Virus record (IMG/VR): IMGVR_UViG_2671180275_000010
Direction: 5' to 3' (one strand)
Length of the DNA stretch: 42,548 nucleotides
From: a virus
Taxonomy: Duplodnaviria; Heunggongvirae; Uroviricota; Caudoviricetes
Shown: one piece after another, positions 1 through 42,548 of the stretch
How positions within the stretch are numbered: the first letter of the stretch is position 1
Layout of the letters: every line of letters starts with the position of its first letter
Notes under the pieces: generated by a model
What the model was told of the DNA's origin: nothing
Seen by the model: the letters and a program-made list of their open reading frames with translations, nothing else
Databases searched by the model: none
Position numbers and translations under genes: made by a program

Positions 1-1287
1 TCAGAGTCTGGCTCTATGGGGCATGTATGGGACACTCTCTGTCAACTGCTTATTGAGTAGTTCTATTTGCCCGATATTGTTATCTTCCATCCATGCACCG
101 TAAACGTTGAATACCATTTGTGCATTTGCATGGCCCATTTGGTTTGCTATGAAGCTTGGATTCGCTCCTGCCGATAATGCCCAGCAGGCATAAGTATGCC
201 TGGACTGATAGGCTTTTCTGTGCCGCAGTCCTGCTCGCCTTAATGCAGATGCCCAGGAATCTCTGATGGAATCTGCTTTATAGTGGTGGCCGACGTGCTG
301 GCATTTTTTCACCAGTTGCGGATTAAAAACAAACGTGCATTCATGGCTTGTGCTGCGTCCGAACTCCCGCAGTTTGACATCAATTTGATATTGCTGGTCA
401 AACCTTGTCATTTCAGCCTGGCTTTTCAGGGCATCAACAGCTGGTTGAACAAGATGAATAACACGATCAGTTCCCGCCTCTGTTTTTGGTAGAGTGAACT
501 CCCCGAGTTTTGTATAATTACGACGGATAGTCATTGTTTTAGCTTTTAAATCAATATCCTCCCAGGCGAGAGCTATTAGCTCACCGTGACGAATGCCTGT
601 GTATACTGCTAAGGACCACAGGTTTTTCGTTTGTTGATGGTGACAGGCATCAATAAAGCGAATAAATTCGTCACGCGTGAGCGGATCTGGCTCTGTTCTG
701 GATCTCTTTAATGGTGTCAGCCCGTTAAATGGGTTTGACACGATATAGCCGTTATCAGCCGCAAATTGAAACATTCCTGCAATTGTCGTCATGTAGTAAT
801 TAACCGTAACTACTGACCTTCCTTTAATCGGCGTTGTTTTTCCGTTAGAGAGATTATGATACCCGGTTAACAAGTCTTTCCTGATAAACAGTAAATCTTC
901 CTTTGTTACCGACGAAGCAAGACGTTTTTCCCCTATGCGAGGAAGCATGTTTCTCACCACGGATTGATACCGACTGAATGCATTACTTCCTATCTCAATT
1001 TTCTTAAGGTCCAGCCATTTTTCCGAAAGTGCCTTAACGGTTATCTCTCTTTTTCCCAGACCAAAGTGTTTCAGGTTAGGGGAATTAGGGAACTGCGCGG
1101 CGTAGTCGAAACTCCCCATTCTGATTGCAAAACAAACGGAAGTGCGAAGTTCACCAGCGATCTTCCGGTTTTTGGCTGTGTCAGGAACACCGAGGTTTTC
1201 TCTGACACGTTTGCCATTATAGTGAAACCATATACGGAGTGATCCTCCATGGTTTTCAACGCCTGTCGGGTATGATGCGTTACTCAT
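1..1287 (-). CDS. int: Tyrosine-type site-specific integrase (lambda Int family); stop codon lies at window positions 1-3, so the att site is outside the window
   Basis: 428-aa ORF with a phage-integrase-like C-terminal catalytic region (conserved Arg/His/Tyr-containing segments); sits at the prophage end immediately upstream of an excisionase-like gene. Confidence 0.9.
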   Translation of the reverse strand: MSNASYPTGVENHGGSLRIWFHYNGKRVRENLGVPDTAKNRKIAGELRTSVCFAIRMGSFDYAAQFPNSPNLKHFGLGKREITVKALSEKWLDLKKIEIGSNAFSRYQSVVRNMLPRIGEKRLASSVTKEDLLFIRKDLLTGYHNLSNGKTTPIKGRSVVTVNYYMTTIAGMFQFAADNGYIVSNPFNGLTPLKRSRTEPDPLTRDEFIRFIDACHHQQTKNLWSLAVYTGIRHGELIALAWEDIDLKAKTMTIRRNYTKLGEFTLPKTEAGTDRVIHLVQPAVDALKSQAEMTRFDQQYQIDVKLREFGRSTSHECTFVFNPQLVKKCQHVGHHYKADSIRDSWASALRRAGLRHRKAYQSRHTYACWALSAGANPSFIANQMGHANAQMVFNVYGAWMEDNNIGQIELLNKQLTESVPYMPHRARL

Positions 1288-1320
1288 TAAACCTCCCAGA
1301 CGTCCAGGAGCATTAACAGG

Positions 1321-1575
1321 TTAACCGGAACTTGCATTTTTGGCACCTGGTTGTTTCTGGTTTTCGATCCATCGCATAATTTCTTCGATGTTGTACAGGC
1401 ATTCACTGTAGTGCCCCGGATCACCTTCTACAGCGTAATGGCGGTATTCTTTTCCCTGCATCCATGACTTTCTTCTTGCCCGCTCAATGGTGCCAGGCTT
1501 TAGCCCTGTTGATGCAATGAGGACTCTCTCCGTACACCATTTGCTGGGGGTTATCTGATAGATGATTGTCTGCAT
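1321..1575 (-). CDS. xis: Excisionase-like small DNA-binding protein
   Basis: 84-aa ORF directly upstream of int on the same strand; central segment (KPGTIERARRKSWMQGKEYRHYAV) resembles the lambda Xis winged-helix region (RRWVRECRIFPPPVKDGREYLFHESAV). Confidence 0.6.
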   Translation of the reverse strand: MQTIIYQITPSKWCTERVLIASTGLKPGTIERARRKSWMQGKEYRHYAVEGDPGHYSECLYNIEEIMRWIENQKQPGAKNASSG

Positions 1576-1731
1576 GCCAACCTCATAAAACTTTCATCCA
1601 CGGCAGTGGCACCACACTTCAAACATTCGCTTCACAACTTAACGACAGTAGAAGCCGTCAACATCTCGCGTCAGGTCATAGCGATTGCCGTAACGCTGGT
1701 GGACCCATCGTTCAAATGCTTTATTCATTCT

Positions 1732-2010
1732 TTACTTCCTTTTTATGGCTCGTAATTTTTTCAGGTGCTTTTCCTGCTCAGTGTCCGCGAGAATTTTGCG
1801 GTACTCCTGGTGGTCAATATGTTCGAACAGGCAGTTTAACTCACCAATGCGTACCCGCCCGGATCGTCCGTCCATCCGTCGAAAGAACACTGAGTGCTCA
1901 GTGATGCGAGTAATCACCACGGGGTATCCAGCTCTGTCCGTGTATATCTGACCGCGTTGAATCAAAGCGAACATGTGGTTATCCCCATCGACAAATCGAG
2001 AACACAACAA
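1732..2010 (-). CDS. Hypothetical early-left-operon protein
   Basis: 92-aa ORF co-oriented with the leftward operon; no recognisable motif. Confidence 0.35.
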   Translation of the reverse strand: MLCSRFVDGDNHMFALIQRGQIYTDRAGYPVVITRITEHSVFFRRMDGRSGRVRIGELNCLFEHIDHQEYRKILADTEQEKHLKKLRAIKRK

Positions 2011-2058
2011 ACGCTGCTGCGAATACCACCCCCAGAGTTACGATTGCATCAGGCCAGC

Positions 2059-3003
2059 TCATTGATTCACCTCCTGCCTGTCGTCCGGCATTCGCTCACT
2101 ACAGCTTATCCAACCATCCGGAGTTACCGGAACTTGTGGAATGGCTGTCTGCTCTCGAACGTCATTAGGCGCTATAGGTTCTGCTGCCAACTGACTGGCA
2201 TATTTGTTAATGGTAACGATAAGCTCTTGCTCAGCCTCATCCAGACAATCACCGATACCTCGCCTGTCACCGTCAAAATCATCGAAATCGGCACGAATCC
2301 TGGCAACCTTCAGGATTGCGGACAACACCTCACTAGGAATTGCCGGATAGTTGGTTGACGTTTCCGCGATTTCCCGAAAATTATTGGTTGACGAATTCTT
2401 GTTTTCCCGAAAGTTTCCGGACTGAAGCATGGCGGCGCGGCAGGCGTTCCATATTTCGGCAGCAATATCGCGCTCGCTATCGGTTAATTTGTACGTTGAA
2501 ACATAGCCAGAGAGCATTTCTACGTTTTCCGGAGTTGCTTCTTCAGGCACTACCGGTGCTGGCTCACGTATTACAGGCTCGCCCATGCGTGATTCTCCCT
2601 GCGCCTCTTTCACCATGTGGTCATTGATTTGCTCCAGTCGCCGAACGTGCTCATCAGCTTCAAGCGCTCGCCGTTTCCAGATGGACAGGTCTTCACGAGC
2701 GCCCTGATATGCGTCACCGTATTCGCCGTTAAATACTGGCGCTGGCGGGGCGATGCGTCCAAGCAACTTATTTACCTCTTTCGCCATCGCGTCATATTTA
2801 TCTAAATAGCGATTAGCTTCTAAGCAGACTCGGTGCATCTGATCTGAGTTAACTCGTTTAACTGGATCTGCTTCCAATGATGCCAGTGCAATCCGTGCCA
2901 GTTCTTCCGCTTCTTCTGCTGGCAGTACAACGTTGCTACCCGGTCCGTATGTTTCGCGCCACTGCTTGATTGTCAGCAGTCGCCCTTTGGTAATAGTGAT
3001 CAT
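2059..3003 (-). CDS. Hypothetical phage protein, acidic with coiled-coil segments (possibly Ea22-like family)
   Basis: 314-aa ORF; its start overlaps the stop of the upstream gene in an ATGA arrangement (translational coupling); family assignment is from memory of prophage Ea22-like proteins only. Confidence 0.45.
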   Translation of the reverse strand: MITITKGRLLTIKQWRETYGPGSNVVLPAEEAEELARIALASLEADPVKRVNSDQMHRVCLEANRYLDKYDAMAKEVNKLLGRIAPPAPVFNGEYGDAYQGAREDLSIWKRRALEADEHVRRLEQINDHMVKEAQGESRMGEPVIREPAPVVPEEATPENVEMLSGYVSTYKLTDSERDIAAEIWNACRAAMLQSGNFRENKNSSTNNFREIAETSTNYPAIPSEVLSAILKVARIRADFDDFDGDRRGIGDCLDEAEQELIVTINKYASQLAAEPIAPNDVREQTAIPQVPVTPDGWISCSERMPDDRQEVNQ

Positions 3004-3515
3004 GCCGCGTTTCCTTCTTTCTTATTAACAATCACACCGTCATATATTTCATTAAGGTGCCCTCTCAACTCCATGCGCCTTAATGCAGATAACATGTAAT
3101 CGCATTCAACCTGCTTATTCCCGGTAAATGGCTTATCGTCAGGATTACCCCAACAGCAATTACCCCTGGGCCATCCATGTACTTTCCGTACTCTTCCGTT
3201 AACAACGTGAAGTAATCCCCAGCCGGGAGGTAAATCCTCAACTGAAATAATTTCCGGCTCACTAATAAAGAATCGCCAGTCGCCCATGCCAAGTGAGGGA
3301 TTTTTACGGAAACGCTTTTTTCTATCTGCCAACAAGTCAGCACGAGAACACTTCGCCTCTATCAGGCATGATGCTGAATTTCTGAATCCCATAGCATCTG
3401 GCTGTTCTCCGGTACTGGTTACAGCAACAAAGCGGTCATGAAAGCAAACCTTGAACCCGTTGCGCTTAAGGAACTTGTACGCAATCTGACAGAGTTCGTG
3501 GTGTGTTAACGCCAT
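3000..3515 (-). CDS. Putative PD-(D/E)xK nuclease-fold protein (MmcB-like)
   Basis: 171-aa ORF with AAGGAGA Shine-Dalgarno; contains ...QPDAMGFRNSASCLIEAKCS..., i.e. a PD...(D/E)xK-like spacing. Confidence 0.45.
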   Translation of the reverse strand: MALTHHELCQIAYKFLKRNGFKVCFHDRFVAVTSTGEQPDAMGFRNSASCLIEAKCSRADLLADRKKRFRKNPSLGMGDWRFFISEPEIISVEDLPPGWGLLHVVNGRVRKVHGWPRGNCCWGNPDDKPFTGNKQVECDYMLSALRRMELRGHLNEIYDGVIVNKKEGNAA

Positions 3516-3516
3516 A

Positions 3517-4089
3517 TCACTCTCCTTTGATGCGAATGTCAGCGACGCGTAATGCGTGTTCTAGGTCAATCAGGTAAAGCCAACTGCCATTTTCTTTAGG
3601 TATCATGACTTGTCGCTCATCTGCATTTATCGGGTGTCCATATCGAAGGTCGTAGCGAGTCGGTAATTGAACTTCCCGCGCTTCCAGTTCAGCAATACGC
3701 TTGCACCCATCAGAGATAACTCCCTCGTAATACTCGCGCTGCTCGTTGAGTTTTGATTTTGCTGCTTCAAGCTCAACGCGCAGCTTCCCAACCGTAAGCG
3801 CAATATCCTCGTTCTCCTGGTCACGGCGTTTGATGTATTGCTGGTTTCTTTCCCGTTCATCCAGCAGCGCCTGCACTACTTCAGGGTTGAAAGCTGCGAT
3901 ATAACGAGCGTTGTTCTCTGCGTTGTTCTGTCCATCAAAGCCGGTCCATTTGATAACGTCTTCACATCGTTTATCACCAGGTGTATGCACCGCATATGTA
4001 CCAGTACCAGACGAAATAAATGCGACCCATTCACCCTGTGTTGCCAGTTGCGCCGCTTTACGCAGTGCCTGATAGTCAATCTTGCTCAC
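3517..4089 (-). CDS. Ead/Ea22-like family protein (start moved to in-frame GTG preceded by AAGGAGG)
   Basis: Track ORF 3517..4125; GTG at 4089 has a strong SD and overlaps the stop of the upstream 79-aa gene (GTGA); N-terminal ...IDYQALRKAAQLATQGEWVAF... resembles the conserved N-terminus of prophage Ea22-like proteins; coiled-coil C-terminus. Confidence 0.5.
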   Translation of the reverse strand: MSKIDYQALRKAAQLATQGEWVAFISSGTGTYAVHTPGDKRCEDVIKWTGFDGQNNAENNARYIAAFNPEVVQALLDERERNQQYIKRRDQENEDIALTVGKLRVELEAAKSKLNEQREYYEGVISDGCKRIAELEAREVQLPTRYDLRYGHPINADERQVMIPKENGSWLYLIDLEHALRVADIRIKGE

Positions 4090-4325
4090 TGGTTGCCTCC
4101 TTTGCGGATCTGCGCTGCGATGCACGAAAAAAAAGACTCCCGCGTATGACTGTTAAGAGCTGGCGCGAACGCTGCGTTAAGAACGGCAGCATCACAGCCG
4201 TCATCGATATAGAGCGCAATTTTTTTCTCCAGGCGCGCTTTGGCTTCCTGCAACTGCATACCCCGGCACGCACGCGGGATATAATCAGCAATTTGAGCGA
4301 TAGCTTTTTCGTTCTGTTTAAACAT
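4086..4325 (-). CDS. Hypothetical small protein
   Basis: 79-aa ORF, stop overlaps downstream GTG start, start overlaps stop of upstream ORF; operon-style packing. Confidence 0.4.
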   Translation of the reverse strand: MFKQNEKAIAQIADYIPRACRGMQLQEAKARLEKKIALYIDDGCDAAVLNAAFAPALNSHTRESFFSCIAAQIRKGGNQ

Positions 4326-4521
4326 GCTTCACCTCGATAGGCTTGATGGTGTCTAACAGCAGTCGGCGGCACGTATTTTCTGCAAAGTGGCGGCGTCCAG
4401 TTTCTTTGTGGTAAAACTCGTTTTTGCCGACGACCCACATCCGTTCTGTTTGGTGCAATTTTTTTACCTGCGGTCCATCTTTGGTGATCACGGTACCGGT
4501 ATGGGTTTTTACGATTGTCAT
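4318..4521 (-). CDS. Hypothetical small protein
   Basis: 67-aa ORF; ATGA overlap with the stop of the PAPS-reductase-like gene. Confidence 0.4.
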   Translation of the reverse strand: MTIVKTHTGTVITKDGPQVKKLHQTERMWVVGKNEFYHKETGRRHFAENTCRRLLLDTIKPIEVKHV

Positions 4522-5396
4522 GCCACTACCTCTTCGAATTTCAACTCCAATTGGTCACCCCAGATTTCACATGATTCGGAACACGAACCAGTATCAAACC
4601 GCTTGGCCAGCACCATCGCCTGATACAAACTTCTGTAGTCGCTGTCGGCATACATTCTGGCAATCCTGTCAAGCGTCAGGTGACCACGGTACATAACGTC
4701 TTTACCTGTTCTGCGATGACCATCCCGGACGTGTTTGCCTGTAACCAGTTCATTAAAAACCCGCATCAGACCAGGTTCGTCTTTACATGCGATCCCCAGC
4801 TTTTGCGTTGACTTTTTGATGCAGAAAACACAGTTCCCGAGGTGCTCCGGGATTTGCAAATCAAAAGGTTGTTTACGCCACCACCGGATAACATCCGACT
4901 TATCAAAATCTGACAGCTCGGCAAGATACCGGACGCCCGGTTTCGGTTTCAGCCTACGGTGTTCGTCCGCACGAATACCCAGCCATGTGATGTAATTCCC
5001 TCGCCCAAAATGGTCATCGCAATATTTCGTGAAAGGGGTGAGTTTTAGCCTGTCAGTACAGAATGCGCCGCCGATGTATGGCGTACCGTACTTTTTAACC
5101 ATGTCCATAAACGGTTTAAGCACCGGCATTCGCGTCTGAATATCCTTTGGTTCCCATTCCGTATAACCATTTGGCTGCCCAAGCTCTGGATTTATATCGA
5201 CCTGCAACACAGTTAGCGGTATGCCCCAGAACTTCACAACCTCCCGAATAAAGCGGTATGTCAGCGGATGTTCGCAACCGGTATCCATAAAGATGTAGCA
5301 GACGTTATTGCCAGCCTTTCTTTGTTCTTCCATCAGGTGAACAAGATATGCAGATGTTCTCCCGCCAGAAAAACTAACTACATGAGTTATGCACAT
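4518..5396 (-). CDS. PAPS reductase-like PP-loop ATP-pyrophosphatase family protein (adenine nucleotide alpha-hydrolase superfamily)
   Basis: 292-aa ORF; N-terminal PP-loop VVSFSGGRTSAY followed by ...CYIFMDTGCEHP..., typical of the CysH/PAPS-reductase family; function in phages unknown. Confidence 0.75.
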   Translation of the reverse strand: MCITHVVSFSGGRTSAYLVHLMEEQRKAGNNVCYIFMDTGCEHPLTYRFIREVVKFWGIPLTVLQVDINPELGQPNGYTEWEPKDIQTRMPVLKPFMDMVKKYGTPYIGGAFCTDRLKLTPFTKYCDDHFGRGNYITWLGIRADEHRRLKPKPGVRYLAELSDFDKSDVIRWWRKQPFDLQIPEHLGNCVFCIKKSTQKLGIACKDEPGLMRVFNELVTGKHVRDGHRRTGKDVMYRGHLTLDRIARMYADSDYRSLYQAMVLAKRFDTGSCSESCEIWGDQLELKFEEVVA

Positions 5397-5923
5397 TTGC
5401 GTAATTCCGATAACTCGTTGAAGCGTTCCATAAACATCCCGTAGGCATGGCCCGGTGCCAGTGGAATCACTTTGAACATCTCTGTTGCCGGGATACCTTC
5501 CAATACAGGCCAGAAAGAGCCATCATCAAGTCCGAGATCGCGGCGTTCGGTTGCCAGCATGATGAGATCGGCATATTTCACTGGCGTGCTCATAACAGGA
5601 GGTAACCCGTATTTCTCACGGATTACGGCGTCTATTTTTTCTTCCATCCGTTTATAGTCAGGAAGAAGTCGTTTCAGTGGTGCGGGGATGTCCTGGCAAT
5701 ACGCTTCTGTTGCATCATGCATTAACGCTTCAAAAGCAAATTCCTGCGGCACCAGCTGGCTGCAAAGCACCGCATGCTGGGCGACACTGTAGAAGTGTGA
5801 AAGATGTCCTGCAAAGCGACAGATATTTGAAAGGGAAACCGCGATATCGTTAATCACGATGTCGTCTTTATTTATCTTGTCATAATAAAAATGCTTCCCG
5901 GAAAAAGTTTTAATAAATGACAT
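5387..5923 (-). CDS. HD-domain 5'-deoxynucleotidase (YfbR/YfdR-like)
   Basis: Start placed at internal ATG (Met22 of track ORF 5387..5986) preceded by GGAGA; 178 aa; H...HD motifs (SVAQHAV, LMHDATEA) and KYADLIMLATE block align with E. coli YfbR; length matches CPS-53 prophage YfdR as I recall it. Confidence 0.75.
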   Translation of the reverse strand: MSFIKTFSGKHFYYDKINKDDIVINDIAVSLSNICRFAGHLSHFYSVAQHAVLCSQLVPQEFAFEALMHDATEAYCQDIPAPLKRLLPDYKRMEEKIDAVIREKYGLPPVMSTPVKYADLIMLATERRDLGLDDGSFWPVLEGIPATEMFKVIPLAPGHAYGMFMERFNELSELRKCA

Positions 5924-6051
5924 TTCGTTCTCCACTTTATATGCGCTGCACCGCGCTGAATTCGGGTAAAAGGAATCCCGCACCATCCGGCGATTATTGA
6001 GTTAATTACGTTTCCATAAATGCCCCCGCAGGAGCATTTGCAGTAATGAAA

Positions 6052-6876
6052 TCAGGCGGTGAAAGTACCAATAAAGGTTTCTACTTTGCTGTCTTTGAAT
6101 TTCTCAACAAGCAGATCACGAAATTCGTTAGCCATTTCTTCCTGCACTGCTTCCAGCTGAATAATGCGCAGAACCAGTACAGGACGATCGCCAGTGATAA
6201 TGCTGAGGCGTAATTTAAATGGACGTTCTTTCAGACCTTCAAACGGAACGCATTTAAATTCAAATGCCACTGGCATAATATCTTTGGTCTTCGCTTCGAC
6301 AGACTCCATCAGGGAGCGTTTGCCGCTGAAGTCATTATCTTCAAAATCAGCGGTCTGGTTTGCTTCAATCGTGATTTTACGGACCGCCGCAGCCGCTTTT
6401 GTTGCCTGAATAGCGTCACCATTAGCATCAAAGCCCACAAGGTAGTCGGACCAGTCTTCAATCCATTCTGCCAGTGACTTCTGGGAGTTACGCTCGCCGT
6501 TAACAGACAACAGGGCAGAGAACGGTGCTGTCTTTTTCAGTTTGAGAGTGGCGGTGTTATCTGCGTGACCTGGTTCATCAATAGTACCCAGGTTAAGCAC
6601 ACTGACTGCTCGCATATTATCGGCATCGATAAATCAGCGGGTGCCTTCATCTGCAAGATCTTTAGAATAACGGGTAAAGTCATCGATGCTGGCAGTGGAA
6701 AGCGCACCACGGAAACGGAAGCGATTTAAATTAAATTTTTCCAGATCATGAATGCGGAAATTCTCAGGCAATGCCACAGCATCGGCACCAATCTTACTGA
6801 TAATTTCATTAACACCCTGAGCAGAAATAAGGGAATGAATTTGATTAATTGCGGTTGCGTCTAAGTTCTGAGACAT
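6052..6876 (-). pseudogene. yfdQ-like (DUF2303-type) gene interrupted by a single in-frame stop codon (track ORFs 6634..6876 and 6052..6615 share one frame)
   Basis: 80-aa and 187-aa ORFs are in the same frame, separated by one stop (read as TGA at 6634-6636) plus 6 sense codons; combined 274 codons equals the length I recall for E. coli CPS-53 YfdQ. Confidence 0.45.
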
Positions 6877-6941
6877 AATAAGTCCTCACTATATAAAGAT
6901 ATTCAGTGATGAGATAAATAATCGGTTAATTAAGAACGATA

Positions 6942-7304
6942 TTAATGACCTGCTGCGCGGAGTTTTCCGTCAGGTTCACCGGCAAGAGTCAGTAATTGTC
7001 CCTGGTCTTCCTGCAGAATAGTCAGGCGACCACCGCGATTGACATACATCGGCGTTTCGGTGGTGTCTTCTTCGGAAATTTTCCCGCGGTTAGTCGGGCG
7101 AACATATGAGAGTTTGTGTTTGATTTTCACACGGTTCTCATCAAACGGTTCGATTTCCAGGTTGAGCGAGACCTTACCTTTGGTTTTCGTGTTCATCACA
7201 CCGGAAGCGACTTCACTGAGAACAGCTCCGATTTTGGTTTCAAATACGCCGCCGTCCAGCTCCCCGATAAATGCCTGCACATCAGTACTACGTTCGCTAG
7301 CCAT
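6942..7304 (-). CDS. Hypothetical protein, first gene of leftward operon (YfdP-like by size and synteny)
   Basis: Start set at Met63 of track ORF (ATG 7302-7304) preceded by GAGGAG SD; 120 aa. Confidence 0.5.
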   Translation of the reverse strand: MASERSTDVQAFIGELDGGVFETKIGAVLSEVASGVMNTKTKGKVSLNLEIEPFDENRVKIKHKLSYVRPTNRGKISEEDTTETPMYVNRGGRLTILQEDQGQLLTLAGEPDGKLRAAGH

Positions 7305-7436
7305 TTTGCTGCTCCTCATCATATCGACCCTGCAAGGTCGGTTGGTTTCCCCACAAAACAGAGAAGAACACCTGCGGTGGCAGCCGCCCGGATGGATTGG
7401 GTTATGAGCCCGTCGTCCGGTGATGCTCTTCTCTGT

Positions 7437-7487
7437 TTTGTAAAAAGAGCGGTACCAGCCGGAAGCAAGTGTACAAACTGGTACCGC
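7437..7487 (-). terminator. Intrinsic terminator-like hairpin on the leftward transcript (10-bp stem GCGGTACCAG/CTGGTACCGC followed by U-tract), upstream of first left-operon gene
   Basis: Perfect 10-bp inverted repeat with about 19-nt loop followed on the minus strand by TCTTTTTA; a second 14-bp long-range inverted repeat (about 7354-7367 / 7427-7440) flanks it. Confidence 0.45.
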
Positions 7488-7932
7488 CAAAGCAGTGGCT
7501 GTTGTGGTGACCGGTGCTGATCTCCGGCTTGCGGTTATTTCAGACTCTCACGGGCGTTTAATTGCCCCGCCGAACAGCTCTTTTCCGCAATAGCTGCAAT
7601 GTCTTTCGCGCATCAGCCTGCGCCTTCACCACAACACTGAGAGCACTTAGCCAGTTACGGCACCACACTTTGTCGCGGTTCCATAAATGCCCTCATCGTT
7701 GCACCCTGGTCTCTTCCCAGGCGTCAAACCGAATCGCCACGCTGGTTAGGCGTCTTATCAGCATCATCATTGACTTGCACATTCCGGCTACCTGGTTTGT
7801 TTGCCCGAGCAAGGAGTGGATTGTCTCCTTTAACGTCCCCAGACCGCTAACGACGCATGTGCCATACGCCGTGTTACAACCAAATTTTGTTAGTACCTTG
7901 TTTGTTGGTCTGGAAAGAAAGATAAAATGAAG

Positions 7933-7971
7933 TTGCGCATTATGCAAGTATTTTTGTTGCGAGATATGCAA
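7933..7971. promoter_or_regulatory. OL-like operators: two TTGC-N7-GCAA sites (TTGCGCATTATGCAA, TTGCGAGATATGCAA) with a putative leftward promoter
   Basis: Same TTGC-N7-GCAA half-site pattern as the sites between cI and cro; located just beyond the cI terminator. Confidence 0.4.
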
Positions 7972-7980
7972 TTTGATGAG

Positions 7981-8005
7981 TAATGAAAAGCCACCTTCGG
8001 GTGGC
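7981..8005 (-). terminator. Intrinsic terminator downstream of cI
   Basis: GCCACC-TTCG-GGTGGC hairpin followed on the minus strand by TTTTCATT, about 20 nt after the cI stop. Confidence 0.6.
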
Positions 8006-8026
8006 TAATTGATGAGGAGGTAAGGG

Positions 8027-8719
8027 TTAATTGTGTCGCTTAAGGGTTTGTGACTGGCTGATTAAGACCTTTCCAAAGACCATAAACCGGTGTTCATTTT
8101 CGCTGGTAATTCCCCATTCACGGTAAATCTGGTTATCAGAAATTACCAGTAGTTTGTCAGGTATCATTTGCAGTCGTTTGACATAAATTTTATCATCAAA
8201 ACCAAACACATAGATACCATCCCCATCAAACTGATTGATACTGATATCAACGAAGATGAGATCTCCTGGCTCAATGGTTGGACACATACTGTCCCCACGA
8301 ACGTTGATAACTTTAATGTGATTTGCTGGTCGTCCACCAAACATCGATACAGCATTATCAGTTCTGTATTCAATGGCATGAATCACATCAATGACATCAC
8401 CGCCCTGGATAAGGCCATTTCCCGCACTGGCACTGACATCCAGCATTTCAATACGGAATACATCCTTCACCTGCGCAACATCCTCACTAATACTGTTTTT
8501 ACATACAGTATTACTTTTGAGGTCTGAGGTAAAGAGATCAGCAATATCAACACCTAAGCTCCTGGCAATATTACTCAGGGCTTGTTCAGTGAATTGTTTC
8601 TGCTTACCTGTTTCGAGGCGCGAGATATTCGCCGCATCCACTCCTATTGCTTCAGCGAGATCGGCGATTTTCATGTTCTTCGCCTGGCGAAGTTGTCTGA
8701 CTCGATTTCCTATGTTCAT
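8027..8719 (-). CDS. cI: CI-like prophage repressor (HTH_XRE N-terminal domain + S24 LexA-like autopeptidase domain)
   Basis: 230 aa; HTH (IADLAEAIGVDAANISRLETG); Ala-Gly cleavage site (SASAGNG); S24 catalytic Ser in GDSMCPTI and Lys in VKRL; divergent from cro. Confidence 0.9.
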   Translation of the reverse strand: MNIGNRVRQLRQAKNMKIADLAEAIGVDAANISRLETGKQKQFTEQALSNIARSLGVDIADLFTSDLKSNTVCKNSISEDVAQVKDVFRIEMLDVSASAGNGLIQGGDVIDVIHAIEYRTDNAVSMFGGRPANHIKVINVRGDSMCPTIEPGDLIFVDISINQFDGDGIYVFGFDDKIYVKRLQMIPDKLLVISDNQIYREWGITSENEHRFMVFGKVLISQSQTLKRHN

Positions 8720-8816
8720 GCGTTTATTACATTTCTTTATTGCGCGTTAAGCAAATCAACTTGCGCAAAATATTTGCGTGAAATAATATGCTCATCACGC
8801 AATATGTGGAGGTTAT
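8720..8816. promoter_or_regulatory. Divergent immunity promoter/operator region (OR with PR and PRM analogues)
   Basis: Three operator-like sites with TTGC/GCAA half-sites (TTGCGCGTTAAGCAA at about 8740-8754, CGCAAAATATTTGCG, ATGCTCATCACGCAA); putative PR -35 TTGCGC / -10 TAATAT; GGAGG SD before cro. Confidence 0.6.
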
Positions 8817-9077
8817 ATGCAATCACCATTACGGAATGTGCGTAAGGCGCACGGATTTACTTTGCAGCATGTTGCTGCGGGCGTTCAGGTCAATCCAGCG
8901 ACGCTGAGTCGTATTGAAAGACTGGAACAAATTCCATCTATCGATCTTGCAGAACGTCTGGCCAATTTTTTTAAGGGTGAAATCAGCGAAATGCAGATTC
9001 TTTATCCGGCACGTTTTCAATCTAGCCAAAACCAGAATGGGTTTAAACCACAGGAACAGGAGGTAAGCCGTGGGTAA
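8817..9077 (+). CDS. cro: Cro-like HTH regulator
   Basis: 86-aa ORF divergent from cI with HTH (FTLQHVAAGVQVNPATLSRIE). Confidence 0.7.
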   Translation: MQSPLRNVRKAHGFTLQHVAAGVQVNPATLSRIERLEQIPSIDLAERLANFFKGEISEMQILYPARFQSSQNQNGFKPQEQEVSRG

Positions 9078-9627
9078 GCATCACTGGAAAGTGGAAAAAC
9101 AACCTGAGTGGTACGTGAAAGCTGTCAGAAAAACTATCGCGGCATTGCCTGGGGGTTACGCTGAAGCTGCTGACTGGCTGGATGTAACAGAGAACGCTTT
9201 ATTCAACCGCCTTCGTGCAGATGGCGATCAGATTTTCCCGCTGGGATGGGCAATGGTTTTACAGCGTGCGGCTGGCACTCACTACATTGCGGATGCTGTC
9301 GCACAGTCTGCTGGTGGGGTGTTCGTATCGCTTCCTGAAATTGAGGCAGTAGAGAACGCCGATATAAACCAGCGCCTGCTGGAAGTCATTGAACAGATCG
9401 GCGGTTATTCCAGACAGATTCGTTCAGCAATCGAAGACGGTGTAGTGGAACCGCATGAGAAGACAGCAATTAACGACGAACTGTATCTTTCAATTTCGAA
9501 GCTCCAGGAGCATGCAGCACTGGTCTACAAAATCTTCTGCGCTCCAGAAAATAGTAACGCCCGCGAGTGTGCAGCTCCGGGCGTCGTGGCGTCGATTGCT
9601 TCTGGTTGTGGAGAAACTAACGCATGA
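9070..9627 (+). CDS. CII-like / YdaT-like regulatory protein
   Basis: 185-aa ORF with GTG start overlapping the cro stop; N-terminal HTH-like segment; position equivalent to cII/ydaT. Confidence 0.4.
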   Translation: MGKHHWKVEKQPEWYVKAVRKTIAALPGGYAEAADWLDVTENALFNRLRADGDQIFPLGWAMVLQRAAGTHYIADAVAQSAGGVFVSLPEIEAVENADINQRLLEVIEQIGGYSRQIRSAIEDGVVEPHEKTAINDELYLSISKLQEHAALVYKIFCAPENSNARECAAPGVVASIASGCGETNA

Positions 9628-9772
9628 ATAGTTTAACGGCAAATAACCGTTTGTCGCAACAGCTGGTGGTCAGCGTCGCTGAACACCTGTTGTTACGGCA
9701 TGAATGCAGATTACCAAATCACCTGGCTGTAAGTAACCACAGAGAACTTTACCTGACTGTGGGGGGCGAGTT

Positions 9773-9952
9773 GTGCAGGAACTTAACCGCTGGTTTCGTG
9801 ACGGAAGAGGGCTTTATGTCCATGTTATTCGTTGGGAGCCAGAAACACAGCGCGTTATCTATCTTCGCAAAGACTACCCGCATGAGTGCTTTAGTCCTTT
9901 GTGGAAATTCAGGCGTGATTTTGTTGAGTGTGAAGGACCACCAGCATATTGA
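9773..9952 (+). CDS. Possible small protein (59 aa) in an alternative frame of the long track ORF 9624..10775
   Basis: Frame gives protein-like sequence (...RWFRDGRGLYVHVIRWEPETQRVIYLRKDYPHECFSPLWKF...) with GTG start after a G-rich stretch; not in ORF track (under 60 aa). Confidence 0.25.
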   Translation: MQELNRWFRDGRGLYVHVIRWEPETQRVIYLRKDYPHECFSPLWKFRRDFVECEGPPAY

Positions 9953-10037
9953 TTCTGCAATTCCGGGACGTTACACTGTTCCGGCACCTTATAAAGCGGG
10001 TGCCGGGCGTGGAAACCCGAAATTCAATATAGAGCAC

Positions 10038-10060
10038 AACCGCGCTCATGCGGTTTTTTC
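10038..10060 (+). terminator. Intrinsic terminator-like hairpin (AACCGC-GCTCAT-GCGGTT + TTTTTT)
   Basis: 6-bp GC-rich stem followed by a 6-T run; lies inside the implausible N-terminal extension of the Rha ORF. Confidence 0.4.
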
Positions 10061-10229
10061 GTGTCATGAGCATCGTTACGCCCAAATTATGGTGGGGCGT
10101 GCAGGGCCAACTTCGGTTGGGCCGGGTTCTATGTTGACCGGTATTTCCACCCCTGTACGTCTCACCACCTATATGGTCGTGGAAAGCCTTGGTGGTGAGT
10201 TCATTGAATTCAACATAGGGGCTGTCACC

Positions 10230-10775
10230 ATGACTACTCTCCCAACCCAATCTCACCCTGAAATCACGATTATCAATGGTCGCGTTGTCACCACATCTCT
10301 TGCAGTAGCTAATTACTTTACTAAACGGCATGAGCGGGTTTTAGATAGAATTAGAAACCTCGAATGTTCCGCTGAATTTACTGAACACAATTTTGTGTTA
10401 AGTGAATACACCGACGCATCAGGCCGCAAACTCCCTTGTTACCAAATCACCCGCGACGGTTTTGCGTTTCTTGCTATGGGTTTCACGGGTAAACGTGCTG
10501 CCCGGTTCAAAGAGGCATACATCAATGCCTTTAACCAGATGGAAAAACTGCTTTCAAAGCCATCCACGCTGAGCGATGCCGCAGATAACGCCAGCGTGCT
10601 TTACTCCCACCTGTCGGTAATCCACAAGGTCTGGCTGCAGCAGCTTTATCCCATGTTGGCAAAAGCCGAATCCCCGCTGGCTGTAAGTCTGTATGACCGC
10701 ATCAACGACGCGGCGCTACTGGCCAGTCTCATAAATTTGTCGCTGAACCCTTCAGAGGTAAGGGGGCGCAAATGA
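10230..10775 (+). CDS. Rha-family phage regulatory protein (antirepressor-like)
   Basis: C-terminal 181 aa of track ORF 9624..10775 starting at internal ATG; ITIINGRVVTTSLAVANYFTKRHERVLDRIRNL ... YQITRDGFAFLAMGFTGKRAARFKEAYINAFNQME matches the Rha domain signature. Confidence 0.7.
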   Translation: MTTLPTQSHPEITIINGRVVTTSLAVANYFTKRHERVLDRIRNLECSAEFTEHNFVLSEYTDASGRKLPCYQITRDGFAFLAMGFTGKRAARFKEAYINAFNQMEKLLSKPSTLSDAADNASVLYSHLSVIHKVWLQQLYPMLAKAESPLAVSLYDRINDAALLASLINLSLNPSEVRGRK

Positions 10776-10996
10776 TCCGGAATATTTTCAAACGGTTTAC
10801 CAATCAGACTTTCCGTTGTCCTCGTCCTGGTCAGTGGTACACCACGCCTGCAGGGCATGTTCTACGTGTTAGCCTGGTTGACCGTGAATGTCAGAAGGTG
10901 ATTTGTGAACCGCTGGGCCGTAATTACCGCGTCAGTATGCCGCTTATAGCCTTTTGCTCCGGAAAAATGTTTAAGCGTCTGGGAGGTGTGGCGTGA
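10772..10996 (+). CDS. Hypothetical small protein
   Basis: 74-aa ORF, ATGA-coupled to Rha. Confidence 0.4.
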   Translation: MIRNIFKRFTNQTFRCPRPGQWYTTPAGHVLRVSLVDRECQKVICEPLGRNYRVSMPLIAFCSGKMFKRLGGVA

Positions 10997-11292
10997 ACTG
11001 TTTTCAGTTTGTGTGCGGATGTGCTTTCGATAACCCGATTCAGCGCCTGATTATGTTGCGTGTTTTGATGTCGGGTTCTTCAGACGGTGAAGGCGAGAGA
11101 GTTATTGATCATCAGGTGCTTGCTGATTTCTGCTGTTGTTCTAAGCAAGCGATATTCAGGGAAACCCTGGCACTGGAAAGAGCTGGTTATCTTCATATCC
11201 GAAAAATTGCAACGCTTACTATTGATGCAAAAGCCAGACTACAACCTGCGCGTGGCTACACAATTCTCATGCTGCGGAAGGAGGTTGTATGA
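10993..11292 (+). CDS. Putative winged-helix DNA-binding protein
   Basis: 99-aa ORF, coupled to neighbours; HTH-like segment CSKQAIFRETLALERAGYL. Confidence 0.4.
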   Translation: MNCFQFVCGCAFDNPIQRLIMLRVLMSGSSDGEGERVIDHQVLADFCCCSKQAIFRETLALERAGYLHIRKIATLTIDAKARLQPARGYTILMLRKEVV

Positions 11293-12272
11293 GCCGTTAC
11301 GCCCCCACACCGGAAGTTATGGCTATTGGTCAAATTAATATTTCCGGCAATGTTACACCTGCGACCTGGTGGAAATATATTCGACTACCCAGTGGGCGTC
11401 CGGATGCGACGGCTATCGCTCTGCTTTCAGAGATCGTTTACTGGTACCGCCCGACAGAGGTCAGGGATGAGCACACCGGAGCGTTGCTGGGATATCGCAA
11501 GCGTTTTCAGGGCGACAAACTGCAAAGAAGCTACCAGGCGTTTGCTGAGCAGTTTGGTTTCGGGAAAAGGGAAACCGCAGATGCGCTGAAGCGTCTGCGC
11601 GATGCAGGGTTTATTACTCTGGATTTACGCACGGTGGAAATGCTCGATGGGGTGAAATGCAGCAATATTTTGTTTGTCGGGATCAACCCACAGGCAATTG
11701 CGGCCATCACCACACCTTCTTCTGTTTCGCCAGAAAGTAACAGCAATAATGCAATCAGCGATACAGCTATTACGTTAAAACGGAACACCCCCCGACGTCA
11801 TAACGGAACAGGGGATACGCCGAATGTTGATACAAATACAGAGATTACTACAGAGATTACAACGGAGACTAAAAACACTATTGATGCATCCGCTGACGCG
11901 TCTGCGCCAGCGCGTTCTGCCCGACAGGAATATTCACCGGAATTTGAACAGGCCTGGCAGGAATATCCCAAACGTGCTGGTGGCAATTCAAAATCAGCAG
12001 CCTTCAAAGCCTGGAAAGCCCGTTTGAACGAGGGGGTAAACCCCGAAACCATGCTGGAAGGTGTGAAACGCTACGCGGGCTGGGTATCTGCGATGGGCAA
12101 TAGCGGCACACAATTTGTGAAACAGGCTGTCACGTTCTTTGGTCCGGATCGTCATTTCGAAGAATCCTGGGAAGTTCCTGCGGTATCTGCAGCCAGACGC
12201 GAGGACCCGTACTTCAAAGCCAGTTACGACAACGTGGACTACAGCCAGATCCCGACAGGATTCAGGGGGTGA
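11289..12272 (+). CDS. Putative phage replication initiation protein (O-like role; carries in-gene iterons)
   Basis: 327-aa ORF in the replication position; two domains joined by a Thr/Glu-rich linker (TEITTEITTET) encoded by tandem repeats, as in lambda O / ori. Confidence 0.55.
   Translation: MSRYAPTPEVMAIGQINISGNVTPATWWKYIRLPSGRPDATAIALLSEIVYWYRPTEVRDEHTGALLGYRKRFQGDKLQRSYQAFAEQFGFGKRETADALKRLRDAGFITLDLRTVEMLDGVKCSNILFVGINPQAIAAITTPSSVSPESNSNNAISDTAITLKRNTPRRHNGTGDTPNVDTNTEITTEITTETKNTIDASADASAPARSARQEYSPEFEQAWQEYPKRAGGNSKSAAFKAWKARLNEGVNPETMLEGVKRYAGWVSAMGNSGTQFVKQAVTFFGPDRHFEESWEVPAVSAARREDPYFKASYDNVDYSQIPTGFRG
11829..11873. repeat. Iteron-like tandem 12-bp direct repeats (ACAGAGATTAC(T/A) x2 plus degenerate copies); candidate replication origin inside the replication gene
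   Basis: Perfect tandem duplication ACAGAGATTACT ACAGAGATTACA followed by ACGGAGACT; coordinates derived from codon positions 184-194 of the ORF. Confidence 0.4.
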
Positions 12273-12763
12273 TCATGAGTCTGATGAACGATGTACAGAA
12301 ATTCATTGAAGCCCATCCGGGGTGTACTTCAGGTGACATTGCGGATGCTTTTGCTGGTTACTCACGACAGTGCGTTCTGCAGTCAGCAAGCAAGTTACGT
12401 CAGAGTGGCCGTGTGGCTCACTGTTGTGAAGGGAAAACACGCAGACATTTCCCACACCAGGCTGAGATATCGCAGGAGGAGAAACTGCAACCTGTTCTTG
12501 AAACCATACCTGTGCGCAATTTCTATGTCGGCACTAACGATCCCCGGGTGATTTTGTGCCTGACCCGCCAGGCGGAAGAACTGGAGTCCAGGGGCTTATA
12601 CCGTCGTGCTGCAACCGTGTGGATGGCGGCATTCCGTGAAAGCCACTCCCAGCCAGAACGAAACAATTTTCTGGCGCGTCGTGAGCGGTGCTTACGGAAA
12701 AGCAGAAAGCGCGCTGTAGCGGGTGATGAGTGGTATCTGTCAGGGAATTACGTGGGGGCTTAA
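12269..12763 (+). CDS. Hypothetical replication-module protein
   Basis: 164-aa ORF, coupled between the replication initiator and the methylase. Confidence 0.4.
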   Translation: MIMSLMNDVQKFIEAHPGCTSGDIADAFAGYSRQCVLQSASKLRQSGRVAHCCEGKTRRHFPHQAEISQEEKLQPVLETIPVRNFYVGTNDPRVILCLTRQAEELESRGLYRRAATVWMAAFRESHSQPERNNFLARRERCLRKSRKRAVAGDEWYLSGNYVGA

Positions 12764-13416
12764 TGAGTAATAAATATTGCCAGGCGCTGGTGGAACTACG
12801 GAACAAACCAGCCCATGAACTGAAGGAAGTGGGCGATCAGTGGCGCACGCCGGACAACATTTTCTGGGGAATTAACACCCTGTTTGGCCCGTTTGTTCTG
12901 GATCTGTTTACTGACGGTGATAACGCCAAATGTGCCGCGTATTACACGGCGGAAGACAACGCGCTGGCACATGACTGGTCAGAACGTCTTGCGGAGCTTA
13001 AAGGTGCTGCCTTTGGTAATCCCCCGTACAGCCGCGCCAGTCAGCATGAGGGACAATACATCACCGGCATGCGTTACATCATGAAGCATGCCAGTGCCAT
13101 GCGTGATAAAGGCGGGCGCTATGTTTTCCTGATCAAAGCGGCCACCAGCGAAGTGTGGTGGCCGGAAGATGCAGATCATATTGCTTTTATTCGCGGGCGT
13201 ATTGGTTTTGAACTGCCAGCCTGGTTTATCCCGAAAGACGAAAAGCAGGTGCCAACAGGTGCTTTCTTCGCTGGTGCTATTGCTGTTTTCGACAAGACCT
13301 GGAAGGGAGCGGCAATCAGCTACATCGGGCGCGATGAACTTGAGGCATGTGGTGAGGCATTTCTGGCGCAGGCTCGCCAGCAGGCGGAAAAACTGGTCAG
13401 GGAGATGGCGGCATGA
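12763..13416 (+). CDS. Phage Dam-family N6-adenine DNA methyltransferase (orphan)
   Basis: Start at Met12 of the track ORF (ATG overlapping the upstream stop); motifs DLFTDGDN and catalytic FGNPPYS (NPPY); no adjacent restriction endonuclease. Confidence 0.8.
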   Translation: MSNKYCQALVELRNKPAHELKEVGDQWRTPDNIFWGINTLFGPFVLDLFTDGDNAKCAAYYTAEDNALAHDWSERLAELKGAAFGNPPYSRASQHEGQYITGMRYIMKHASAMRDKGGRYVFLIKAATSEVWWPEDADHIAFIRGRIGFELPAWFIPKDEKQVPTGAFFAGAIAVFDKTWKGAAISYIGRDELEACGEAFLAQARQQAEKLVREMAA

Positions 13417-13739
13417 CGACATTAACTCAATGCCAGCAGCAGGTGCTGGATATGCTGATTTCTTATCAGAAAGAACGTGGCTTCCCGCCAACCAATCAGG
13501 AGGTGGCAACCATGCTGGGATACCGTTCGGTGAATGCAGCGGTGGAGCATCTTCGCGCACTGGAGAAAAAAGGCGTCATCACGATAAAGCGTGGCGTGGC
13601 CCGGGGGATAACGCTTCATACTGCGATGAAGGACGACGACAGCGAGGCGGTCGGGATTATCCGCGCACTGCTTGCCGGTGAGGAAAACGCAAGGCTGCGT
13701 GCAACCCACTGGTTACATGAGAGGGGCCTGAAAGTATGA
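13413..13739 (+). CDS. LexA N-terminal DNA-binding-domain-only protein (no S24 peptidase domain)
   Basis: 108 aa; aligns with E. coli LexA residues 1-70 including the recognition helix (ours RSVNAAVEHLRALEKKGVI vs LexA RSPNAAEEHLKALARKGVI); the ORF ends where the LexA cleavage/peptidase domain would begin. Confidence 0.75.
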   Translation: MTTLTQCQQQVLDMLISYQKERGFPPTNQEVATMLGYRSVNAAVEHLRALEKKGVITIKRGVARGITLHTAMKDDDSEAVGIIRALLAGEENARLRATHWLHERGLKV

Positions 13740-14131
13740 AGCTAATACTGCCTTTTCCGCCCAGCGTGAACACGTACTGGCGACACCCTAACAAAGGGGC
13801 GTTTGCTGGTAAGAGCCTGATAAGCGCGGCGGGGCGAAAATTCCAGAGCGCGGCGTGTGCAGCAATAGTTGAGCAGTTACGTCGTCTGCCGAAACCAACG
13901 TCGGCACCTGCTTCAGTGGAGATCGTGTTGTTTCCTCCGGATAACCGGATCCGCGATCTGGACAACTATAACAAGGCGCTGTTTGACGCCCTGACCCACG
14001 CGGGTGTGTGGGAAGACGACAGCCAGGTGAAAAGAATGCTGGTGGAGTGGGGACCGGTTATCCCGGAAGGGAAGGTCGAGATCACTATCAGTAAGTACGA
14101 AAAAGCGAGTTGCAAATTAGCAACTCGGTAA
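13736..14131 (+). CDS. rusA: RusA Holliday-junction resolvase
   Basis: 131 aa; LPFPPSVN and DLDNYNKALFDAL signature blocks of RusA. Confidence 0.9.
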   Translation: MKLILPFPPSVNTYWRHPNKGAFAGKSLISAAGRKFQSAACAAIVEQLRRLPKPTSAPASVEIVLFPPDNRIRDLDNYNKALFDALTHAGVWEDDSQVKRMLVEWGPVIPEGKVEITISKYEKASCKLATR

Positions 14132-14176
14132 CGGAATTGAGCAACACCCTAAATTTGGGTATTACCTCGTTAAAGA

Positions 14177-14196
14177 TACTGTATTTATGAACAGTG
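14177..14196. promoter_or_regulatory. LexA (SOS) box TACTGTATTTATGAACAGTG in the promoter region upstream of the KilA-N gene
   Basis: Matches CTGT-N8-ACAG with AT-rich spacer; sits in the 150-bp intergenic gap with -35/-10-like elements (TTGATA ... TAAGTT) immediately downstream. Confidence 0.65.
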
Positions 14197-14293
14197 TATC
14201 CTTGATAACTATTAAAAATCGCAGTAAGTTCATCCTGCATCAACGAAAAGGGAGTGCAGTCCCGCTCGTGGATAAAAATTTGTGGAGAAACCA

Positions 14294-15109
14294 ATGAATC
14301 AGTTGCTTGTAATTGATGGCGTTTCTGTGCGCCAGTACTTCGAATCTAACTACTGTCTTAACGACCTTCAGAAAGCTGCTCTTCTTGCCGCTGGTGAGAA
14401 TCGCTCCTCCCGTTCGCTGGAAGTTCACGAGTTTATGCGTCGTCCTGAAACGAAGGCTCTTGTGGAATTATTGGAAGAAGAAACTACGGGAGATTCCCGT
14501 AGTATTCCTGTCATCACCATTCAGGGGCGCAATGGTGGGACGTATGTCTGTAAAGAGCTGGTCTATGCATATGCAATGTGGATCAGCCCGGCATTCAGCT
14601 TAAAAGTGATACGTACTTTTGATGCGCTTCATAATTCATCACCAGAAGAAACCACATCCGACAAAATTAAATCCGGGGTCATTCTGCTTGAATCAGCAGC
14701 AAAGACTCTAAATCTGTCAAACTCCTCGAAACTTGGTGCATACCAGAAATTATCAAAGGTAGCTGGTCTTCCTGAACTTATGCCGATCTATGCCATTGAT
14801 GCACCTGCTGATGCGCCAGATGGTTCAAGCCGCCCTACGCTGTCGCTGAGTGCACTGCTGAAGCAGTATGGTATCCGCCTGACGGCTAATCAGGCATATC
14901 ACCAGATGGCGAAGCTGGGGATCGTTGAACAACGCGAACGATACAGCCGTACCGCGATTAACAACATCAAAAAATTCTGGTCGCTGACAGCGAAAGGCTG
15001 CATGTTCGGCAAGAACATCACCAGTCCTGCAAATCCGCGCGAGACGCAGCCGCATTTCTTCGAATCCCGATTCCCTGAGCTGTTAAAGCTGCTCGATACC
15101 GTTCACTGA
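14294..15109 (+). CDS. KilA-N domain protein (antirepressor-like)
   Basis: Start at ATG preceded by GGAGAA (track ORF starts at GTG 14282); KilA-N/APSES-like core GTYVCKELVYAYAMWISPAFSLKVIRTFDAL. Confidence 0.8.
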   Translation: MNQLLVIDGVSVRQYFESNYCLNDLQKAALLAAGENRSSRSLEVHEFMRRPETKALVELLEEETTGDSRSIPVITIQGRNGGTYVCKELVYAYAMWISPAFSLKVIRTFDALHNSSPEETTSDKIKSGVILLESAAKTLNLSNSSKLGAYQKLSKVAGLPELMPIYAIDAPADAPDGSSRPTLSLSALLKQYGIRLTANQAYHQMAKLGIVEQRERYSRTAINNIKKFWSLTAKGCMFGKNITSPANPRETQPHFFESRFPELLKLLDTVH

Positions 15110-15124
15110 TGGGAGGCGTGGAGC

Positions 15125-15640
15125 ATGAGAATTACACCACCCCATCTGCAGCCAGTTTTATCCAGGGTTAAACGTTTTGTTGAACGAATGCCGGAAGGCG
15201 CAACACTGACCCAGATATCACAGAAAGTGCAGGCGTACAGTCTACTGAATAAAAGGGATAAGGAGATACTCATTGGCATTATCCGCGACAGTGGACTTCT
15301 GGTCGTTGCGAATGATGGAAGAACTACAACGTTACATCATCCTAAATTTGGACATCAGGCAGTAAATAGTGAAATACCAGTAAAAACAGAGGAACCCGTT
15401 GTGATTAAAAAGACCGTTACTCCGGATGAATTACGCAGGCATGCTGAGGAGCTGATCAGGGCTGCGGAAGAAGCAGAGAAGAAATTTAATGATCGTGCGG
15501 AAATTAAAAAGCAACTGGATCCTCTGAAACTGGAAATCCTCCAGGCGTATGGAATGGCAAGTCGTAAATTTGATGAGTTTGTTGATGCTATGGCGGATAT
15601 GGGGAAAGCGGTACAGAAACTGAAACAGATTGTGCTGTGA
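15125..15640 (+). CDS. Hypothetical protein (N-terminal wHTH-like, C-terminal coiled coil)
   Basis: 171-aa ORF in the KilA-N to Q operon. Confidence 0.45.
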   Translation: MRITPPHLQPVLSRVKRFVERMPEGATLTQISQKVQAYSLLNKRDKEILIGIIRDSGLLVVANDGRTTTLHHPKFGHQAVNSEIPVKTEEPVVIKKTVTPDELRRHAEELIRAAEEAEKKFNDRAEIKKQLDPLKLEILQAYGMASRKFDEFVDAMADMGKAVQKLKQIVL

Positions 15641-15649
15641 GGTTCTACG

Positions 15650-16639
15650 TTGAGAGCACTACTGACCCCTGAAATTGCCCCGCGTATGGGGATCGTATTG
15701 TTCAGGCCAGGTTCAGAGCTGATGCCCCTGTTTATGCAGGGGCGTGTCCTGCTGGAGCCTGAGCCGGAGCGTTATTCATCTTTCGCCAGTGGTGCCGTTC
15801 CGGCGGCATCACAACCGCTGGCGGATGATCCTGCCGTTCGGGCCGTGTTCCGCAATGAGGCGGTGATCCGTCGTGCTGGTGGCGTGGAATGCCTTGAGAG
15901 CTGGTTACTTCGTGAAAAGGGCTGTCAGTGGCCTCATTCCGACTGGCACAGCGAGAACATGACCACAATGCGGCACGCGCCAGGCGCAATCCGTCTGTGC
16001 TGGCACTGTGACAATCTCCTCCGTGACCAGTTCACGGAACGGCTGGAATCAATGGCAACGGATAACTGTGCCCGCTGGGTGTTGTCTGTTGTGCGCCGTG
16101 ATCTTGGTTTTGATGACAGTCACGTTGTGACAATGCCGGAACTGTGCTGGTGGCTGGTTCGTAATGACCTGGCGGATGCCTTACCGGAAAGTGCAGCCCG
16201 TAAGGTACTGAGATTACCGAAGACGGTTGTGCCGTCTGTCACCCGGGAAAGTGACCTTGTGCCTTCGGTTCCCGCCACCAGTATTATCCGGGATAAAGCG
16301 AAAAAGGTGCTGGCGCTGAAAGTGGATCCGGAGTCGCCGGAGTCTTTTATGTTACGCCCAAAACGTCGCCGCTGGGTTAATGAAAAGTACACGCGCTGGG
16401 TTAAGACGCAGCCGTGCGCATGTTGTGGAAAACCTGCTGATGATCCCCACCACCTGATAGGTCACGGTCAGGGCGGAATGGGTACAAAAGCGCATGACCT
16501 CTTTGTGTTGCCTTTGTGCAGAAAGCATCACGACGAGCTGCATGCGGATACCGTGGCATTTGAAGAGAAGTATGGCTCCCAGCTGGAGCTGATATTTCGT
16601 TTTATCGATCGCGCGCTGGCGATTGGTGTGCTGTCCTGA
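15650..16639 (+). CDS. DUF968-domain protein (YdfU-like) with C-terminal Cys/His-rich HNH-like cluster
   Basis: 329 aa; C-terminal CACCGKPADDPHHLIGHGQGGMGTKAHDLFVLPLCRKHHDELH; alternative start possible at Met13. Confidence 0.65.
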   Translation: MRALLTPEIAPRMGIVLFRPGSELMPLFMQGRVLLEPEPERYSSFASGAVPAASQPLADDPAVRAVFRNEAVIRRAGGVECLESWLLREKGCQWPHSDWHSENMTTMRHAPGAIRLCWHCDNLLRDQFTERLESMATDNCARWVLSVVRRDLGFDDSHVVTMPELCWWLVRNDLADALPESAARKVLRLPKTVVPSVTRESDLVPSVPATSIIRDKAKKVLALKVDPESPESFMLRPKRRRWVNEKYTRWVKTQPCACCGKPADDPHHLIGHGQGGMGTKAHDLFVLPLCRKHHDELHADTVAFEEKYGSQLELIFRFIDRALAIGVLS

Positions 16640-16656
16640 TTTTGTGGAGAAAGTTG

Positions 16657-17049
16657 ATGCGTGATATTCAGATGGTTCTCGAACGCTGGGGGGCATGGGC
16701 GGCAAGTGGTAACGCCGGGGTGGACTATTCTCCGATAGCTGCTGGATTTAAAGGCCTTTTACCATCCACCGCTAAACCTCGCCCGGCCTGCAGCGATGAT
16801 GACGGCCTTATCATCGAAAACTGCCTTACGCGCCTGAAGAAGAAAAAACCGGACGAGTATTCGCTGCTGGTAGCTCATTATCTGCTGCGCATATCAAAAA
16901 GGCAGATTGCCAGAACAAGAAAGAAGAGCGAAAAGGCAATACGAATTGAGATGCAGATTGCTGAAGGATTTATTGACGGATGTCTGTCGATGCTGGGTGT
17001 AAGGCTGGAGATGGACGACTGGCTGCCCAAAAAAGTAAAAAATGATTAG
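16657..17049 (+). CDS. Q: Late-gene antiterminator Q (QuuD/phage-82-type)
   Basis: MRDIQMVLERWGAWAA... N-terminus matches E. coli DLP12 QuuD as I recall it; located directly upstream of the late-regulatory region; track ORF starts at alternative codon 16642. Confidence 0.8.
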   Translation: MRDIQMVLERWGAWAASGNAGVDYSPIAAGFKGLLPSTAKPRPACSDDDGLIIENCLTRLKKKKPDEYSLLVAHYLLRISKRQIARTRKKSEKAIRIEMQIAEGFIDGCLSMLGVRLEMDDWLPKKVKND

Positions 17050-17107
17050 CGCGGTCCGCAAAAAGTATGTCAGTATGTTAAGAGTGGTTACTACGCCACA
17101 CAACTTA

Positions 17108-17132
17108 AACCCGCCGCCTGGCGGGTTTTTTA
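17108..17132 (+). terminator. Intrinsic terminator just downstream of Q
   Basis: AACCCGCC-GCCT-GGCGGGTT hairpin followed by TTTTTTAT. Confidence 0.6.
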
Positions 17133-17268
17133 TGACTGAAATCGCATCAGTACAGTAAACGTGCTGGTGGTGAATACCTGTCTTTCAGCTTGCTGGCTTT
17201 TTAGACAAGAGTTATTGGTATGTCACGTTAACCGGAAAAGGGAAAAAGACATGCTAAAACAGTAGGAT

Positions 17269-17448
17269 ATGACAGAAACCGCCAGAGTGGTGTTTAATGA
17301 ATTAAGCGTCACCTACCCGGCGACAGTCGGGGAGATTGCGCAGAATACTTACCTTTCACGCGAACGCTGCCAGTTAATACTGACCCAGCTGGTTATGGCG
17401 GGTCTGGCAGACTATCAGTTCGGTTGTTACAGACGCCTTCCGCAGTGA
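17269..17448 (+). CDS. Small hypothetical protein (59 aa, winged-helix-like)
   Basis: ATG preceded by AGGA; ends inside a terminator hairpin; not in ORF track (under 60 aa); MTETARVVFNELSVTYPATVGEIAQNTYLSRERCQLILTQLVMAGLADYQFGCYRRLPQ. Confidence 0.35.
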   Translation: MTETARVVFNELSVTYPATVGEIAQNTYLSRERCQLILTQLVMAGLADYQFGCYRRLPQ

Positions 17449-17460
17449 AGGCTTTTTTAT
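17435..17460 (+). terminator. Intrinsic terminator (GCCTTC-CGCAGT-GAAGGC + TTTTTTATTT)
   Basis: Perfect 6-bp stem and long T-run directly after the small ORF. Confidence 0.6.
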
Positions 17461-17570
17461 TTGTGGTAAATGGGCGGCTGGTGGGTGTGGTGGTTGTTGC
17501 TTTCCCGTTGCTGAAAAAGAAAGCATCAGGCGATTAGCAGGGTATCAGTTACCCGTTGAAATTTTTAAAT

Positions 17571-17805
17571 ACCTCACAATTCAGGCGGTTGACTGTTGTC
17601 TGGTTTGCGGGGAGTTTGTTAAAAGAAACTGGCATGGTGAATCCCCCTGTGCGGAGGGGCAATCAGCAACTGGTGTTTTGTCACCGACCCTTATCCTTTC
17701 TGTGCGGGTTCAGGTGCTGATACTGAACTCACCGGGAGGCACCCGGCACCATGCAATGGCACATAGCGCCACTCTCCAGCCCCTCTCCGGAGGGGCTTTT
17801 CTGTG
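17571..17805 (+). repeat. Late promoter/leader/terminator-like unit, copy 1 (TTGACT -35-like motif, conserved hairpins, terminal GCCCCTC-TCCG-GAGGGGC hairpin + U-tract)
   Basis: Shares three conserved blocks with copy 2, in the same order and spacing. Confidence 0.5.
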
Positions 17806-17991
17806 CCGGATACATCACAGTTTCTGGAACCTTGGGTACTACAGTATCAGTCAGGGTGCTATATTTTCAGATGTGATGAAAGCCTGTCAGCAGGCAGGGC
17901 GTATCGGAAATGACCCAGTAGAGAAAACGTTGACTCAGATACCGGTGCTGAGTTACCGGGAAACCGGCATCACATGACCGCTATCCTTCCA

Positions 17992-18018
17992 GGCCCATCC
18001 GCTCCGGTGGGCCTTTTT
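17992..18018 (+). terminator. Intrinsic terminator (GGCCCA-N10-TGGGCC + TTTTT)
   Basis: Hairpin with T-run between the two repeat units. Confidence 0.5.
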
Positions 18019-18055
18019 ACTGCAGAAAACAGGTTCCCCGTTAAATGCTATGTTG

Positions 18056-18292
18056 CTCACAATTCAGTAAGTTGACAGTTGCCTGTCAGACTGGGCATTT
18101 GTTAAAAAAATTTCGCATGGTGAATCCCCCTGAGCGGAGGGGCGACTGGTGACGGTATAATCTCTGATTATCAAAACGAGAATGACGCGGGTTTAGTGGC
18201 ACCGGGCTGAACTCACCGGGAGGCACCCGGCACCATGTGCATGATGATACAGATACGCGGCTTTAGCCCCTCTCCGGAGGGGCTTTCTTGTG
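18056..18292 (+). repeat. Late promoter/leader/terminator-like unit, copy 2 (TTGACA motif, internal TATAAT at about 18156, terminal GCCCCTC-TCCG-GAGGGGC hairpin)
   Basis: Paralogous to copy 1; immediately upstream of nanS-p and the lysis genes. Confidence 0.5.
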
Positions 18293-18295
18293 GGC

Positions 18296-18321
18296 AAAAA
18301 AAAGCCCGAGTGGGTTCGGGC
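18296..18321 (-). terminator. Minus-strand intrinsic terminator (GCCCGA-GTGGGT-TCGGGC followed by 8 U on the minus strand)
   Basis: Hairpin preceded on the plus strand by AAAAAAAA. Confidence 0.45.
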
Positions 18322-18376
18322 AACAGCATGAGATATACATTTTTATAATCGAATGGATTTTAACCAGAATTCATAA

Positions 18377-18401
18377 GGCTGCGCAACTGCGCGGCCTTTT
18401 T
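18377..18401 (+). terminator. Terminator-like hairpin + T-run upstream of nanS-p
   Basis: GGCTGCGCAACTGCGCGGCC near-palindrome followed by TTTTTCG. Confidence 0.4.
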
Positions 18402-18503
18402 CGTATTGCGGGCTGTAGTCTTCCTCCTGCAATTGTCCTGTAACTTCCGGACTTCAGCTCGCTCCTTATCTGACTCACAACATTATCCCGACCGGGAGGA
18501 TTC

Positions 18504-20483
18504 ATGACATTTAAACACTACGATGTGGTCAGGGCGGCGTCGCCGTCAGACCTTGCGGAGCGACTGACTCAAAAACTGAAGGAGGGGTGGCAGCCATTTG
18601 GCAGCCCGGTGGCCATCACGCCTTATACCCTGATGCAGGCCATTGCGGCGGAAGGTGATGTCACCACACCTGTGGTGGTGAAGCCGTCGGATGGAGAAGG
18701 CACAGTTATCAGCACCACCAGCGAACCGGAGTATTACTTTGTTGTTGTTCTGGCGGGGCAGTCAAACTCAATGTCTTTTGGTGAAGGGCTGCCGCTGCCG
18801 GAGACATATGACCGTCCGGACCCGCGTATTAAACAGCTGGCGCGTCGCAGTACGGTGACGCCGGGTGGTGCCGCCTGTAAATATAACGACATCATTCCGG
18901 CAGACCACTGTCTGCATGATGTGCAGGATATGAGTAACCTGAATCATCCTCATGCAGACCTGAGTAAGGGACAGTACGGTTGTGTGGGGCATGCTCTGCA
19001 TGTTGCCAAAAAGCTGCTGCCGTTTATGCCTGCGAATGCGGGTATCCTTCTTGTTCCATGTGGCCGTGGCGATTCGGGATTTACTGCGGGAGTCGAGGGG
19101 GCGTTTAACGAAGCGTCGGGAGCGACCGCAGGCTCGTCCCTGTGGGGGGCGGATAAACCGCTGTATCATGACCTGGTCAGCAGAACCCGTGCGGCCCTGA
19201 AGAAAAATCCGAAGAACGTGCTGTTATCAGTGATTTGGATGCAGGGAGAAAAAGATGTCAGTTCGGGGAGACATGCAGAACACAATGCGCTTTTCCTTGC
19301 CATGGTAAATCAGTTCCGTACGGAACTGGCAGATGTGGCAGAGCAGTGTACTGGCGGGACAACGGCCAGCGTCCCGTGGATTTGCGGTGATACCACGTAC
19401 TACTGGAAGGAAAGGTATGCAGCGCCGTATGAGGCGGTTTACGGTGGGTATAAAGGCAAAGCTGCGCAGAATATTCACTTTGTGCCGTTGATGACGGATG
19501 AGCATGGTGTGAATGTGCCGACAAACGAGCCGTCAGAAGATCCGGACATTATCCCGGCGGGATACTATGGCGCTGCGTCACGCACTGCCAGTAACTGGAC
19601 GTCAGCCGATCGTAAAACGCACTTCAGTTCATGGGCGCGAAGAGGCCTTGTTTCAGACCGCCTGGCAGGTGCCATTTTGCAGTACGCCGGGCGGACATTA
19701 TCGTTCCTTACCGGGCAGAGCGCATCGCTGTCGGGTGGTACAACTCCTGTCAGTCCGGGGACACCGGATGTTGAGAAACCGCAGGATGGCGGTGTTGCTG
19801 GTACTGGTCATGATGAGGCCGTGAGCAGTACCAGGACGGTGGCTGAATATGATGCGAACAGTGGAAATGGTGTATGGACAGAGCAGCAGTGGGGGGCTGC
19901 CGGTGGCAAAGGCACTGTGACTGATGACGGTGGACGGAAAGCGCTGCGACTGGAAAAACAGCCCGGTAAACTGACGTCCTGGAAAATGTTCCGTACTGTT
20001 GCAGTGGAGGAGGCAAAAAATCTTCTCAGCAAGGGGGGTGAAATTGCCGTACGGTTCAAAATTCCGGATGGAAGCGAACTGGTGAACGGACAGTTTGTCT
20101 TTGGTCTCTACTGGCCGGTGTCGCAGTGGGCGTCAGGCGCGGCAGCAAACAGTATGCTGGCATCATTCTTCCTTCAGACGGATGCATCAAATCTGAATCT
20201 TATGCACCACAAGGGCACGTCGAATGCACAACTGGGTACATTTGGTGCGTTTGACCATAACTGGCATACGGTTGTTTTCCGCTTTGCGGGAAATAACAGC
20301 GAAAGAGTCGTTCCGGTGATTGATGGTACAGAGCAGACGGCGTTTGACCTTGTGATGTGGACAAATGATGGCTTTACAGCAGATACGCTGACGCTGACAG
20401 ATATCACGGGGGCAAAAGCGACGTATCCTGTCCTGCTTGATACGGTCACAGTCAAAGTTAACGAAAGCCGGGCATCATCATAA
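18504..20483 (+). CDS. nanS-p: NanS-p-type phage sialate O-acetylesterase (DUF1737 N-terminal domain + SGNH/SASA esterase domain + C-terminal carbohydrate-binding-like region)
   Basis: 659 aa; N-terminal MTFKHYDVVRAASPSDLAERLTQKLKEGWQPFGSPVA (DUF1737-like); esterase block YYFVVVLAGQSNSMSFGEG; GGGAGG SD; occupies the Q-to-lysis moron position as in EHEC Stx prophages. Confidence 0.85.
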   Translation: MTFKHYDVVRAASPSDLAERLTQKLKEGWQPFGSPVAITPYTLMQAIAAEGDVTTPVVVKPSDGEGTVISTTSEPEYYFVVVLAGQSNSMSFGEGLPLPETYDRPDPRIKQLARRSTVTPGGAACKYNDIIPADHCLHDVQDMSNLNHPHADLSKGQYGCVGHALHVAKKLLPFMPANAGILLVPCGRGDSGFTAGVEGAFNEASGATAGSSLWGADKPLYHDLVSRTRAALKKNPKNVLLSVIWMQGEKDVSSGRHAEHNALFLAMVNQFRTELADVAEQCTGGTTASVPWICGDTTYYWKERYAAPYEAVYGGYKGKAAQNIHFVPLMTDEHGVNVPTNEPSEDPDIIPAGYYGAASRTASNWTSADRKTHFSSWARRGLVSDRLAGAILQYAGRTLSFLTGQSASLSGGTTPVSPGTPDVEKPQDGGVAGTGHDEAVSSTRTVAEYDANSGNGVWTEQQWGAAGGKGTVTDDGGRKALRLEKQPGKLTSWKMFRTVAVEEAKNLLSKGGEIAVRFKIPDGSELVNGQFVFGLYWPVSQWASGAAANSMLASFFLQTDASNLNLMHHKGTSNAQLGTFGAFDHNWHTVVFRFAGNNSERVVPVIDGTEQTAFDLVMWTNDGFTADTLTLTDITGAKATYPVLLDTVTVKVNESRASS

Positions 20484-20488
20484 CCGGC

Positions 20489-20525
20489 AAAAAAAGCCGC
20501 CAGCGGCAGGAACGGAAGCTGGCGG
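20489..20525 (-). terminator. Minus-strand terminator-like hairpin after nanS-p
   Basis: GCCGCCAGC ... GCTGGCGG stem preceded on the plus strand by AAAAAAA. Confidence 0.35.
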
Positions 20526-20622
20526 AGGTAATCCCAATGGAGAATGTAAAGAAAAGATGCTTTCGTATATCGGTTTTTTAAATGAAAACAGTTCTCATTG
20601 TCAACCATAACGGTAAGAAACT

Positions 20623-20817
20623 ATGACATTTATTCATCAGGTGATGCTGTACTTCTGTACGGCGGTCTGTGTGCTGTATCTTCTTTCGGGTGGGTACAGG
20701 GCAGTGCGCGATTTCTGGCGCAGGCAGATTGATAAAAGGGCCGCAGAGAAAATCAGCGCCAGTCAGTCAGCCGGAGCAAAAACAGAAGCCCCACTCATTC
20801 CGGAACAACCTTCTTAA
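20623..20817 (+). CDS. Small membrane protein, hypothetical
   Basis: 64 aa with N-terminal hydrophobic helix (LYFCTAVCVLYLLSGG). Confidence 0.4.
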   Translation: MTFIHQVMLYFCTAVCVLYLLSGGYRAVRDFWRRQIDKRAAEKISASQSAGAKTEAPLIPEQPS

Positions 20818-20842
20818 TAACCCCTTTCAACGAGAAAATCCT

Positions 20843-21112
20843 ATGTCAGAAATAAAATCGCTGGTCACTGCTGAGGCAGTGAAGGAAGTCCTGCGCTCTG
20901 AAGAAGTCCGGAGCGCACTGAAACAGCAACTTCGGCAGAACCTTGAGGCGCGTCTTGATGCAGAAGTGGATGCCATTCTGGATGAACTGCTGGGCGCACC
21001 GACTGTTCCGGAGCCGGAAGGCATTGCGGATGACAGTGCTGTTTCAGATGGCGTCGGGTCTCAGCCTGACGGTAGTGAAGAGCCTCAGCCTGACGGCGAA
21101 ATGATGATGTAA
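20843..21112 (+). CDS. Acidic hypothetical protein
   Basis: Internal ATG (Met59) of track ORF 20669..21112; 89 aa, highly acidic C-terminus. Confidence 0.4.
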   Translation: MSEIKSLVTAEAVKEVLRSEEVRSALKQQLRQNLEARLDAEVDAILDELLGAPTVPEPEGIADDSAVSDGVGSQPDGSEEPQPDGEMMM

Positions 21113-21187
21113 CCATGCGCAGGGGGTGTCGGTGTGAGCTGATGCCCCACTTGTTGTTGTGAGCTTCCGGATTGCGGGAGACGGGGT

Positions 21188-21403
21188 ATGTACCAGATGG
21201 AAAAAATCACAACAGGTGTGTCATACACCACGTCAGCGGTGGGAACGGGCTACTGGTTCCTGCAGTTGCTGGACAGGGTTTCCCCGTCTCAGTGGGCGGC
21301 AATAGGCGTGCTGGGGAGTCTGCTGTTTGGTCTGCTGACATATCTGACGAACCTGTATTTCAAAATTAAAGAAGACCGGCGTAAGGCGGCGCGGGGAGAG
21401 TAG
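21188..21403 (+). CDS. S: Class II holin, phage-21 S-type (pinholin) with possible dual-start motif (MYQMEK)
   Basis: 71 aa; near-identical over most of its length to my recollection of S21 ([51 protein letters not shown]). Confidence 0.85.
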
Positions 21404-21406
21404 ACG

Positions 21407-22042
21407 ATGAATAAACAATACGAACTGGTTGTTAAAGGGATAAATAATTACCCGGATAAGATTACTGTTACTGTGGCACTGGAAATTGCCGGGCAGCCGT
21501 CGTTGTTGTCGCCATATGTGGCGATTAGTCTTGACCGTACTGAAGGTGCCACGCTGGAATTTTACGAAGCTGAGGCGAAAAAACAGGCGAAGCAGTTTTT
21601 CATGGATATTGCTGCCGCTTTATGTGAAGGGGATGAGCAGTCGCCGGAAAAGCGCCCCATAATTTTAGAGGCGCAGGATGTGTTGATAACCTACAGAGGA
21701 AAACTACCGGGAATAATTACTGGTTCTCTGAAGACGCCACCGACGGCATTGCGGTCAGAAAACGATGATATTGAATCACGCATTGAAAAACTGGAGTGCT
21801 ATATCGCTGAATTGAAAAAAAGCACCCCAACAAAAAATGAGGTGCTTGCAGCAGATGAAATGAAAGAAACTATTCTTGATCGCGCGGCGCATCTAAGCTG
21901 CGCTTCACGGTTGAAAGAGCATCTTCAGCGGCCTGAAGAAAAACGCCGCGATGAGCAGTTCGCGGCGTTTTACGATTATTGCATTGAAGTTACTCGCAGG
22001 AATTTTGTGAAGGCTTTTGAGGAGAGTAAATCTCTTCAGTAA
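21407..22042 (+). CDS. Hypothetical protein inserted in the lysis cassette
   Basis: 211-aa ORF starting 3 nt after the holin stop with GGAGAG SD; AT-richer than neighbours; no recognisable motif. Confidence 0.55.
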   Translation: MNKQYELVVKGINNYPDKITVTVALEIAGQPSLLSPYVAISLDRTEGATLEFYEAEAKKQAKQFFMDIAAALCEGDEQSPEKRPIILEAQDVLITYRGKLPGIITGSLKTPPTALRSENDDIESRIEKLECYIAELKKSTPTKNEVLAADEMKETILDRAAHLSCASRLKEHLQRPEEKRRDEQFAAFYDYCIEVTRRNFVKAFEESKSLQ

Positions 22043-22250
22043 GCTTAATGGCGGACGCTGCAATTAATTCAGGAAGGTCCGCAAGGTCATCTGTCAGTGG
22101 GAATGATGAAAAATCGGCGGCAGTTCTGTTAAGAATTGCTTTAACTAATTCCTTTTCCTCATCCGGCAACACGTTGATTAGAGCTACGACTGCTTGCCTG
22201 AGTGCGATTAAATCAGCAAAAGTTTGTTTTGGTAGATTTGGATAATCCAT
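21990..22250 (-). CDS. Hypothetical 86-aa protein, convergent with and overlapping the 3' end of the 211-aa gene
   Basis: Internal ATG (Met76) of track ORF 21990..22475 preceded by GAGGTG SD; protein-like composition; the competing plus-strand ORF 22048..22245 is low-complexity. Confidence 0.45.
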   Translation of the reverse strand: MDYPNLPKQTFADLIALRQAVVALINVLPDEEKELVKAILNRTAADFSSFPLTDDLADLPELIAASAIKLTEEIYSPQKPSQNSCE

Positions 22251-22361
22251 AGTCACCTCTGTGTTTATCAGATTGACATACCCTGGCCAGTGCCCACCAC
22301 TGGCGGGGTGAAGGCTTAACATATCCAGGGATTCGGAACCGATAAATCCTGATAAATATCC

Positions 22362-22895
22362 ATGAACGCAAAAATCAAATACGGCCTGTCGGCTGCCGTT
22401 CTGGCGCTGATTGCCGCAGGGGCTTCTGCGCCTGAAATTCTCGACCAGTTTCTGGATGAAAAGGAAGGTAACCACACCACGGCATACCGTGATGGTGCAG
22501 GTATCTGGACCATCTGCCGTGGTGCCATCATGGTGGATGGCAAACCTGTCGTTCCGGGCATGAAGTTGTCGAAGGAAAAATGCGACCAGGTTAACGCCAT
22601 TGAGCGTGATAAAGCGCTGGCGTGGGTGGAGAAAAACATCAGAGTGCCGCTGACCGAACCCCAGAAAGCGGGGATCGCGTCATTCTGTCCGTATAACATT
22701 GGTCCCGGTAAGTGTTTCCCGTCGACGTTTTATAAACGAATTAATGCAGGCGATCGCAGGGGAGCGTGTGAGGCGATTCGCTGGTGGATTAAGGACGGTG
22801 GCAGAGACTGCCGTATTCGTTCAAACAACTGCTACGGTCAGGTATCCCGTCGTGACCAGGAGAGCGCGCTGGCGTGCTGGGGTATCGACAGATAA
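22362..22895 (+). CDS. R: SAR endolysin (T4-lysozyme-like muramidase, GH24, R21-type)
   Basis: 177 aa; N-terminal weakly hydrophobic SAR-like segment (YGLSAAVLALIAAGASAP); catalytic E-x8-D-x5-T (EGNHTTAYRDGAGIWTICRG) as in R21. Confidence 0.9.
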   Translation: MNAKIKYGLSAAVLALIAAGASAPEILDQFLDEKEGNHTTAYRDGAGIWTICRGAIMVDGKPVVPGMKLSKEKCDQVNAIERDKALAWVEKNIRVPLTEPQKAGIASFCPYNIGPGKCFPSTFYKRINAGDRRGACEAIRWWIKDGGRDCRIRSNNCYGQVSRRDQESALACWGIDR

Positions 22896-22984
22896 GCAGA
22901 ATATTTTGCTGAAAAATAAGGTATGGCCACGCGGGCGGATAACACGAAATCCTGCGAACTGACAAAAACTAAGTGAATAAAAGT

Positions 22985-23026
22985 AAAAACCCCGTTTGTT
23001 GGCTGCAAGCGGGGTTTTGTGTTTCC
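22985..23026 (+). terminator. Terminator-like hairpin downstream of R
   Basis: AAAACCCCG ... CGGGGTTTT stem followed by GTGTTT. Confidence 0.35.
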
Positions 23027-23054
23027 TGACTCTGGAAAAGTCAAAGGAGAAAGT

Positions 23055-23192
23055 GTGTTTGATTTTAGCAAACTGATTCGGGAGATTCGAGTGATGGCTG
23101 AAAAATTATCCACCTGGAAGTTCATTCTTATCTGGCTGGTGTTTGTGATTATGGCCTCCGGTTATTTCATCGGTCAGATACGCTGGTGGTGA
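23055..23192 (+). CDS. Small hydrophobic protein (45 aa) between R and Rz
   Basis: GTG start 5 nt after AAAGGAGA SD; hydrophobic core WKFILIWLVFVIMASGYFIG; stop lies 1 nt before the Rz start codon. Confidence 0.4.
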   Translation: MFDFSKLIREIRVMAEKLSTWKFILIWLVFVIMASGYFIGQIRWW

Positions 23193-23193
23193 A

Positions 23194-23661
23194 ATGAACC
23201 GCGTACTGTGCGTGGTCATCATTGCCCTGCTGGTGGCCTGTGGTGCGCTTAGTCTGGGGCTGAATCATTACCGTGATAACGCCATAACCTACAAAGAGCA
23301 GCGCGATAAAAAAGTCAGTGAGCTGGAGCTGGCAAATGCAACCATTACTGATATGCAGCAGCGCCAGCGTGATGTTGCTGCACTTGATGCCAGATACTCG
23401 AGGGAATTAGCCGATGCGAGAGCTGAAAATGAAACTCTTCGCGCTGACGTTGCCGCTGGTCACCGCAGCCTGCGGATCAACGCCACCTGTCCAGGTCCCG
23501 TGCGTGAAGCCACCGGCACCGCCCGCGTGGATAATGCAACCGGCCCCCAACTGGCAGACACCGTTACACGGGATTATTTCACCCTCAGAGAGCGGCTGAT
23601 GACGATGCAGAAGCAACTGGAAGGGGCACAGGACTATATCCGCACTCAGTGCCTGAAATAA
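23194..23661 (+). CDS. Rz: Rz i-spanin
   Basis: 155 aa; N-terminal TM helix and coiled-coil periplasmic domain; contains embedded Rz1 frame. Confidence 0.85.
   Translation: MNRVLCVVIIALLVACGALSLGLNHYRDNAITYKEQRDKKVSELELANATITDMQQRQRDVAALDARYSRELADARAENETLRADVAAGHRSLRINATCPGPVREATGTARVDNATGPQLADTVTRDYFTLRERLMTMQKQLEGAQDYIRTQCLK
23414..23599 (+). CDS. Rz1: Rz1 o-spanin lipoprotein, embedded in the +1 frame of Rz
   Basis: 61 aa; lipobox LVTAAC, proline-rich mature part. Confidence 0.75.
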   Translation: MRELKMKLFALTLPLVTAACGSTPPVQVPCVKPPAPPAWIMQPAPNWQTPLHGIISPSESG

Positions 23662-24011
23662 GTTTTGCTGATGCGCGGTATTGTCGCCGTATCCCCGCAT
23701 TAACAGAGACCGCAGCCCGACAGGGAGACTCCTCTGCGCGAGTGTGCGGGGATAATCAAAAACGATACACACCGGGGTTTACCGCGTTAACGGAGCGCGG
23801 CGTTGTCCCCTCATAGTCGCCTGTCCGGTGCGATGGTGGAAGAAGCCGGATGTTTATCACTATTAATTGATGACACAGAAATGGATTCATTGAATTTCAG
23901 CACGTTTTTGTATTCGTGTTATTGAACATCTGTTTATTTTACTTTTAACATATTGATAATAAAAAGAGCTGTAAATCTTTAGATGAGTCGATTTTGTCCG
24001 GGGAAGTTCAA

Positions 24012-24152
24012 ATGGATTTTATGCTGACGGTTTCTGGTGTGGTTATCCTGTCCATTGCTTATACTGCAGATAAATATGGCTGCCATTTGTTATCACGTAT
24101 TGGCGCTTATTGTTCGTTGATGCTGATTTTCTCGTCGCTTTTTTTTGAGTAA
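24012..24152 (+). CDS. Possible small membrane protein (about 46 aa)
   Basis: Hydrophobic ORF in the AT-rich Rz-cos region; weak SD; not in ORF track. Confidence 0.2.
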   Translation: MDFMLTVSGVVILSIAYTADKYGCHLLSRIGAYCSLMLIFSSLFFE

Positions 24153-24284
24153 GTTATATTAATTATAACAAATAATTTTCTGTGTTATTTTTTCAGGCTA
24201 TCCCGTCAGAGGGGAAGCCTGTACTGCCAGGGAGCGAATGGAAAACTGATGTGTCCGGTAACTGCGTGTTCTGTGAACACCATG

Positions 24285-24470
24285 TTACTTAATTATGTAA
24301 TTCATACCCGAACTCTCTGTTGACAGCCTTCTTCTGCAGGCTTCAATAACCCACGCTGAAAAGTTTCCTGAACCTTTCAGATCAAGAGCGATGTTAATTT
24401 GTTCAATCATCTGGTTTGGAAATCGGATGTTGCGGGTTGTTGTTCTGCGCGTTCTGTTCTTTGATGACAT
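24285..24470 (-). CDS. Ribbon-helix-helix (Arc/MetJ/CopG-like) DNA-binding protein
   Basis: 61 aa; beta-strand/helix/G-x-S turn/helix pattern (RNIRFPNQMIEQINIALDLKGSGNFSAWVIEACRRRL); GGGGAA SD; inverted repeats (TGACGCAG ... CTGCGTCA) in its upstream region. Confidence 0.55.
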   Translation of the reverse strand: MSSKNRTRRTTTRNIRFPNQMIEQINIALDLKGSGNFSAWVIEACRRRLSTESSGMNYIIK

Positions 24471-24676
24471 AATGTTTCCCCATATTCAGTGTTGCTGATT
24501 TGTATTATCAGAAGTTGCTTTTACGTTAATTTGACGCAGATCAATTAATACGATACCTGCGTCATAATTGATTATTTCTCGTGGTTTGATGGCGTACACA
24601 CATGTTGTGATAAACCTTATATAGATGATAATCATTATCATTTCGTGGGTCCTTTCCGGCGATCCGACCGGTTACG

Positions 24677-24688
24677 GGGCGGCGACCT
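24677..24688. other. cos: cosN cohesive-end site (GGGCGGCGACCT), lambda-type; flanking cosQ/cosB region about 24600-24870
   Basis: Twelve-base sequence identical to the lambda cohesive end, in lambda-like context (CGCGGATTTTCACTATTTATGAAAATTTTCCGG) just upstream of Nu1. Confidence 0.8.
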
Positions 24689-24871
24689 CGCGGATTTTCA
24701 CTATTTATGAAAATTTTCCGGGATCCATGTCCGGTTTCTCTGCAAGTTAACCATATGAAAAATATAAAAACATGCTTTCCATGAACCGGACATGCGCAAA
24801 AAATAGACACTAAAACCGGACATGACCGGTTTTGTTGTGATTGTGAGGTGAGAGTTTTTGCGAGGTGAGGA

Positions 24872-25381
24872 GTGGCTACGCAGACTGAAGTTGCCAGGCA
24901 TTTAAGTCTGACCGATCGCCAGCTTCGCAGATTGCAGAAATTGCCGGGTGCCCCGATATCGAATAAGCGAGGGCAACTGGATCTGGATGCCTGGCGCGAT
25001 TTTTACATATCGTATCTGAGAAGAAGTAAAAACGATGTGCCTGATGGCGATAGCGAAGACGACTATGAGGAGAAATTGCTTATTGCCAGATGGGAACTGA
25101 CAGCAGAACAGGCTGTTACACAGCAGTTAAAAAATGAGGTGTCAAAAGGAAAACTTATTGACACCGGGTTCTGTATTTTTGCCCTCAGCAAGCTGGCAAT
25201 GGCGTTATCCAGTACGCTTGATTCCATCCCTTTATCCATGCAGCGACAGTTTCCTGATTTAACTCCGCGCCATCTTGACCATCTGAAAACCCTTATTGCG
25301 AAGGGGGCAAATCAGTGTGCGCGGGCGGGGGATAAATTACCGGATTTACTCGATGAATATATCAGAGCAACAACTGAATAA
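24872..25381 (+). CDS. nu1: Terminase small subunit (Nu1-like)
   Basis: 169 aa; C-terminal block FCIFALSKLAMALSSTLDSIPLSMQRQFPDLTPRHLDHLK aligns with lambda Nu1. Confidence 0.9.
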   Translation: MATQTEVARHLSLTDRQLRRLQKLPGAPISNKRGQLDLDAWRDFYISYLRRSKNDVPDGDSEDDYEEKLLIARWELTAEQAVTQQLKNEVSKGKLIDTGFCIFALSKLAMALSSTLDSIPLSMQRQFPDLTPRHLDHLKTLIAKGANQCARAGDKLPDLLDEYIRATTE

Positions 25382-27281
25382 TATGATGAGTGCTGTCACA
25401 ACAGCATTACAGCCCCTGATAAGGGCATTGCCGGTGACGCCAGTTGAATGGGCTGATCAAAATTATTATCTGCCTAAAGAATCTTCATATGGTGAGGGAG
25501 AATGGAAAACGCTGCCGTTCCAGATCGCCATCATGAACAGCATGGGGAATGATCAGATCCGGACTGTTAATTTGATTAAATCTGCCCGTGTTGGCTATAC
25601 AAAGATGTTGCTGGGAGTCGCCGGGTATTTTATTGAGCATAAATCCCGAAACAGTCTGCTTTTTCAGCCCACGGATTCTGCCGCTGAAGATTTTATGAAG
25701 TCTCACGTGGAGGCGACGATTCGCGATGTTCCCTGCCTGAAAAAACTTTCTCCCTGGCTGGGACGTAAACATCGTGATAATACCCTCACGCTGAAACGCT
25801 TTTCATCGGGTGTGGGTTTCTGGTGCCTGGGTGGTGCGGCAGCAAAAAACTACCGTGAAAAATCCGTGGATGTGGTCTGCTATGACGAGCTTTCCTCGTT
25901 CGAGCCGGATGTTGAAAAAGAGGGCTCGCCAACCCTGCTGGGGGATAAGCGTATTGAGGGCTCGGTATGGCCAAAATCCATTCGCGGCTCGACGCCAAAA
26001 ATAATAGGTTCCTGCCAGATCGAAAAAGCGGCCAACGAGTCGGCGCATTTTATGCGTTTTTATGTGCCCTGCCCACACTGCGGGGAGGAGCAGTATCTGA
26101 AATTTGGCGATGAGTCCACGCCTTTTGGCCTTAAATGGGAGAAGGACAGTCCAGAAAGTGTTTTCTACCTCTGTGAACATCATGGCTGCGTGATCCATCA
26201 GTCTGATCTTGACCAGAGCAACGGGCGGTGGATCTGTGAAAACACGGGCATGTGGACCCGTGACGGCCTGACGTTTTTCAGCGCTGCGGGTAATGAAATT
26301 CCGCCGCCGCGCTCCATCACATTCCATATCTGGACGGCGTACAGTCCGTTCACCACCTGGGTACAGATTGTCTATGACTGGCTGGATGCACTGAAAGATC
26401 CCAACGGCCTGAAAACCTTTGTGAACACCACGCTGGGCGAGACCTGGGAAGAGGCCGTGGGCGAAAAACTCGATCACCAGGTGCTGATGGATAAGGTTGT
26501 GCGTTACACGGCTGCGGTGCCTTCCCGGGTGGTTTATCTGACGGCGGGCATTGACTCGCAGCGAAACCGTTTTGAGATGTATGTCTGGGGATGGGCTCCG
26601 GGAGAGGAAGCCTTTCTGGTGGATAAAATCATCATTATGGGGCGTCCCGATGAGGAAGAGACGCTGTTACGTGTGGATGTGGCGATCAACAAAAAATACC
26701 GCCATGCAGACGGAACCGAAATGACCATTTCCCGTGTCTGCTGGGACACAGGGGGGATCGATGGCGAAATTGTCTATCAGAGGTCAAAAAAACACGGTGT
26801 TTTCCGGGTGCTGCCGGTAAAAGGTGCATCTGTTTATGGCAAGCCGGTGATCACCATGCCAAAAACCCGCAATCAGCGGGGCGTGTATCTGTGCGAAGTG
26901 GGGACGGACACCGCAAAAGAAATTCTCTATGCCCGTATGAAAGCCGATCCCACGCCTGCGGATGAAGCCACGTCGTATGCCATCCGTTTTCCTGATGATC
27001 CGGAGATTTTTTCGCAGACAGAGGCGCAGCAACTGGTGGCGGAAGAGCTTGTGGAGAAGTGGGAAAAAGGAAAGATGCGTCTGCTGTGGGATAACAAAAA
27101 GCGGCGTAACGAAGCGCTGGACTGCCTGGTGTATGCCTACGCGGCATTACGTGTGTCCGTGCAACGCTGGCAGCTTGATCTGGCTGTACTGGCAAAATCC
27201 CGGGAAGAAGAGACGACCCGGCCAACCCTTAAAGAACTGGCAGCGAAGCTGTCCGGAGGAGTGAATGGTTACAGTCGCTGA
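25353..27281 (+). CDS. A: Terminase large subunit (gpA-like)
   Basis: Start at Met20 of track ORF; strong similarity to lambda gpA along its length (e.g. VEWADQNYYLPKE, FMRFYVPCPHCGEEQYLKFGD). Confidence 0.95.
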   Translation: MNISEQQLNNMMSAVTTALQPLIRALPVTPVEWADQNYYLPKESSYGEGEWKTLPFQIAIMNSMGNDQIRTVNLIKSARVGYTKMLLGVAGYFIEHKSRNSLLFQPTDSAAEDFMKSHVEATIRDVPCLKKLSPWLGRKHRDNTLTLKRFSSGVGFWCLGGAAAKNYREKSVDVVCYDELSSFEPDVEKEGSPTLLGDKRIEGSVWPKSIRGSTPKIIGSCQIEKAANESAHFMRFYVPCPHCGEEQYLKFGDESTPFGLKWEKDSPESVFYLCEHHGCVIHQSDLDQSNGRWICENTGMWTRDGLTFFSAAGNEIPPPRSITFHIWTAYSPFTTWVQIVYDWLDALKDPNGLKTFVNTTLGETWEEAVGEKLDHQVLMDKVVRYTAAVPSRVVYLTAGIDSQRNRFEMYVWGWAPGEEAFLVDKIIIMGRPDEEETLLRVDVAINKKYRHADGTEMTISRVCWDTGGIDGEIVYQRSKKHGVFRVLPVKGASVYGKPVITMPKTRNQRGVYLCEVGTDTAKEILYARMKADPTPADEATSYAIRFPDDPEIFSQTEAQQLVAEELVEKWEKGKMRLLWDNKKRRNEALDCLVYAYAALRVSVQRWQLDLAVLAKSREEETTRPTLKELAAKLSGGVNGYSR

Positions 27282-27471
27282 ACTGCAGGCGCTGCGTCAG
27301 GCGCGCCTTGATTTATTAACCGGTAAACGGGTGGTGTCTGTCCAGAAAGATGGTCGCAGAATTGAATATACGGCAGCTTCTCTGGATGAGCTTAACCGGG
27401 CGATCAATGATGCGGAGTCGGTACTGGGGACAACCCGCCGTCGCCGTCGTCCGCTGGGAGTGAGGTTATGA
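27265..27471 (+). CDS. W: Head-tail joining protein W
   Basis: 68 aa; LTGKRVVSVQKDGRRIEYTAAS matches lambda gpW. Confidence 0.85.
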   Translation: MVTVAELQALRQARLDLLTGKRVVSVQKDGRRIEYTAASLDELNRAINDAESVLGTTRRRRRPLGVRL

Positions 27472-29060
27472 AACGAACGCCTGTCCTGATTGATGTGAAC
27501 GGCGTTCCGCTTCGGGAGAGCCTAAGCTACAACGGGGGCGGCGCAGGATTTGGCGGGCAAATGGCAGAGTGGTTGCCACCCTCGCAGAGTGCCGATGCGG
27601 CCCTGCTGCCCGCGTTGCGTCTGGGGAATGCCCGTGCAGATGATCTGGTGCGCAATAACGGAATAGCGGCCAATGCGGTGGCCCTGCATAAGGATCACAT
27701 TGTCGGGCATATGTTTCTGATTAGCTACCGTCCGAACTGGCGCTGGCTGGGGATGCGGGAGACCGCGGCAAAAAGTTTTGTCGATGAGGTGGAGGCGGCC
27801 TGGTCAGAATACGCAGAAGGGATGTTTGGTGAGATCGACGTGGAAGGGAAACGCACGTTTACGGAATTTATCCGTGAAGGTGTGGGCGTTCATGCGTTTA
27901 ACGGCGAAATCTTTGTGCAGCCGGTCTGGGATACGGAGAGCACGCAACTGTTTCGTACGCGTTTTAAAGCCGTGAGTCCGAAACGGGTGGACACGCCAGG
28001 ACACGGTATCGGGAACCGTTTTCTGCGGGCCGGTGTGGAGGTTGATCGATATGGCCGTGCCGTTGCGTACCATATCTGTGAGGATGATTTTCCTCGCTCC
28101 GGGAGTGGACGATGGGAACGGATCCCGCGTGAACTTCCCACCGGGCGTCCGGCCATGCTGCATATTTTCGAGCCGGTGGAGGACGGGCAGACCCGTGGGG
28201 CCAATCAGTTTTACAGCGTCATGGAACGGCTGAAGATGCTCGATTCCCTGCAGGCAACACAGCTTCAGTCGGCCATTGTTAAAGCCATGTATGCAGCGAC
28301 GATTGAAAGTGAACTTGATACCGAAAAGGCCTTTGAATATATCGCCGGTGCGCCGCAGGGGCAGAAGGATAATCCGCTTATTAATATTCTGGATAAGTTC
28401 TCCACCTGGTATGACACGAATATCGTGACGCTGGGCGGTGTCAAAATTCCGCACCTTTTCCCCGGTGATGATCTGAAACTTCAGACCGCGCAGGATTCAG
28501 ACAATGGATTTTCGGCGCTTGAACAGGCGCTGCTGCGGTATATCGCTGCCGGTCTTGGCGTTTCCTACGAACAGTTGTCCCGTGATTACTCGAAGGTCAG
28601 TTATTCAAGTGCCCGCGCATCCGCCAATGAGTCGTGGCGCTATTTTATGGGGCGGCGAAAATTTATTGCGTCCCGGCTGGCCACGCAGATGTTTTCCTGC
28701 TGGCTGGAAGAGGCACTTCTTCGGGGGATTATTCGTCCGCCACGGGCACGTTTTGATTTTTATCAGGCGCGATCAGCCTGGTCACGGGCTGAGTGGATTG
28801 GAGCCGGAAGAATGGCCATTGACGGGCTCAAGGAGGTTCAGGAATCAGTGATGCGCATTGAGGCCGGACTGAGCACGTATGAGAAAGAGCTGGCGCTGAT
28901 GGGCGAGGATTATCAGGACATTTTCCGCCAGCAGGTCAGGGAATCTGCAGAGCGGGAAAAAGCCGGACTCTCACGTCCGGTGTGGATAGCGCAGGCGTAT
29001 CAGCAGCAGATAGCGGAGAGTCGCAGGCCGGAAGAGGAGACAACACCACGTGAGACGTAA
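27468..29060 (+). CDS. B: Portal protein (gpB-like)
   Basis: 530 aa; lambda gene order and size. Confidence 0.95.
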   Translation: MKRTPVLIDVNGVPLRESLSYNGGGAGFGGQMAEWLPPSQSADAALLPALRLGNARADDLVRNNGIAANAVALHKDHIVGHMFLISYRPNWRWLGMRETAAKSFVDEVEAAWSEYAEGMFGEIDVEGKRTFTEFIREGVGVHAFNGEIFVQPVWDTESTQLFRTRFKAVSPKRVDTPGHGIGNRFLRAGVEVDRYGRAVAYHICEDDFPRSGSGRWERIPRELPTGRPAMLHIFEPVEDGQTRGANQFYSVMERLKMLDSLQATQLQSAIVKAMYAATIESELDTEKAFEYIAGAPQGQKDNPLINILDKFSTWYDTNIVTLGGVKIPHLFPGDDLKLQTAQDSDNGFSALEQALLRYIAAGLGVSYEQLSRDYSKVSYSSARASANESWRYFMGRRKFIASRLATQMFSCWLEEALLRGIIRPPRARFDFYQARSAWSRAEWIGAGRMAIDGLKEVQESVMRIEAGLSTYEKELALMGEDYQDIFRQQVRESAEREKAGLSRPVWIAQAYQQQIAESRRPEEETTPRET

Positions 29061-30555
29061 TCTTTCACACATTATTGCAGCAGCATTCAATGAACCGCTG
29101 CTTCTGGAGCCCGCCTATGCGCGGGTTTTCTTTTGCGCGCTCGGGCGCGAGATGGGGGCAGCAAGTCTTTCGGTACCACAACAGCAGGTACAGCTTGATG
29201 CACCCGGAATGCTGGCTGAAACGGACGAGTACATGGCCGGAGGTAAACGACCGGCCCGTGTTTACCGGGTGGTGAACGGTATTGCTGTACTGCCGGTCAC
29301 AGGCACGCTGGTGCACCGGCTGGGGGGTATGCGGCCATTTTCCGGAATGACAGGCTATGACGGCATTGTCGCCTGTCTTCAGCAGGCAATGGCGGATAGC
29401 CAGGTGCGGGGTGTACTGCTGGACATTGACAGTCCGGGCGGGCAGGCCGCCGGTGCGTTTGACTGTGCTGACATGATTTACCGCCTCCGTCAGCAGAAGC
29501 CGGTCTGGGCACTGTGCAATGACACGGCCTGTTCTGCAGCCATGCTGCTGGCGTCGGCCTGCTCCCGACGGCTGGTTACCCAGACATCCCGTATCGGCTC
29601 CATTGGCGTGATGATGAGCCATGTCAGCTATGCCGGTCATCTGGCGCAGGCCGGTGTGGATATCACGCTGATTTACTCAGGGGCGCACAAGGTGGATGGC
29701 AATCAGTTTGAAGCGTTGCCGGAAGAGGTTCGCCAGGACATGCAGCAGCGGATTGATGCGGCGCGCCGGATGTTTGCCGAAAAAGTGGCGATGTATACCG
29801 GTCTGTCTGTTGATGCAGTCACGGGAACAGAGGCCGCCGTTTTTGAAGGTCAGTCCGGCATTGAGGCCGGGCTGGCGGATGAATTAATCAATGCGTCGGA
29901 TGCCATCAGCGTGATGGCTGCGGCGCTGAACACACATGATACAGGAGGCACTATGCCGCAATTAACTGCAACGGAAGCTGCCGCGCAGGAGAACCAGCGA
30001 GTGATGGGGATCCTGACGTGTCAGGAAGCGAAAGGACGTGAACACCTTGCCACGATGCTGGCAGGACAACAGGGCATGAGCGTTGAACAGGCCCGGGCGA
30101 TTCTGACCGCGGCAGCACCACAGCAGCTGGTGGCATCCACGCAGAGTGAAGCCGATCGCATTATGGCGTGTGAAGAAGCTAAAGGTCGTGAACAACTGGC
30201 GGCAACGCTGGCGGCGATGCCGGAGATGACGGTGGAAAAAGCCCGCCCGATCCTGGCGGCTTCACCGCAGGCGGATGCCGGACCCTCACTCCGTGATCAG
30301 ATTATGGCTCTGGATGAGGCAAAAGGGGCTGAGGCGCAGGCTGAAAAACTGGCGGCGTTTCCCGGAATGACGGTGGAGGCTGCCCGCGACATTCTGTCCT
30401 CATCGCCGGATAAAGCAGAACCGGTTTCTGCATCCACAACCGCCATGTTTGAACGCATCATGGCGAACCATTCACCGGCAGCCGTGCAGGGTGGCGTGTC
30501 ACAGACGTCGGCAGACGGTGATGCGGACGTGAAAATGCTCATGGCCATGCCATGA
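29050..30555 (+). CDS. C: Head maturation protease / scaffold (gpC-like, S49 peptidase family, with Nu3-like scaffold region in the 3' third)
   Basis: 501 aa; ClpP/S49-like N-terminal region; C-terminal third holds three tandem 47-50-aa repeats (IMAxxEAKG ... MxVExAR.IL). Confidence 0.9.
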   Translation: MRRNLSHIIAAAFNEPLLLEPAYARVFFCALGREMGAASLSVPQQQVQLDAPGMLAETDEYMAGGKRPARVYRVVNGIAVLPVTGTLVHRLGGMRPFSGMTGYDGIVACLQQAMADSQVRGVLLDIDSPGGQAAGAFDCADMIYRLRQQKPVWALCNDTACSAAMLLASACSRRLVTQTSRIGSIGVMMSHVSYAGHLAQAGVDITLIYSGAHKVDGNQFEALPEEVRQDMQQRIDAARRMFAEKVAMYTGLSVDAVTGTEAAVFEGQSGIEAGLADELINASDAISVMAAALNTHDTGGTMPQLTATEAAAQENQRVMGILTCQEAKGREHLATMLAGQQGMSVEQARAILTAAAPQQLVASTQSEADRIMACEEAKGREQLAATLAAMPEMTVEKARPILAASPQADAGPSLRDQIMALDEAKGAEAQAEKLAAFPGMTVEAARDILSSSPDKAEPVSASTTAMFERIMANHSPAAVQGGVSQTSADGDADVKMLMAMP

Positions 30556-30591
30556 AGTCAGTGCTGACCATCAATATGAGGTTTTTACAAT

Positions 30592-30939
30592 ATGGTAACG
30601 AAAACCATCACTGAACAACGTGCAGAAGTACGTATTTTTGCCGGTAATGATCCGGCTCATACCGCCACAGGCAGCAGCGGGATTTCTCAGGCAACACCGG
30701 CACTGACGCCCCTGATGCTGGATGAAGCCAGCGGGAAACTGGTGGTCTGGGACGGACAGAAAGCCGGTAGTGCGGCTGGCATACTGGTACTGCCGCTTGA
30801 AGGCACAGAGACGGTGCTGACGTATTACAAGTCGGGGACCTTTGCGACGGAGGCAATCCGCTGGCCTGAAAGTGTGGATGAACACAAAAAGGCCAACGCC
30901 TTTGTCGGCACAGCCCTGAGTCACGCGGCGCTGCCGTAA
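30592..30939 (+). CDS. D: Head decoration protein D
   Basis: 115 aa; DPAHTAT ... TPLMLD ... YKSGTF blocks match lambda gpD. Confidence 0.9.
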   Translation: MVTKTITEQRAEVRIFAGNDPAHTATGSSGISQATPALTPLMLDEASGKLVVWDGQKAGSAAGILVLPLEGTETVLTYYKSGTFATEAIRWPESVDEHKKANAFVGTALSHAALP

Positions 30940-30996
30940 CACGTTATCAGGCCACCGCGTTGGCCTGACTGATTTCTGAATGAAAGGAACTGATTT

Positions 30997-32025
30997 ATGG
31001 GATTGTTTACGACCCGCCAGTTACTCGGTTATACCGAACAAAAAGTGAAATTTCGTGCGCTGTTTCTGGAACTGTTTTTCCGCCGTACGGTGAATTTCCA
31101 CACCGAAGAGGTGATGCTGGACAAAATTACCGGAAAAACGCCGGTGGCAGCCTATGTCTCCCCGGTTGTTGAAGGAAAAGTGCTGCGTCATCGTGGTGGT
31201 GAAACCCGCGTGTTACGTCCGGGCTACGTCAAGCCGAAACACGAATTTAATTACCAGCAGGCGGTGGAGCGCCTTCCCGGTGAAGATCCGGCGCAGCTGA
31301 ACGACCCGACCTACCGTCGTCTGCGTATCATCACCGATAACCTCAAACAGGAAGAGCACGCCATTGTCCAGGTGGAAGAAATGCAGGCGGTGAATGCCGT
31401 GCTGTATGGCAAATACACCATGGAAGGAGACCAGTTCGAGAAAATTGAGGTTGATTTTGGCAGATCGACAAAGAATAACATCATACAGGGTAGCGGTAAG
31501 GAGTGGTCAAAACAGGACCGTGACACGTTCGACCCGACATATGATATCGACCTTTTCTGTGATCAGGCCAGCGGTCTTGTGAATATTGCCATCATGGACG
31601 GTACCGTCTGGCGTCTGCTGAATGGCTTTAAGCTGTTCCGCGAAAAACTGGATACCCGTCGCGGCTCAAATTCACAACTCGAAACGGCAGTGAAAGACCT
31701 GGGGTCGGTGGTGTCTTTCAAGGGGTATTACGGTGATCTGGCCATTGTGGTGGCGAAAACGTCTTATGTGGCAGAGGACGGTACCGAAAAACGTTATCTG
31801 CCGGAGGGCACGCTGGTCCTGGGAAATACGGCTGCTGAGGGCATCCGTTGCTATGGTGCCATTCAGGATGCGCAGGCGTTGTCCGAAGGTGTGGTGGCCT
31901 CTTCCCGTTATCCGAAACACTGGATGACCGTGGGCGATCCGGCCCGTGAATTCACCATGACGCAGTCCGCTCCGCTGATGGTGCTGCCGGATCCGGATGA
32001 GTTTGTGGTGGTACAGGTGAAATAA
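30997..32025 (+). CDS. E: Major capsid protein E
   Basis: 342 aa; lambda gpE size and position. Confidence 0.95.
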   Translation: MGLFTTRQLLGYTEQKVKFRALFLELFFRRTVNFHTEEVMLDKITGKTPVAAYVSPVVEGKVLRHRGGETRVLRPGYVKPKHEFNYQQAVERLPGEDPAQLNDPTYRRLRIITDNLKQEEHAIVQVEEMQAVNAVLYGKYTMEGDQFEKIEVDFGRSTKNNIIQGSGKEWSKQDRDTFDPTYDIDLFCDQASGLVNIAIMDGTVWRLLNGFKLFREKLDTRRGSNSQLETAVKDLGSVVSFKGYYGDLAIVVAKTSYVAEDGTEKRYLPEGTLVLGNTAAEGIRCYGAIQDAQALSEGVVASSRYPKHWMTVGDPAREFTMTQSAPLMVLPDPDEFVVVQVK

Positions 32026-32077
32026 TCCGTGAGCGGGGGCGAAATGCCCCCGTGTCTTTTTTCACAGGGGGCTGGAT

Positions 32078-32446
32078 ATGGCAACAAAAGAAGAAAATCA
32101 GAAACGTCTTCGTGAACTGGCTGGCCTGCTGGGGCGCGAGGCGGATATGTCGGGGAGTGCAGCGGATATCGCACAGCGTGTGGCAGAGTGGGAAGAGGAG
32201 GTTTGCGCATCGGAAAATGAAATCGCAGATGTTGATGATACCGTTTATGAGCAGGCATACAGGAACACCGGTGAGGATGCTTTCGGTATTCTGGAACGTA
32301 TCATGCTTCTGAAGTGTTTTTACCTGTGCGGTGTTGACGATGAAACAGGTGAGCCTGTTGAGCATGTTGATGCTGGCAGAGTAATTCTGATGCCCCCCTC
32401 AGTGGCAAAAGACATGGTCAAGAGTGGAATGGCCGTTTATGCGTGA
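32078..32446 (+). CDS. FI: DNA-packaging protein FI
   Basis: 122 aa, acidic; position between E and FII. Confidence 0.8.
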   Translation: MATKEENQKRLRELAGLLGREADMSGSAADIAQRVAEWEEEVCASENEIADVDDTVYEQAYRNTGEDAFGILERIMLLKCFYLCGVDDETGEPVEHVDAGRVILMPPSVAKDMVKSGMAVYA

Positions 32447-32792
32447 TTTTCAGAATGCCTTCGATGCTGCCCTCGCCGGGGTGGACAGCACGATTGTTGA
32501 AGTGATGGGACTCTGTGCGCAGTTCACCTCGGGGGCACAGCGTGGTGGCGAAGTTCAGGGGGTTTTTGACGATCCGGAGTCGCTGGGTTTTGCCGGTGGC
32601 GGGGTCCGTATTGAAGGAAGCAGCCCGTCATTATTTGTGCGGACGGATACGGTTCGGGCTGTGCGGCGTGGTGACACGCTGACCATTAACGGCGAGATGT
32701 TCTGGGTGGATCGTGTTTCTCCGGATGACGGGGGAAGCTGTTATCTCTGGCTCAACCGTGGGCAACCACCCGCTGTTAACCGGCGACGATAA
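32439..32792 (+). CDS. FII: Head-tail connector protein FII
   Basis: Start at Met6 of track ORF; C-terminus FWVDRVSPDDGGSCYLWLNRGQPPAVNRRR nearly identical to lambda FII. Confidence 0.85.
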   Translation: MRDFQNAFDAALAGVDSTIVEVMGLCAQFTSGAQRGGEVQGVFDDPESLGFAGGGVRIEGSSPSLFVRTDTVRAVRRGDTLTINGEMFWVDRVSPDDGGSCYLWLNRGQPPAVNRRR

Positions 32793-32807
32793 ACGCAGGG
32801 TGAAATT

Positions 32808-33341
32808 ATGGCGATAAAAGGGCTTGATCAGGCGATTGATAATCTGAGCCGGGTTCGTAAAAACGCCATTCCGGCGGCTTCAGCAATGACGATTAACCGC
32901 GTGGCCACAACGGCGATTAATCAGTCTTCGTCACAGGTTGCCCGGGAAACCAGGGTGAGACGGAAACTGGTAAAGGAACGGTCCAGACTGAAACGGGCGA
33001 CGGTCAGAAATCCGAATGCCAGAATTATCGTTAACCGCGGTGATCTCCCTGTGATTAAGCTGGGGATCAGGATGCTGGGGCGTCGCCCGAACAGCATACT
33101 TAAAGCCGGTCAGCATCGGTATCAGCGGGCATTTATTCAGCGATTAAAAAATGGTCGCTGGCATGTCATGCAGCGTGTGGCCGGGAAAAACCGTTACCCC
33201 ATTGATGTGGTGAAAATCCCGATGGCGGCCCCACTGAAACAGGCATTTGATGAGAATGTTGACCGTATCCGGCGTGAACGCCTGCCTAAAGAACTGGCAT
33301 ACGCGCTGAAACAACAACTGAGGATTGCAATAAAACGATGA
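32808..33341 (+). CDS. Z: Tail completion protein Z
   Basis: 177 aa; MAIKGLDQAIDNLSR ... WHVMQRVAGKNRYPIDVVKIPMA match lambda gpZ. Confidence 0.85.
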   Translation: MAIKGLDQAIDNLSRVRKNAIPAASAMTINRVATTAINQSSSQVARETRVRRKLVKERSRLKRATVRNPNARIIVNRGDLPVIKLGIRMLGRRPNSILKAGQHRYQRAFIQRLKNGRWHVMQRVAGKNRYPIDVVKIPMAAPLKQAFDENVDRIRRERLPKELAYALKQQLRIAIKR

Positions 33342-33733
33342 AACACACTGACATTCGTGCCGCAGTGCTGGATGCACTCGAGCAGCATGAACACGGGGCG
33401 ACGCTGTTTGATGGTCGCCCCGTTGTTTTTGACGAAGAGGATTTTCCTGCGATCGCGGTTTATCTGACGGATGCAGAGTATACCGGTGAAGAGCTGGATG
33501 CAGATACCTGGCGGGCCACACTGCATATTGAGGTGTTTTTACCGGCACAGGTACCTGATTCGGAGCTCGATCAGTGGATGGAAAGCCGGATTTATCCGGC
33601 GATGACTGCGATCCCGGCACTGGCAGGACTGATTACCACGATGGTTACGCAGGGCTATGAGTATCATCGTGATGACGATATGGCGTTATGGAGCTCTGCG
33701 GATCTGACTTATTCCATTACATACGAGATGTGA
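33338..33733 (+). CDS. U: Tail terminator protein U
   Basis: 131 aa; lambda gpU position and size. Confidence 0.9.
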
Positions 33734-33740
33734 GGACGAT

Positions 33741-34487
33741 ATGGCAACACCAAATCCCCTGGAGCCGGTAAAAGGTGCCGGTACCACTCTGTGGGTTTAC
33801 AACGGCAAGGCTGATGCTTATGCAAACCCGTTGTCAGACGATGACTGGCAGCGACTGGCTAAGGTGAAGGATCTGACGCCGGGCGAGATGACGGCTGAAT
33901 CCTACGATGATAACTACCTGGATGATGAAGACGCGGACTGGACCGCGACCGGGCAGGGACAGAAATCTGCAGGTGATACCAGTTTTACGCTGGCCTGGAA
34001 ACCGGGTGAGAAAGGTCAGAAAGGGCTTATCGCATGGTTTGAAAGCGGGGATGTCAGGGCCTATAAAATCCGGTTCCCGAATGGTACGGTGGATGTGTTC
34101 AGTGGCTGGGTCAGCAGTATCGGTAAGGCCGTGACGGCGAAGGAAGTGATCACCAGAACGGTGAAAGTTACCAATGTGGGACGCCCGTCGATGGCTGAAA
34201 ATCTCACTAAAATTACGCCGGTTTCCGGTGTGACCATTAAACCGGAAACCCTGACCCTAGAAAAAGGGAAGGCAGGCACACTTACTGTGGCTGTGTTGCC
34301 GGATAATGCGTCTGATCCTTCATTAAGGGTGTCGACCGTGCATCGTGCGGTGGCCACAGCCACGTTGAAGGAGAACACAGTGACGGTAAACGCACTTGAG
34401 AAAGGAACAACGTCGGTCGTGGTCATGAGTGATAACGGTAATTTTGTTGCTCTGGCGACAGTAACCGTTAATGTCCCTGCCGCGTAA
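33741..34487 (+). CDS. V: Major tail tube protein V (with C-terminal Ig-like domain)
   Basis: 248 aa; lambda gpV position. Confidence 0.9.
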
Positions 34488-34508
34488 CGGGTGTTTAGGA
34501 GAACACGC

Positions 34509-34940
34509 ATGTTTCTTAAAACAGAACAATTTGAATATAACGGTGTGTCTGTCACGCTTTCGGAGCTGTCTGCGCTGCAGCGTATCGAGCATCTTGCCCT
34601 GCTGAAACGGCGGGCAGAAGAGGCTGAAGCCAGCGGCAACCTGCAGGTGAGTGTGGAAGATCTTGTCAGAACCGGCGCGTTTCTGGTGGCGATGTCCCTG
34701 TGGCATAACCATCCGGAGAAAGTGCAGCTGCTGTCAATGAATGAGGCCGTGATGCAGATCGAACAGGATGTGCTGACGACCTGGCCGGCTGATGCCATTG
34801 CCCGGGCGGAAGAGGTGGTGTTACGTCTGTCCGGGATGAGCGGGGCTGTTCATGCGGATACTGACAGCACCGAAGTGGCGAAAAATAACGCGCTTACTGA
34901 TGATGATTTTTCTGCGGGAAAGTTTTCGACGGCGAGCTGA
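34509..34940 (+). CDS. G: Tail assembly chaperone G
   Basis: Start at Met7 of track ORF (MFLKTEQFEYNG...) matching the lambda gpG N-terminus; GGAG SD. Confidence 0.85.
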   Translation: MFLKTEQFEYNGVSVTLSELSALQRIEHLALLKRRAEEAEASGNLQVSVEDLVRTGAFLVAMSLWHNHPEKVQLLSMNEAVMQIEQDVLTTWPADAIARAEEVVLRLSGMSGAVHADTDSTEVAKNNALTDDDFSAGKFSTAS

Positions 34941-35380
34941 ATTTTGCCCTCAGACTGGCGCGTGAGATGGGGAGGCCTGACTGGCGCGCCATGCTTGCCG
35001 GGATGACATCCACCGAATATGCCGACTGGCGACATTTTTACCGCACGCATTATTTTCAGGATACCCAACTGGATATGCATTTTTCCGGGCTGATGTACGC
35101 CGTACTCAGCCTGTTTTTTTGCGATCCGGATATGCATCCCTCGGATTTCAGTCTGCTGGCTCCCCGGCGAGAGGAAGCGCAGACGGAGATGCCGGATGAG
35201 GAAGACATGCTGATGCAGAAAGCGGCAGGACTTGCCGGAGGCGTCCGGTTCGGTGGGGAGGGAGGGGGCGATATTTCACCTTCTGCAGATGTGGTGGATG
35301 TCAGCGAGGATGATGTTGCATTAATGATGGCTTCAGCGGGGATTTCCGGAGGTGTGAGATATGTCCCAGCCGGTTGGTGA
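34509..35380 (+). CDS. T: Tail assembly chaperone G-T fusion produced by -1 frameshift at 34916-34922
   Basis: T-frame ORF continues in the -1 frame from the slippery site; conserved lambda arrangement. Confidence 0.7.
34916..34922 (+). other. Programmed -1 ribosomal frameshift slippery heptamer G_GGA_AAG at the end of G
   Basis: Heptamer identical to the lambda G-T slip site; the -1 frame continues into the T ORF (track 34967..35380). Confidence 0.75.
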
Positions 35381-37934
35381 TCTTGTTATTGACCTGAGTC
35401 TGGATGCGGCCCGTTTCGATGAGCAGATGAGCCGGGTAAGGCGTCATTTTTCAGGACTGGATACCGACGCCAGAAAAACCGCCGGTGCCGTTGAGCAGAG
35501 TCTGAACCGTCAGGCGCTGGCCGCACAAAAAGCCGGGATTTCCGTCGGGCAGTATAAAGCAGCCATGCGTACCCTGCCCGCACAGTTTACGGATATCGCC
35601 ACGCAGCTTGCCGGTGGTCAGAATCCCTGGCTCATCCTGCTGCAACAGGGCGGTCAGGTGAAGGACTCCTTCGGCGGGATGATCCCCATGTTCAGGGGGC
35701 TTGCCGGTGCGATCACCCTGCCGATGGTCGGGGTCACCTCGCTGGCGGTGGCGACAGGTGCGCTGGCGTACGCCTGGTACCAGGGGGATTCCACGCTTTC
35801 AGAATTTAATAAAACGCTGGTCCTTTCCGGCAATCAGGCCGGACTGACTGCCGATCGTATGCTGACGCTCTCAAGAGCCGGGCAGGCAGCAGGGCTGACG
35901 TTTAACCAGGCGGGAGAGTCACTGGCAGCCCTGGTGAATGCCGGTGTGCGTGGTGGTGAACAGTTTGATGCCATTAACCAGAGTGTCGCGCGTTTTGCGT
36001 CTGCATCCGGTGTGGAGGTGGATAAAGTCGCTGAAGCCTTCGGGAAGCTGACCACTGACCCGACGTCGGGACTGATGGCGATGGCGCGCCAGTTCCGTAA
36101 CGTGACGGCAGAGCAGATTGCGTATGTTGCACAACTGCAGCGTTCCGGAGACGAGGCCGGGGCCTTACAGGCGGCGAACGATATCGCCACGAAAGGCTTT
36201 GATGAGCAGACCCGTCGCCTGAAAGAAAACATGGGAACACTGGAGACCTGGGCGGATAAAACAGGGAAGGCATTCAAATCGATGTGGGATGCCATTCTGG
36301 ATATCGGTCGTCCGGAATCCTCAGCGGATATGCTCGCCAGTGCGCAGAAGGCATTTGATGAGGCGGATAAAAAATGGCAGTGGTACCAGAGCCGGAGCCA
36401 GCGCCGCGGTAAAACCTCCTCTTTCCGGGCCAACCTTCAGGGCGCATGGGATGACCGGGAAAATGCCCGTCTGGGTCTGGCAGCGGCAACGCTGCAGTCG
36501 GATATGGAAAAAGCCGGTGAACTGGCGGCAAGGGACAGGGCTGAGCGTGAGTCGTCACAGCTGAAGTATACCGGAGAGGCGCAGAAGGCGTATGAGCGCC
36601 TGCTGACGCCACTGGAGAAATATACCGCCCGGCAGGAAGAGCTGAATAAGGCCCTGAAAGACGGGAAAATCCTGCAGGCGGATTACAACACGCTGATGGC
36701 GTCGGCAAAAAAGGATTATGAGTCGACGCAGAAAAAGCCGTCCGGTGTGAAGGTGTCTGCCGGTGAGCGCCAGGAAGACCGGGCGCATGCAGCCATGCTG
36801 ACGCTTCAGGCAGAACTCCGGACGCTGGAAAAGCATGCCGGTGCGAATGAAAAAATCAGCCAGCAGCGCCGGGATTTATGGAAAGCGGAAAATCAGTATG
36901 TGGTCCTGAAAGAGGCCGCCACGAAACGGCAGTTATCTGAGCAGGAAAAATCCCTGCTGGCCCATGAGAAAGAGACGCTGGAGTACAAACGCCAGCTGGC
37001 TGACCTGGGCGACAAGGTTGAACACCAGAAACGGCTGAATGAGCTGGCACAGCAGGCGGCGCGGTTTGAACAGCAGCAGAGCGCGAAGCAGGCCGCCATC
37101 AGCGCAAAAGCCCGCGGCCTCACCGACCGTCAGGCGCAGCGGGAGTCGGAAGAGCAGCGCCTTCGTGACGTGTACGGTGATAATCCGGATGCGCTGGCGA
37201 AGGCCACATCTGCACTGAAGAACACCTGGTCTGCGGAGGAGCAGCTTCGTGGAAGCTGGATGGCGGGTCTGAAGTCCGGCTGGGGCGAGTGGGCGGAAAG
37301 TGCGACGGACAGTTTTTCGCAGGTTAAAAGCGCGGCCACGCAGACCTTTGACGGTATTGCACAGAATCTGGCAGCGATGCTGACCGGCAGCGAACAGAAC
37401 TGGCGTGGTTTCACCCGTTCCGTGCTCTCCATGCTGACAGAGATTTTTCTGAAGCAGGCGATGGTGGGGATTGTCGGGCGTATCGGCAGCGCCATTGGTG
37501 GTGCTTTCGGTGGTGGCGCATCCGCTTCCACGGGGACGGCCATTCAGGCTGCGGCGGCGAACTTCCATTTCGCGACCGGGGGATTTACGGGAACCGGTGG
37601 CAAATATGAGCCAGCAGGGATTGTCCACCGCGGGGAGTTTGTCTTCACGAAGGAGGCAACCAGCCGGATTGGTGTCGGGAACCTGTACCGCCTGATGCGG
37701 GGCTATGCGGAAGGGGGGTATGTGGGTGCTGCCGGAAGTCCGGCGCAGATGCGGCGGGCCGAAGGCATTAATTTTAATCAGAACAATCACGTGGTGATTC
37801 AGAACGACGGCATCAACGGACAGGCCGGGCCGCAGCTGATGAAAGCGGTGTATGAGATGGCCCGTAAAGGTGCGCAGGATGAGCTCCGGCTGCAGTTGCG
37901 TGATGGCGGTCTGTTATCGGGGAGCGGGCGATGA
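35361..37934 (+). CDS. H: Tail tape measure protein H
   Basis: 857 aa; extensive similarity to lambda gpH (e.g. DLVIDLSLDAARFDEQMSRVRRHFSG, GIVHRGEFVFTKEATSRIGVGNLYRLMRGYA). Confidence 0.95.
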   Translation: MSQPVGDLVIDLSLDAARFDEQMSRVRRHFSGLDTDARKTAGAVEQSLNRQALAAQKAGISVGQYKAAMRTLPAQFTDIATQLAGGQNPWLILLQQGGQVKDSFGGMIPMFRGLAGAITLPMVGVTSLAVATGALAYAWYQGDSTLSEFNKTLVLSGNQAGLTADRMLTLSRAGQAAGLTFNQAGESLAALVNAGVRGGEQFDAINQSVARFASASGVEVDKVAEAFGKLTTDPTSGLMAMARQFRNVTAEQIAYVAQLQRSGDEAGALQAANDIATKGFDEQTRRLKENMGTLETWADKTGKAFKSMWDAILDIGRPESSADMLASAQKAFDEADKKWQWYQSRSQRRGKTSSFRANLQGAWDDRENARLGLAAATLQSDMEKAGELAARDRAERESSQLKYTGEAQKAYERLLTPLEKYTARQEELNKALKDGKILQADYNTLMASAKKDYESTQKKPSGVKVSAGERQEDRAHAAMLTLQAELRTLEKHAGANEKISQQRRDLWKAENQYVVLKEAATKRQLSEQEKSLLAHEKETLEYKRQLADLGDKVEHQKRLNELAQQAARFEQQQSAKQAAISAKARGLTDRQAQRESEEQRLRDVYGDNPDALAKATSALKNTWSAEEQLRGSWMAGLKSGWGEWAESATDSFSQVKSAATQTFDGIAQNLAAMLTGSEQNWRGFTRSVLSMLTEIFLKQAMVGIVGRIGSAIGGAFGGGASASTGTAIQAAAANFHFATGGFTGTGGKYEPAGIVHRGEFVFTKEATSRIGVGNLYRLMRGYAEGGYVGAAGSPAQMRRAEGINFNQNNHVVIQNDGINGQAGPQLMKAVYEMARKGAQDELRLQLRDGGLLSGSGR

Positions 37935-38260
37935 AAACCTTTCGCTGGAAAGTGAAACCGGATATGGAGGTGAACTCGCAGCCATCGGTGCGTGAAGTGC
38001 GTTTTGGTGACGGGTACTCACAGCGTATGGCGGCAGGGCTGAATGCTGACCTGAAAACATACCGGGTGATGCTTTCCGTGACCCGGGAGGAGGCCCGTCA
38101 TCTGGAAGCGTTCCTGGCAGAGCACGGTGGCTGGAAGGCATTTTTGTGGAAGCCACCCTATGCATACCGGCAGATAAAGGTGACCTGTGCCGGGTGGTCT
38201 GCGCGGGTCGGGATGTTGCGCGTTGAGTTCAGCGCGGAGTTTAAGCAGGTGGTGAACTGA
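37931..38260 (+). CDS. M: Minor tail protein M
   Basis: 109 aa; lambda gpM position. Confidence 0.9.
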   Translation: MKTFRWKVKPDMEVNSQPSVREVRFGDGYSQRMAAGLNADLKTYRVMLSVTREEARHLEAFLAEHGGWKAFLWKPPYAYRQIKVTCAGWSARVGMLRVEFSAEFKQVVN

Positions 38261-38958
38261 TGCAGGATATTCACGAAGAAAGTCTGAACGAGTCGGTTAA
38301 ATCAGAGCAGTCACCGCGGGTGGTGCTCTGGGAAATCGACCTGACGGTGCAGGGCGGTGAGCGGTATTTTTTCTGCAATGAGCTGAATGAAAAAGGGGAG
38401 CCGGTGACCTGGCAGGGGCGTGAATATCAGGCGTACCCGATTGAGGGCAGCGGCTTTGAGATGAACGGAAAGGGCAGCAGTGCCCGCCCGTCGCTGACGG
38501 TGTCCAATCTTTTCAGCCTTGTCACCGGGATGGCGGAGGATTTGCAGAGCCTGGTGGGTGCCACGGTGGTCCGCCGCCGGGTGTATGCGCGTTTTCTTGA
38601 TGCGGTGAACTTTGTGGCGGGGAATCCGGAGGCAGACCCGGAGCAGGAGCTGACGGACCGGTGGGTGGTGGAGCAGTTATCAGCGCTGACGGCCATGACG
38701 GCCTCGTTTGTGCTGGCGACACCGACGGAGACGGACGGTGCGCTGTTTCCCGGTCGCATCATGCTGGCGAACACCTGTATGTGGGATTACCGGGGCGATG
38801 AATGCGGGTATAACGGTCCGGCAGTGGCGGATGAGTTCGACAACCCCACCACGGATATCCGGAAGGACAGATGCAGTAAATGCATGCGCGGGTGTGAGAT
38901 GCGCGGCATGGTGGCTAATTTCGGCGGTTTCCTTTCCATTAATAAACTTTCGCAGTAA
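38260..38958 (+). CDS. L: Minor tail protein L
   Basis: 232 aa; C-terminal Cys cluster as in lambda gpL. Confidence 0.9.
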   Translation: MQDIHEESLNESVKSEQSPRVVLWEIDLTVQGGERYFFCNELNEKGEPVTWQGREYQAYPIEGSGFEMNGKGSSARPSLTVSNLFSLVTGMAEDLQSLVGATVVRRRVYARFLDAVNFVAGNPEADPEQELTDRWVVEQLSALTAMTASFVLATPTETDGALFPGRIMLANTCMWDYRGDECGYNGPAVADEFDNPTTDIRKDRCSKCMRGCEMRGMVANFGGFLSINKLSQ

Positions 38959-38968
38959 ATCCCGTTTT

Positions 38969-39712
38969 ATGACACAGACTGAATCAGCGATTCTGGCGCA
39001 TGCCCGGCGGTGTGCGCCAGCGGAGTCGTGCGGCTTCGTGATAAGCACCCCGGAGGGCGAACGGTACCAGCCCTGCGTGAATATCTCCGCAGAGCCGGAG
39101 GCGTATTTTCGTATTGCACCGGAAGACTGGCTGCGGGCAGAGATGCAGGGGGAGATTGTGGCACTGGTCCACAGTCATCCCGGTGGTCTGCCCTGGCTGA
39201 GCGAGGCTGACCGGCGGCTGCAGATAAAAAGCGCACTGCCCTGGTGGCTGGTCAGCCGGGGTGACATTCACAAATTCCGCTGTGTGCCACATCTGACAGG
39301 ACGGCGCTTTGAGCACGGGGTGACGGACTGTTACACGCTGTTCCGGGATGCCTACCATCTGGCGGGAATTGATATGCCGGATTTTCATCGCGAGGATGAC
39401 TGGTGGCGCAACGGCCAGAACCTGTACCTGGACAATATGGAGGGAACGGGCTTTTACCGGGTGCCCCTGTCCTCTGCACAGGCGGGCGATATTCTGCTGT
39501 GCTGCTTTGGTGCTTCGGTACCGAACCATGCCGCCATTTACTGTGGCAACGGTGAGCTGCTTCACCATCTGCCTGAACAACTGAGTAAACGGGAGAGGTA
39601 TTCCGAAAAATGGCAACGACGAACGCATTCTGTCTGGCGTCACCGCCACTGGCACGCATCTGCCTTCACGGGGATTTACAACGATTTGGCCGCCGCCTCA
39701 GCCTGTATGTGA
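38969..39712 (+). CDS. K: Tail assembly protein K (JAB/MPN + NlpC/P60-like)
   Basis: Start at Met88 of track ORF (MTQTESAILAHARRCAP...) matching the lambda gpK N-terminus; HSHPGG motif. Confidence 0.85.
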   Translation: MTQTESAILAHARRCAPAESCGFVISTPEGERYQPCVNISAEPEAYFRIAPEDWLRAEMQGEIVALVHSHPGGLPWLSEADRRLQIKSALPWWLVSRGDIHKFRCVPHLTGRRFEHGVTDCYTLFRDAYHLAGIDMPDFHREDDWWRNGQNLYLDNMEGTGFYRVPLSSAQAGDILLCCFGASVPNHAAIYCGNGELLHHLPEQLSKRERYSEKWQRRTHSVWRHRHWHASAFTGIYNDLAAASACM

Positions 39713-40290
39713 ACACGGCAGCGGAAGCCATCCGGGCGCTGTCGTTACAGGTGCCCGGATTCCGCCGTCAGATGAACGAAGGCTGGTACCAGATACGCAT
39801 TGCCGGTGAGGATACGGCACCGGAGGCGGTGTATGCCCGCCTTCACGAACCACTGGGTGAGGGAACGGTTATCCATATTGTGCCGCGACTGGCCGGGGCC
39901 GGAAAGGGCGGACTACAGATTGTGCTGGGGGCAGCTGCCATTGTGGGGTCTTTCTTCACGGCCGGAGCATCAATGGCGTTATGGGGTTCAGCCCTGGCAG
40001 TCGGTGGTTTTTCTGCCACCACGATGCTGTTTTCACTGGGTGCCAGTATGATTCTGGGCGGTGTGGCCCAGATGCTGGCCCCGAAGGCAAAAACACCGGA
40101 TTACCGCGCAACGGATAACGGCAGACAGAACACGTACTTTTCGTCACTGGACAACATGATTGCCCAGGGTAACCCGATGCCGGTGCCTTACGGGGAAATG
40201 CTGGTTGGCTCCCGCCGTATATCCCAGGACATCAGTACCCGTGATGAAGGCGGGGGCGGGAAAGTGGTGGTTATCGGACGGCAGGGGTAA
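39610..40290 (+). CDS. I: Tail assembly protein I
   Basis: 226 aa; N-terminus ...ARICLHGDLQRFGRR... and Gly/Ala-rich hydrophobic centre as in lambda gpI; overlaps the 3' end of K. Confidence 0.85.
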   Translation: MATTNAFCLASPPLARICLHGDLQRFGRRLSLYVNTAAEAIRALSLQVPGFRRQMNEGWYQIRIAGEDTAPEAVYARLHEPLGEGTVIHIVPRLAGAGKGGLQIVLGAAAIVGSFFTAGASMALWGSALAVGGFSATTMLFSLGASMILGGVAQMLAPKAKTPDYRATDNGRQNTYFSSLDNMIAQGNPMPVPYGEMLVGSRRISQDISTRDEGGGGKVVVIGRQG

Positions 40291-40331
40291 AAAGAATAAA
40301 AAAATCCCGCAGTGATCGCGGAGCTGCGGGA
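40291..40331 (-). terminator. Minus-strand terminator-like hairpin between I and J
   Basis: TCCCGCAG ... CTGCGGGA stem preceded on the plus strand by an A-run (U-run on the minus strand). Confidence 0.4.
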
Positions 40332-40373
40332 GATTCAGACAAATGAAGATTAGTGTTAAGGAGTTGTTTTTTT

Positions 40374-40469
40374 ATGTCACGGCAAAAAAACACTAACGCA
40401 GCGAAATTATACGCGCCACAGTCAGTTTGTGAAAATGTGAAGATATTCAGAATTTTTATTCCGTCATGA
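40374..40469 (+). CDS. Possible 31-aa small ORF in the I-J intergenic insert
   Basis: ATG about 10 nt after AAGGAG; followed by a strong terminator; could instead be part of a small RNA. Confidence 0.2.
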   Translation: MSRQKNTNAAKLYAPQSVCENVKIFRIFIPS

Positions 40470-40473
40470 TGCA

Positions 40474-40503
40474 GGCACCCTCCGGGGTGCCTGTTGTTTT
40501 TAT
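40474..40503 (+). terminator. Intrinsic terminator (GGCACCC-TCCG-GGGTGCC + TGTTGTTTTTAT) just upstream of J
   Basis: Perfect 7-bp GC-rich stem, tetraloop and T-rich tail. Confidence 0.55.
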
Positions 40504-40544
40504 ACATCAACAGTGTCCGGCAGCGGACGGTGAAGGGGGATTCT

Positions 40545-42548
40545 GTGGGCAAAGGCGGCGGCAAGGCGCACACACCTCGTGAGGCGAAGGATAATCTCAA
40601 ATCCACGCAGATGATGAGCGTGATTGATGCCATTGGTGAGGGACCGGTGGAAGGTCCGGTGAAGGGACTGCAGAGTATTCTGGTGAACAAAACCCCGCTG
40701 ACGGACACGGACGGTAATCCCGTGATACACGGTGTGACCGCCGTCTGGCGTGCCGGGGAGCAGGAGCAGACACCACCGGAAGGCTTTGAGTCCTCCGGAG
40801 CTGAAACTGTACTGGGTGTGGAAGTGACGAAGGCAAAACCGGTGACGCGCACCATTACGTCAGCGAACATTGACCGCCTGCGGGTGACCTTCGGGGTGCA
40901 GTCACTGGTGGAGACCACCTCAAAGGGTGACCGTAACCCGACGTCTGTCCGCCTGCTGATTCAGCTTGAGCGTGGTGGTAAATGGATGACGGAAAAGGAT
41001 GTCACCATTAACGGCAAGACCACCTCGCAGTTCCTGGCGTCGGTGATTCTGGATAATCTGCCGCCCCGGCCCTTTAACATCCGGATGGTCCGGGAGACGG
41101 CGGACAGCACCACGGACCAGCTGCAGAATAAGACGCTGTGGTCGTCATACACCGAAATCATCGATGTGAAACAGTGCTACCCGAACACGGCCATTGTGGG
41201 GCTGCAGGTGGATGCGGAGCAGTTCGGCGGCCAGCAGATGACGGTGAACTACCATATCCGCGGTCGCATCATCCAGGTGCCGTCAAACTATGACCCGGAA
41301 AAACGCACGTACAGCGGTATCTGGGACGGCAGTCTGAAACCGGCATACAGCAACAACCCGGCCTGGTGTCTGTGGGACATGCTGACTCACCCGCGCTACG
41401 GGATGGGAAAACGCCTGGGGGCGGCGGATGTGGACAAGTGGGCGCTGTATGCCATCGGGCAGTACTGCGACCAGACGGTCCCGGATGGTTTCGGGGGCAC
41501 AGAGCCGCGGATGACCTTCAATGCGTACCTGGCACAACAGCGTAAGGCATGGGACGTGCTCAGTGATTTCTGCTCGGCGATGCGCTGTATGCCGGTATGG
41601 AACGGCCAGACGCTGACGTTCGTTCAGGACCGCCCGTCGGATGTGGTGTGGCCGTACACCAACAGCGATGTGGTGGTGGATGATAACGGCGTGGGGTTCC
41701 GCTACAGCTTCAGTGCCCTGAAGGACCGGCACACGGCGGTGGAGGTGAATTACACCGACCCGCAGAACGGCTGGCAGACCTCCACGGAACTGGTGGAAGA
41801 CCCGGAAGCCATACTGCGCTACGGACGCAACCTGCTGAAGATGGACGCGTTCGGCTGTACCAGCCGCGGTCAGGCCCACCGTGCCGGGCTGTGGGTGATA
41901 AAGACCGAACTGCTGGAAACGCAGACGGTGGATTTCACACTCGGGTCTCAGGGGCTGCGGCACACACCCGGTGACATTATTGAAATCTGTGATAATGACT
42001 ATGCCGGGACCCTGACCGGCGGACGTGTCCTGTCCATCGATGCTGCCACCCGCACCCTGACGCTGGACCGTGAAGTGACACTTCCGGGGACAGGTGCATC
42101 GACGGTGAACCTGATTAACGGCAGCGGTAAGCCGGTGAGTGTGGACATCACCGCACACCCCGCGCCGGACCGGATACAGGTCAGCCCCCTGCCGGATGGC
42201 GTGGAGACATACGGGGTATGGGGACTGAAAATGCCCGGTCTTCGCCGTCGCCTGTTCCGCTGTGTGGCCATCCGGGAAAACACGGACGGCACCTTTGCCA
42301 TCACGGCAGTGCAGCACGTACCGGAAAAAGAAGCCATTGTGGATAACGGAGCCCGCTTTGAGCCGCAGTCAGGCACCCTGAACAGCGTTATCCCACCGGC
42401 AGTACAGCACCTGACGGTGGAGGTGAGCGCAGCTGACAGCCAGTATCTGGCGCTGGCGAAATGGGACACGCCGAGGGTGGTGAAGGGCGTGCGCTTCAGT
42501 CTGCGCCTGACCAGTGGAAGCGGTGAGAACAGCCGCCTGGTGACCAGC
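40545..42548 (+). CDS. J: Tail tip / host-specificity protein J (5' partial; continues beyond window end)
   Basis: GTG start after AAGGGGG; N-terminus (M)GKGGGKAHTPREAKDNLKSTQMMSVIDAIGEGPVEGPV collinear with lambda gpJ; open frame runs to the last base of the window. Confidence 0.95.
   Translation, partial: MGKGGGKAHTPREAKDNLKSTQMMSVIDAIGEGPVEGPVKGLQSILVNKTPLTDTDGNPVIHGVTAVWRAGEQEQTPPEGFESSGAETVLGVEVTKAKPVTRTITSANIDRLRVTFGVQSLVETTSKGDRNPTSVRLLIQLERGGKWMTEKDVTINGKTTSQFLASVILDNLPPRPFNIRMVRETADSTTDQLQNKTLWSSYTEIIDVKQCYPNTAIVGLQVDAEQFGGQQMTVNYHIRGRIIQVPSNYDPEKRTYSGIWDGSLKPAYSNNPAWCLWDMLTHPRYGMGKRLGAADVDKWALYAIGQYCDQTVPDGFGGTEPRMTFNAYLAQQRKAWDVLSDFCSAMRCMPVWNGQTLTFVQDRPSDVVWPYTNSDVVVDDNGVGFRYSFSALKDRHTAVEVNYTDPQNGWQTSTELVEDPEAILRYGRNLLKMDAFGCTSRGQAHRAGLWVIKTELLETQTVDFTLGSQGLRHTPGDIIEICDNDYAGTLTGGRVLSIDAATRTLTLDREVTLPGTGASTVNLINGSGKPVSVDITAHPAPDRIQVSPLPDGVETYGVWGLKMPGLRRRLFRCVAIRENTDGTFAITAVQHVPEKEAIVDNGARFEPQSGTLNSVIPPAVQHLTVEVSAADSQYLALAKWDTPRVVKGVRFSLRLTSGSGENSRLVTS

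Follow-up and report, generated by a model that had tools for sequence, protein, structure and literature searches.

A predicted PD-(D/E)xK nuclease related to MmcB-like proteins, encoded next to an Ea22-like gene in an E. coli lambdoid prophage and widespread in phages and plasmids

The MmcB-like family (PF06319, DUF1052, COG5321) contains MmcB of Caulobacter crescentus and SPO1766 of Ruegeria (Silicibacter) pomeroyi, the structure of which (3dnx) was assigned to PF06319/DUF1052 before the family was renamed MmcB-like (PMC3424549). The members have been reported mostly from alpha-proteobacteria (PMC3424549), and DUF1052 has been tied to the archaeal Holliday-junction resolvases (PMC1189080). 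MmcB of Caulobacter has been described as an SOS-induced PD-(D/E)XK endonuclease that protects against mitomycin C and cisplatin (PMC9578287). The mechanism of MmcB itself has only been hypothesised. The lambda gene ea22 belongs to the exo-xis segment of the leftward early (pL) operon and is not located in b2 (PMC7093339, PMC10834534).

Here we analysed a window of 42,548 nucleotides from an E. coli lambdoid prophage (IMG/VR record IMGVR_UViG_2671180275_000010). A sequence-only reading of this window had proposed a two-gene feature at positions 3000-4089, and these coordinates exactly bound two minus-strand ORFs, here called ORF-A and ORF-B (Table 1). The names "b2" and "left arm" given to the region are incorrect, as it corresponds to exo-xis (PMC7093339, PMC10834534). 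ORF-A and ORF-B belong to the same tightly packed leftward operon as a 79-aa ORF, and the stop codon of ORF-A is separated from the start codon of ORF-B by a single base. The junction reads AAAGGAGAG-TGA-T-ATG, with the TGA at 3519-3517, the spacer base at 3516 and the ATG at 3515-3513, and AAAGGAGAG, which is placed inside the 3' end of ORF-A, is the Shine-Dalgarno sequence of ORF-B. The overlap between ORF-B and ORF-C, as read from the sequence, is ATGA. The tight packing of ORF-A, ORF-B and ORF-C is consistent with the translational coupling suggested earlier. The minus strand within the operon contains no promoter-like and no good terminator-like site, ORF-B included.

Table 1. Features of the ORF-A/ORF-B locus and of the same prophage, in window coordinates.
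Feature	Position	Strand	Description
ORF-C	2059-3003	minus	314-aa mosaic protein; ATG overlaps the ORF-B stop
ORF-B	3000-3515	minus	171 aa, ATG start; single-domain predicted PD-(D/E)xK nuclease-fold protein, MmcB/Hjc-like group
E53-A54-K55 codons (GAG-GCG-AAG)	3351-3359	minus	(D/E)xK, C-terminal end of strand 3 (48-54)
D40 codon (GAT)	3396-3398	minus	"D" of PD (QPD), one residue ahead of strand 2 (41-45)
D27 codon (GAC)	3435-3437	minus	First acidic residue; E in most relatives
ORF-A	3517-4089	minus	Ead/Ea22-family protein, 190 aa, GTG start
AAAGGAGAG	3520-3528	minus	Final three sense codons of ORF-A (K-G-E); read from the sequence
79-aa ORF	4086-4325	minus	Function unknown; phrog_1344; stop overlaps the ORF-A GTG start (GTGA)
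RusA resolvase gene	13736-14131		Same prophage

ORF-A matches the Pfam model Ead_Ea22 (PF13935) over its full length (positions 1-139 of 139; E=6.8e-41; 140.5 bits against a cut-off of 27) as well as phrog_250 (E=1e-83), and its RefSeq product name is "ead/Ea22-like family protein". A conserved N-terminal part with a coiled coil (residues 2-136) is followed by a C-terminal part of about 50 amino acids that ends in KGE. In a search against PDB sequences, the C-terminal part did not match the C-terminal domain of lambda Ea22. The earlier mention of Ea22-like proteins in the plural thus holds for ORF-A but not for ORF-C, for which Pfam gave no match to PF13935 at E<=0.1. The sole above-threshold Pfam match of ORF-C is to the first 16 positions of DUF551, truncated at the C-terminus of the protein, and both ORF-C and ORF-A match the mosaic PHROG phrog_60. 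A start of ORF-C at position 3003 is supported by its N-terminus, which aligns with the beginnings of phrog_660 and phrog_3323. In RefSeq, one genome has the start at 2838 and another has it at the overlapping ATG.

ORF-B contains the QPD and IEAK motifs noticed in the sequence-only reading, at residues 38-40 and 52-55, respectively. The AlphaFold2 model of the protein (pLDDT 85.5, pTM 0.81) consists of a helix (5-18), three strands (23-26, 41-45 and 48-54), a second helix (58-65) and a fourth strand (80-85), and it has the alpha-beta-beta-beta-alpha-beta core of the PD-(D/E)xK superfamily. The catalytic aspartate at strand 2, the (D/E)xK motif in strand 3 and the upstream acidic residue are all present, in support of the nuclease fold proposed earlier. 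Among 68 relatives with 31-61% identity to ORF-B, D40 and D60 are kept in all members and E53 and K55 in 67 members each, while position 27 is a glutamic or aspartic acid in 67 of the 68. In an hhalign alignment with MmcB-like sequences, D27 is in register with their conserved EE, and D40 aligns with D44. The placement of the E53-A54-K55 motif is also supported by the alignments to 3dnx. Directly after the ExK motif follows a signature, S57-R58-x-D60, that is common to the ORF-B family and the MmcB-like proteins (SSRADF). The conserved set thus comprises D/E27, D40, E53 and K55 together with the helix S57-R58-x-D60...D64..K67..R70, which is shared with MmcB. Given this conservation across divergent relatives, the predicted active-site motif is beyond chance, and we infer its geometry from the secondary structure and the alignment. 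A putative Fe-S or zinc site formed by H5, C9, C50 and C138, which are conserved in close relatives, was rejected since the cysteines vary across the wider family. ORF-B is a predicted stand-alone, probably Mg2+-dependent DNA endonuclease.

The ORF-B gene is labelled "hypothetical" in the public records examined, and RefSeq flags intact alleles as "frameshifted" pseudogenes in the three records checked for this. This label does not apply to the ORF in the window, which is intact and matches its homologs over the full length, and it is best explained by the use of a 58-aa stub from E. coli O157:H7, WP_001356547.1, as the reference. In E. coli O157:H7 TW14359, a deletion of two nucleotides within the E53-A54-K55 codons truncates the gene, and the same two-base shortfall is seen in the alignments of other O157:H7 copies. 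This inactivation suggests that ORF-B may be dispensable for prophage maintenance. Catalysis has been lost in some PD-(D/E)xK proteins, and ORF-B could similarly have kept the fold without catalysis or nuclease activity and have a DNA-binding or regulatory role, such as in the lysis-lysogeny decision. The exo-xis genes ea22, orf63 and ea8.5 are indeed known to influence developmental decisions (PMC7093339, PMC3824215). However, the four catalytic positions are retained in 67-68 of the 68 divergent members, which would be unexpected if catalysis had been lost, and the pseudogene in TW14359 is broken precisely at the ExK codons. We therefore consider a non-catalytic role very unlikely.

The designation "MmcB-like" in the sequence-only reading is not backed by Pfam, in which ORF-B has no match at E<=10, either to PF06319 or to the Hjc family, PF01870, but it is supported by structure and profile-profile comparisons. 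No matches were obtained against NCBIfam at E<=1, and a phmmer search against PDB sequences gave nothing significant. Among the PHROGs, ORF-B matched families of unknown function and, weakly, the "DNA repair protein" family phrog_5429 (E=0.0046). The top and sole strong fold match is 3dnx, followed by restriction enzymes, Can2/Card1, VRR-NUC, NucS and Hjc. When searched against the PDB, a narrow profile of the ORF-B family (A1) also placed 3dnx first, at E=0.55, while a wider profile based on the alignment from the search of representatives (A2) matched 3dnx with E=2.8e-5 and Hjc with E of about 0.8. Consistently, hhalign aligned the family profile to MmcB-like sequences with a probability of 96.8% (E=2.6e-10) and with the acidic residue, the aspartate and the ExK motif in register, over the N-terminal 56 columns only, because nothing but short fragments of PF06319 was retrieved when a 3dnx fragment served as the query. 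Weak matches to PF06319 were found for 21 of the 68 relatives (best E=2.9e-4), to Hjc (PF01870) for 32 of them (best E=1.3e-4) and to AHJR-like for seven. Phage proteins named MmcB-like match ORF-B with Foldseek E-values from 7e-8 to 1e-3. Homology to the MmcB-like proteins is thus detectable at the level of profiles and predicted structures, by which they are the nearest characterised relatives of ORF-B, with the archaeal Hjc in second place. The lack of matches to Pfam, NCBIfam and PADLOC models suggests that the ORF-B family is a sister of MmcB and Hjc rather than a member of either.

To describe the spread of the family, we used a library clustered at 50% identity, in which 3245 representatives were recovered at E<=1e-3. 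Among 5426 complete E. coli genomes, 928 carry ORF-B, and the gene is also present in 642 phage records, many of which are Stx-converting phages, and in 865 plasmid records. The family was seen in records from Enterobacterales, Vibrio, Pseudomonas, Burkholderia and Acinetobacter. Members are located in the exo-xis and nin regions of lambdoid phages, near primase and helicase genes in lytic phages, in phage-plasmids and in some IncF plasmids. The contexts on one Burkholderia and one Stutzerimonas plasmid were uninformative. The relatives in the nin regions adjoin NinB, NinE and NinG in prophages of Klebsiella, Morganella and Rahnella. In Vibrio phage MAR10, the homolog is placed 3' of the genes for DNA polymerase, a primase-helicase and an SNF2 helicase; in Kuttervirus, it is located immediately 5' of the DNA primase gene; and in phage Lys8385Vzw, it is followed by a DEDD exonuclease. 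The neighbors are enriched in helicases, methylases, SSB, NinB/NinG and nucleotide hydrolases, with no constant partner. The distribution of the family is thus mobile and partner-independent, and the gene is packed tightly with whatever is located upstream.

The same data bear on whether the Ea22-like protein and ORF-B form a two-gene system, an idea that we rejected. Ea22-like genes account for only five of the 71 upstream neighbors of the family in distinct IMG/VR contexts, and the combination of ORF-A and ORF-B, over at least 80% of the combined length, was found in only 32 E. coli records as compared to 961 with ORF-B. In other contexts, PsiA, a helicase or an unrelated small ORF is encoded upstream. 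Judged by gene order, the Ea22-like gene is an independent module and not a functional partner, and the coupling is incidental.

The explanation that we favor, with a probability of about one half, is that ORF-B is an early-expressed DNA endonuclease that acts on the intermediates formed when the element replicates, recombines or repairs its own DNA. NinB, NinE and NinG, the polymerase, the primase-helicase, the DEDD exonuclease and the plasmid genes ssb, psiB and psiA together point to a context of DNA metabolism for the family. Since RusA is encoded in the same prophage and NinG coexists with the relatives, a role as a plain Holliday-junction resolvase would be redundant. ORF-B would be transcribed with the leftward early (pL-type) operon upon induction or infection and be silent in the lysogen, and its protein output would be low and coupled. 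The enzyme would then cut branched or damaged DNA intermediates arising in the replication, recombination and repair of the element, and one example could be the removal of lesions and of stalled or joint molecules from the DNA of a prophage freshly induced by DNA damage. ORF-B would not be a host-defence gene. For both the substrate and the role, we infer from distant relatives and the gene neighborhood.

One context that counts against this explanation, in that it suits a function in anti-defence or establishment at least equally, is found in plasmid leading regions, where the gene directly follows psiA. In IncF plasmids, this region contains a homolog with 66% identity, P0090 (a cluster of 729 sequences), which has the same orientation as ssb, psiB and psiA and a start codon that overlaps the stop codon of psiA. 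It represents an insertion of about 490 nucleotides that is missing from F itself. Anti-defence genes are overrepresented in plasmid leading regions, and phage annotations are attached to about 10% of the uncharacterised families there (PMC11541004). ORF-B could accordingly be a nuclease for establishment or anti-defence, made in the first minutes after entry of the mobile element, that destroys or processes host-defence nucleic acid or strips response-triggering structures from the incoming DNA, and phages and conjugative plasmids would share the family for that reason. The phage copies in the early accessory regions (exo-xis and nin) are also located near genes of a counter-defence type, such as Lar, DNA methylases and a PAPS-reductase/SspD-like gene. 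However, ORF-B resembles no known anti-defence protein, the family is not mentioned in the leading-region paper (PMC11541004) or in those of its supplements that were searched, and the copies in lytic phages are surrounded by replication genes and are not part of anti-defence islands. Location is by itself weak evidence, and we regard this alternative as possible but tentative. A broader view, which we find somewhat more doubtful, is that mobile elements share the family as an "entry toolkit" nuclease that processes incoming DNA or disables a host response. It would then be expressed within minutes of entry, from the early operons of phages and from the leading region of conjugative plasmids, which is transcribed as single-stranded DNA and in which the gene directly follows psiB-psiA.

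Prophage accessory regions often house defence genes, and the sequence-only reading had raised the possibility of an exclusion role in the lysogen. ORF-B would then cut the DNA of superinfecting phages or act as an abortive-infection toxin. However, ORF-B, like ORF-A and ORF-C, has no match to any PADLOC-DB 2.0 model at E<=1, and it lacks a sensor, a partner gene and a constant neighbor. Furthermore, the leftward operon that contains it is under repressor control, the minus strand has no promoter-like site for ORF-B alone, and close relatives are found near replication genes in Kuttervirus and Vibrio phages, which are strictly lytic, and in the leading regions of plasmids. These observations make a function in defence or exclusion highly improbable.

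These results suggest that an active nuclease serving the DNA of the element is the most plausible reading of a gene that is common, yet belongs to a family that is uncurated in databases. ORF-B does not amount to a new kind of system. The assignment to the MmcB/Hjc branch supplies a concrete and mutable active site (D40, E53 and K55) and bears on two poorly understood accessory regions of lambdoid and Stx phages, exo-xis and nin. It also flags an unstudied gene that neighbors psiA in the leading region of IncF plasmids of clinical relevance. If the "entry toolkit" view were true, the family would represent a new enzyme class for establishment or anti-defence, based on a repair nuclease of the MmcB-like type.

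Compared with the described systems, ORF-A resembles lambda Ea22 in its match to the full Pfam model, its exo-xis position, the layout of an N-terminal domain and a coiled coil, and the K/RGE motif at its end, as reported for lambda Ea22 (PMC7093339), but it differs in its C-terminal part, which is unlike the solved C-terminal domain of lambda Ea22. ORF-B shares a small PD-(D/E)xK domain with the VRR-NUC nucleases of the phage and FAN1 type (PF08774), which often follow SNF2-type helicases in phage replication modules, as does the ORF-B homolog in Vibrio phage MAR10. However, the similarity is at the level of the superfamily only, and the signature after ExK differs. With Hjc, ORF-B shares the minimal PD-(D/E)xK core, and Hjc chains rank after 3dnx in the profile search. 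The spacing of 13 residues between the aspartate and the glutamate is presumably the same as in Sulfolobus Hjc (D42/E55/K57). However, the structural and profile scores are far weaker for Hjc than for the MmcB-like proteins, and ORF-B itself has no match to Hjc. The likeness is closest to the MmcB-like proteins, which are also single-domain proteins of about 150-170 amino acids with the same active-site register, E/D...D...ExK, followed by the signature (S/T)-S-R-x-D-F-x-x-D-x-K. Unlike these, ORF-B falls below every Pfam threshold, and while the MmcB-like proteins have been reported mostly from alpha-proteobacteria (PMC3424549), the ORF-B family is carried by phages, phage-plasmids and conjugative plasmids. 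MmcB of Caulobacter is reported to be SOS-regulated (PMC9578287); ORF-B is phage-borne and placed in a repressor-controlled operon, and the family is set apart from the MmcB-like proteins by motifs of its own, GMGDWRF...GWGLL in the middle and KPF..NKQ.E....SALRR at the C-terminal end.

The sequence-only reading proposed a PD-(D/E)xK nuclease of the MmcB-like kind at ORF-B, the 171-aa protein under study. Sequence alone leaves ORF-B unannotatable: it has no match in Pfam, even at E<=10, in NCBIfam or in PADLOC, nothing significant among the PDB sequences, and matches solely PHROGs of unknown function. It has many homologs, for which 171 aa is the normal full length, and 36 relatives (Klebsiella, Serratia, Morganella, Providencia and others) keep D40, E53 and K55 without exception. 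The AlphaFold2 model inferred from the alignment of these relatives is confident (pLDDT 85.5, pTM 0.81) and contains the PD-(D/E)xK core in the canonical alpha-beta-beta-beta-alpha-beta order, with D40 placed just ahead of strand 2 and E53-x-K55 closing strand 3. A Foldseek search with this model identified 3dnx as the sole significant match (E=4.2e-6), which is the structure given for PF06319/DUF1052/COG5321 in a PD-(D/E)XK census (PMC3424549), and among viral models it identified several phage proteins named "MmcB-like DNA repair protein" in UniProt (E 7e-8 to 1e-3). A search with a fragment of the 3dnx sequence retrieved PF06319 proteins only, one of which is named "MmcB family DNA repair protein".

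An exhaustive profile search of a library clustered at 50% identity recovered 3245 representatives of the ORF-B family (E<=1e-3). The profile of 68 diverse members matched the 3dnx sequence at E=2.8e-5, followed by Hjc at about 0.8, and weak Pfam matches to Hjc and MmcB-like were obtained for 32 and 21 of the 68 members, respectively. The hhalign alignment of this profile to MmcB-like (probability 96.8%, E=2.6e-10) places D27/E, D40, E53, K55, S57-R58, D60 and K67 on the conserved EE...D...ECKSSRxD...K. Of the 68 sequences, 66-68 retain each of the following: the acidic residue at position 27, E37, D40, E53, K55, D60, D64, K67, R70, R81, W99 and E137. Conservation does not extend to the cysteines. 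These results show that ORF-B consists of one small, free-standing PD-(D/E)xK domain, whose active site is complete and strongly conserved. Its closest relatives are the MmcB-like proteins, followed by Hjc. The nuclease reading thus withstood the check set for it, which a predicted structure without the PD-(D/E)xK core or its catalytic residues would have failed. The MmcB-like label is upheld as a statement of relatedness, not of Pfam membership, and the proteins are better described as a sister family of MmcB-like. Given the conserved active site, it is very unlikely that ORF-B has lost catalysis.

RefSeq/PGAP tags the ORF-B locus as a "frameshifted" 179-nt pseudogene in STEC2018-607, HUSEC2011 and one phage-plasmid. 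The gene in the window is nevertheless real and intact, and it aligns with its homologs over the whole length. The same gene in E. coli O157:H7 TW14359 contains a 2-nt deletion within the catalytic I-E-A-K codons, resulting in a 58-aa stub (WP_001356547.1), which carries a protein annotation and is probably the misleading reference behind the false flag.

The window is a lambdoid prophage of E. coli, and STEC2018-607 is 100% identical to it across positions 2900-4200; the copy in that strain adjoins a DUF72 gene, yecN and cmoA/cmoB. The interval first assigned to the gene pair, 3000-4089, corresponds exactly to the bounds of ORF-B and ORF-A. A GTGA overlap joins the upstream ORF to ORF-A, the stop of ORF-A is separated by one base from the ATG of ORF-B, with AAAGGAGAG immediately upstream, and an ATGA overlap joins ORF-B to ORF-C. 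Since the minus strand contains no promoter-like and no convincing terminator-like site from approximately 2300 to 8006-7989, the genes around ORF-B would most simply form a single leftward early operon. In this operon, the PAPS-reductase-like protein matches the PADLOC models SspD (E=1.8e-15), DndC and BrxP, which are DNA phosphorothioation/BREX-type components, making this phage-encoded protein a relative of enzymes from defence systems. The yfdQ gene has an in-frame TGA at codon 81 (6634-6636) and is therefore split or inactivated in the window; STEC2018-607, with a prophage that is nearly identical otherwise, has a cysteine at this position. The rightward operon encodes a 108-aa protein that consists of a LexA DNA-binding domain alone.

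Coordinates of features in the window and in fetched loci (L numbers)
Feature	Coordinates	Strand	Remark
Integrase gene	1-1287	-
Excisionase gene	1321-1575	-
DUF4222 gene		-	after excisionase gene
ORF-C	2059-3003	-
ORF-B	3000-3515	-
ORF-A	3517-4089	-
Two small ORFs		-	after ORF-A
PAPS-reductase-like gene	4518-5396	-	beyond the small ORFs
yfdR		-
yfdQ (DUF2303)	6052-6876	-
yfdP		-
Terminator	8006-7989	-	directly after repressor gene
S24/HTH repressor	8027-8719	-
cro-like gene	starts 8817		first of rightward operon
Dam-type methyltransferase	12730-13416		just upstream of LexA-domain protein
LexA-domain protein, RusA resolvase directly after	13413-14131	+
RefSeq 179-nt "frameshifted" feature	L001 6438-6616; L011 3338-3516; L019 5338-5516 (equivalent to 3337-3515 in the window)
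ORF-B gene, further locus entry	L103 1838-2014		noted with RefSeq flag and TW14359 break
Vibrio phage MAR10 homolog	L003 4866-5480
Salmonella phage SenASZ3 homolog	L010 3980-4597
IncF homolog	L020 6001-6519		IncF plasmids L012-L015, L020

PF13935 matches ORF-A over the full model (E=6.8e-41), which identifies it as a bona fide Ead/Ea22-family protein. The proteins on both sides of ORF-B had been called Ea22-like; by Pfam, this applies to ORF-A, not to ORF-C, whose C-terminus is a truncated DUF551 domain. ORF-C is a mosaic: its N-terminus matches the beginnings of several PHROGs, and its final 16 residues open a DUF551 domain that the stop codon truncates. Other phages (L002, L005, L007, L103) also have an Ea22-like gene, ORF-B and a DUF551 gene in this order. 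The C-terminal part of ORF-A has no sequence match to the solved C-terminal domain (CTD) of lambda Ea22, as likewise reported for the Ea22 homologs of Stx phages. The lambda ea22 gene belongs to the exo-xis region, where pL drives its transcription, and tips development towards lysogeny (PMC7093339, PMC10834534); the region is therefore correctly named exo-xis rather than b2. The terminal K-G-E codons of ORF-A (AAA GGA GAG; 3517-3530, minus strand) are also the Shine-Dalgarno sequence of ORF-B. The "common K/RGE motif" described for the C-terminal ends of Ea22 proteins (PMC7093339) may thus reflect a ribosome-binding site that serves a coupled gene downstream, and not a motif for protein function.

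Among 5426 complete E. coli genomes, 928 carry a member of the family, with 248 of the matching places on plasmids, and it also occurs in 642 phage records. Plasmids of 58-99 kb carry near-identical copies; the one that was examined has genes of phage type and is probably a phage-plasmid. The nearest same-strand genes were counted in 75 IMG/VR loci and include no constant partner. The 71 distinct upstream neighbours include Ead_Ea22 (5), DUF551 (5), C5-methylases (3) and several helicases, and the 70 distinct downstream neighbours include DUF551, dATP/dGTP pyrophosphohydrolase, NinG, NinB, SSB and exonuclease, among others. The homolog usually starts a few bases from the upstream stop, whichever gene that is. 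With no constant partner and so few Ead_Ea22 genes upstream, an Ea22-nuclease system was rejected.

Homologs in Klebsiella, Morganella and Rahnella prophages occupy the nin region, with the replication genes on one side and NinB/NinE/NinG/Q on the other, and the homolog in the lytic Vibrio phage MAR10 follows genes for DNA polymerase, primase-helicase and SNF2 helicase. The relative in the lytic Kuttervirus (Salmonella phage SenASZ3; 205 aa) abuts a DNA primase gene and shares only the N-terminal ~110 residues with ORF-B, while its C-terminal half is different. It is improbable that ORF-B serves the lysogen in defence or exclusion, given its position in the operon, the lack of a promoter-like site of its own, its absence from PADLOC and the occurrence of relatives in lytic phages. 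MmcB has been described as an SOS-induced endonuclease that guards Caulobacter against crosslinkers and was hypothesised to work with translesion polymerases (PMC9578287), and DUF1052 has been tied to archaeal junction resolvases (PMC1189080). We consider it about 50% probable that ORF-B is an early-operon nuclease acting on the DNA of its own element. It would be produced from the leftward operon upon induction or infection, in coupled amounts, and cut branched or damaged intermediates, which could serve a prophage whose usual inducer is DNA damage, or any element that needs to replicate on entry. That the same prophage already encodes RusA makes a plain resolvase function less likely.

A subfamily of 172 aa, 66% identical to ORF-B, is found in the leading region of IncF conjugative plasmids (~200 plasmid records at >=90% identity). 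The gene order is ssb, DUF905, parB-like, psiB, psiA, homolog, hok; the stop of psiA overlaps the start of the homolog, and psiB, psiA and hok are co-oriented with it. The F plasmid (L104) lacks the homolog, which represents an insertion of ~490 nt. Leading regions are enriched for anti-defence genes (PMC11541004), and the psiA-adjacent position suggests the main alternative, a family role in establishment or anti-defence, which we regard as possible but doubtful.

The leading-region connection is the part that most deserves experiment. What is new is that a very common gene labelled "hypothetical", which Stx and lambdoid phages share with phage-plasmids and some IncF plasmids, is recognised as a large, uncurated family of MmcB/Hjc-like nucleases. 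ORF-B involves no new mechanism, and both its fold and its chemistry are of a familiar type.

Follow-up and report, generated by a model that had tools for sequence, protein, structure and literature searches.

Two adjacent genes transcribed leftward in the window, that is, the whole 42,548-nucleotide stretch of phage DNA analysed here, encode a PP-loop protein and an HD-domain phosphohydrolase, and they raise the question whether the two products work together or share no more than an operon. A sequence-only reading had described them as a conserved pairing. The explanation that we favour, with moderate confidence, is that they are two independent accessory genes, the PP-loop protein being a NinC-family enzyme for DNA-directed counter-defence and YfdR a modulator of replication. 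The features of the locus and of the unlinked methyltransferase gene are as follows.

4318..4521, minus strand: 67-aa ORF, phrog_1226 (function unannotated), sharing ATGA with the stop of the NinC-like gene
4518..5396, minus strand: NinC-family PP-loop ATP pyrophosphatase, 292 aa, annotated as 'PAPS reductase family protein'
5387..5396, minus strand: 10-nt overlap ATGTGCATAA, joining the yfdR stop to the beginning of the cassette that follows; also the mosaic breakpoint
5387..5923, minus strand: yfdR, HD-domain phosphohydrolase, 178 aa, RefSeq WP_000008174.1 '5'-deoxynucleotidase'
6052..6876, minus strand: yfdQ (DUF2303), interrupted at codon 81 (6634-6636) by a nonsense change from TGC to TGA
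6945..7304, minus strand: yfdP, 120 aa, product 99.2% identical to K-12 YfdP
12763..13416, plus strand: phage Dam DNA N6-adenine methyltransferase (PF05869; Pfam Dam E = 6.4e-45)

The two same-strand overlapping genes predicted at 4518-5923 were confirmed as ORFs with a 10-nt overlap. Both are intact and under strong purifying selection, with dN/dS values of 0.09 (NinC-like gene) and 0.03 (yfdR), and the ATG of yfdR at 5923 is preceded by a GGAG Shine-Dalgarno sequence. The predicted accessory early-left setting also proved correct: the genes are part of the leftward early operon, with a cI-like repressor gene (8027-8719) on one side, xis/int on the other and yfdP and yfdQ upstream, and the NinC-like gene is surrounded by yfdR, the 67-aa ORF and an ea22-like gene. 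A promoter and terminator scan of positions 3900-8900 detected no internal signal parting the NinC-like gene from yfdR. The suggested correspondence with the yfdP-yfdQ-yfdR-yfdS block of K-12 held for yfdP-yfdQ-yfdR but not for yfdS, whose slot is filled by the NinC-like gene; no match to K-12 YfdS or YfdT was found anywhere in the window. The yfdQ product is 98.2% identical to K-12 YfdQ, and the gene is split into two ORFs, each matching half of DUF2303 (Pfam); the nonsense codon emerged when the codons were compared with those of the intact L001 allele.

Assignment of the PP-loop protein to the PAPS-reductase-like proteins was sustained at the family level by its SFSGGRTS loop and by a Pfam PAPS_reduct match (E = 4.7e-9). 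At a finer level, the protein is 78% identical to lambda NinC over residues 2-292 (tblastn) and matches phrog_424 (E = 7.6e-93) and phrog_33262 (E = 3.7e-89). These values and those obtained for YfdR (see below) make the identities of the two genes practically certain, and both families are already known. NinC was already part of the lambda genome sequence of 1982, and we know of no function assigned to it. The window protein shares with lambda NinC (290 aa) its length, the PP-loop and six cysteines, and both genes are accessory in lambdoid phages. In contrast, the non-essential lambda ninC lies between ninB and ninD in the rightward nin region, whereas the window allele follows yfdR in the leftward early operon; it thus lacks the nin-region position that is typical of the family without defining it. 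The nin-equivalent region of the window consists of PerC-Dam-LexA-like-RusA, and no second NinC copy was found there. In Stx2a-type phages the window's NinC allele occupies a similar early-left position, but without yfdR. The relationship to lambda NinC had escaped the sequence-only reading.

The key residues of the protein are those of a PP-loop enzyme, namely S8-x-S10-G-G-R-x-S15, D38-T-G and R142-x-D144-E145, and the SGGxxS/T P-loop and Rossmann-like alpha/beta/alpha fold place it in the PP-loop superfamily. In an alignment of 23 NinC-family sequences including the window protein, and extending down to 50% identity, SxSGGRxS, DTG and RxDE are invariant, and so are all six cysteines (C113, C126, C189-x-x-C192 and C272-x-x-x-C276). 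Fe-S-dependent sulfurtransferases of the TtuA/NcsA/LarE-4Fe4S type hold a [4Fe-4S] cluster by three cysteines beside the ATP site; in the comparison with this group, the fold matches PDB entries 8cnz, 6scy and 5mko. C113 and C189xxC192 occupy positions similar to those of the Fe-S ligands in APS reductase, and judging from this placement the protein probably carries an Fe-S cluster. The invariant CxxxC (C272/C276) is on the flexible C-terminal tail. The PDB entry 'PptA' (21fy) was considered as a relative and rejected: its match was insignificant (E = 0.61), and a literature search gave nothing relevant.

The partners of NinC domains point to DNA as the probable substrate. Fusions link NinC domains with Dam (PF05869, either domain coming first), D12 (PF02086) and C5 (PF00145) methyltransferases, and every fusion partner identified is a DNA methyltransferase. 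In Salmonella phage Oslo the NinC gene adjoins Dam, and relatives at about 30% identity have C5 and MT-A70 methyltransferases as neighbours. Altogether, a methyltransferase is fused or located within 1.5 kb in 15 of 52 species-level NinC loci, and four methyltransferase families, plus ParB, occur among the fusion and neighbour partners. The recurrent partners are thus DNA methyltransferases, not nucleotide phosphohydrolases. In the window itself Dam is unlinked: it is a separate gene on the opposite strand, about 7.4 kb from the NinC-like gene, and its product is 99.5% identical to that annotated 'phage N-6-adenine-methyltransferase' in L001.

A phenotype has been described for one homologue. 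In Vibrio phage 44E38.1, p0018 (PAPS::Dam) has a PAPS domain that is 55% identical to the NinC-like protein over 283 residues (96% of the length of the latter), and the two proteins have in common the PP-loop, the CxxC and the C-terminal SCSESCE. They differ in that p0018 carries a C-terminal Dam domain and lies in a nin-like region after O/P-like replication genes, whereas the window Dam is separate. A sensitive phage that received the p0018/p0019 cassette was able to infect a Dnd-carrying host (Piel et al. 2022; bioRxiv 10.1101/2021.05.05.442762); the transfer comprised two genes with the PAPS domain fused to Dam, so that the share of the PAPS domain was not isolated. Lambda NinC, the allele of the E. 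coli prophage and the homologue in the Vibrio anti-Dnd cassette can be united in a single family characterised by a set of defined motifs. Although lambda carries NinC, three Dnd systems still restrict it 3- to 60-fold (EOP 0.016-0.3; PMC10470545); lambda NinC is therefore at best a partial anti-Dnd factor. The known anti-Dnd factor JSS1_004 was rejected as a PAPS-reductase homologue; it is a T7 gp0.7-type kinase. The second gene of the Vibrio cassette, p0019, comes after an O-like initiator and has a marginal helicase-loader match (E = 0.0066).

Taken together, the methyltransferase fusions and the identity to the Vibrio anti-Dnd protein point, for the PP-loop protein, to DNA modification or interference with defence, which were among the roles that had been suggested. 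We give about an even chance to NinC being a DNA-directed counter-defence enzyme. Its core is an ATP-type PP-loop pyrophosphatase of the PAPS-reductase/DndC/SspD superfamily, which may adenylate an oxygen on DNA and then transfer sulfur, or may disturb sulfur-based (phosphorothioate) self/non-self marking in some other way; in either case it would serve counter-defence, for instance against Dnd/Ssp-type immunity, together with the DNA methyltransferases of phages. No mechanism or biochemical activity of NinC was found in the searchable literature, which goes no further than flagging phage "PAPS reductases" as deserving investigation (PMC11437467, PMC13551039). As the family includes lambda NinC, a Vibrio anti-Dnd homologue and methyltransferase partners, the question is directly testable in E. 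coli by lambda genetics and cloned Dnd/Ssp systems. A bolder version, which we regard as rather unlikely, is that members of the NinC family modify DNA with sulfur (phosphorothioate or thio-base) as stand-alone enzymes of a single polypeptide, often methyltransferase-fused, and so forge or overwrite the sulfur-based 'self' mark of the host against Dnd/Ssp/type 4 BREX-like immunity; the cassette would have been recruited behind YfdR so that the pL operon delivers host-replication arrest and DNA camouflage together. If NinC alone did write a sulfur mark, it would offer a compact tool for DNA phosphorothioation.

The likeness to known phosphorothioation enzymes is partial. SspD gave the best match among the defence-family HMMs and outscored PAPS_reduct on the NinC-like protein, but the match (E = 1.8e-15, 55 bits) covers only positions 2-121 of the 277 in the profile. 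DndC and BrxP matches were marginal (E about 1e-3 to 1e-4), and the PADLOC DndC profile (E = 7.7e-4, 16.5 bits) aligned with the N-terminal 140 residues only and not over the full length. SspD, DndC and BrxP have in common with the window protein the superfamily, the ATP-type PP-loop and a cysteine-rich, probably Fe-S-binding character; they differ in that only the N-terminal half aligns, and in that the window gene is phage-borne and the NinC family stand-alone or methyltransferase-fused. No DndA/D/E or SspA/B/C partners were noticed in a non-systematic scan of window ORFs, no ABC ATPase or DndE was present among the scanned left-operon genes, and no ssp gene adjoins the NinC-like gene. This speaks to some degree against a stand-alone protein writing a sequence-specific mark. 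These features, the homology of the N-terminal half to SspD and DndC and the stand-alone occurrence of NinC, together with the anti-Dnd phenotype of a homologue (bioRxiv 10.1101/2021.05.05.442762), would also fit a decoy, non-catalytic or competitive, acting on the phosphorothioation complexes of the host to poison or hijack them, e.g. by sequestering IscS, DndD/E or SspB/C. However, the PP-loop, RxDE and the six cysteines are invariant over 50-95% identity and dN/dS is low, which favours catalysis, and stopping the host's phosphorothioate writing alone would leave incoming unmodified phage DNA open to DndFGH. We consider a decoy unlikely.

Whether NinC and YfdR form a pair was addressed by comparing the junction between loci. 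Homology to mEp460 resumes at 5389, and that to Stx phage Lys12581Vzw stops at 5398. These breakpoints fall on the 10-nt overlap, which indicates cassette exchange at the gene boundary. The slot after yfdR can hold at least five different cassettes, NinC among them, all starting at the same overlapped ATG; K-12 has yfdS there, with a similar yfdR/yfdS overlap, and the 67-aa ORF is found 3' of NinC as well as of YfdS-type cassettes. In E. coli, 2968 genomes have the yfdR side and 423 the window's NinC allele, but the yfdR-NinC junction is present in 283. NinC thus follows yfdR in only 9.5% of yfdR-bearing genomes, whereas about two thirds of the window's NinC allele adjoins yfdR, the alleles being 94-100% identical. 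In IMG/VR the junction is present in 16 of 77 YfdR loci, and 46 of 64 close NinC loci are next to yfdR. In other species, 1 of about 52-69 NinC loci had a YfdR homologue at a distance of up to 6 kb, and this was not adjacent. Lambda has NinC without YfdR; K-12, mEp460 and SfV-type phages have YfdR but lack NinC. What had been called a conserved pairing is therefore facultative and confined mostly to E. coli lambdoid prophages.

These data bear on the possibility that NinC and YfdR constitute a two-enzyme pathway, one enzyme, the PP-loop protein, making or using a modified nucleotide, the other, the HD dNMP phosphohydrolase, removing the canonical or by-product nucleotide. PurZ and DatZ of the 2-aminoadenine phages provide an analogy. 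The 10-nt overlap couples the two genes in translation, the window's NinC allele has yfdR next door in most of its E. coli genomes, both genes are under purifying selection, and YfdR presumably retains the YfbR-like HDxxE...D motif. On the other hand, the overlap is a property of the slot and not of the pair, since YfdS and three other cassettes share the overlapped ATG, and the breakpoints are exactly at the junction. Moreover, the pair is rare when counted from the yfdR side or in other species, and no HD gene lies beside lambda NinC, the Vibrio anti-Dnd protein or the Stx-phage allele. Neither the upstream gene of the Stx phage (gp54) nor Vibrio p0019, the neighbour of p0018, showed similarity to YfdR when compared, giving no hint of a hidden HD analogue, and the family representatives that were examined include no fusion to an HD domain, the identified partners all being DNA methyltransferases. 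A working NinC-YfdR pathway would have been the more novel result, but the evidence speaks against one and we judge it quite improbable. Cassette exchange has put the two accessory genes side by side in the leftward early operon of a lambdoid prophage, and most likely they are functionally independent; a lineage-specific interplay within E. coli may exist.

Of similarly low probability is an action of NinC on RNA, by TtuA/NcsA/TilS-like tRNA thiolation or base modification that would tune translation or evade tRNA-targeting defences. NinC has no RNA-binding domain (THUMP, PUA or the TilS C-terminal domain), its partners are DNA methyltransferases and ParB, and the sole genetic phenotype described for a homologue is evasion of a system that targets DNA (bioRxiv 10.1101/2021.05.05.442762).

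The comparison with sulfate-assimilation enzymes gave a clear result. CysH orthology was rejected with a score of 20.3 bits against a cut-off of 154 (NCBIfam NF002537 / PRK02090 equivalog), so that placement by profile, proposed earlier as a check, speaks against a housekeeping CysH. Reductases align with the NinC-like protein over the N-terminal ~65-160 residues only; APS reductase (PDB 2goy) and CysH have another type of P-loop, and the C-terminal 110 residues of the window protein are unrelated to theirs. A hallmark of CysH is the C-terminal catalytic Cys within an ECGLH motif. The window protein ends in DTGSCSESCEIWGDQLELKFEEVVA, without ECGLH and with SCSESCE as its tail. Taking into account this short alignment and low score, the canonical ATP-type SGGxxS loop in place of the CysH variant, the different tail, the methyltransferase fusions, the setting among DNA-transaction genes and the higher score of the SspD HMM, it is very improbable that the protein is an auxiliary metabolic PAPS/APS reductase of the CysH type boosting host sulfate assimilation. 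The metabolic "cysH AMG" label, which inflates estimates of viral sulfur metabolism, is thereby corrected.

The other gene of the pair had been called a YfdR-type HD phosphohydrolase, and this agrees with 98.9% identity to E. coli K-12 YfdR (176 of 178 residues), with the HD residues kept and yfdP-yfdQ upstream in both, and with a match to phrog_318 (E = 1.8e-111). K-12 YfdR binds DnaA domain I, and its overexpression with YfdQ and YfdS or YfdT blocks initiation at oriC (PMC4776307). Of these partners, on which the DnaA inhibition depended, the window has a yfdQ with a nonsense codon and lacks yfdS and yfdT, which in K-12 CPS-53 are downstream of yfdR, the NinC cassette taking their place. By analogy to K-12, the role of YfdR in the phage is most likely modulation of host replication. 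Its HD site is retained; nothing found here ties this HD enzyme to the chemistry of the PP-loop enzyme. YfdR shares the HD fold with the housekeeping 5'-deoxynucleotidase YfbR but scored below the YfbR thresholds, both for Pfam PF12917 (24.0 vs 25.9 bits) and for NCBIfam NF003009 (19.6 vs 122 bits). According to Noguchi & Katayama, citing Zimmerman 2008, the nucleotide affinities of K-12 YfdR are much below those of YfbR (PMC4776307). The motif residues in the window protein are H50, H69-D70-x-x-E73, D78 and D119, and the HD tetrad H50/H69-D70/D119 is aligned to that of Atu1052 (PDB 2gz4, E = 1.9e-13).

The window is a lambdoid E. coli prophage, the genes of which are arranged as follows.

Main features of the prophage
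1-1287, minus strand: int
1321-1575, minus strand: xis
4518-5396, minus strand: PP-loop ORF, 292 aa
5387-5986, minus strand: HD ORF at its longest; the supported start is the ATG at 5923
8027-8719, minus strand: cI-like S24 repressor
Plus strand: cro/cII-like genes, Rha, PerC, Dam, RusA, KilA-N, Q and a NanS-p-like esterase, then the structural genes
12763-13416, plus strand: Dam-type adenine methyltransferase (PF05869), flanked by genes for a PerC-like activator and for a protein with a LexA DNA-binding domain

The ATG at 5923 is preceded by GGAG and yields the 178-aa protein annotated in RefSeq and in K-12. The PP-loop and HD genes overlap by 10 nt (ATGTGCATAA), and a 67-aa ORF downstream shares an ATGA overlap with the stop of the PP-loop gene. 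A promoter and terminator scan detected no promoter-like or convincing terminator-like site between the PP-loop and HD genes. Neither gene is disrupted, and purifying selection acts on both: comparison of the PP-loop gene with a Stx-phage allele gave a dN/dS of 0.09, and comparison of the HD gene with K-12 and mEp460 gave 0.03. The two overlapping genes proposed in the sequence-only reading are thus real.

The description of the PP-loop protein as PAPS-reductase-like holds at the family level, but the protein is not CysH. The Pfam PAPS_reduct match covers only the N-terminal 70 residues (E 4.7e-9), and a CysH-type metabolic gene was rejected, the curated CysH equivalog scoring 20.3 bits with a cut-off of 154. 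The full-length match is NinC: the protein falls over its whole length into phrog_424 and phrog_33262 (PHROGs, E about 1e-90), and tblastn of phage genomes found 78% identity to bacteriophage lambda NinC across the whole protein and 94-95% to an unnamed gene of Stx2a-converting phages, Shigella phage Ss-VASD and Lys12581Vzw. The profile placement between CysH and DndC-like proteins, suggested in the same reading, gave SspD as the best defence-system HMM (E 1.8e-15, N-terminal half), followed by BrxP and DndC. A search of 5.8 billion proteins returned 5028 relatives. At 50% identity, an exhaustive profile search counted 362 clusters for E ≤ 1e-30, rising to 1370 for E ≤ 1e-10.

The window's NinC-like allele (about 94% identity) was also seen on large E. 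coli plasmids, possibly phage-plasmids, with no yfdR annotated beside it (H119, H121, H123, H125; 93-102 kb); plasmid places numbered 74. A lambda-type ninC is present in one prophage of E. coli B7A (NZ_CP035812.1, 2621733-2622224), the strain in which the DndBCDE-FGH system serves as a model. Identical lambda ninC regions in 'genomes' of Pseudomonas, Oceanobacillus, Neobacillus, Shewanella, Bradyrhizobium, Kitasatospora, Segatella and others almost certainly reflect public assemblies contaminated with phage lambda control DNA; of the six loci and five further short contigs concerned, several lie on contigs of about 48.4-48.5 kb and others on contigs of 20-36 kb.

The HD gene is yfdR; its product matches YfdR of the K-12 prophage CPS-53 at 176 of 178 residues, and its upstream neighbours YfdP and YfdQ are 99.2% and 98.2% identical to those of K-12. 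The HD tetrad H50/H69-D70/D119 aligned with that of the solved HD protein Atu1052. The YfdR part of the earlier assignment is thus correct; against the YfbR-type 5'-deoxynucleotidase families the protein scores below the curated thresholds. [quoted passage not shown] In the window, yfdQ (DUF2303; 6052-6876, minus strand), which is intact in E. coli STEC2018-607 and K-12, has a TGC-to-TGA nonsense mutation at 6634-6636 (codon 81) leaving ORFs of 80 and 187 aa, and yfdS and yfdT are absent. In K-12 the YfdR-dependent inhibition of replication required YfdQ; therefore the replication-inhibition module defined in K-12 is incomplete here.

The gene order had been likened to the yfdP-yfdQ-yfdR-yfdS block of K-12. 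This does not apply to the last position, as in K-12, mEp460 and SfV-type phages yfdR is followed by yfdS (120 aa), which is not a PAPS-reductase homologue. In the DNA alignment, homology to mEp460 (97.8%) extends from 7600 to the yfdR stop codon at 5389 and resumes only at 4511. Homology to Stx phage Lys12581Vzw (92.4%) spans 4052-5398, the NinC gene and what follows, ending 2 nt before the NinC ATG is reached from upstream; the Lys12581Vzw gene upstream of NinC, gp54, is unrelated to YfdR. These limits show that the arrangement is recombinant, with the crossover in the 10-nt overlap. In 78 IMG/VR loci with YfdR, five cassettes follow yfdR from the same overlapped ATG: YfdS-like in 49, NinC-like in 17, and three others in 9, 2 and 1. 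Across loci L165-L243, four of the five have in common the first 35 or so residues (MRMNVFEMEGFL..GKCVPRDLKVNET.AEYLVRKF) and diverge completely beyond, which suggests that recombination occurs within the gene and not only at its edge; only the NinC cassette lacks this leader.

A two-enzyme nucleotide pathway of NinC and YfdR would agree with their adjacency in 46 of 64 close NinC-like loci in IMG/VR. The distributions speak otherwise: of 5426 complete E. coli genomes, 2968 have the yfdR side of the junction, 423 have this NinC allele at a coverage of 80% or more, and 283 have the NinC-yfdR junction; YfdR adjoined lambda-type NinC in none of 13 IMG/VR loci; and in species-representative genomes outside E. 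coli a single NinC locus had a YfdR homologue within 6 kb, not adjacent. The combination is therefore common within one prophage lineage and facultative for both genes, rather than the conserved pairing originally proposed, and translational coupling is a property of the slot, not of the pair. We regard functional independence of the two genes as quite probable.

In an alignment of 23 sequences (50-95% identity), the ATP-type PP-loop S8-x-S10-G-G-R-x-S15, D38-T-G, R142-x-D144-E145 and six cysteines (C113, C126, C189-x-x-C192, C272-x-x-x-C276) were invariant. No solved structure of a close relative was found; the AlphaFold model (pLDDT 83.5) is confident except for the C-terminal tail bearing CxxxC. 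APS reductase has Fe-S ligands in a CC...CxxC arrangement and its catalytic cysteine on a mobile tail, and in TtuA/NcsA/LarE a three-Cys [4Fe-4S] cluster carries the sulfur for transfer. C113 with C189xxC192 resembles these Fe-S cysteine sets and, with the mobile CxxxC tail, would fit an adenylating sulfurtransferase.

Fusions of the NinC domain to DNA methyltransferases recur in species-representative genomes and IMG/VR.

NinC-methyltransferase fusions
Mixta tenebrionis (locus L035, 6001-6822 region): 1099-aa single ORF, C5 methyltransferase + NinC + D12 adenine methyltransferase (D12 by Pfam)
Sodalis sp. RH21 (locus L040): 1031-aa single ORF of similar layout, N-terminal part 52% identical to the Mixta C5 methyltransferase region
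Erwiniaceae locus L041: NinC + Dam (PF05869), Pfam-confirmed
Vibrio protein P0117 and metagenomic proteins: NinC + Dam
Providencia loci L045 and L048: NinC + Dam, by tblastn similarity to the window Dam
Two further cluster representatives: Dam + NinC, reversed order
One further cluster representative: NinC + D12

The two long fusions look like polyvalent DNA-modification proteins of prophages. Among the eight NinC representatives of at least 450 aa scanned, six were adenine-methyltransferase fusions and none had an HD domain. Unfused NinC often has a methyltransferase gene as its neighbour. In Salmonella phage Oslo the order is ninB-Dam-ninC-ninD with overlapping stops and starts, and on contigs of Alphaproteobacteria and Phycisphaeraceae a C5 and an MT-A70 methyltransferase adjoin relatives of about 30% identity. 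A methyltransferase was fused or within 1.5 kb in 15 of 52 non-lambda species loci, a raw count from a limited query set, not set against a nin-region baseline; the independent fusions therefore carry more weight. The window's own Dam is separate from its NinC-like gene and belongs to the PF05869 family fused to NinC domains in other phages.

Over 96% of its length the PP-loop query is 55% identical to p0018 of Vibrio phage 44E38.1 (479 aa, annotated 'Dam methyltransferase with PAPS reductase domain'). Together with p0019, p0018 makes up the only genes specific to the Vibrio phages overcoming a Dnd system, and a sensitive phage given both infects the Dnd-carrying host (bioRxiv 10.1101/2021.05.05.442762); this is cited as anti-Dnd in PMC13551039. 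Three observations count against a simple anti-Dnd role for NinC: lambda, which bears NinC, plates at an EOP of 0.016-0.3 on three Dnd systems (PMC10470545), the PAPS domain was moved together with Dam and p0019 in the Vibrio transfer, and no partner protein of the Dnd/Ssp type was noticed in those window genes that were scanned.

We give about even weight to belief and doubt that NinC is a DNA-directed counter-defence enzyme. It would adenylate in an ATP-dependent step, then perform Fe-S/cysteine sulfur chemistry on DNA, and could thereby either mark DNA with sulfur or undermine the self/non-self discrimination that relies on phosphorothioates, acting alongside phage methyltransferases. Much less probably, it would be an RNA-modifying enzyme, a reading to be set beside its fusions to DNA methyltransferases, or a catalytically inert decoy, to be set beside the invariant motifs. 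YfdR most likely modulates host DnaA during early lytic development.

Each of the two proteins belongs to a known family, and identical sequences already carry generic names in RefSeq and in published Stx-phage genomes; this is a new placement within known families, not a new system, and the genes would not surprise a specialist. In the searchable literature we did not find it stated that the early-left 'PAPS reductase' of E. coli and Stx prophages is a NinC allele which fills the yfdS slot, that it belongs with lambda NinC and the Vibrio anti-Dnd protein to a single family sharing a fixed signature of PP-loop and six Cys, or how broad the NinC-methyltransferase fusions are. The link to NinC makes the long-standing question of NinC function directly testable in E. 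coli.

Two other genes were noted. A 171-aa ORF (3000-3515, minus strand; phrog_9263/phrog_631, no Pfam match) has a D...E-A-K stretch (PDAMGF...CLIEAKCS) that by eye resembles a PD-(D/E)xK nuclease motif. Downstream of the Q antiterminator gene (16642-17049), the typical late-region position in Stx phages, a NanS-p-type gene (18504-20483, plus strand) encodes a 659-aa protein with DUF1737, SASA sialate O-acetylesterase and DUF6645 domains.

What the first reader, a model, noticed from the sequence alone, without database searches (positions are those of the whole stretch)
6052..6876. yfdQ-like gene split by a single in-frame stop codon
Track ORFs 6634..6876 (80 aa) and 6052..6615 (187 aa) are in the same frame, separated only by one stop codon and six sense codons. 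The combined length (274 codons) equals what I recall for intact YfdQ. This is either a recent nonsense mutation (cargo decay), a sequencing error, or programmed stop-codon read-through.
Basis: seen in the sequence. Interest (0 to 1): 0.4.

Follow-up and report, generated by a model that had tools for sequence, protein, structure and literature searches.

The report
Nonsense-mutated yfdQ prophage gene
A prophage gene of unknown function (yfdQ) is cut in two by a single-base change that turns a cysteine codon into a stop codon; this is an ordinary, one-off gene knockout or base-call error, not a programmed recoding signal.

Summary
On the minus strand an 80-codon ORF (6637-6876), a TGA stop (6634-6636), six sense codons and a 187-codon ORF (6052-6615) lie in one frame and total 274 codons. 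That is exactly the length of intact E. coli yfdQ (DUF2303/PF10065).

The cause is one substitution, C to A at gene nucleotide 243 (window base 6634), which changes TGC (Cys81) to TGA. Every homolog I examined is a single uninterrupted ORF:
- 87 E. coli, Shigella and IMG/VR copies carry C at that base.
- 79 loci from many other bacterial species carry TGC, TGT or AGC there.

A 33-mer holding the TGA has no hit in 5,426 complete E. coli genomes or 50,697 phage records. The TGC version hits 2,400 genomes.

Nothing supports recoding. There is no SECIS-like structure, Rfam match or suppressor tRNA, and no Shine-Dalgarno sequence precedes the downstream ATG. In a predicted structure the break falls inside a beta-strand.

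The rest of the lambdoid prophage is intact: 51 of 53 reference genes are full length and undisrupted. The nearest relative differs at only two bases in 6.5 kb.

Verdict: a very recent private nonsense mutation, or a base-call error that cannot be excluded without reads. Low interest.

The parts
6637..6876 (-). N-terminal fragment of yfdQ, codons 1-80. This 80-aa peptide is the only product expected from normal translation.
   Evidence: ORF. Pfam DUF2303 positions 2-73 of 269, E 1e-19. Identical to CP55_Sichuan yfdQ except for a synonymous change at 6838.
6883..6887 (-). Native Shine-Dalgarno sequence (GAGGA) of yfdQ, upstream of the ATG at 6874-6876.
   Evidence: Duplex with the anti-SD sequence is -6.4 kcal/mol. 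Sequence.
6634..6636 (-). Premature TGA stop at codon 81. The mutated base is window position 6634 (A on the gene strand, T on the + strand); all relatives have C (G on the + strand), giving TGC, Cys81.
   Evidence: Alignment; difference list; 87 of 87 E. coli-type copies have C; 79 other loci have TGC, TGT or AGC.
6616..6633 (-). Six former sense codons (FIDADN, residues 82-87 of intact YfdQ), now downstream of the stop.
   Evidence: F82 and I83 are invariant in the family alignment.
6052..6615 (-). C-terminal part of yfdQ, codons 88-274 plus the natural stop at 6052-6054. It is an open frame starting at the internal Met88 and has no ribosome-binding site of its own.
   Evidence: ORF. Pfam DUF2303 positions 84-269 of 269, E 4e-61. 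Anti-SD duplex upstream of Met88 is +0.3 kcal/mol.
6942..7304 (-). yfdP, the intact upstream neighbour in the same early-left operon.
   Evidence: 100% identity over 120 aa to the STEC2018-607 YfdP; annotation.
5387..5923 (-). yfdR (HD-domain 5'-deoxynucleotidase), the intact downstream neighbour.
   Evidence: 100% identity over 178 aa; PHROG 318; annotation.

Best explanation
yfdQ, a DUF2303 gene in the early-left operon of a lambdoid prophage integrated next to yecE, carries a single C-to-A transversion at gene nucleotide 243 (window base 6634). This converts the conserved Cys81 codon TGC into the opal stop TGA. Ribosomes starting at the normal ATG (6874-6876) terminate after 80 residues. 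The remaining 187 codons have no ribosome-binding site, so they would be translated only by rare near-cognate read-through or by inefficient re-initiation at Met88, 18 nt downstream. The allele is therefore a loss-of-function (pseudogene) allele of an accessory phage gene. It arose very recently and is private to this genome. The sequence change, its uniqueness and the lack of recoding signals are shown here. The loss of function, the absence of a useful C-terminal product and the reality of the base in the organism (as opposed to the assembly) are inferred.
For: The single difference is TGC to TGA, against both K-12 and the closest relative CP55_Sichuan. Only two differences from CP55_Sichuan occur across 5532-12044 (6.5 kb): this one and a synonymous change at 6838. 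All 82 loci fetched at that stage (80 IMG/VR plus two E. coli relatives) have TGC and a 274-aa ORF. All 87 E. coli-type copies have C at nucleotide 243. In 79 loci from many other species at 41-99% identity the aligned codon is TGC (60), TGT (16) or AGC (3), never a stop, and all are single ORFs. A 33-mer with TGA has 0 hits in 5,426 complete E. coli genomes and 0 in phage records. A 39-mer has 0 hits in the one-genome-per-species collection and in IMG/VR. A 23-mer has 0 hits in the metagenome and IMG/VR collections. The control 33-mer with TGC hits 2,400 genomes at 3,056 places. The two fragments map to consecutive parts of Pfam DUF2303. Cys81, F82 and I83 are invariant in 38 enterobacterial homologs. 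In the AlphaFold model residue 81 lies in strand 80-84, next to strand 89-94, so the cut is inside a predicted strand and not in a linker. There is no SD before Met88 (+0.3 versus -6.4 kcal/mol at the native start). The other genes of the prophage are intact: of 53 reference CDSs, 51 are full length with no stop. This points to a single recent hit rather than general decay.
Against: No reads are available, so a consensus base-call error at 6634 gives exactly the same picture: a singleton allele, no secondary decay and intact neighbours. C-to-A (G-to-T on the other strand) is also the typical change from oxidative DNA damage during library preparation; this is my background knowledge, not tested here. 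Loss of function is inferred, since nothing here measures the protein.
Confidence: 0.77

Rival explanations
1. Sequencing or assembly error: the organism actually has TGC at this codon and an intact yfdQ, and the A at gene nucleotide 243 is a wrong consensus call.
For: The allele is a singleton: 0 hits in every collection searched. It differs by one base from an otherwise near-identical relative. The gene shows no other sign of decay. The window ends inside gene J, which could be a contig end in a draft assembly, although the window boundary may simply be arbitrary. Many E. coli genomes carry several yfdQ copies (up to 6 places per genome), which can confuse short-read consensus calling.
Against: Against the two closest relatives the window shows no indels over the 10.4 kb aligned to CP55_Sichuan and one gap in the 10 kb aligned to STEC2018-607. 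All other compared genes are intact, so the assembly is not generally error-prone. The window's yfdQ also has a second private change, a synonymous one at 6838. That is what real lineage divergence looks like. Substitution errors in a finished consensus are rare (background knowledge).
Confidence: 0.19
2. Recoding: the UGA is decoded as selenocysteine, or read through as Trp or Cys, to give a functional full-length YfdQ.
For: The UGA replaces a Cys codon that is conserved in 76 of 79 diverse homologs and invariant in enterobacterial ones. A UGA aligned with Cys is the pattern that flags selenoproteins. UGA is the leakiest stop codon in E. coli (background knowledge).
Against: No other copy has UGA: 0 of 5,426 genomes against 2,400 with TGC, and 0 of 166 fetched loci. 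No Rfam family, SECIS included, matches at E<0.7 in 6000-7000. The 60 nt after the UGA fold no better than shuffled sequence (z -0.84), and the same small AU-rich hairpin is present in the TGC allele of K-12, so nothing co-evolved with the stop. The window has no tRNA gene. The base after the stop is U, which I recall as the most efficient termination context for UGA in E. coli (Poole, Brown and Tate 1995; from memory). A singleton cannot be called 'programmed'.
Confidence: 0.02
3. Functional split gene: the 80-aa and 187-aa products are both made, the second by termination-reinitiation at Met88, and they assemble into a working two-piece YfdQ.
For: The downstream ATG is only 18 nt from the stop and in the same frame. 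Met88 is nearly invariant in enterobacterial homologs.
Against: There is no SD before Met88, and an out-of-frame ATG at gene nucleotide 251 comes first. Residues 81-87, including the invariant C81, F82 and I83, would be missing from both pieces. The cut lies within a predicted beta-strand. No homolog in any species is organised as two genes. Other broken yfdQ copies in the databases are deletions and fusions, not this split.
Confidence: 0.02

Closest known systems
E. coli K-12 yfdQ (CPS-53/KpLE1 cryptic prophage; YfdQ family, Pfam DUF2303 PF10065, PHROG 210)
   Same: The gene, its length (274 codons) and its gene order yfdP-yfdQ-yfdR are the same. The DNA query 6000-6950 is 97.8% identical to K-12. 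In K-12, yfdQ is needed together with yfdR and yfdS or yfdT for multicopy suppression of hda-185, that is, for inhibition of DnaA-dependent initiation (PMC4776307). Otherwise it has no known function (PMC12315714).
   Different: The window copy has TGA in place of Cys81 TGC. It sits in an apparently complete lambdoid prophage next to yecE rather than in the CPS-53 remnant. A PAPS-reductase-like gene, not yfdS/yfdT, follows yfdR.
yfdQ of E. coli CP55_Sichuan (WP_001537101.1) and STEC2018-607, in prophages at the same yecE site
   Same: CP55_Sichuan is the closest allele, with 2 differences in 825 nt. The flanking 6.5 kb is identical except for those two bases. Integrase and attachment neighbourhood are the same.
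   Different: Both relatives have an intact 274-codon gene.
Other decayed yfdQ copies (YfdP-YfdQ fusions, 5'-truncated copies as in O157:H7, internal deletions, YfdQ-YfdR fusions)
   Same: They show that yfdQ is often inactivated in resident prophages.
   Different: Those are deletions and rearrangements, several of them found in many genomes. The window allele is a point nonsense mutation seen nowhere else.
PDB 9o7m, 'YfdQ Protein' (36 chains in the entry)
   Same: A homolog with a solved structure, E 2e-44 over residues 16-273.
   Different: It is a distant family member and has Gly at the position of Cys81. I found no paper describing it, and it is not in the fold libraries I could search.
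Bacterial selenoprotein genes such as fdhF (UGA plus SECIS)
   Same: An in-frame UGA aligned with Cys in homologs.
   Different: There is no SECIS hairpin and the UGA is not conserved in any other copy.

Membership tests
YfdQ / DUF2303 (PF10065) | Sequence matches the Pfam profile above the gathering score. | tested here: met
   The fragments score 71.3 and 206.9 bits against a cut-off of 26.6 and cover profile positions 2-73 and 84-269. PHROG 210 matches the intact K-12 protein at E 5e-120.
YfdQ / DUF2303 (PF10065) | A single uninterrupted ORF of about 270-276 codons. | tested here: not met
   The window copy is interrupted by TGA at codon 81. All 166 homologous loci examined are uninterrupted. 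The window copy is therefore a disrupted member, a pseudogene allele.
YfdQ / DUF2303 (PF10065) | Position in the early-left operon of a lambdoid (pro)phage, between yfdP and yfdR. | tested here: met
   Gene order is cI-like repressor, yfdP, yfdQ, yfdR, then on to xis and int, all on the minus strand. The literature describes the same cluster.
Pseudogene by nonsense mutation | One base change relative to intact orthologs creates the stop, with no compensating feature. | tested here: met
   TGC to TGA is the only non-synonymous difference from the closest allele.
Pseudogene by nonsense mutation | The variant base is real in the organism, supported by reads or resequencing. | not testable with these tools
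   No reads or quality values are available for the window.
Bacterial selenoprotein gene | In-frame UGA aligned with Cys in homologs. | tested here: met
   Cys in 76 of 79 diverse homologs and invariant in 38 enterobacterial homologs.
Bacterial selenoprotein gene | A SECIS stem-loop immediately 3' of the UGA. | tested here: not met
   No Rfam match. The downstream fold has z -0.84, and the same fold occurs in the TGC allele.
Bacterial selenoprotein gene | The UGA is conserved in at least some orthologs. | tested here: not met
   0 of 5,426 E. coli genomes, against 2,400 with TGC. 0 of 166 fetched loci.
Programmed stop-codon read-through | A conserved leaky stop with a stimulatory context or a suppressor tRNA. 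| tested here: not met
   The stop is not conserved. No tRNA gene is in the window. No significant downstream structure is present. The +4 base is U, which I recall as a strong termination context (from memory).

The most novel reading that the evidence does not exclude
The UGA at the conserved Cys81 position is decoded at a useful rate, as Sec, Cys or Trp, so this prophage makes a low level of full-length and possibly altered YfdQ. That would be an accidental 'leaky' allele that tunes the dose of an early-left-operon protein. My evidence does not strictly exclude a few per cent of near-cognate read-through, which is normal for UGA in E. coli. It does exclude any evolved, conserved recoding signal.
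Probability: 0.02. Interest if true: 0.35.

Novelty: already known. Interest (0 to 1): 0.06.

Why it matters
It matters little beyond annotation. The two ORFs should be annotated as one yfdQ pseudogene with an internal stop, not as two hypothetical genes. The allele is private, so if it is real it could serve as a lineage marker. It would also be a natural yfdQ-null in an otherwise intact lambdoid prophage. That could be used to ask whether YfdQ, whose function is still unknown, is dispensable for induction and growth of such phages. Nothing here bears on recoding or other open questions.

Tried and rejected
1. Selenocysteine or programmed read-through. Rfam at a permissive E-value on 6000-7000 gave only noise, all E >= 0.75. 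Folding the 60 and 101 nt around the UGA gave z about -0.8, the same as the TGC allele. ARAGORN found no tRNA in the window. Rejected.

2. Two-gene organisation. No homolog is split, and there is no SD before Met88. Rejected.

3. Search for other carriers of the TGA allele. Exact 39-mer, 23-mer and 33-mer searches in genome contigs, viral contigs, metagenome contigs, complete E. coli genomes and phage records all gave 0 hits. Exact look-up of the two fragment proteins among 15 billion proteins found neither.

4. General prophage decay. tblastn of 53 reference CDSs against the window showed only yfdQ genuinely interrupted. The 'cargo decay' framing is rejected.

6. Defence-system and NCBIfam profiles for YfdQ and YfdP gave no hits.

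7. A paper for PDB 9o7m was not found.

Full report
**Observation**

The minus strand of 6052-6876 contains two ORFs in one frame: 6634..6876 (80 aa) and 6052..6615 (187 aa). Continuous translation gives 80 aa, a stop, FIDADN, then 187 aa and a stop, which is 274 codons plus the terminal stop. The junction reads GGC ACC CGC TGA TTT ATC GAT GCC GAT AAT ATG.

**Identity of the gene**

Both pieces match Pfam DUF2303 (PF10065). The first covers profile positions 2-73 (E 1e-19) and the second covers 84-269 (E 4e-61), so they are consecutive parts of one domain.

The DNA (6000-6950) matches 2,722 of 5,426 complete E. coli genomes at 95% identity or more in nearly all of them. There it is annotated as a single 'YfdQ family protein' between yfdP and yfdR. 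In K-12 MG1655 and in the two closest relatives the CDS is 825 nt, or 274 codons.

**The lesion**

Alignment with K-12 and with the closest allele, CP55_Sichuan, shows that the stop arises from one change: C to A at gene nucleotide 243. This turns TGC (Cys81) into TGA. On the + strand the base is window position 6634.

Across 5532-12044 (6.5 kb) the window differs from CP55_Sichuan at only two positions: 6634 and a synonymous ATC-to-ATT change at 6838. Relative to the closest alleles both changes are private to the window.

**Is the stop found anywhere else?**

No.
- The 80 IMG/VR loci and two E. coli relatives fetched first all have TGC and a 274-aa ORF. With later loci, 87 of 87 E. coli-type copies have C at nucleotide 243.
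- In 79 loci from many other bacterial species (41-99% protein identity; mostly Enterobacterales, plus Marinobacter, Hahella, Photobacterium and others) the aligned codon is TGC (60), TGT (16) or AGC (3). Each is one uninterrupted ORF.
- I designed a 33-mer so that every 28-base seed word must include the mutated base. It gives no hit in the complete E. coli genomes or the phage records. The same 33-mer with TGC hits 2,400 genomes at 3,056 places.
- The 39-mer is absent from the one-genome-per-species collection and from IMG/VR. The 23-mer is absent from the JGI metagenome contigs and from IMG/VR.
- Neither fragment protein exists as an exact sequence among about 15 billion predicted proteins.

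**Tests for recoding**

Cys81 is invariant among 38 enterobacterial homologs, in the motif R-C-F-I-D/N. It is Cys in 76 of 79 diverse homologs. A UGA at that position therefore superficially resembles a selenoprotein signature. The other requirements fail:
- No Rfam family, SECIS families included, matches 6000-7000 better than E 0.75.
- The 60 nt following the UGA fold no better than shuffled sequence (z -0.84). The only local element is a 6-bp AU-rich hairpin 4 nt downstream, and it is equally present in the TGC allele of K-12.
- The window encodes no tRNA, so there is no phage-borne suppressor.
- The base after the stop is U. From memory (Poole, Brown and Tate 1995), this is the most efficient termination context for UGA in E. 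coli.
- A feature present in one copy out of thousands is not 'programmed'.

**Tests for a functional split**

- The 20 nt upstream of Met88 have no Shine-Dalgarno complementarity: +0.3 kcal/mol, against -6.4 for the native yfdQ start and -8.6 for yfdP.
- An out-of-frame ATG at gene nucleotide 251 comes before Met88.
- Residues 81-87, with the invariant C81, F82 and I83, would be absent from both products.
- An AlphaFold2 model built on 38 homologs (mean pLDDT 76) places residue 81 in strand 80-84, next to strand 89-94. The cut is inside a predicted strand and not at a domain boundary. This is a prediction of moderate confidence.

**Context**

The window is a lambdoid prophage. The integrase lies at 1-1287 on the minus strand. 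In the closest relatives it abuts yecE. Then come xis, early-left genes including a PAPS-reductase-like gene, yfdR, yfdQ and yfdP. After these come a cI-like repressor, cro-like gene, ymfL, Rha, replication genes, Q, lysis genes, terminase, head and tail genes. Gene J runs off the right end of the window.

I compared 53 annotated proteins from the closest prophages with the window using tblastn.
- 51 align without a stop, all over their full length except the replication protein, which aligns over 252 of 271 residues.
- The exceptions are yfdQ and a 65-aa hypothetical at 17251-17445.
- In the hypothetical, CAG becomes TAG at codon 5, upstream of a better-placed start (Met7, preceded by AGGA). 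It is probably not a real disruption.

The prophage as a whole is therefore not decaying. yfdQ has taken a single, very recent hit.

Elsewhere yfdQ is often broken, but by deletions and fusions: YfdP-YfdQ and YfdQ-YfdR fusions, 5' truncations and internal deletions.

**What YfdQ does**

The function is unknown. [quoted passage not shown]

A 2025 survey of lambdoid phages states that yfdQ and yfdP have no known function. It describes them as common in early-left operons but not universal there (PMC12315714). That fits an accessory, dispensable gene.

A homolog has a solved structure, PDB 9o7m, 'YfdQ Protein', with 36 chains (E 2e-44) and Gly at the Cys81 position. I found no paper for it. Fold searches with the model gave nothing informative. 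PADLOC and NCBIfam have no model for it.

**Mechanism and verdict**

Translation from the native start ends at codon 81 and gives an 80-residue fragment. The C-terminal two-thirds is essentially untranslated, so the allele is null.

Downstream genes (yfdR and beyond) probably remain expressed. They have their own ribosome-binding sites, and early-left transcripts of lambdoid phages are normally antiterminated. This last point is an inference that I did not test.

My probabilities are:
- about 0.77 that this is a real, recent, private nonsense mutation
- about 0.19 that it is a consensus base error, indistinguishable without reads
- about 0.02 for recoding
- about 0.02 for a functional two-piece gene

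This is an ordinary finding. The correct annotation is 'yfdQ, pseudogene, internal stop'.

Noticed in passing
window 17251-17445 (+), base 17263: A 65-aa hypothetical gene downstream of Q has CAG changed to TAG at codon 5 relative to STEC2018-607. A second ATG (Met7, 17269), preceded by AGGA, is probably the true start, so the change is likely in the leader and not a real nonsense mutation.
   Followed up: partly
window 1-1287 and 40470-42548: The window starts exactly at the stop codon of the integrase gene, which in relatives overlaps yecE by 17 nt. It ends inside the tail gene J, whose frame is still open for 693 aa at the window end. The element is therefore a prophage cut at its right side by a contig or window boundary.
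   Followed up: partly
window 5393-5531: Twelve of the 14 differences from CP55_Sichuan in 5389-12044 are clustered in these 140 nt, at the 3' end of yfdR. To the left the two prophages diverge: the window has a PAPS-reductase-like gene that CP55_Sichuan lacks. This looks like a mosaic recombination junction.
   Followed up: partly
window 4518-5396 (-): A PAPS-reductase-domain gene lies in the early-left operon. It matches PHROG 424 and, more weakly, the PADLOC models SspD (E 1.8e-15), DndC and BrxP. This suggests a relation to phosphorothioation and DNA-modification enzymes. Its role in the phage is unknown.
   Followed up: no
window 7305-8026 (-): About 720 nt between the cI-like repressor and yfdP carry no annotated gene in the three relatives whose annotation I examined. 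A terminator-like hairpin (8006-7989) directly follows the repressor gene. The left early promoter and operator and any N/nut-like antitermination elements should lie here, but the simple promoter scan found none.
   Followed up: no
window 9624-10775 (+): The Rha-family regulator is only 78% identical to that of STEC2018-607, with gaps, although the flanking genes are 99-100% identical. This is another mosaic segment.
   Followed up: no
PDB 9o7m (homolog of window 6052-6876): A solved structure named 'YfdQ Protein' with 36 chains in one entry exists for a distant family member, which hints at a large oligomeric assembly. I found no associated paper, and the entry is absent from the fold libraries available here.
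   Followed up: partly
protein database hits P0011, P0074, P0025, P0027, P0066, P0072, P0073: Many other E. coli genomes carry yfdQ remnants produced by deletions: YfdP-YfdQ and YfdQ-YfdR fusions, an internal deletion, and several 5' truncations whose junctions cluster around residues 94-100. The shared junction region might mark a recombination hotspot.
   Followed up: no

Follow-up and report, generated by a model that had tools for sequence, protein, structure and literature searches.

Two conserved noncoding RNA modules in the leftward leader of a lambdoid phage without an N-like gene

Phage lambda encodes N, an arginine-rich protein, just downstream of pL, and its nut sites consist of boxA and a boxB hairpin. 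How lambdoid phages with neither N nor put, which include many Shigella serotype-converting and Stx2c/Stx2a-converting phages, carry early leftward transcription past terminators is the question raised by positions 7305-7980 of the DNA analyzed here, a stretch of 42,548 nucleotides from a Caudoviricetes record (referred to as the window).

Layout of the leftward leader

Read on the minus strand, the region is a mosaic of a predicted pL promoter, an RNA designated RNA C, a tRNA-like element (element B), a terminator (T1) and two hairpins (H2 and H3) in the 5' untranslated region (5'UTR) of yfdP. In sequence comparisons, different parts resemble different phages. The main elements, with the cI terminator as the upstream boundary, are the following (the parts of C and B are listed below).

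7989-8006, minus strand: cI transcript terminator with a 7-bp stem, a GAAG loop and a U-tract, bounding the pL unit on its upstream side
7956-7971 (GTTGCGAGATATGCAA) and 7932-7947 (GTTGCGCATTATGCAA), no strand assigned: two OL operator-like 16-mers (repeat family D1)
7919-7947, minus strand: predicted pL, located by eye, with -35 TTGCAT (7947-7942), a 17-nt spacer and -10 TATCTT (7924-7919)
7629-7889, minus strand: RNA C, a conserved complex-fold RNA (placed at 7889-7626 by nhmmer)
7501-7635, minus strand: element B, a tRNA-like scaffold RNA of 135 nt with a cloverleaf-like centroid fold
7441-7488, minus strand: T1, a predicted intrinsic terminator with a 10- to 13-bp stem and a 19-nt loop containing CUUGC, followed by UCUUUUUA
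7353-7441, minus strand: H2, a long hairpin in the yfdP 5'UTR with 25-nt arms (7441-7417/7377-7353) and a conserved interior
7302-7340, minus strand: H3, a small hairpin (7340-7325), with the Shine-Dalgarno sequence GAGGAG (7317-7312) and the yfdP start codon (7304-7302) after it

The original prediction of a structured, noncoding leader held up: the entire leader beats 20 of 20 shuffled versions in folding (z = -4.5), and two conserved RNA modules with covarying stems, C and B, both common to unrelated phages, fill 7889-7501, two thirds of 7305-7980. The operator-like sites and the start of the first left-operon gene at 7304, which had also been reported, were confirmed as well. The two 16-mers, located between the cI terminator (8006-7989) and RNA C, belong to a family of three copies, the third being found at OR (8739-8754), and the gene is yfdP-like (7304-6942, minus strand). 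In SfII and SfV, the site equivalent to the cI terminator carries the annotation of a rho-independent terminator. The arrangement of the predicted pL (TTGCAY-17-TATCTT) is retained in a Citrobacter locus, L148, in which cI is 94% identical; since a simple consensus promoter scan did not call it, this promoter counts as one that we infer, with transcription probably starting near 7912. In agreement with the original prediction, no N-like open reading frame (ORF) is present in 7305-7980. The single long leftward frame is a TTG ORF of 92 amino acids (aa) at 7971-7693, which does begin within the second operator, and neither this ORF nor a second one on the minus strand (7668-7558, 36 aa) matched any PHROG or Pfam family.

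Structure and distribution of RNA C

RNA C is a member of a conserved, pseudoknotted, multihelix RNA family for which Rfam has no model. Besides a pseudoknot and a 19-mer that hardly varies, it has at least five helices with covariation; it measures about 170 to 260 nt and occurs as a single copy in the window according to nhmmer. Its parts are as follows.

7871-7864/7858-7851, minus strand: helix P1 (covariation)
7842-7839/7795-7792, minus strand: helix P2 (covariation)
7792-7774, minus strand: nearly invariant 19-mer, GGUAGCCGGAAUGUGCAAG
7753-7750/7742-7739, minus strand: helix P5, loop CUAACCA (covariation)
7747-7744 with 7730-7727, minus strand: pseudoknot, loop 7747-7744 pairing with 7730-7727 (covariation)
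7721-7717/7709-7705, minus strand: helix P6, loop GAAGAGA (covariation)
About 7701-7631, minus strand: long 3' hairpin P7

C was assessed by nhmmer and hand-specified pair counts. For P1, P2, P5 and P6, 95.1% of the cells were paired, versus 27 to 43% when the partners were slid; both sides had changed in 11 of the 21 pairs, a result matched by none of 500 shuffles. The pseudoknot was paired in 100% of cases, as CG in 24 sequences and as AU in 3. Conserved G.U pairs identify the minus strand of the window as the sense strand. C folded alone is thermodynamically unremarkable (z = -1.3); the support for its structure comes from covariation. The invariance of the 19-mer in the first data sets is partly a matter of ascertainment, since those sets were collected with the 19-mer pattern; among 91 unique metagenome variants of C retrieved with an independent anchor, it was intact in 77.

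Several alternative structures and identities were tried and discarded. A long-range nested model of C obtained with RNAalifold was replaced by the P1 hairpin model, which covaries better. On inspection by eye, a second pseudoknot between CUUG of the P3 loop and GCAAG of the 19-mer was abandoned, the variants CCUUU, CCUUA and CCUUC being uncompensated, as was a pairing of GCACAU in the P1 loop with AUGUGC, in which every position is invariant and the single variant (L150) is uncompensated. Also by eye, the resemblance to the RfaH ops element (GGCGGUAGCGUG versus GCGGGUAGCC) was found to involve one base too many and not to be kept in the window subgroup, GGA sites proved too few for C to be a CsrA sponge, and the core motifs of group I introns and RNase P RNA were absent from C. 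Rfam 15, applied to 7300-7990, gave no match at E ≤ 10 or at gathering thresholds, with C4/isrK, RtT, YrlA, GOLLD, ROOL, ribozymes and riboswitches included; the same scans detected isrK, C4, STnc100 and AsxR elsewhere in the window. A k-mer search of the literature for the invariant segments of C, complemented by keyword searches, returned nothing on RNA C; a preprint on the Pas sRNA has late-region sRNAs as its subject.

C is present in 1331 of 5426 complete Escherichia coli genomes and annotated in none, on more than 120 IMG/VR contigs among the matches listed and in 22 Enterobacteriaceae species representatives. Since it is unannotated both in this roughly one quarter of complete E. coli genomes and in phage P1, where it lies between trnI (tRNA-Ile) and ban in the ban operon, an abundant family is missing from Rfam. 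A cI-like gene is located 100 to 1000 nt upstream on the same strand at 78 of 153 loci, and the cI-like genes found just upstream of C represent nine or more repressor types, with repressor identity as low as 37%. C begins approximately 25 to 40 nt past the predicted pL start (within a few nucleotides of the predicted transcription start in loci L134 and L137), and T1 is located 115 nt beyond its mapped 3' end. In epsilon15-like phages (O157 typing phage 9, phiV10 and SPN1S), C directly precedes tRNA-Arg, and the cassettes have their own TTGACA promoter immediately upstream. The strand of C is always that of the adjoining tRNAs. Never is C found directly 5' of a terminator of its own; other elements always come next, so that a cis-acting leader would fit as well. 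In P1, the C core passes directly into the ban ribosome-binding site, with no tRNA, B or T1 downstream, and it would thus be a 5'UTR there, rather than a freed RNA. SfV keeps a P7-like part, a B-like part, T1, H2 and yfdP at 96% identity, with orf33 replacing C, and the T1-H2-yfdP segment is nearly unchanged, without C, in SfV, SfII and SfIV. Such comparisons indicate that the C core is variable cargo, apparently dispensable in close relatives.

Element B, terminator T1 and the yfdP 5'UTR

Element B is a tRNA-shaped scaffold in which the acceptor, D and T arms are kept and a variable insert stands in for the anticodon arm.

7635-7627/7509-7501, minus strand: acceptor-like stem, GUUGUGGUG paired with CACCACAAC
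7623-7620/7611-7608, minus strand: D-arm, loop AGGCUGAU
About 7607-7529, minus strand: variable insert in place of an anticodon arm
7528-7524/7514-7510, minus strand: T-arm, GCCGG paired with CCGGU, loop AGAUCAGCA

B contains an 11-bp perfect long-range stem. Its family contains at least nine different inserts of 40 to 150 nt between conserved ends, and the cloverleaf order of acceptor stem, D-arm and T-arm is backed by covariation: the 18 scaffold pairs were 99.3% paired, versus 29 to 56% in slid controls, with 5 pairs changed on both sides. The element has no anticodon arm, canonical T-loop (UUCRANY) or 3' CCA, CACCACAAC being followed by variable sequence at the 3' side. ARAGORN called no tRNA anywhere in the window, and the Rfam tRNA model, which detected the true tRNAs of loci L003, L004 and L133, found no match there either. 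In other phages, the junction after C that is occupied here by B carries tRNA-Arg(tct) or tRNA-Ile(aat). Because the T-loop (AGAUCAGCA) and D-loop are noncanonical and there is no CCA, recognition of B by RNase P is not guaranteed. P1 isolates differ, one having a copy of B after tRNA-Thr and another lacking that copy. The terminal inverted repeats of B and its presence/absence polymorphism are also compatible with a small mobile element.

Farther downstream, the original prediction had described a hairpin with a 10-bp stem and a U-tract, nested within a 14-bp inverted repeat. The perfect hairpin is indeed there (arms 7487-7478/7458-7449, followed by UCUUUUUAC; minimum free energy, -21.2 kcal/mol; z = -5.0, with 0 of 200 shuffles folding equally well), and the inverted repeat exists as well, with 25-nt arms that are longer than reported, but the nesting was refuted: on the transcribed strand, the hairpin and U-tract come first and the inverted repeat adjoins them afterward. 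With its G+C-rich stem, directly following U-tract and conserved place, this hairpin, T1, has the characteristics of an intrinsic terminator; a simple terminator scan missed it because the loop (16 to 20 nt) is longer than usual. Units of the type GGCGGU...ACCGCC-CUUUUUACA, with covarying stems, are found after C plus a tRNA or B in lambdoid and epsilon15-like contexts, and in more than 30 distinct T1-homologous sequences, the stems differ in compensating ways and U5-6 comes after them. The cassette and the next gene of typing phage 9 have two terminators between them. On comparative grounds, T1 is a conserved stem and U-tract that would act as the terminator closing the unit of C and a tRNA or B across widely differing phages. 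The comparison with homologous regions that had been proposed along with the original prediction revealed covarying stems in C, B and T1.

H2 and H3, finally, belong to the 5'UTR of yfdP. The arms of H2 are 84% complementary (minimum free energy, -48.8 kcal/mol; z = -6.5), and the hairpin is kept together with yfdP in SfV, SfII, ST64B and prophages of Kosakonia and Phytobacter. The H3 hairpin alone folds no better than shuffles (z = -0.05); an equivalent GGCGG...CCGCC hairpin precedes the start codon in loci L131, L133 and L134.

Possible functions and known systems

We consider the chances evenly balanced that the leader is a cassette of early-expressed noncoding RNAs on the minus strand that is matured by tRNA-type processing. 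Once the repressor leaves OL, RNA polymerase would transcribe C first and B next. Presumably, RNase P would then cut at the 5' edge of the acceptor-like stem of B (GUUGUG^G), a junction at which a true tRNA is found in epsilon15-like and Phytobacter phages, and this cut would release C, whose 3' end would be tucked away in hairpin P7; the location of B exactly where real tRNAs sit after C suggests that the 3' end of the RNA before it is generated by RNase P. T1, if as efficient as presumed, would stop most transcripts, leaving a read-through fraction to express yfdP and the genes beyond, and the freed C would be an early accessory RNA targeting some conserved component of the host. The nearly invariant unpaired nucleotides of C argue for a specific ligand or partner, and the fact that tRNAs or tRNA mimics constantly accompany C hints at a role in tRNA biology or counterdefense. 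Tentatively, C may represent a new class of complex-fold phage RNA. It might load onto RNA polymerase and serve, independently of put, in processive antitermination or against Rho, or it might inhibit in trans, or act as a decoy for, a conserved host factor (tRNA-directed or defensive); B, as a natural tRNA scaffold matured by RNase P, would deliver it. If so, N-less lambdoid phages, P1 and epsilon15-like phages would share a widespread, undescribed early function carried out by RNA only. Of the regulatory RNA that was among the options originally offered, the part borne out is a conserved structured RNA read leftward from the predicted pL.

Another of those options was antitermination of the HK022 put type. 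Membership of C in the put family was rejected. A covariance model of six put RNAs, run on the whole window with filters off, found nothing in 7300-7980 (best E = 1.9, at 9629-9662), which is how the proposed comparison with HK022 putL and putR turned out; blastn with putL reached 24 phage records, none of them of the mEp460 group, and nhmmer found no second copy of C in the pR operon in the whole window. The put residues essential for binding the beta' zinc-binding domain are G35 at the stem I/II junction, the protruding U28, the A3-G7 duplex and A64 (PMC9378689). These have no counterpart in C, in which a U or a C, rather than a G, follows helix P1, and C has no equivalent of put stem II (GGCGGGYUCAGGAKGARCGGCAAU) either. 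It is still conceivable, if rather unlikely, that C is a cis-acting RNA with an unrelated, larger fold that modifies its own polymerase in a put-like manner (processive antitermination or anti-Rho activity), so that transcripts from pL could traverse the long stretch without translation, pass T1 and reach yfdP together with the other genes of the left operon. The absence of an N-like ORF would be in line with this, as would the promoter-proximal position of C, which across many immunity types is transcribed before anything else from pL (in L134 and L137 starting, as putL does, within a few nucleotides of the predicted start), upstream of a conserved intrinsic terminator or, as typing phage 9 shows, of two; other transcribed elements, such as ban in P1, always come after it. 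HK639, annotated with a left-only put-like (putL-like) RNA, provides a precedent for a single site. Helix P1 has the same base sequence at its foot (ACGGCG...CAUGCGUCG) as putL stem I (lower stem, ACGGCG...CGUCG), an identity that we judge to be coincidental, or at most a lead, because P1 covaries freely and the rest of put is absent. However, in addition to the lack of a match to the put model, of the essential residues and of a copy in the pR operon, C in P1 is approximately 2.4 kb from the annotated ban promoters. A put-like cis function is further weakened because C is joined, at a distance of 0 to 2 nt, to a tRNA or tRNA-like element, where the expected RNase P cut would sever C from the polymerase, and because SfV-type relatives keep the terminator without C: in the viable phages SfV, SfII and SfIV, which retain T1-H2-yfdP, read-through of T1 cannot depend on C.

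The pseudoknotted core of C, with approximately 60 invariant nucleotides, conserved unpaired junctions and loops and covarying stems, would be typical of a ligand-sensing riboswitch or ribozyme, binding a metabolite or cleaving RNA to help process the adjoining tRNA or mRNA, and C does always adjoin RNAs that need end processing. Nevertheless, we regard this as improbable, as C overlaps no expression platform (T1 being separated from it by a tRNA or B), no known ribozyme or riboswitch model in Rfam 15 matches and no conserved cleavage-site signature was found. Very improbable is the idea that B, and perhaps C, is a miniature mobile DNA element or a DNA-level site, such as a single-strand initiation signal, with a structure that matters in DNA. 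While B has 9- to 11-bp terminal inverted repeats, a variable interior and several copies per replicon, is present in or absent from P1 isolates and takes part in a free recombination of modules between phage types, its orientation is constant with respect to local transcription and adjoining tRNAs, conserved G.U pairs would turn into A.C mismatches if the opposite strand were read, the internal D-arm and T-arm covary, which is needless for terminal-repeat transposition, and true tRNA genes occur at its junction. Finally, we find it scarcely credible that the region encodes a protein, be it a decayed or atypical N or exclusion gene (minus strand) or gp36 and gp37 as in mEp460 (plus strand). 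ORFs of 92 aa (minus) and 122 aa (plus) do exist, hypothetical proteins are annotated across the region in GenBank records and antisense frames are frequently open in homologues, but ORF matches are, at most, PHROGs that derive from annotation and have no assigned function, the similarity of divergent homologues to the 122-aa ORF splits over frames -1, -2 and -3 within one element, length differences in the variable hairpins are not multiples of three and substitutions are compensatory for base pairing. The decayed gene put forward originally found no support: conservation tracks base pairing and no reading frame, and conserved blocks lie in different frames in divergent homologues. Several of the GenBank "hypothetical proteins" are probably not genes.

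A cassette of early noncoding RNAs matured like tRNAs would share features with several known systems. With lambda N/nut, it has in common its slot, as the first function after pL, and the need to pass early terminators; it differs in the lack of an N-like ORF. A boxA-like UGCUC...AACAA, seen by eye (7811-7796), is shared by the subgroups of the window, P1 and phiV10 and is absent from divergent members of the C family, and no boxB-type hairpin was identified by eye in the leader. Like put in HK022 and HK639, C is an RNA at the start of the pL transcript of an N-less lambdoid phage, with terminators downstream; whereas put has two stems in approximately 74 nt, C has at least six helices and a pseudoknot in about 170 to 260 nt, is single copy, forms a fusion with a tRNA-like element and is not needed by close relatives. 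The stable RNAs of the T4 tRNA cluster (species 1 and 2) and the prophage RNAs GOLLD and ROOL are structured phage RNAs, with function unassigned, that are cotranscribed with tRNA genes. C is likewise a structured phage noncoding RNA co-oriented with tRNA genes, but it has no sequence or structure match to them (Rfam 15 scans), is smaller than GOLLD and ROOL, is limited to Enterobacteriaceae phages and, in lambdoid phages, is directly under repressor control at pL. Precedents for tRNA-like processing handles are MALAT1-mascRNA and the RNase P-processed C4/CI RNAs of P1 and P4. B resembles these, and tRNA genes, in that its acceptor stem stacks on a T-arm and a D-arm is present; unlike them, it is missed by ARAGORN and the Rfam tRNA and C4 models, has 40 to 150 nt of variable sequence in place of an anticodon arm, and combines noncanonical T- and D-loops with the lack of CCA. 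With its interchangeable inserts, B resembles a natural tRNA scaffold, bearing on the maturation and stabilization of phage noncoding RNAs and possibly relevant to RNA-based counterdefense; and since the first transcript is a conserved folded RNA, the question of terminator passage is directly testable with a few constructs.

Setting and module order of the leader

The window is a lambdoid prophage of the SfV/mEp460 type, and mEp460 and PhiR63_1 are 98 to 99% identical to it across the leader region. On the leftward transcript, the order of modules is fixed: pL, the structured RNA C, the tRNA-like element B, the intrinsic terminator T1 and the 5' untranslated region (UTR) of yfdP with its hairpins, H2 and H3.

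Annotated, predicted and Rfam-matched features of the window
7304-6942, minus: yfdP homologue, first gene of the left operon
7562-7930 (plus), 7116-7520 (plus) and 7319-7468 (minus): hypothetical-protein open reading frames (ORFs) annotated in mEp460 (gp36, gp37) and phiSTEC1575, overlapping C, B, T1 and H2
7971-7956 and 7947-7932: two operator-like 16-mers, matching the OR copy at 8739-8754
8719-8027, minus: cI, with its own terminator at 8006-7989
8817-9077, plus: cro
around the leader, plus: CII/CP76-family gene
9984-10060, plus: isrK, Rfam gathering-level match, 61.6 bits
10085-10172, plus: C4 antisense RNA, Rfam gathering-level match, 82.4 bits
17603-17808 and 18086-18295, both plus: two STnc100 copies (Rfam)
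18299-18351, minus: AsxR match (Rfam)

The features named in the original prediction were all found at their coordinates, except that the hairpin proved not to be nested in the inverted repeat. The perfect 10-bp hairpin (7487-7478/7458-7449, then UCUUUUUAC; MFE of -21.2 kcal/mol, z = -5.0) and the long inverted repeat, with arms of 25 nt (7441-7417/7377-7353; MFE of -48.8, z = -6.5), are real and lie side by side on the leftward transcript, hairpin first. Similarly, the 92-amino-acid leftward frame does start, with TTG, within the operator, and neither this frame nor a 36-amino-acid frame behind it matched a PHROG or Pfam family. The 616-nt leader folded better than 20 of 20 shuffled sequences (z = -4.5). 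A sensitive blastn search showed it to be a mosaic, the pieces of which differ in phage distribution: 7305-7489 co-occurs with yfdP in SfV, SfIV, SfII and ST64B; 7500-7648 (B) has 95% identity to a segment beside tRNA-Thr in one P1 isolate and likewise to a segment of IME207; and approximately 7629-7885 (C) is 78 to 82% identical to unannotated DNA of P1, P7, D6, SJ46, phiV10, O157 typing phage 9, SPN1S and Tyrion.

Elsewhere in the window, the isrK and C4 matches both fall inside a 383-amino-acid ORF (9624-10775) with Ash and Rha (antirepressor-type) domains in its C-terminal part; the region looks like an RNA-controlled antirepressor module of the P1 immI/Gifsy isrK type in the pR operon, and the ORF probably does not correspond to a single real gene. 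The matches to STnc100 and AsxR, prophage sRNAs already known from the late, Q-proximal region, demonstrate that phage sRNAs in the window are within reach of Rfam, which recognizes none in the pL leader.

RNA C, a conserved pseudoknotted RNA family

Compensatory changes in two hairpins were present in the first four-way alignment of C. Besides its variable hairpins, P3 and P4, C has helices P1, P2, P5 and P6, and for these four, specified by hand, covariation was tested in 27 diverse sequences with slid-partner and shuffle controls: 95.1% of cells were paired, versus 27 to 43% with slid partners, and 11 of 21 pairs were changed on both sides (in 67 cells), a result matched by 0 of 500 shuffles. 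The pseudoknot between the P5 loop (MACC) and a downstream GGUK was 100% paired, with C-G cleanly replaced by A-U in three sequences, and P7, the long 3' hairpin (CAACG-AU-GAGAGCAUU ... AGUGCUCUC-AG-CGUUG), closes a variable tip. On the basis of conserved G.U pairs and a constant co-orientation with tRNAs, the sense strand of C is the minus strand of the window, i.e., that of the pL transcript. C is a conserved, noncoding, pseudoknotted RNA family. Thermodynamic folding of C on its own (z = -1.3) would not flag it, and Rfam 15 models gave no match to C in a scan that recovered isrK, C4, STnc100 and AsxR elsewhere in the window.

Coding or DNA-level readings deserve little weight. C core lengths differ among homologues by non-multiples of three, and in a tblastn search the plus-strand 122-amino-acid ORF (mEp460 gp37) splits into frames -1, -2 and -3 inside single divergent C elements; judged from sequence, C is not coding. 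Since the PHROGs matched by the ORFs over C, B, T1 and H2 derive from annotation and have no known function, and since the gp37 frame is not conserved, these ORFs are probably spurious gene calls.

The 22-mer CCAGGTAGCCGGAATGTGCAAG was present in at least 120 IMG/VR contigs (exact scan), and C was found in 1331 of 5426 complete E. coli genomes (megablast), with no annotated feature under it among the matches listed. A nearly invariant 19-mer of C was found in the representatives of 22 Enterobacteriaceae species, among them Kosakonia, Citrobacter, Klebsiella, Erwinia, Buttiauxella and Phytobacter, and in one short contig (L151) labeled as a Bacillota MAG, which is probably misbinned. Since the first homologue sets were gathered by the 19-mer itself, its invariance is partly a product of selection; an independent anchor (P1 loop plus AGCGGTC), which lessens this bias and leaves a residue of it, yielded 120 metagenome contigs with 91 unique C variants, 77 of which have an intact 19-mer.

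Element B, terminator T1 and genomic context

Recurrent elements in homologous loci of other phages and prophages (L-numbers)
L004, approximately 2800-2870; L128, L141, L147 and L150, upstream of C: TTGACA promoter and ATTACCnnnnnGGTAAT palindrome
L162 (SfV), 1590-1625; L149 and L143, upstream of C: module CCACCGAGCCUGAWGUGGUGAAAAGACAGGCA
L003 (P1, AF234173), 4279-4382, minus: B-like element
L005 (P1, OP279344), 2501-2638 and 2108-2211, minus: B-like elements

B is closed by a perfect 11-bp stem and folds into a cloverleaf-like junction, with ends conserved across phages (GUUGUGGUG-AAU-GCGC-AGGCUGAU-GCGC ... GCCGG-AGAUCAGCA-CCGGY-CACCACAAC) and a middle holding one of at least nine unrelated inserts of 40 to 150 nt. 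Its three scaffold stems are 99.3% paired, five pairs being changed on both sides. B was called neither by ARAGORN nor by the Rfam tRNA model; at its exact junction, after the GUUGUG of C, a true tRNA is found in epsilon15-like phages, tRNA-Arg(tct), and in Phytobacter prophages, tRNA-Ile(aat). B is a covarying, tRNA-shaped scaffold family, interchangeable with real tRNAs, in which, going by what is established for RNase P, the tRNA parts read by this enzyme would be kept and the part that it ignores replaced. In two Phytobacter ursingii prophages (L133 and L153), tRNA-Ile with the unusual anticodon AAT lies approximately 440 nt past the C core (ARAGORN and Rfam tRNA model), with a second P6-P7 unit before it and T1 after it. 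B-like elements also occur in arrays (e.g., B-C-B in L135) and, in the P1 ban operon, after tRNA-Thr; one P1 element lies over the junction between two ORFs annotated on the other strand, upl and plp, and a 95%-identical B copy after tRNA-Thr, carried by one P1 isolate, is missing from the reference isolate.

T1, which is the perfect 10-bp hairpin of the original prediction with its U-tract, is a conserved terminator and is one of a family with GGCGGU ... ACCGCC followed by CUUUUUACA. Stems in this family vary with compensation (GGCGGUACCAG/CUGGUACCGC, GGCGGUGAUGG/CUAUCACCGCC, GGCGGUGGC/GACCACCGCC, GCGGCACC/GGUGCCGC and others), and the loops, of 16 to 20 nt, carry a YCCUUGA or CUUGC motif. 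T1 starts 111 to 136 nt past the mapped C end in window-type lambdoid and epsilon15-like loci and lies farther downstream, up to approximately 540 nt, in more divergent prophages; in O157 typing phage 9, a second terminator stands between T1 and the next gene. H2 and H3 are kept with yfdP in Shigella, Salmonella, Kosakonia and Phytobacter phages. Across phage types, the loop motif is common to T1 (7477-7459) and the variable hairpin P3 of C (approximately 7815-7806; also L004, 2373-2359) and could be a common protein-binding site; its pairing with GCAAG of the 19-mer was unsupported by variants.

In a survey of 153 loci with C, 78 had a same-strand cI-like repressor gene 100 to 1000 nt upstream (the window type plus eight variants, 37 to 100% identical to the mEp390 repressor), 23 were P1-like, with ban approximately 34 nt downstream, and, of the remaining 52, 5 had just a yfdP homologue, lying downstream, the other 47 including epsilon15-like phages (Uetakevirus). 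P1 has C within the ban operon, between trnI and ban; in O157 typing phage 9, C abuts tRNA-Arg. As seen by eye, C begins within a few nucleotides of the predicted pL start in Kosakonia prophages L134 and L137, and epsilon15-like cassettes have their own conserved TTGACA promoter, overlapping the ATTACCnnnnnGGTAAT palindrome, 30 to 110 nt upstream. This palindrome has the look of an operator and suggests that the C-tRNA-T1 unit is a repressor-controlled early transcript in epsilon15-like phages, too. A small recurrent module (hairpin plus tail) stands ahead of C, or of a P7-like/B unit, in a number of prophages. Among lambdoid phages that lack N, long pL leaders filled with RNA recur. In mEp390 (L129), a gap of approximately 780 nt (1529-2311) with no credible gene separates cI from the first left-operon gene; the C core maps to 2160-1997 (nhmmer), and the annotated ORF overlapping it there, gp36, is probably spurious.

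Possible roles of C and known systems

The original prediction had named a put-like RNA as one option, and membership of C in the HK022 put family was rejected. A covariance model built from HK022 putL, putR and four relatives, one of them the annotated HK639 putL-like RNA, was run on the whole window with filters off, and its best match (E = 1.9) lay outside the leader. At their base, putL stem I and C helix P1 are identical (ACGGCG ... CAUGCGUCG), with AGCG two bases on (HK022, L156, 776-804, versus window 7872-7845, both minus), an identity judged coincidental; P1 covaries freely within the C family (CGGCA/UGCCG, CGCCA/UGGCG). C has no counterpart of put stem II, and it lacks G35, U28 and the A3-G7 duplex, on which put depends (PMC9378689). 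On these grounds, C is not a put family member: the slot is the same, the RNA a different one.

Cis-acting antitermination or an anti-Rho function of C, for which its position, the lack of N and the layout in P1, with C as the ban 5' UTR, all speak, seems rather unlikely to us. SfV, SfII and SfIV retain T1-H2-H3-yfdP at 93 to 96% identity, and the SfV slot after pL holds orf33 (98 amino acids, not arginine-rich, assigned to a PHROG without known function), followed by a terminator, a P7-like hairpin and a B-like element, with no C core; C is therefore variable cargo directly under pL, dispensable to the transcription logic of the operon in this lineage. That C is a riboswitch or ribozyme we consider quite improbable. 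An even chance is given to a freed-RNA cassette, in which C and B would be the first products of pL (from a putative promoter and start site), RNase P would cut at the acceptor-like stem of B to free C, the 3' end of which would be paired in P7, T1 would stop most transcripts and so gate entry into yfdP, and C would work on a conserved host partner.

We found C and B described neither in Rfam nor in the GenBank annotation of matched records or the searchable literature, and both are new at the family level. Precedents do exist for phage structured RNAs tied to tRNAs and for early-leader RNAs. T4 species 1 and 2, phage stable RNAs cotranscribed with tRNAs, and GOLLD and ROOL, found beside tRNAs in prophages, have a context of the same kind as C and no homology to it, and tRNA-like processing handles are among the closest known things to the C/B cassette.

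Follow-up and report, generated by a model that had tools for sequence, protein, structure and literature searches.

LexA dimerises through its C-terminal domain, and uncleavable LexA dominantly keeps the SOS regulon off. Engineered fusions of LexA(1-87) to a foreign dimeriser (a zipper; bacterial two-hybrid fusions) repress SOS operators and are insensitive to RecA. A phage-encoded LexA winged helix-turn-helix (wHTH) without the S24 domain has been characterised in gp6 of GIL01, a tectivirus of Bacillus thuringiensis, which binds its own palindrome and activates the late promoter (Fornelos et al. 2018, PMC6182141). The sequence family treated here, which consists of enterobacterial phage proteins made up of a LexA DNA-binding domain (LexA-DBD) without the protease, is already annotated and very common, and the observation of such a gene is itself not new; in a survey of Stx phages the family is listed as 'pham 237' (pfam01726, 15 phages), without functional work (PMC8136144). 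A literature search for functional or experimental studies of this enterobacterial family returned none.

The member analysed here is encoded in a 42,548-nt stretch of Caudoviricetes DNA (IMG/VR record IMGVR_UViG_2671180275_000010), which is referred to below as the window. GIL01 gp6 is its closest characterised analogue. Both are phage-encoded LexA wHTH proteins that lack S24, and a phage biology tied to host LexA is counted as common ground. In contrast, gp6 has 66 aa and no C-terminal extension, and it is a truncation of Firmicutes-type LexA, whereas the recognition helix of the enterobacterial family is much closer to that of host LexA. Comparison of gp6 with the window protein using BLASTP gave no alignment at E<=100, and because of this lack of similarity and the absence of a tail from the shorter gp6, the two are regarded as independent truncations. 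Relative to gp6, the independent origin, the added hairpin, and the closeness of the helix to host LexA are new.

With E. coli LexA (TIGR00498) and its Ind- mutants G85D and S119A (PDB 1jhf, 1jhh), the window protein has the DNA-binding fold in common, at 51% identity over residues 1-68; LexA differs in having the S24 dimerisation/protease domain, Arg28, and Glu44, and the phage protein has a private hairpin instead. The engineered LexA(1-87) fusions have the same architecture of DNA-binding domain, linker, and dimeriser, the window protein being a natural one with a predicted dimeriser. By analogy with these fusions, the architecture would in principle be sufficient for repression of SOS operators.

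Gene neighbourhood and annotation

The features of the locus are collected in Table 1. The PHROG 362 profile matched residues 1-108 of the protein over positions 1-106 of 106 (E=1.2e-59); its name, 'transcriptional repressor', is an annotation label that denotes a predicted function. A 100%-identical E. coli locus carries the NCBI label 'LexA family transcriptional regulator' (WP_000210143.1). A GGAG Shine-Dalgarno sequence lies about 8 nt 5' of the ATG, and the overlaps with the two flanking genes are both ATGA junctions, formed by the dam stop codon with the ATG of the LexA-DBD gene and by the TGA of the latter with the ATG of rusA. The gene encoding RusA is its most constant neighbour, though not a universal one; dam is missing in some carriers, and PerC is then located directly 5' of the LexA-DBD gene. 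The KilA-N gene, for which the ORF list gives an alternative GTG start at 14282, is followed by a hypothetical gene, a DUF968/HNH gene, and Q. A scan for sigma-70 promoters between 12000 and 14400 returned zero sites above threshold. Several weak promoters, none of them convincing, could be seen by eye overlapping or adjoining the box at 14177-14196.

Table 1. Features of the LexA-DBD locus in the window
Feature	Coordinates	Strand	Remarks
Second SOS box TACTGTTTTTACATACAGTA	8491..8510		inside cI-like repressor gene (8027..8719, minus strand), linker codons ~70-76
Phage Dam N6-adenine methyltransferase gene	12730..13416	+	upstream cassette; stop overlaps LexA-DBD start
LexA-DBD-only protein gene	13413..13739	+	108 aa, ATG start; PHROG 362
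Codons 1-68, winged helix-turn-helix	13413..13616	+	predicted (AF2); helices 6-22, 28-35, 40-52; strands 56-58, 66-68
Codons 69-76, flexible linker	13617..13640	+	pLDDT <50 at residues 71-76; sequence and length vary
Codons 77-108, conserved two-helix hairpin	13641..13736	+	predicted helices 74-87, 93-102; pLDDT ~83
RusA Holliday-junction resolvase gene	13736..14131	+	downstream cassette; ATG overlaps LexA-DBD stop
SOS box TACTGTATTTATGAACAGTG	14177..14196		162-bp rusA/kilA-N intergenic region; core CTGT-N8-ACAG 14179-14194
KilA-N domain gene	14294..15109	+	first gene past the SOS box; NCBI start ATG 14294

A matched set of 80 IMG/VR loci was gathered around the DUF968 gene, and 64 of these carry the LexA-DBD gene. 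In five of the 80 loci, dam adjoins rusA directly at the same ATGA junction and the LexA-DBD gene is exactly missing. The gene is a free-standing, optional cassette of the nin region of lambdoid prophages.

These arrangements bear on the possibility that the product is not a transcription regulator and that it serves nin recombination or replication as a DNA-binding accessory, namely as a partner or targeting factor of RusA, NinG, or the DUF968 HNH protein. Such a role is consistent with translational coupling to rusA in the window, SfV, mEp390, and Citrobacter, with an overlap with ninG (encoding another junction nuclease) in a Proteus phage, and with the DUF968/HNH genes that adjoin or lie near the gene in Klebsiella and Edwardsiella phages. 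The order of nin genes is conserved by position, so that adjacency says little about partnership, and an accessory of RusA does not sit well with the five loci in which rusA follows dam without the LexA-DBD gene, with homologues that have no resolvase gene nearby, for example in Hafnia phage yong2, or with a tail that has no detectable similarity to known partner-binding modules. An accessory role is considered improbable.

DNA-binding domain and absence of the protease

The Pfam profile LexA_DNA_bind (PF01726) matched the protein over the full length of the profile (positions 1-65 of 65) with E=2.9e-19 and 69 bits (gathering cut-off 23.7), and a phmmer search of the PDB aligned residues 2-70 with the N-terminal domain of E. 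coli LexA (1lea, E=6e-16). A structure was predicted using AF2 with 12 family members as input (mean pLDDT 79, pTM 0.53), in which the helix at residues 40-52 is the recognition helix. Using Foldseek, 67 columns of the model were superposed on DNA-bound LexA (3jso), with 51% identity and an rmsd of 1.0 A. The resemblance to the LexA domain is far beyond chance, and the alignment and structure prediction that had been proposed as a check bore out the original prediction of a LexA DNA-binding domain.

The TIGR00498 LexA equivalog model scored 70.4 bits, below its cut-off of 110.95, and only its positions 1-91 of 203 were matched. No S24 domain was detected by Pfam in the 108-aa protein, and none in 171 close homologues; the Ser119/Lys156 dyad and the Ala84-Gly85 site by which LexA proper is recognised are absent from the protein. 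Because there is no S24 domain, self-cleavage is impossible, and with no conserved Ala-Gly site either, the predicted immunity of the protein to RecA-stimulated cleavage agrees with its sequence. The HMMER alignment to LexA runs on to a stretch reading LLAGE, opposite VAAGE in the cleavage region of LexA. This stretch was considered as a site for cleavage in trans and was rejected; it is predicted to be helical, and it is not read as a cleavage site because its conservation fails already among close relatives, with LLANEE, LLAKEE, or LLVGEE in its place.

C-terminal extension

The protein had been described as ending where the hinge of LexA starts. This is correct for the S24 domain, which is absent, but residues 69-108 form a conserved extension with a flexible linker and a predicted two-helix hairpin. 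This tail was not discussed in the original prediction. Because the pTM of the model is only 0.53, the model suggests that the hairpin is a unit tethered to the wHTH and not packed on it.

When 1.84 billion representatives were searched exhaustively with HMMER, relatives with both the wHTH and the hairpin were returned at 40-52% identity and lengths of 105-165 aa, and from these a hairpin consensus of roughly EA..(I/L)(I/L)RALL....AR..A..(W/F/Y)L...G was derived. Beyond the DNA-binding domain, no Pfam match was obtained for the hairpin, and in a profile search of the PDB with the tail the only hits were to repeats of designed PPR proteins and were spurious. By these searches the hairpin is specific to the family, with no sequence relative in Pfam or the PDB. 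We infer that it is a dimerisation or partner-binding module, and more specifically one that would dimerise the protein in place of the C-terminal domain of LexA. A heterodimer with host LexA is unlikely, since the domain through which LexA dimerises is missing from the phage protein.

Distribution and selection

Of 5426 complete E. coli genomes, 2233 (41%) have the gene at 95-100% identity, under the annotation 'LexA family transcriptional regulator'. Phages that carry it include SfV (orf42), SfII, SfIV, mEp460, phage cdtI, and Stx2a and Stx2c phages, and a scan of genome contigs with one genome per species yielded 5 loci. The 171 homologues were found in a word-index search; intact members are approximately 102-108 aa long, and the largest clusters comprise 2527, 782, and 374 sequences. 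Among 57 distinct IMG/VR alleles, the overall pN/pS was 0.11; codons 1-68 gave 0.034 and codons 69-108 gave 0.245. The value for the DNA-binding domain indicates that purifying selection acts strongly on it.

These figures were weighed against the idea that the gene is the functionless, decaying remnant of a captured lexA, or an artefact of assembly or frameshift. Rare fused or short entries (Dam-LexA fusions and fragments of 60-90 aa), with few members each, are in keeping with that idea. The near-identity of the gene across so many complete genomes speaks against it, together with clusters of hundreds to thousands of intact homologues, the low pN/pS both overall and in the DNA-binding domain, a tail conserved at 40-50% identity, and the lack of any S24 trace downstream, where rusA begins at the stop codon. 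A frameshifted lexA was rejected as well, given the uniform length of the homologues, the absence of S24 anywhere, and the abutting rusA. The concern raised with the original prediction, that the ORF might be a fragment of a full-length lexA, is answered by the same intact relatives and the same junction. As judged from conservation, a dead remnant is effectively excluded, and an artefact or remnant of any kind is barely conceivable.

DNA-contact residues

LexA contacts DNA through Ser39, Asn41, Ala42, Glu44, and Glu45 (PMC3091678, PMC13416735). The recognition helix reads SVNAAVEHLR in the phage protein versus SPNAAEEHLK in LexA, so that four of the five contacts (Ser39, Asn41, Ala42, and Glu45) are kept and Glu44 is replaced by Val; the four kept residues are invariant across the E. 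coli group. Arg28, the covarying partner of Glu44, is Asn in the phage protein. When 106 non-redundant representatives were aligned to the query, 75 had both Arg28 and Glu44, 4 had Arg28 only, none had Glu44 without Arg28, and 27 had neither, including all nine tail-bearing distant representatives, which lack both. On this alignment Arg28 and Glu44 are a coupled pair that marks canonical LexA domains. Across the tail family, positions 42-45 read AAVE, AATD, AAFE, AAAE, AVLL, TVFI, or TIAG, and with this variation the family, taken together, is unlike a mimic that is fixed on a single, unchanging operator of the host. The recognition helix had been called near-identical to that of LexA, which holds for the E. 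coli group, where one contact differs, but not family-wide. Because Arg28 and Glu44 are replaced in tail-bearing relatives, identical SOS-box specificity cannot be assumed, and the expectation that the protein should bind CTGT-N8-ACAG can be inferred at best, as the Glu44 contact and Arg28 are replaced in the protein itself and in nine of nine tail-bearing distant relatives.

The same replacements are relevant to a second reading, in which the protein is a gp6-like transcription factor of diverged specificity that would act on an operator of its own, in phage or host, and activate or repress non-SOS genes. Among truncated LexA homologues of phages, gp6 alone has been characterised; it binds a distinct palindrome and is an activator of a late promoter (PMC6182141). 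The family-wide loss of the Arg28/Glu44 pair and the variability of residues 42-45 would suit a regulator of this sort. Within E. coli, however, the helix departs from that of LexA at one contact residue only.

SOS boxes in the window and in other carriers

Exact matches to CTGT-N8-ACAG occur three times in the window versus 0.48 expected. Sites were scored by a rough heterology index built from a set of E. coli boxes; by this index the only strong sites in the 42.5 kb are 14177-14196 (5.7) and 8491-8510 (3.0, the stronger of the two), and the value of 5.7 falls among those of the functional E. coli boxes used. The canonical SOS box that had been reported about 440 bp downstream, before the KilA-N gene, was recovered as TACTGTATTTATGAACAGTG, with its core beginning 440 bp past the LexA-DBD stop codon. 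This box is genuine but is part of a KilA-N cassette that is independent of the LexA-DBD gene. The LexA-DBD protein is a candidate to bind it, although it is most simply an operator of host LexA; the box at 8491-8510 is another candidate target. The ymfK gene of e14 was examined as a relative of the cI-like gene with its internal box and was set aside, being a different protein without a box.

Of the 5426 E. coli genomes, 185 have the 171-bp segment between rusA and kilA-N that bears the box, versus 2233 with the LexA-DBD gene. Homology between the window and SfV ends at the end of rusA, and the rusA/kilA-N gap of SfV is 19 bp long and has no box; mEp390 has no kilA-N. In one of the five loci with dam directly adjoining rusA (L074), the box and KilA-N are present and the LexA-DBD gene is absent. 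Box and gene are thus not co-inherited, and the box was rejected as a co-evolved operator in the sense of a conserved feature; regulation of the downstream operon through 14177-14196, as the original prediction proposed, is not upheld as a conserved function.

Among the 80 IMG/VR loci, strong SOS boxes were present in 42 of 64 carriers versus 5 of 11 non-carriers (0.047 versus 0.034 per kb), a difference that was not significant, and 22 of the 64 carriers had no strong box within 10 kb. The boxes in carriers precede dinI (mEp390 and Kp4865-4), a phage recA (yong2), and, in SfV and 26 IMG/VR loci, a late-region DNA methyltransferase gene; others are located before KilA-N and within one cI allele. 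dinI, phage recA, and the late methyltransferase are typical targets of host LexA. On the simplest interpretation, these boxes serve as operators for host LexA.

Two phage LexA-DBD genes are themselves found close to such boxes. Klebsiella phage Kp4865-4 has, one after the other, a promoter, dinI, a hypothetical gene, the LexA-DBD homologue, DUF968, and Q, and the promoter is a textbook LexA-repressed one (TTGAAC-17-TATACT) that overlaps TACTGTTTATTTATACAGTG. Edwardsiella phage EPP-1 has an SOS box over a TACAAT -10 element, followed by rha and by lexA_2, which encodes a tail-less LexA DNA-binding domain of 71 aa. Like the window gene, lexA_2 is a LexA-DBD-only gene of the nin region upstream of DUF968 and Q; it differs in keeping Arg28 and Glu44 (with Asp at position 45), in having no tail, and in its place directly behind an SOS box in the rha operon, and from its sequence it looks more like a pure N-terminal fragment of LexA than the window protein does. 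Together, Kp4865-4 and EPP-1 give a recurring SOS context.

An unbiased census of palindromes (5+5 and 6+6 arms, spacers of 0-12) in 9 diverse carrier loci ranked ACTGT-N8-ACAGT first, in 7 of the 9, and no alternative private operator emerged from these loci. Variants of CTGT-N8-ACAG with a single substitution were absent from the window or at chance level, and none was enriched. For a transcription factor of diverged specificity, the presence and position of the gene, which are uncorrelated with SOS boxes, are as they should be. A census that yields the SOS box only and a window free of variant boxes are not, and neither is the overlap with both neighbours, which leaves no adjacent intergenic room for an autoregulatory site. 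The cassette also travels without a linked cis element; a bare cassette that moves between ATGA junctions in this manner suggests a target that every host offers. A private operator of the gp6 kind is regarded as possible but rather unlikely.

Proposed mechanism

The mechanism that is put forward, tentatively and as somewhat short of probable, is that of a dimeric, RecA-insensitive repressor, expressed from a delayed-early operon, that binds operators of SOS type and re-silences LexA-controlled promoters during lytic growth. From its position in the delayed-early rightward operon, the gene would be transcribed in lytic growth, and its product would combine a gamma-proteobacterial LexA wHTH, a flexible linker, and the private two-helix hairpin. 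The hairpin would take over dimerisation from the C-terminal domain of LexA, and the occupancy of palindromic operators with the geometry of an SOS box would therefore follow from this dimerisation. As its sequence shows, with neither S24 nor a conserved Ala-Gly site, the protein is indifferent to activated RecA. While host LexA is being destroyed, this uncleavable surrogate would re-silence LexA-controlled promoters, among which may be those of host SOS genes, of SOS-controlled genes in rival elements, and of SOS-box units of the phage itself, such as the KilA-N promoter.

In favour of a surrogate are the 51% identity to LexA, the four kept contacts of five, the pN/pS of 0.034, and the conservation of the tail at 40-50% identity, to which the SOS box at the top of the palindrome census and the SOS context in Kp4865-4 and EPP-1 may be added. 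Against it, to judge from the aligned sequences, a pure mimic of an invariant operator should not vary at positions 42-45; the Arg28/Glu44 pair is replaced, carriers show no enrichment of boxes over non-carriers, and 22 of 64 carriers have no strong box within 10 kb. On balance the protein is a plausible uncleavable stand-in for LexA. That a RecA-proof, hairpin-dimerised surrogate re-closes SOS operators after LexA cleavage to such an extent that the host SOS programme (sulA, umuDC, and SOS-induced toxins) is turned off, SOS-inducible rival prophages and colicins stay silent, and SOS-box units belonging to the phage (the KilA-N promoter and the cI box) fire in a pulse-like manner is a more doubtful proposition.

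Significance

In Stx phages, SOS induction drives toxin release. Prophages with the gene are present in about 41% of complete E. coli genomes; serotype-converting phages of Shigella and Stx2a/Stx2c phages are among its carriers, and the natural phages with dam directly adjoining rusA and without the gene are an isogenic control supplied by nature. If SOS operators are re-repressed by its product, a very common prophage gene would influence the duration and strength of the SOS response that follows induction, the firing of particular SOS-controlled elements resident in the same cell, and possibly mutagenesis or toxin expression after antibiotic stress. If a private operator is bound instead, phages of medical importance would carry a regulator that is still uncharacterised.

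Presence and absence of the LexA-DBD gene

The gene for the LexA DNA-binding domain protein (LexA-DBD; window 13413-13739) was missing from IMG/VR loci L049, L070, L073, L074, and L075, in each of which dam was joined to rusA through the same GGCATGA junction, a precise natural polymorphism relative to the window. At other loci dam was missing and PerC was joined to the LexA-DBD gene. Within the nin region, each gene acts as its own cassette bounded by ATGA.

Features of the window and of the compared loci (L-numbers). The heterology index is from a rough matrix of E. coli boxes; lower values denote stronger boxes.
Feature	Locus	Coordinates	Location or content	Heterology index
SOS box TACTGTTTTTACATACAGTA	Window	8491-8510	Inside cI-like gene 8027..8719 (minus strand)	3.0
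Counterparts of the cI-internal box	L002; L004; L015	7103-7122; 1865-1884; 9210-9229		
Third exact CTGT-N8-ACAG, GGCTGTAAGTAACCACAGAG	Window	9727-9742	Inside Rha-family gene	>11
Perfect 8-bp hairpin CGAGTTGC-AAATTA-GCAACTCG	Window	14105-14128	3' end of rusA	
SOS-box-headed unit	Window	14132-14293 and 14294-17049	KilA-N, 171-aa hypothetical protein, DUF968/HNH, Q antiterminator	
SOS box TACTGTAAAAATAAACAGTG	L007 (SfV); L015	34170-34189; 1304	Very start of late-region DNA methyltransferase gene (SfV orf48)	
Another type of phage LexA DNA-binding domain	L011 (Edwardsiella phage EPP-1)	7231-8210	Region with the gene for the 71-aa protein	
Predicted textbook LexA-repressed promoter and downstream genes	L009 (Klebsiella phage Kp4865-4)	10378-12993		

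[quoted passage not shown]

In the alignment of 106 LexA-DBD representatives, sequences with neither Arg28 nor Glu44, the residues marking canonical LexA domains, carried other, often hydrophobic residues at both positions (Y/F, L/L, I/F). This pattern suggests that the two residues are a structural or functional pair. The EPP-1 protein (RSPNAAEDHLKAL) lacks a tail and keeps the canonical pair; its gene follows a Rha-family gene and is preceded by an SOS box overlapping a TACAAT -10 element. Several representatives of 69-84 aa seem to be of this type. Proteins P0132, P0155, and P0161 (141-164 aa) contain two tandem LexA_DNA_bind domains, matched by Pfam as two stretches. In the Kp4865-4 homologue, Glu44 and Glu45 are both lost from the helix (SSSNAVLLHL).

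SOS boxes within and beyond the window

The box inside the cI-like gene is very strong, with an index that, on this rough matrix, beats those of most genuine E. coli boxes. It occupies linker codons ~70-76 of the coding sequence of a self-cleaving cI-type repressor. A 93%-identical E. coli allele, Shigella, and Citrobacter all have the box in this position, whereas the adjoining linker codons were variable. Of 5426 E. coli genomes, 1040 have the cI allele. Among the IMG/VR loci, 22 contain it, and every one of these has both the internal box and the LexA-DBD gene. The box may act as a roadblock, an internal promoter, or an antisense promoter; no convincing internal promoter was seen. The match within the Rha-family gene is probably due to chance, given its poor flanks and high index.

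The methyltransferase box was present in 26 of the 64 IMG/VR carrier loci and in L094, a non-carrier. Its position at the very start of the gene, downstream of Q, suggests that the late-region methyltransferase is a LexA-controlled moron.

The KilA-N to Q unit

On the plus strand, no T-run comes after the hairpin in rusA; on the minus strand, CTTTTTCG comes after it. A scan of window 12000-14400 showed no terminator. Analogous SOS-box units lie upstream of DUF968 and Q in other phages, before rha in EPP-1 and before dinI in Kp4865-4. The predicted Kp4865-4 promoter (TTGAAC, 17 bp, TATACT) is overlapped by TACTGTTTATTTATACAGTG and would drive, in order, dinI, a 96-aa ORF, the LexA-DBD homologue, a 67-aa ORF, DUF968, and Q. 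In the window, a candidate SOS-derepressed promoter at the head of the unit might in principle allow cI-independent expression of an antirepressor-like gene and even of Q.

Follow-up and report, generated by a model that had tools for sequence, protein, structure and literature searches.

The one sizeable intergenic gap between cro and the late-gene antiterminator Q of a 42,548-nt E. coli prophage sequence of the Caudoviricetes (hereafter the window; IMG/VR record IMGVR_UViG_2671180275_000010) is predicted to contain a conserved internal sigma-70 promoter, P_kil, which faces the genes for a KilA-N domain protein, a 171-aa protein, a DUF968 protein and Q. Just upstream of it lies what is, by its sequence, a high-quality LexA operator. 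SOS-inducible transcription of this Q operon is our leading reading of the arrangement, held tentatively and at somewhat under an even chance. DNA damage may reach the late-gene switch here by a route separate from cleavage of the CI repressor.

The gap (14132–14293) is the sole intergenic space longer than ~20 nt from cro (8817) to Q (17049). On its left a tightly coupled plus-strand array that begins at cro ends with rusA (13736–14131; so annotated, Pfam RusA E=6e-15). On its right, also on the plus strand, are the genes for the KilA-N protein (14294–15109), the 171-aa protein of unknown function (15125–15640), the DUF968/HNH-like protein (15650–16639; Pfam DUF968 E=3.5e-81, HNHc_6) and Q (16654–17049; so annotated, Pfam Phage_antitermQ E=3e-52). 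The first-pass annotation had placed the box in the only sizeable gap, ahead of tightly packed, co-directional genes, and this layout holds, with spacings of 9–15 nt between the downstream genes. The 171-aa protein (phrog_2539) has no Pfam match and is confined to a sub-lineage, its gene being missing from SfIV, PhiR49_1 and the O104:H4 prophage. A terminator scan predicted no plus-strand terminator in the interval from the box to KilA-N, and the stretch from KilA-N to Q holds no convincing one, weak terminator-like sites occurring in DUF968 only. Translation of KilA-N would start from a Shine-Dalgarno GGAG (14284–14287, plus strand), part of a GTGGAGA that is invariant in 12/12 junctions. A minus-strand 68-aa ORF across the gap (14294–14088) was rejected as a gene, having no Shine-Dalgarno sequence and no conservation.

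The operator, TACTGTATTTATGAACAGTG at 14177–14196 (no strand assigned), is a canonical CTGT-N8-ACAG LexA box, and its core, CTGTATTTATGAACAG at 14179–14194, has A or T at 7 of the 8 spacer bases. The window as a whole contains three CTGT-N8-ACAG matches where 0.48 are expected. A LexA position matrix run over the whole window, an approximate one made from ~27 E. coli LexA sites, gives the box 22.3 bits, in the middle of the range of its training sites (13–28 bits). Markov shuffles (n=300) gave a maximum of 11.1 ± 2.4 bits, and none of the 300 equalled the box. The only comparable site in the window, at 8491–8510 (25.9 bits), lies inside cI, and the third best scores 10.8 bits. The box in the gap has four mismatches to TACTG(TA)5CAGTA, and a search that allows three or fewer therefore lists the cI site only. 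A test for selection on the cI box was uninformative, the 80 IMG/VR alleles being 99–100% identical. The 20-mer in the gap is identical in all window-type loci, and its sole variants seen, those of SfIV and AZ187, carry a final A, nearer the consensus. A scan of a reference-genome collection found the exact 20-mer only in ~38 Burkholderia and other proteobacterial genomes; the Burkholderia copy is adjacent to a second SOS box, directly upstream of an unrelated gene. The sequence thus does serve as an SOS box elsewhere, a usage that is uninformative about the phage.

P_kil is made up of a −35 element TTGATA (14202–14207) and a −10 element TAAGTT (14225–14230), both on the plus strand and 17 nt apart, with a predicted transcription start near 14237. 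The pair ranks first among 32,345 plus-strand sigma-70 sites in 11001–17500, and its counterparts are in the top five in eight other loci; a stricter promoter scan did not report it. The position of the 20-mer, its quality as a LexA box and the adjoining −35/−10-like elements had all been proposed at first reading, and all three stand, the coordinates exactly. In relatives TTGAAA, TTGCTA or TTGCAT occupies the place of the −35, and where a lineage has none, an extended −10 (TGn) makes up for it. Across 12 aligned junctions, from lineages whose KilA-N proteins are only 65–80% identical, three positions of the −10 never vary: the T, the A and the final T.

Between start site and KilA-N, a plus-strand hairpin (14243–14269; nine pairs) carries an invariant (G/U)UGCAG loop. 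It is paired in 97% of cells, against 25–49% in slid controls, shows compensatory changes at two pairs, and is also found in relatives that lack the promoter. We considered it as a nut/boxB-like site and rejected this, since chance-level criteria yield 12 similar hairpins with an NTGCAN loop across the window; that neither an N-like system nor a nutR space after cro was found also counts against it. A 36-codon upstream ORF has its ATG at 14187, within the box, and a TGA that overlaps the KilA-N ATG. In 11-bp-deletion variants and in lineage L045 it joins the KilA-N frame, and this accounts for the KilA-N gene calls of 296–301 aa. It is probably non-coding: its frame varies among lineages across the hairpin, and it has no Shine-Dalgarno sequence.

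The geometry of box and promoter limits what can be read from it. Five bp separate the box from the −35 that follows it, the core of the box lies at about −58 to −43 with its center at about −50.5, and no part of the core promoter (−35, −10, +1) is overlapped, so that the strength and even the direction of regulation are unreadable from sequence. The promoters that the box does overlap are weak candidates on either strand; two on the plus strand, TTGGGT/16/TACTGT and TTGAGC/17/TATTAC, were discarded for their chance-level scores and lack of conservation. Characterised E. coli SOS operators typically overlie the −35, the −10 or the +1. The box described here, unlike those, precedes the −35, so that from about −50 it may repress only weakly.

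Comparison with relatives speaks both for a working operator and for a dispensable one. At the homologous spot in nine of ten diverged lineages lies the best LexA-matrix match of the whole 4–6 kb locus, and a LexA-type palindrome recurs in most lineages, with the distance from the end of its core to the −10 constant at 29–31 nt. These two regularities, together with the drift of the only 20-mer variants toward the consensus, argue against a view that we consider unlikely, though worth weighing: that the box is bound by LexA without consequence, a drifting or relic site that could do no more than weakly hinder read-through from pR, and that Q expression is essentially pR-dependent, as in the relatives without the gap. 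That view draws on the lineages in which the promoter has outlasted the box. The box is degenerate in L129 (6 bits) and in Kluyvera (7.4 bits), and none was found in the Citrobacter and Cedecea loci, all of which keep the promoter; the promoter can thus do without LexA control. It also draws on SfII, mEp460 and Stx2a_WGPS2, close relatives and viable phages from which gap, promoter and box are all missing, which makes any input through P_kil and the box an accessory one. The position of the box outside the core promoter fits an inconsequential site as well, and the window-type sequences are too alike to reveal purifying selection on it. Among 5,426 complete E. coli genomes, 2,405 have matches to the LexA-like/RusA/KilA-N/DUF968 module, and 186 of those 2,405 have the box-bearing gap, including O104:H4, O55:H7, O157:H7 and O111:H8 strains.

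On the leading reading, SOS-inducible transcription of the Q operon, P_kil would give KilA-N, the 171-aa gene, DUF968 and Q a transcript that does not depend on pR. As long as the lysogen is unstressed, host LexA on the operator would damp P_kil, probably through occlusion of the alpha-CTD/UP contact and crowding of sigma region 4. DNA damage would lead to RecA-stimulated cleavage of LexA and free P_kil, and the Q operon would gain an SOS-dependent, CI-independent input that runs beside cleavage of the S24-type CI. Sequence and comparison establish the quality of the box, the promoter, their fixed spacing, the operon layout and a phage LexA paralogue with conserved recognition residues (described below); from these we infer LexA binding, the size and direction of an effect on P_kil, read-through to Q and any part played by the paralogue. 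That CI is of the S24 type, as had been suggested, is borne out by an HTH followed by an intact Peptidase_S24 domain (E=6e-19) in which the GDSM serine, the VKRL lysine and the Ala-Gly site are all present. Counting against SOS control are the position of the box upstream of the −35, the relatives in which it is degenerate or missing beside a retained promoter or gone with the whole gap, and the risk of lysis at mild SOS levels that unbuffered LexA control of Q would bring. Literature searches on the box sequence, on KilA-N or DUF968 together with LexA, and on LexA with a lambdoid Q operon returned nothing on this locus.

The suggestion that the first gene of the operon encodes an antirepressor-like protein did not hold up in domain and fold searches. 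The 271-aa product has a KilA-N domain (PF04383; E=1.3e-15, 57.6 bits against a cut-off of 23.8) at residues 10–114 and belongs to phrog_129. Pfam detects no ANT/KilAC or Bro-N domain in it, and its AF2 model (pLDDT 76) drew no PDB match at E<0.3, while all its BFVD matches were KilA-N proteins too, so that neither the sequence nor the model points to antirepressor likeness. None of the annotation sources examined gives it a functional name.

Two genes upstream of the gap, within the pR early operon, lies a gene that the earlier reading of the sequence had missed. [quoted passage not shown] In its AF2 model a linker joins a winged HTH to two C-terminal helices. The protein retains four (Ser39, Asn41, Ala42 and Glu45) of the five residues that PMC3091678 lists as contacting DNA. 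The order LexA-like gene, RusA, box/promoter, KilA-N, DUF968, Q is kept down to 45–50% identity between the paralogues, the distant syntenic cases including Citrobacter, Kluyvera and a Cedecea-like phage.

The box could, then, be mainly the operator of this pR-made protein, with binding of host LexA secondary, an explanation we rate as improbable as an inconsequential box. Bound at about −50.5, the protein might activate P_kil in a delayed cascade from pR through the LexA-like protein and Q to the late genes, or it might re-repress P_kil and other SOS boxes after the destruction of host LexA. The retained contact residues, along with the wing residues RGI, are what such a role would call for, as are the conserved synteny and the location of the site directly upstream of the −35, an activator-type position. 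DNA binding by an isolated LexA N-terminal domain is weak without dimerisation, which counts against this role; the conserved two-helix tail of the protein, which has no protease domain, might serve to dimerise it. A precedent is the truncated LexA homologue gp6 of GIL01, which activates a late promoter from −43.5 (PMC6182141). Against it stand the relatives without promoter and box, which still have a 97%-identical paralogue, so that the main job of the protein is elsewhere. Nor is there covariation between box half-site and recognition helix among the phage LexA-like proteins: the helices of L179 and L183 are identical, yet one has a CTGT..ACAG box and the other GTGG..CCAG. Near-consensus promoters such as TTGAAA/17/TAATGT, moreover, should need no activator.

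The two proteins may also act in turn. A phage LexA paralogue without a protease makes such a reading possible, in the style of GIL01 gp6: in lambdoid enterobacterial prophages of this kind, host LexA would hold the Q-operon promoter until SOS, and the phage protein would then take the box. Within SOS-inducible transcription of the Q operon the corresponding step would be the firing of pR, which would supply an uncleavable LexA-like protein that probably re-occupies the same site. We regard the full switch as a little less likely than sole or main use of the box by the phage protein, and its extension, in which the paralogue takes over the host SOS regulon and the cI box, possibly follows. If the switch is real, it would set the timing of the late genes, and the SOS response of an induced lysogen would be reset or hijacked.

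The left part of the gap raises the question of a transcript on the other strand. A minus-strand terminator-like hairpin (14100–14127) overlaps the 3′ end of rusA. Its stem (14106–14127) has eight pairs, five of them G-C, is followed by a U5 run (14104–14100; tail CUUUUUCG) and folds at −13.5 kcal/mol (z=−5); the plus strand has no T-run there, and the hairpin is confined to the window/SfIV-type junction. A second stem-loop at 14140–14166, inside a candidate leftward small RNA (~14172 to 14100), folds in a strand-specific manner, the minus strand forming 10 bp at −13.4 kcal/mol and the plus strand 4 bp at −7.2 kcal/mol. In AZ187 the minus-strand form is retained through G.U pairs (−4.8 kcal/mol) and the plus-strand form is lost (0.0). 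In this lineage the box might therefore control a leftward, OOP-like small RNA of ~70 nt, starting at ~14166–14172, ending at ~14100 and running antisense across the final ~30 nt of rusA, so that P_kil and a leftward promoter, its −10 and spacer lying under the box, would form a divergent pair around one LexA site. We doubt this explanation about as much as the two-step switch.

The case for it is that no minus-strand gene ends at the terminator, which exists on that strand only; that the middle stem-loop is far stabler on the minus strand, where alone the G.U pairs preserve it; and that the left half of the box reads as a minus-strand −10 (TACAGT/TATCTT). The 75-nt segment is, in addition, found only alongside the most canonical boxes, and a LexA binding sequence has been reported in oop-pO of lambda (PMC5869508, PMC2327240). 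The minus-strand −35 candidates, however, are weak (scores of 3–6, near chance for 200 nt) and altered in AZ187, whose terminator stem has an uncompensated mismatch. There is no match to an Rfam family, and palindromes raise fold scores on both strands. The box also occurs in relatives without the 75-nt segment and must then be older than it, which again counts against control of a small RNA as its purpose.

In lambdoid and Stx-type prophages Q sets the timing of lysis and cargo genes. If SOS-inducible transcription of the Q operon is correct, a Q promoter that answers to LexA would let mild damage reach the late genes without, and possibly before, CI cleavage, and induction thresholds would need rethinking. 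As far as our searches reached, GIL01 gp6 would have in the 108-aa paralogue its first counterpart from enterobacteria, one that might modulate the host SOS regulon as well.

Four known systems offer comparisons. The oop RNA of lambda is a short leftward transcript antisense to the 3′ end of cII, with a LexA binding sequence reported in oop-pO (PMC5869508, PMC2327240). The candidate small RNA would resemble it as a short leftward unit placed between genes of the rightward early operon: its terminator overlaps the gene before it at the 3′ end, and a LexA site lies in its promoter region, although the promoter here is only predicted. It has no sequence or Rfam similarity to oop, and its target would be rusA or the rusA–KilA-N junction rather than cII.

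The Bacillus tectivirus GIL01 (Fornelos et al. 2018, PMC6182141) uses host LexA together with gp6, the truncated homologue, which activates its late promoter P3. Common to both systems are an early-operon phage protein with the LexA DNA-binding domain only and a promoter, leading to late functions, that has LexA-family sites on its −35 or farther upstream; by analogy, one promoter could be served here as well by two proteins of the LexA family. The palindrome that gp6 recognises in GIL01 (GaCACAC..GTGTGaC, at −43.5) is its own, the boxes of host LexA lying separately downstream, whereas P_kil has a single canonical SOS box and the phage paralogue keeps the LexA base-contact residues. GIL01 also has no CI-type repressor, and its host, phage type and protein tail are unrelated to those considered here.

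For a Q gene with a promoter of its own the closest parallel is the antQ operon of Gifsy-1, for which a separate start site has been mapped (Hershko-Shalev et al. 2016, PMC4825925). In both cases a Q-type antiterminator is last in a multi-gene operon with a dedicated promoter separate from pR. The antQ operon is reported to respond to AnrP/IsrK, not to LexA (PMC4825925), and other genes precede its Q.

The nin-like region of prophages is already known to house accessory induction promoters under LexA control, exemplified by the dinI–antirepressor–irsA induction operons of Gifsy-1/2/3 (Lemire et al. 2011, PMC3121763), where the related Tum-type systems of 186 are also named. There are clear differences: the Gifsy repressors are uncleaved and antirepressor-dependent, whereas CI here has an intact S24 domain; the Gifsy product is a small antirepressor, where the operon described here encodes KilA-N, DUF968 and Q, with no antirepressor activity indicated by sequence or model; and the box here is upstream of the −35, unlike that of Gifsy. 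In both, however, the gene map places a LexA box outside the immunity region and downstream of the replication genes, a terminator-like palindrome precedes the box, and the box faces a rightward operon, one that in Gifsy affects induction.

The window is a lambdoid prophage of E. coli, with Shigella phage SfIV and Escherichia phage PhiR49_1 as its nearest named phages and 100% identity to strain CP55_Sichuan across 13700–15700. The CP55_Sichuan prophage has a replication gene with IS421 inserted in it (L001, its locus in that strain, 13167–14279) and is otherwise identical to the window, where the counterpart gene (11289–12272) is an intact ORF of 327 aa. The rightward early operon runs on the plus strand from cro (8817) through ymfL, a Rha-type gene, replication genes, PerC, an N6-methyltransferase and a 108-aa gene (13413–13739) to rusA (13736–14131), each gene overlapping or abutting its neighbor. 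A gap of 162 nt then precedes KilA-N (14294–15109), a 171-aa gene, DUF968, and Q (16654–17049), all on the plus strand. This gap is the sole sizeable one in the cro-to-Q array, as the first-pass annotation had stated for the nin region, and CI (8027–8719, minus strand) is indeed of the S24 type that it named, with an HTH domain and Peptidase_S24. The 171-aa gene (15125–15640), whose product matches no Pfam or NCBIfam family, is restricted to a sub-lineage; SfIV, PhiR49_1, and the O104:H4 C227-11 prophage lack it and have DUF968 directly after KilA-N. Between Q and a SASA/NanS-p esterase gene lie two tandem STnc100 sRNA-family copies (17603–17808 and 18086–18295, plus strand; 141 and 166 bits) and one AsxR ("anti-stx2") sRNA (18299–18351, minus strand). 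The arrangement is that of an Stx-phage late-region backbone, but the window has no stx genes.

The SOS box reported for the gap, TACTGTATTTATGAACAGTG at 14177–14196, is present, and scores 22.3 bits with an approximate matrix of ~27 E. coli LexA sites, far over the shuffle maximum of 11.1 ± 2.4 (n = 300). The motif CTGT-N8-ACAG has three occurrences in the window (0.48 expected), and the matrix scan yields two outliers only, this box and a site inside cI (25.9 bits), the third-best site reaching 10.8 bits. The cI-internal site (8491–8510), which outscores every other LexA box in the window, reads TACTGTATGTAAAAACAGTA on the coding strand, one base off the umuDC box, and falls within the linker codons NTVCKNSI. 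It is identical in 78 of 80 IMG/VR alleles, SfII cI has TACTGTATATAAAAACAGTA at the same place via a Cys-to-Tyr change, and weak promoter-like sites overlap it on both strands. Many Burkholderia genomes also contain the 20-mer of the gap box, letter for letter (L117, a B. cenocepacia locus, 1215–1258; ~37 other loci, L084–L121). In them it adjoins a second box, CACTGGTTATATTTACAGTA, precedes the ATG of a small ORF by ~10 nt, and can be presumed to belong to a host SOS gene.

Alignment of the junction across relatives reveals a promoter in the gap, here called P_kil. Its −35 (TTGATA, 14202–14207, plus strand) and −10 (TAAGTT, 14225–14230, plus strand) are separated by 17 nt and bear out the −35/−10-like elements proposed beside the box; the pair is the top plus-strand sigma-70 site within 11001–17500, and its counterparts rank among the top five in eight other loci. 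The T, A, and final T of the −10 are invariant across the aligned junctions. One group of relatives has TTGAAA, TTGATA, TTGCTA, or TTGCAT 17 nt from the −10, and relatives without a −35 have an extended −10, TGn, in its place. Downstream come a 9-bp 5′UTR hairpin (14243–14269, plus strand) with an invariant (G/U)UGCAG loop and compensatory changes in two pairs, an invariant GGAG (Shine-Dalgarno), and the KilA-N ATG. The hairpin could act in mRNA stabilization, as a processing mark, or as a protein-binding element; it is also found in promoter-less relatives, there with the stem GGCGG/CCGCC.

Relatives show three kinds of rusA-to-KilA-N junction. The window type, with the full gap, is found in SfIV, PhiR49_1, and 186 of 5,426 complete E. 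coli genomes. A second, common type (SfII, mEp460, Stx2a_WGPS2) has a spacing of only 19 nt and neither box nor promoter, and the third, in more distant lineages with KilA-N identity of 65%–80% (Citrobacter, Kluyvera, a Cedecea-like phage, metagenomes), spans 90–120 nt alignable to the right-hand part of the window's gap. An 11-bp indel, CTCGTGGATAA at 14265–14275, sets apart a sub-lineage that comprises ~39 E. coli genomes, O157:H7 FRIK944 and O111:H8 strains among them. Where the 11 bp are deleted, the outer stem of the hairpin loses its 3′ arm, and an upstream ATG (14187, within the LexA box) comes into the KilA-N frame.

On sequence grounds, the box is assigned to P_kil. The homologous spot is the best LexA-matrix hit of the whole 4–6 kb locus in 9 of 10 diverged lineages, with 29–31 nt from core end to −10 in every one of them. 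The strongest hits at this position score 19.3 and 17.5 bits, canonical CTGT..ACAG cores score 13–14 bits, and other relatives keep one good half-site (GTGG..ACAG), the left half overlapping the final rusA codons; the weakest reach 6–7 bits, and Citrobacter and Cedecea have no box at all. The predicted operator is therefore old and position-constrained, but less strictly kept than the promoter or hairpin. That it is a site with little regulatory effect we consider unlikely. Taking the −10 as −12 to −7, the core lies at about −58 to −43, centered near −50.5, and the box abuts the −35 with no overlap. Characterized SOS operators of E. coli typically cover the −35, spacer, −10, or +1; the placement here more resembles an activator site or UP element. 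The reading we favor, with a little less than even confidence, is that P_kil is damped by host LexA bound at the box and freed by SOS; KilA-N through Q would thereby receive a CI-independent input.

A terminator between box and KilA-N, which the first-pass annotation had named as evidence against its proposal, was looked for on the plus strand and not found. Terminator-like sites before Q on this strand are weak and lie inside DUF968 (e.g., 16573–16591), and a strong one (17435–17452) lies past Q, so that transcripts from P_kil should reach Q. The proposed antirepressor-like role of the KilA-N protein found no backing in any test run: Pfam detects the KilA-N domain alone, and the structural model (pLDDT 76), in which a helical linker joins the KilA-N domain to a small α/β C-terminal domain, has no significant PDB match and viral matches to other KilA-N proteins only. 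The prophage has a better candidate for an antirepressor in its Rha/AnrP-like gene (9624–10775), annotated as a single 383-aa Rha/Ash protein. Inside this ORF, Rfam places isrK (9984–10060; 61.6 bits) and C4 antisense RNA (10085–10172; 82.4 bits), both over their gathering scores. The region looks like P1 immI or the Gifsy-1 IsrK-orf45-AnrP module, in which RNA controls an antirepressor (PMC4825925), and the ORF has probably been called too long.

The left 75 nt of the gap (14100–14176), found in the window-type junction only, contain a hairpin and then a U-run on the minus strand only. A second stem-loop in this segment forms 10 bp on the minus strand (−13.4 kcal/mol) and only 4 bp on the plus (−7.2); in AZ187, a variant with 90% identity, it is kept via G.U pairs on the minus strand and gone on the plus. 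The box overlaps the minus-strand −10-like hexamers TACAGT and TATCTT. Together these features make conceivable, as a second target of the box, a leftward ~70-nt RNA that would be antisense to the rusA end. It would resemble lambda oop RNA, which is antisense to the cII 3′ end and has a reported LexA binding sequence at oop-pO (PMC5869508, PMC2327240). Control of such an RNA by the box is compatible with LexA repression of P_kil, but we regard it as very doubtful, given that the minus-strand −35 candidates are weak and changed in AZ187, that the AZ187 terminator stem has an uncompensated mismatch, and that no Rfam family matches.

The 108-aa gene, two upstream of the operon that follows the gap and missed in the first pass, encodes a complete LexA DNA-binding domain (Pfam E = 3e-19; match to the E. 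coli LexA N-terminal domain structure at E = 6e-16) and lacks the S24 protease domain. Four of the five DNA-contacting residues listed for LexA (PMC3091678) are retained (Ser39, Asn41, Ala42, Glu45), as is the wing motif RGI. In the predicted structure, a flexible linker connects a winged helix-turn-helix to two confidently modeled C-terminal helices, which are conserved in distant homologues and could substitute for the dimerizing domain. No source examined gives this protein a functional name. The order LexA-like, RusA, box/promoter, KilA-N, DUF968, Q is retained at paralogue identity of only 45%–50%. At least one box above 20 bits is present somewhere in all five phage genomes scanned, a set made up of LexA-like-gene carriers alone. 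One phage, mEp460_4F5 (L123), is without the box at KilA-N and has two strong LexA boxes before dinI (21688–21735), with another where a DNA adenine methyltransferase gene starts (39700–39719).

The closest precedent for this protein is GIL01 gp6, a truncated LexA homologue that activates a late promoter from −43.5, the same promoter being repressed by host LexA (PMC6182141). By analogy, the box might be the main operator of the phage paralogue, which would activate or re-repress P_kil, a reading to which we give little credence: promoter-less phages still carry the paralogue, 97% identical, and its recognition helix shows no covariation with the box half-sites, both of which argue against a dedicated activator.

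The searchable literature yielded nothing on the rusA-KilA-N-Q locus. LexA-controlled accessory induction promoters are a kind already known from Gifsy, and noted there for 186-type phages (PMC3121763); this locus departs from those systems in the placement of its operator, in carrying the Q operon as cargo, in having a CI that is cleavable, and in the LexA paralogue kept in synteny.
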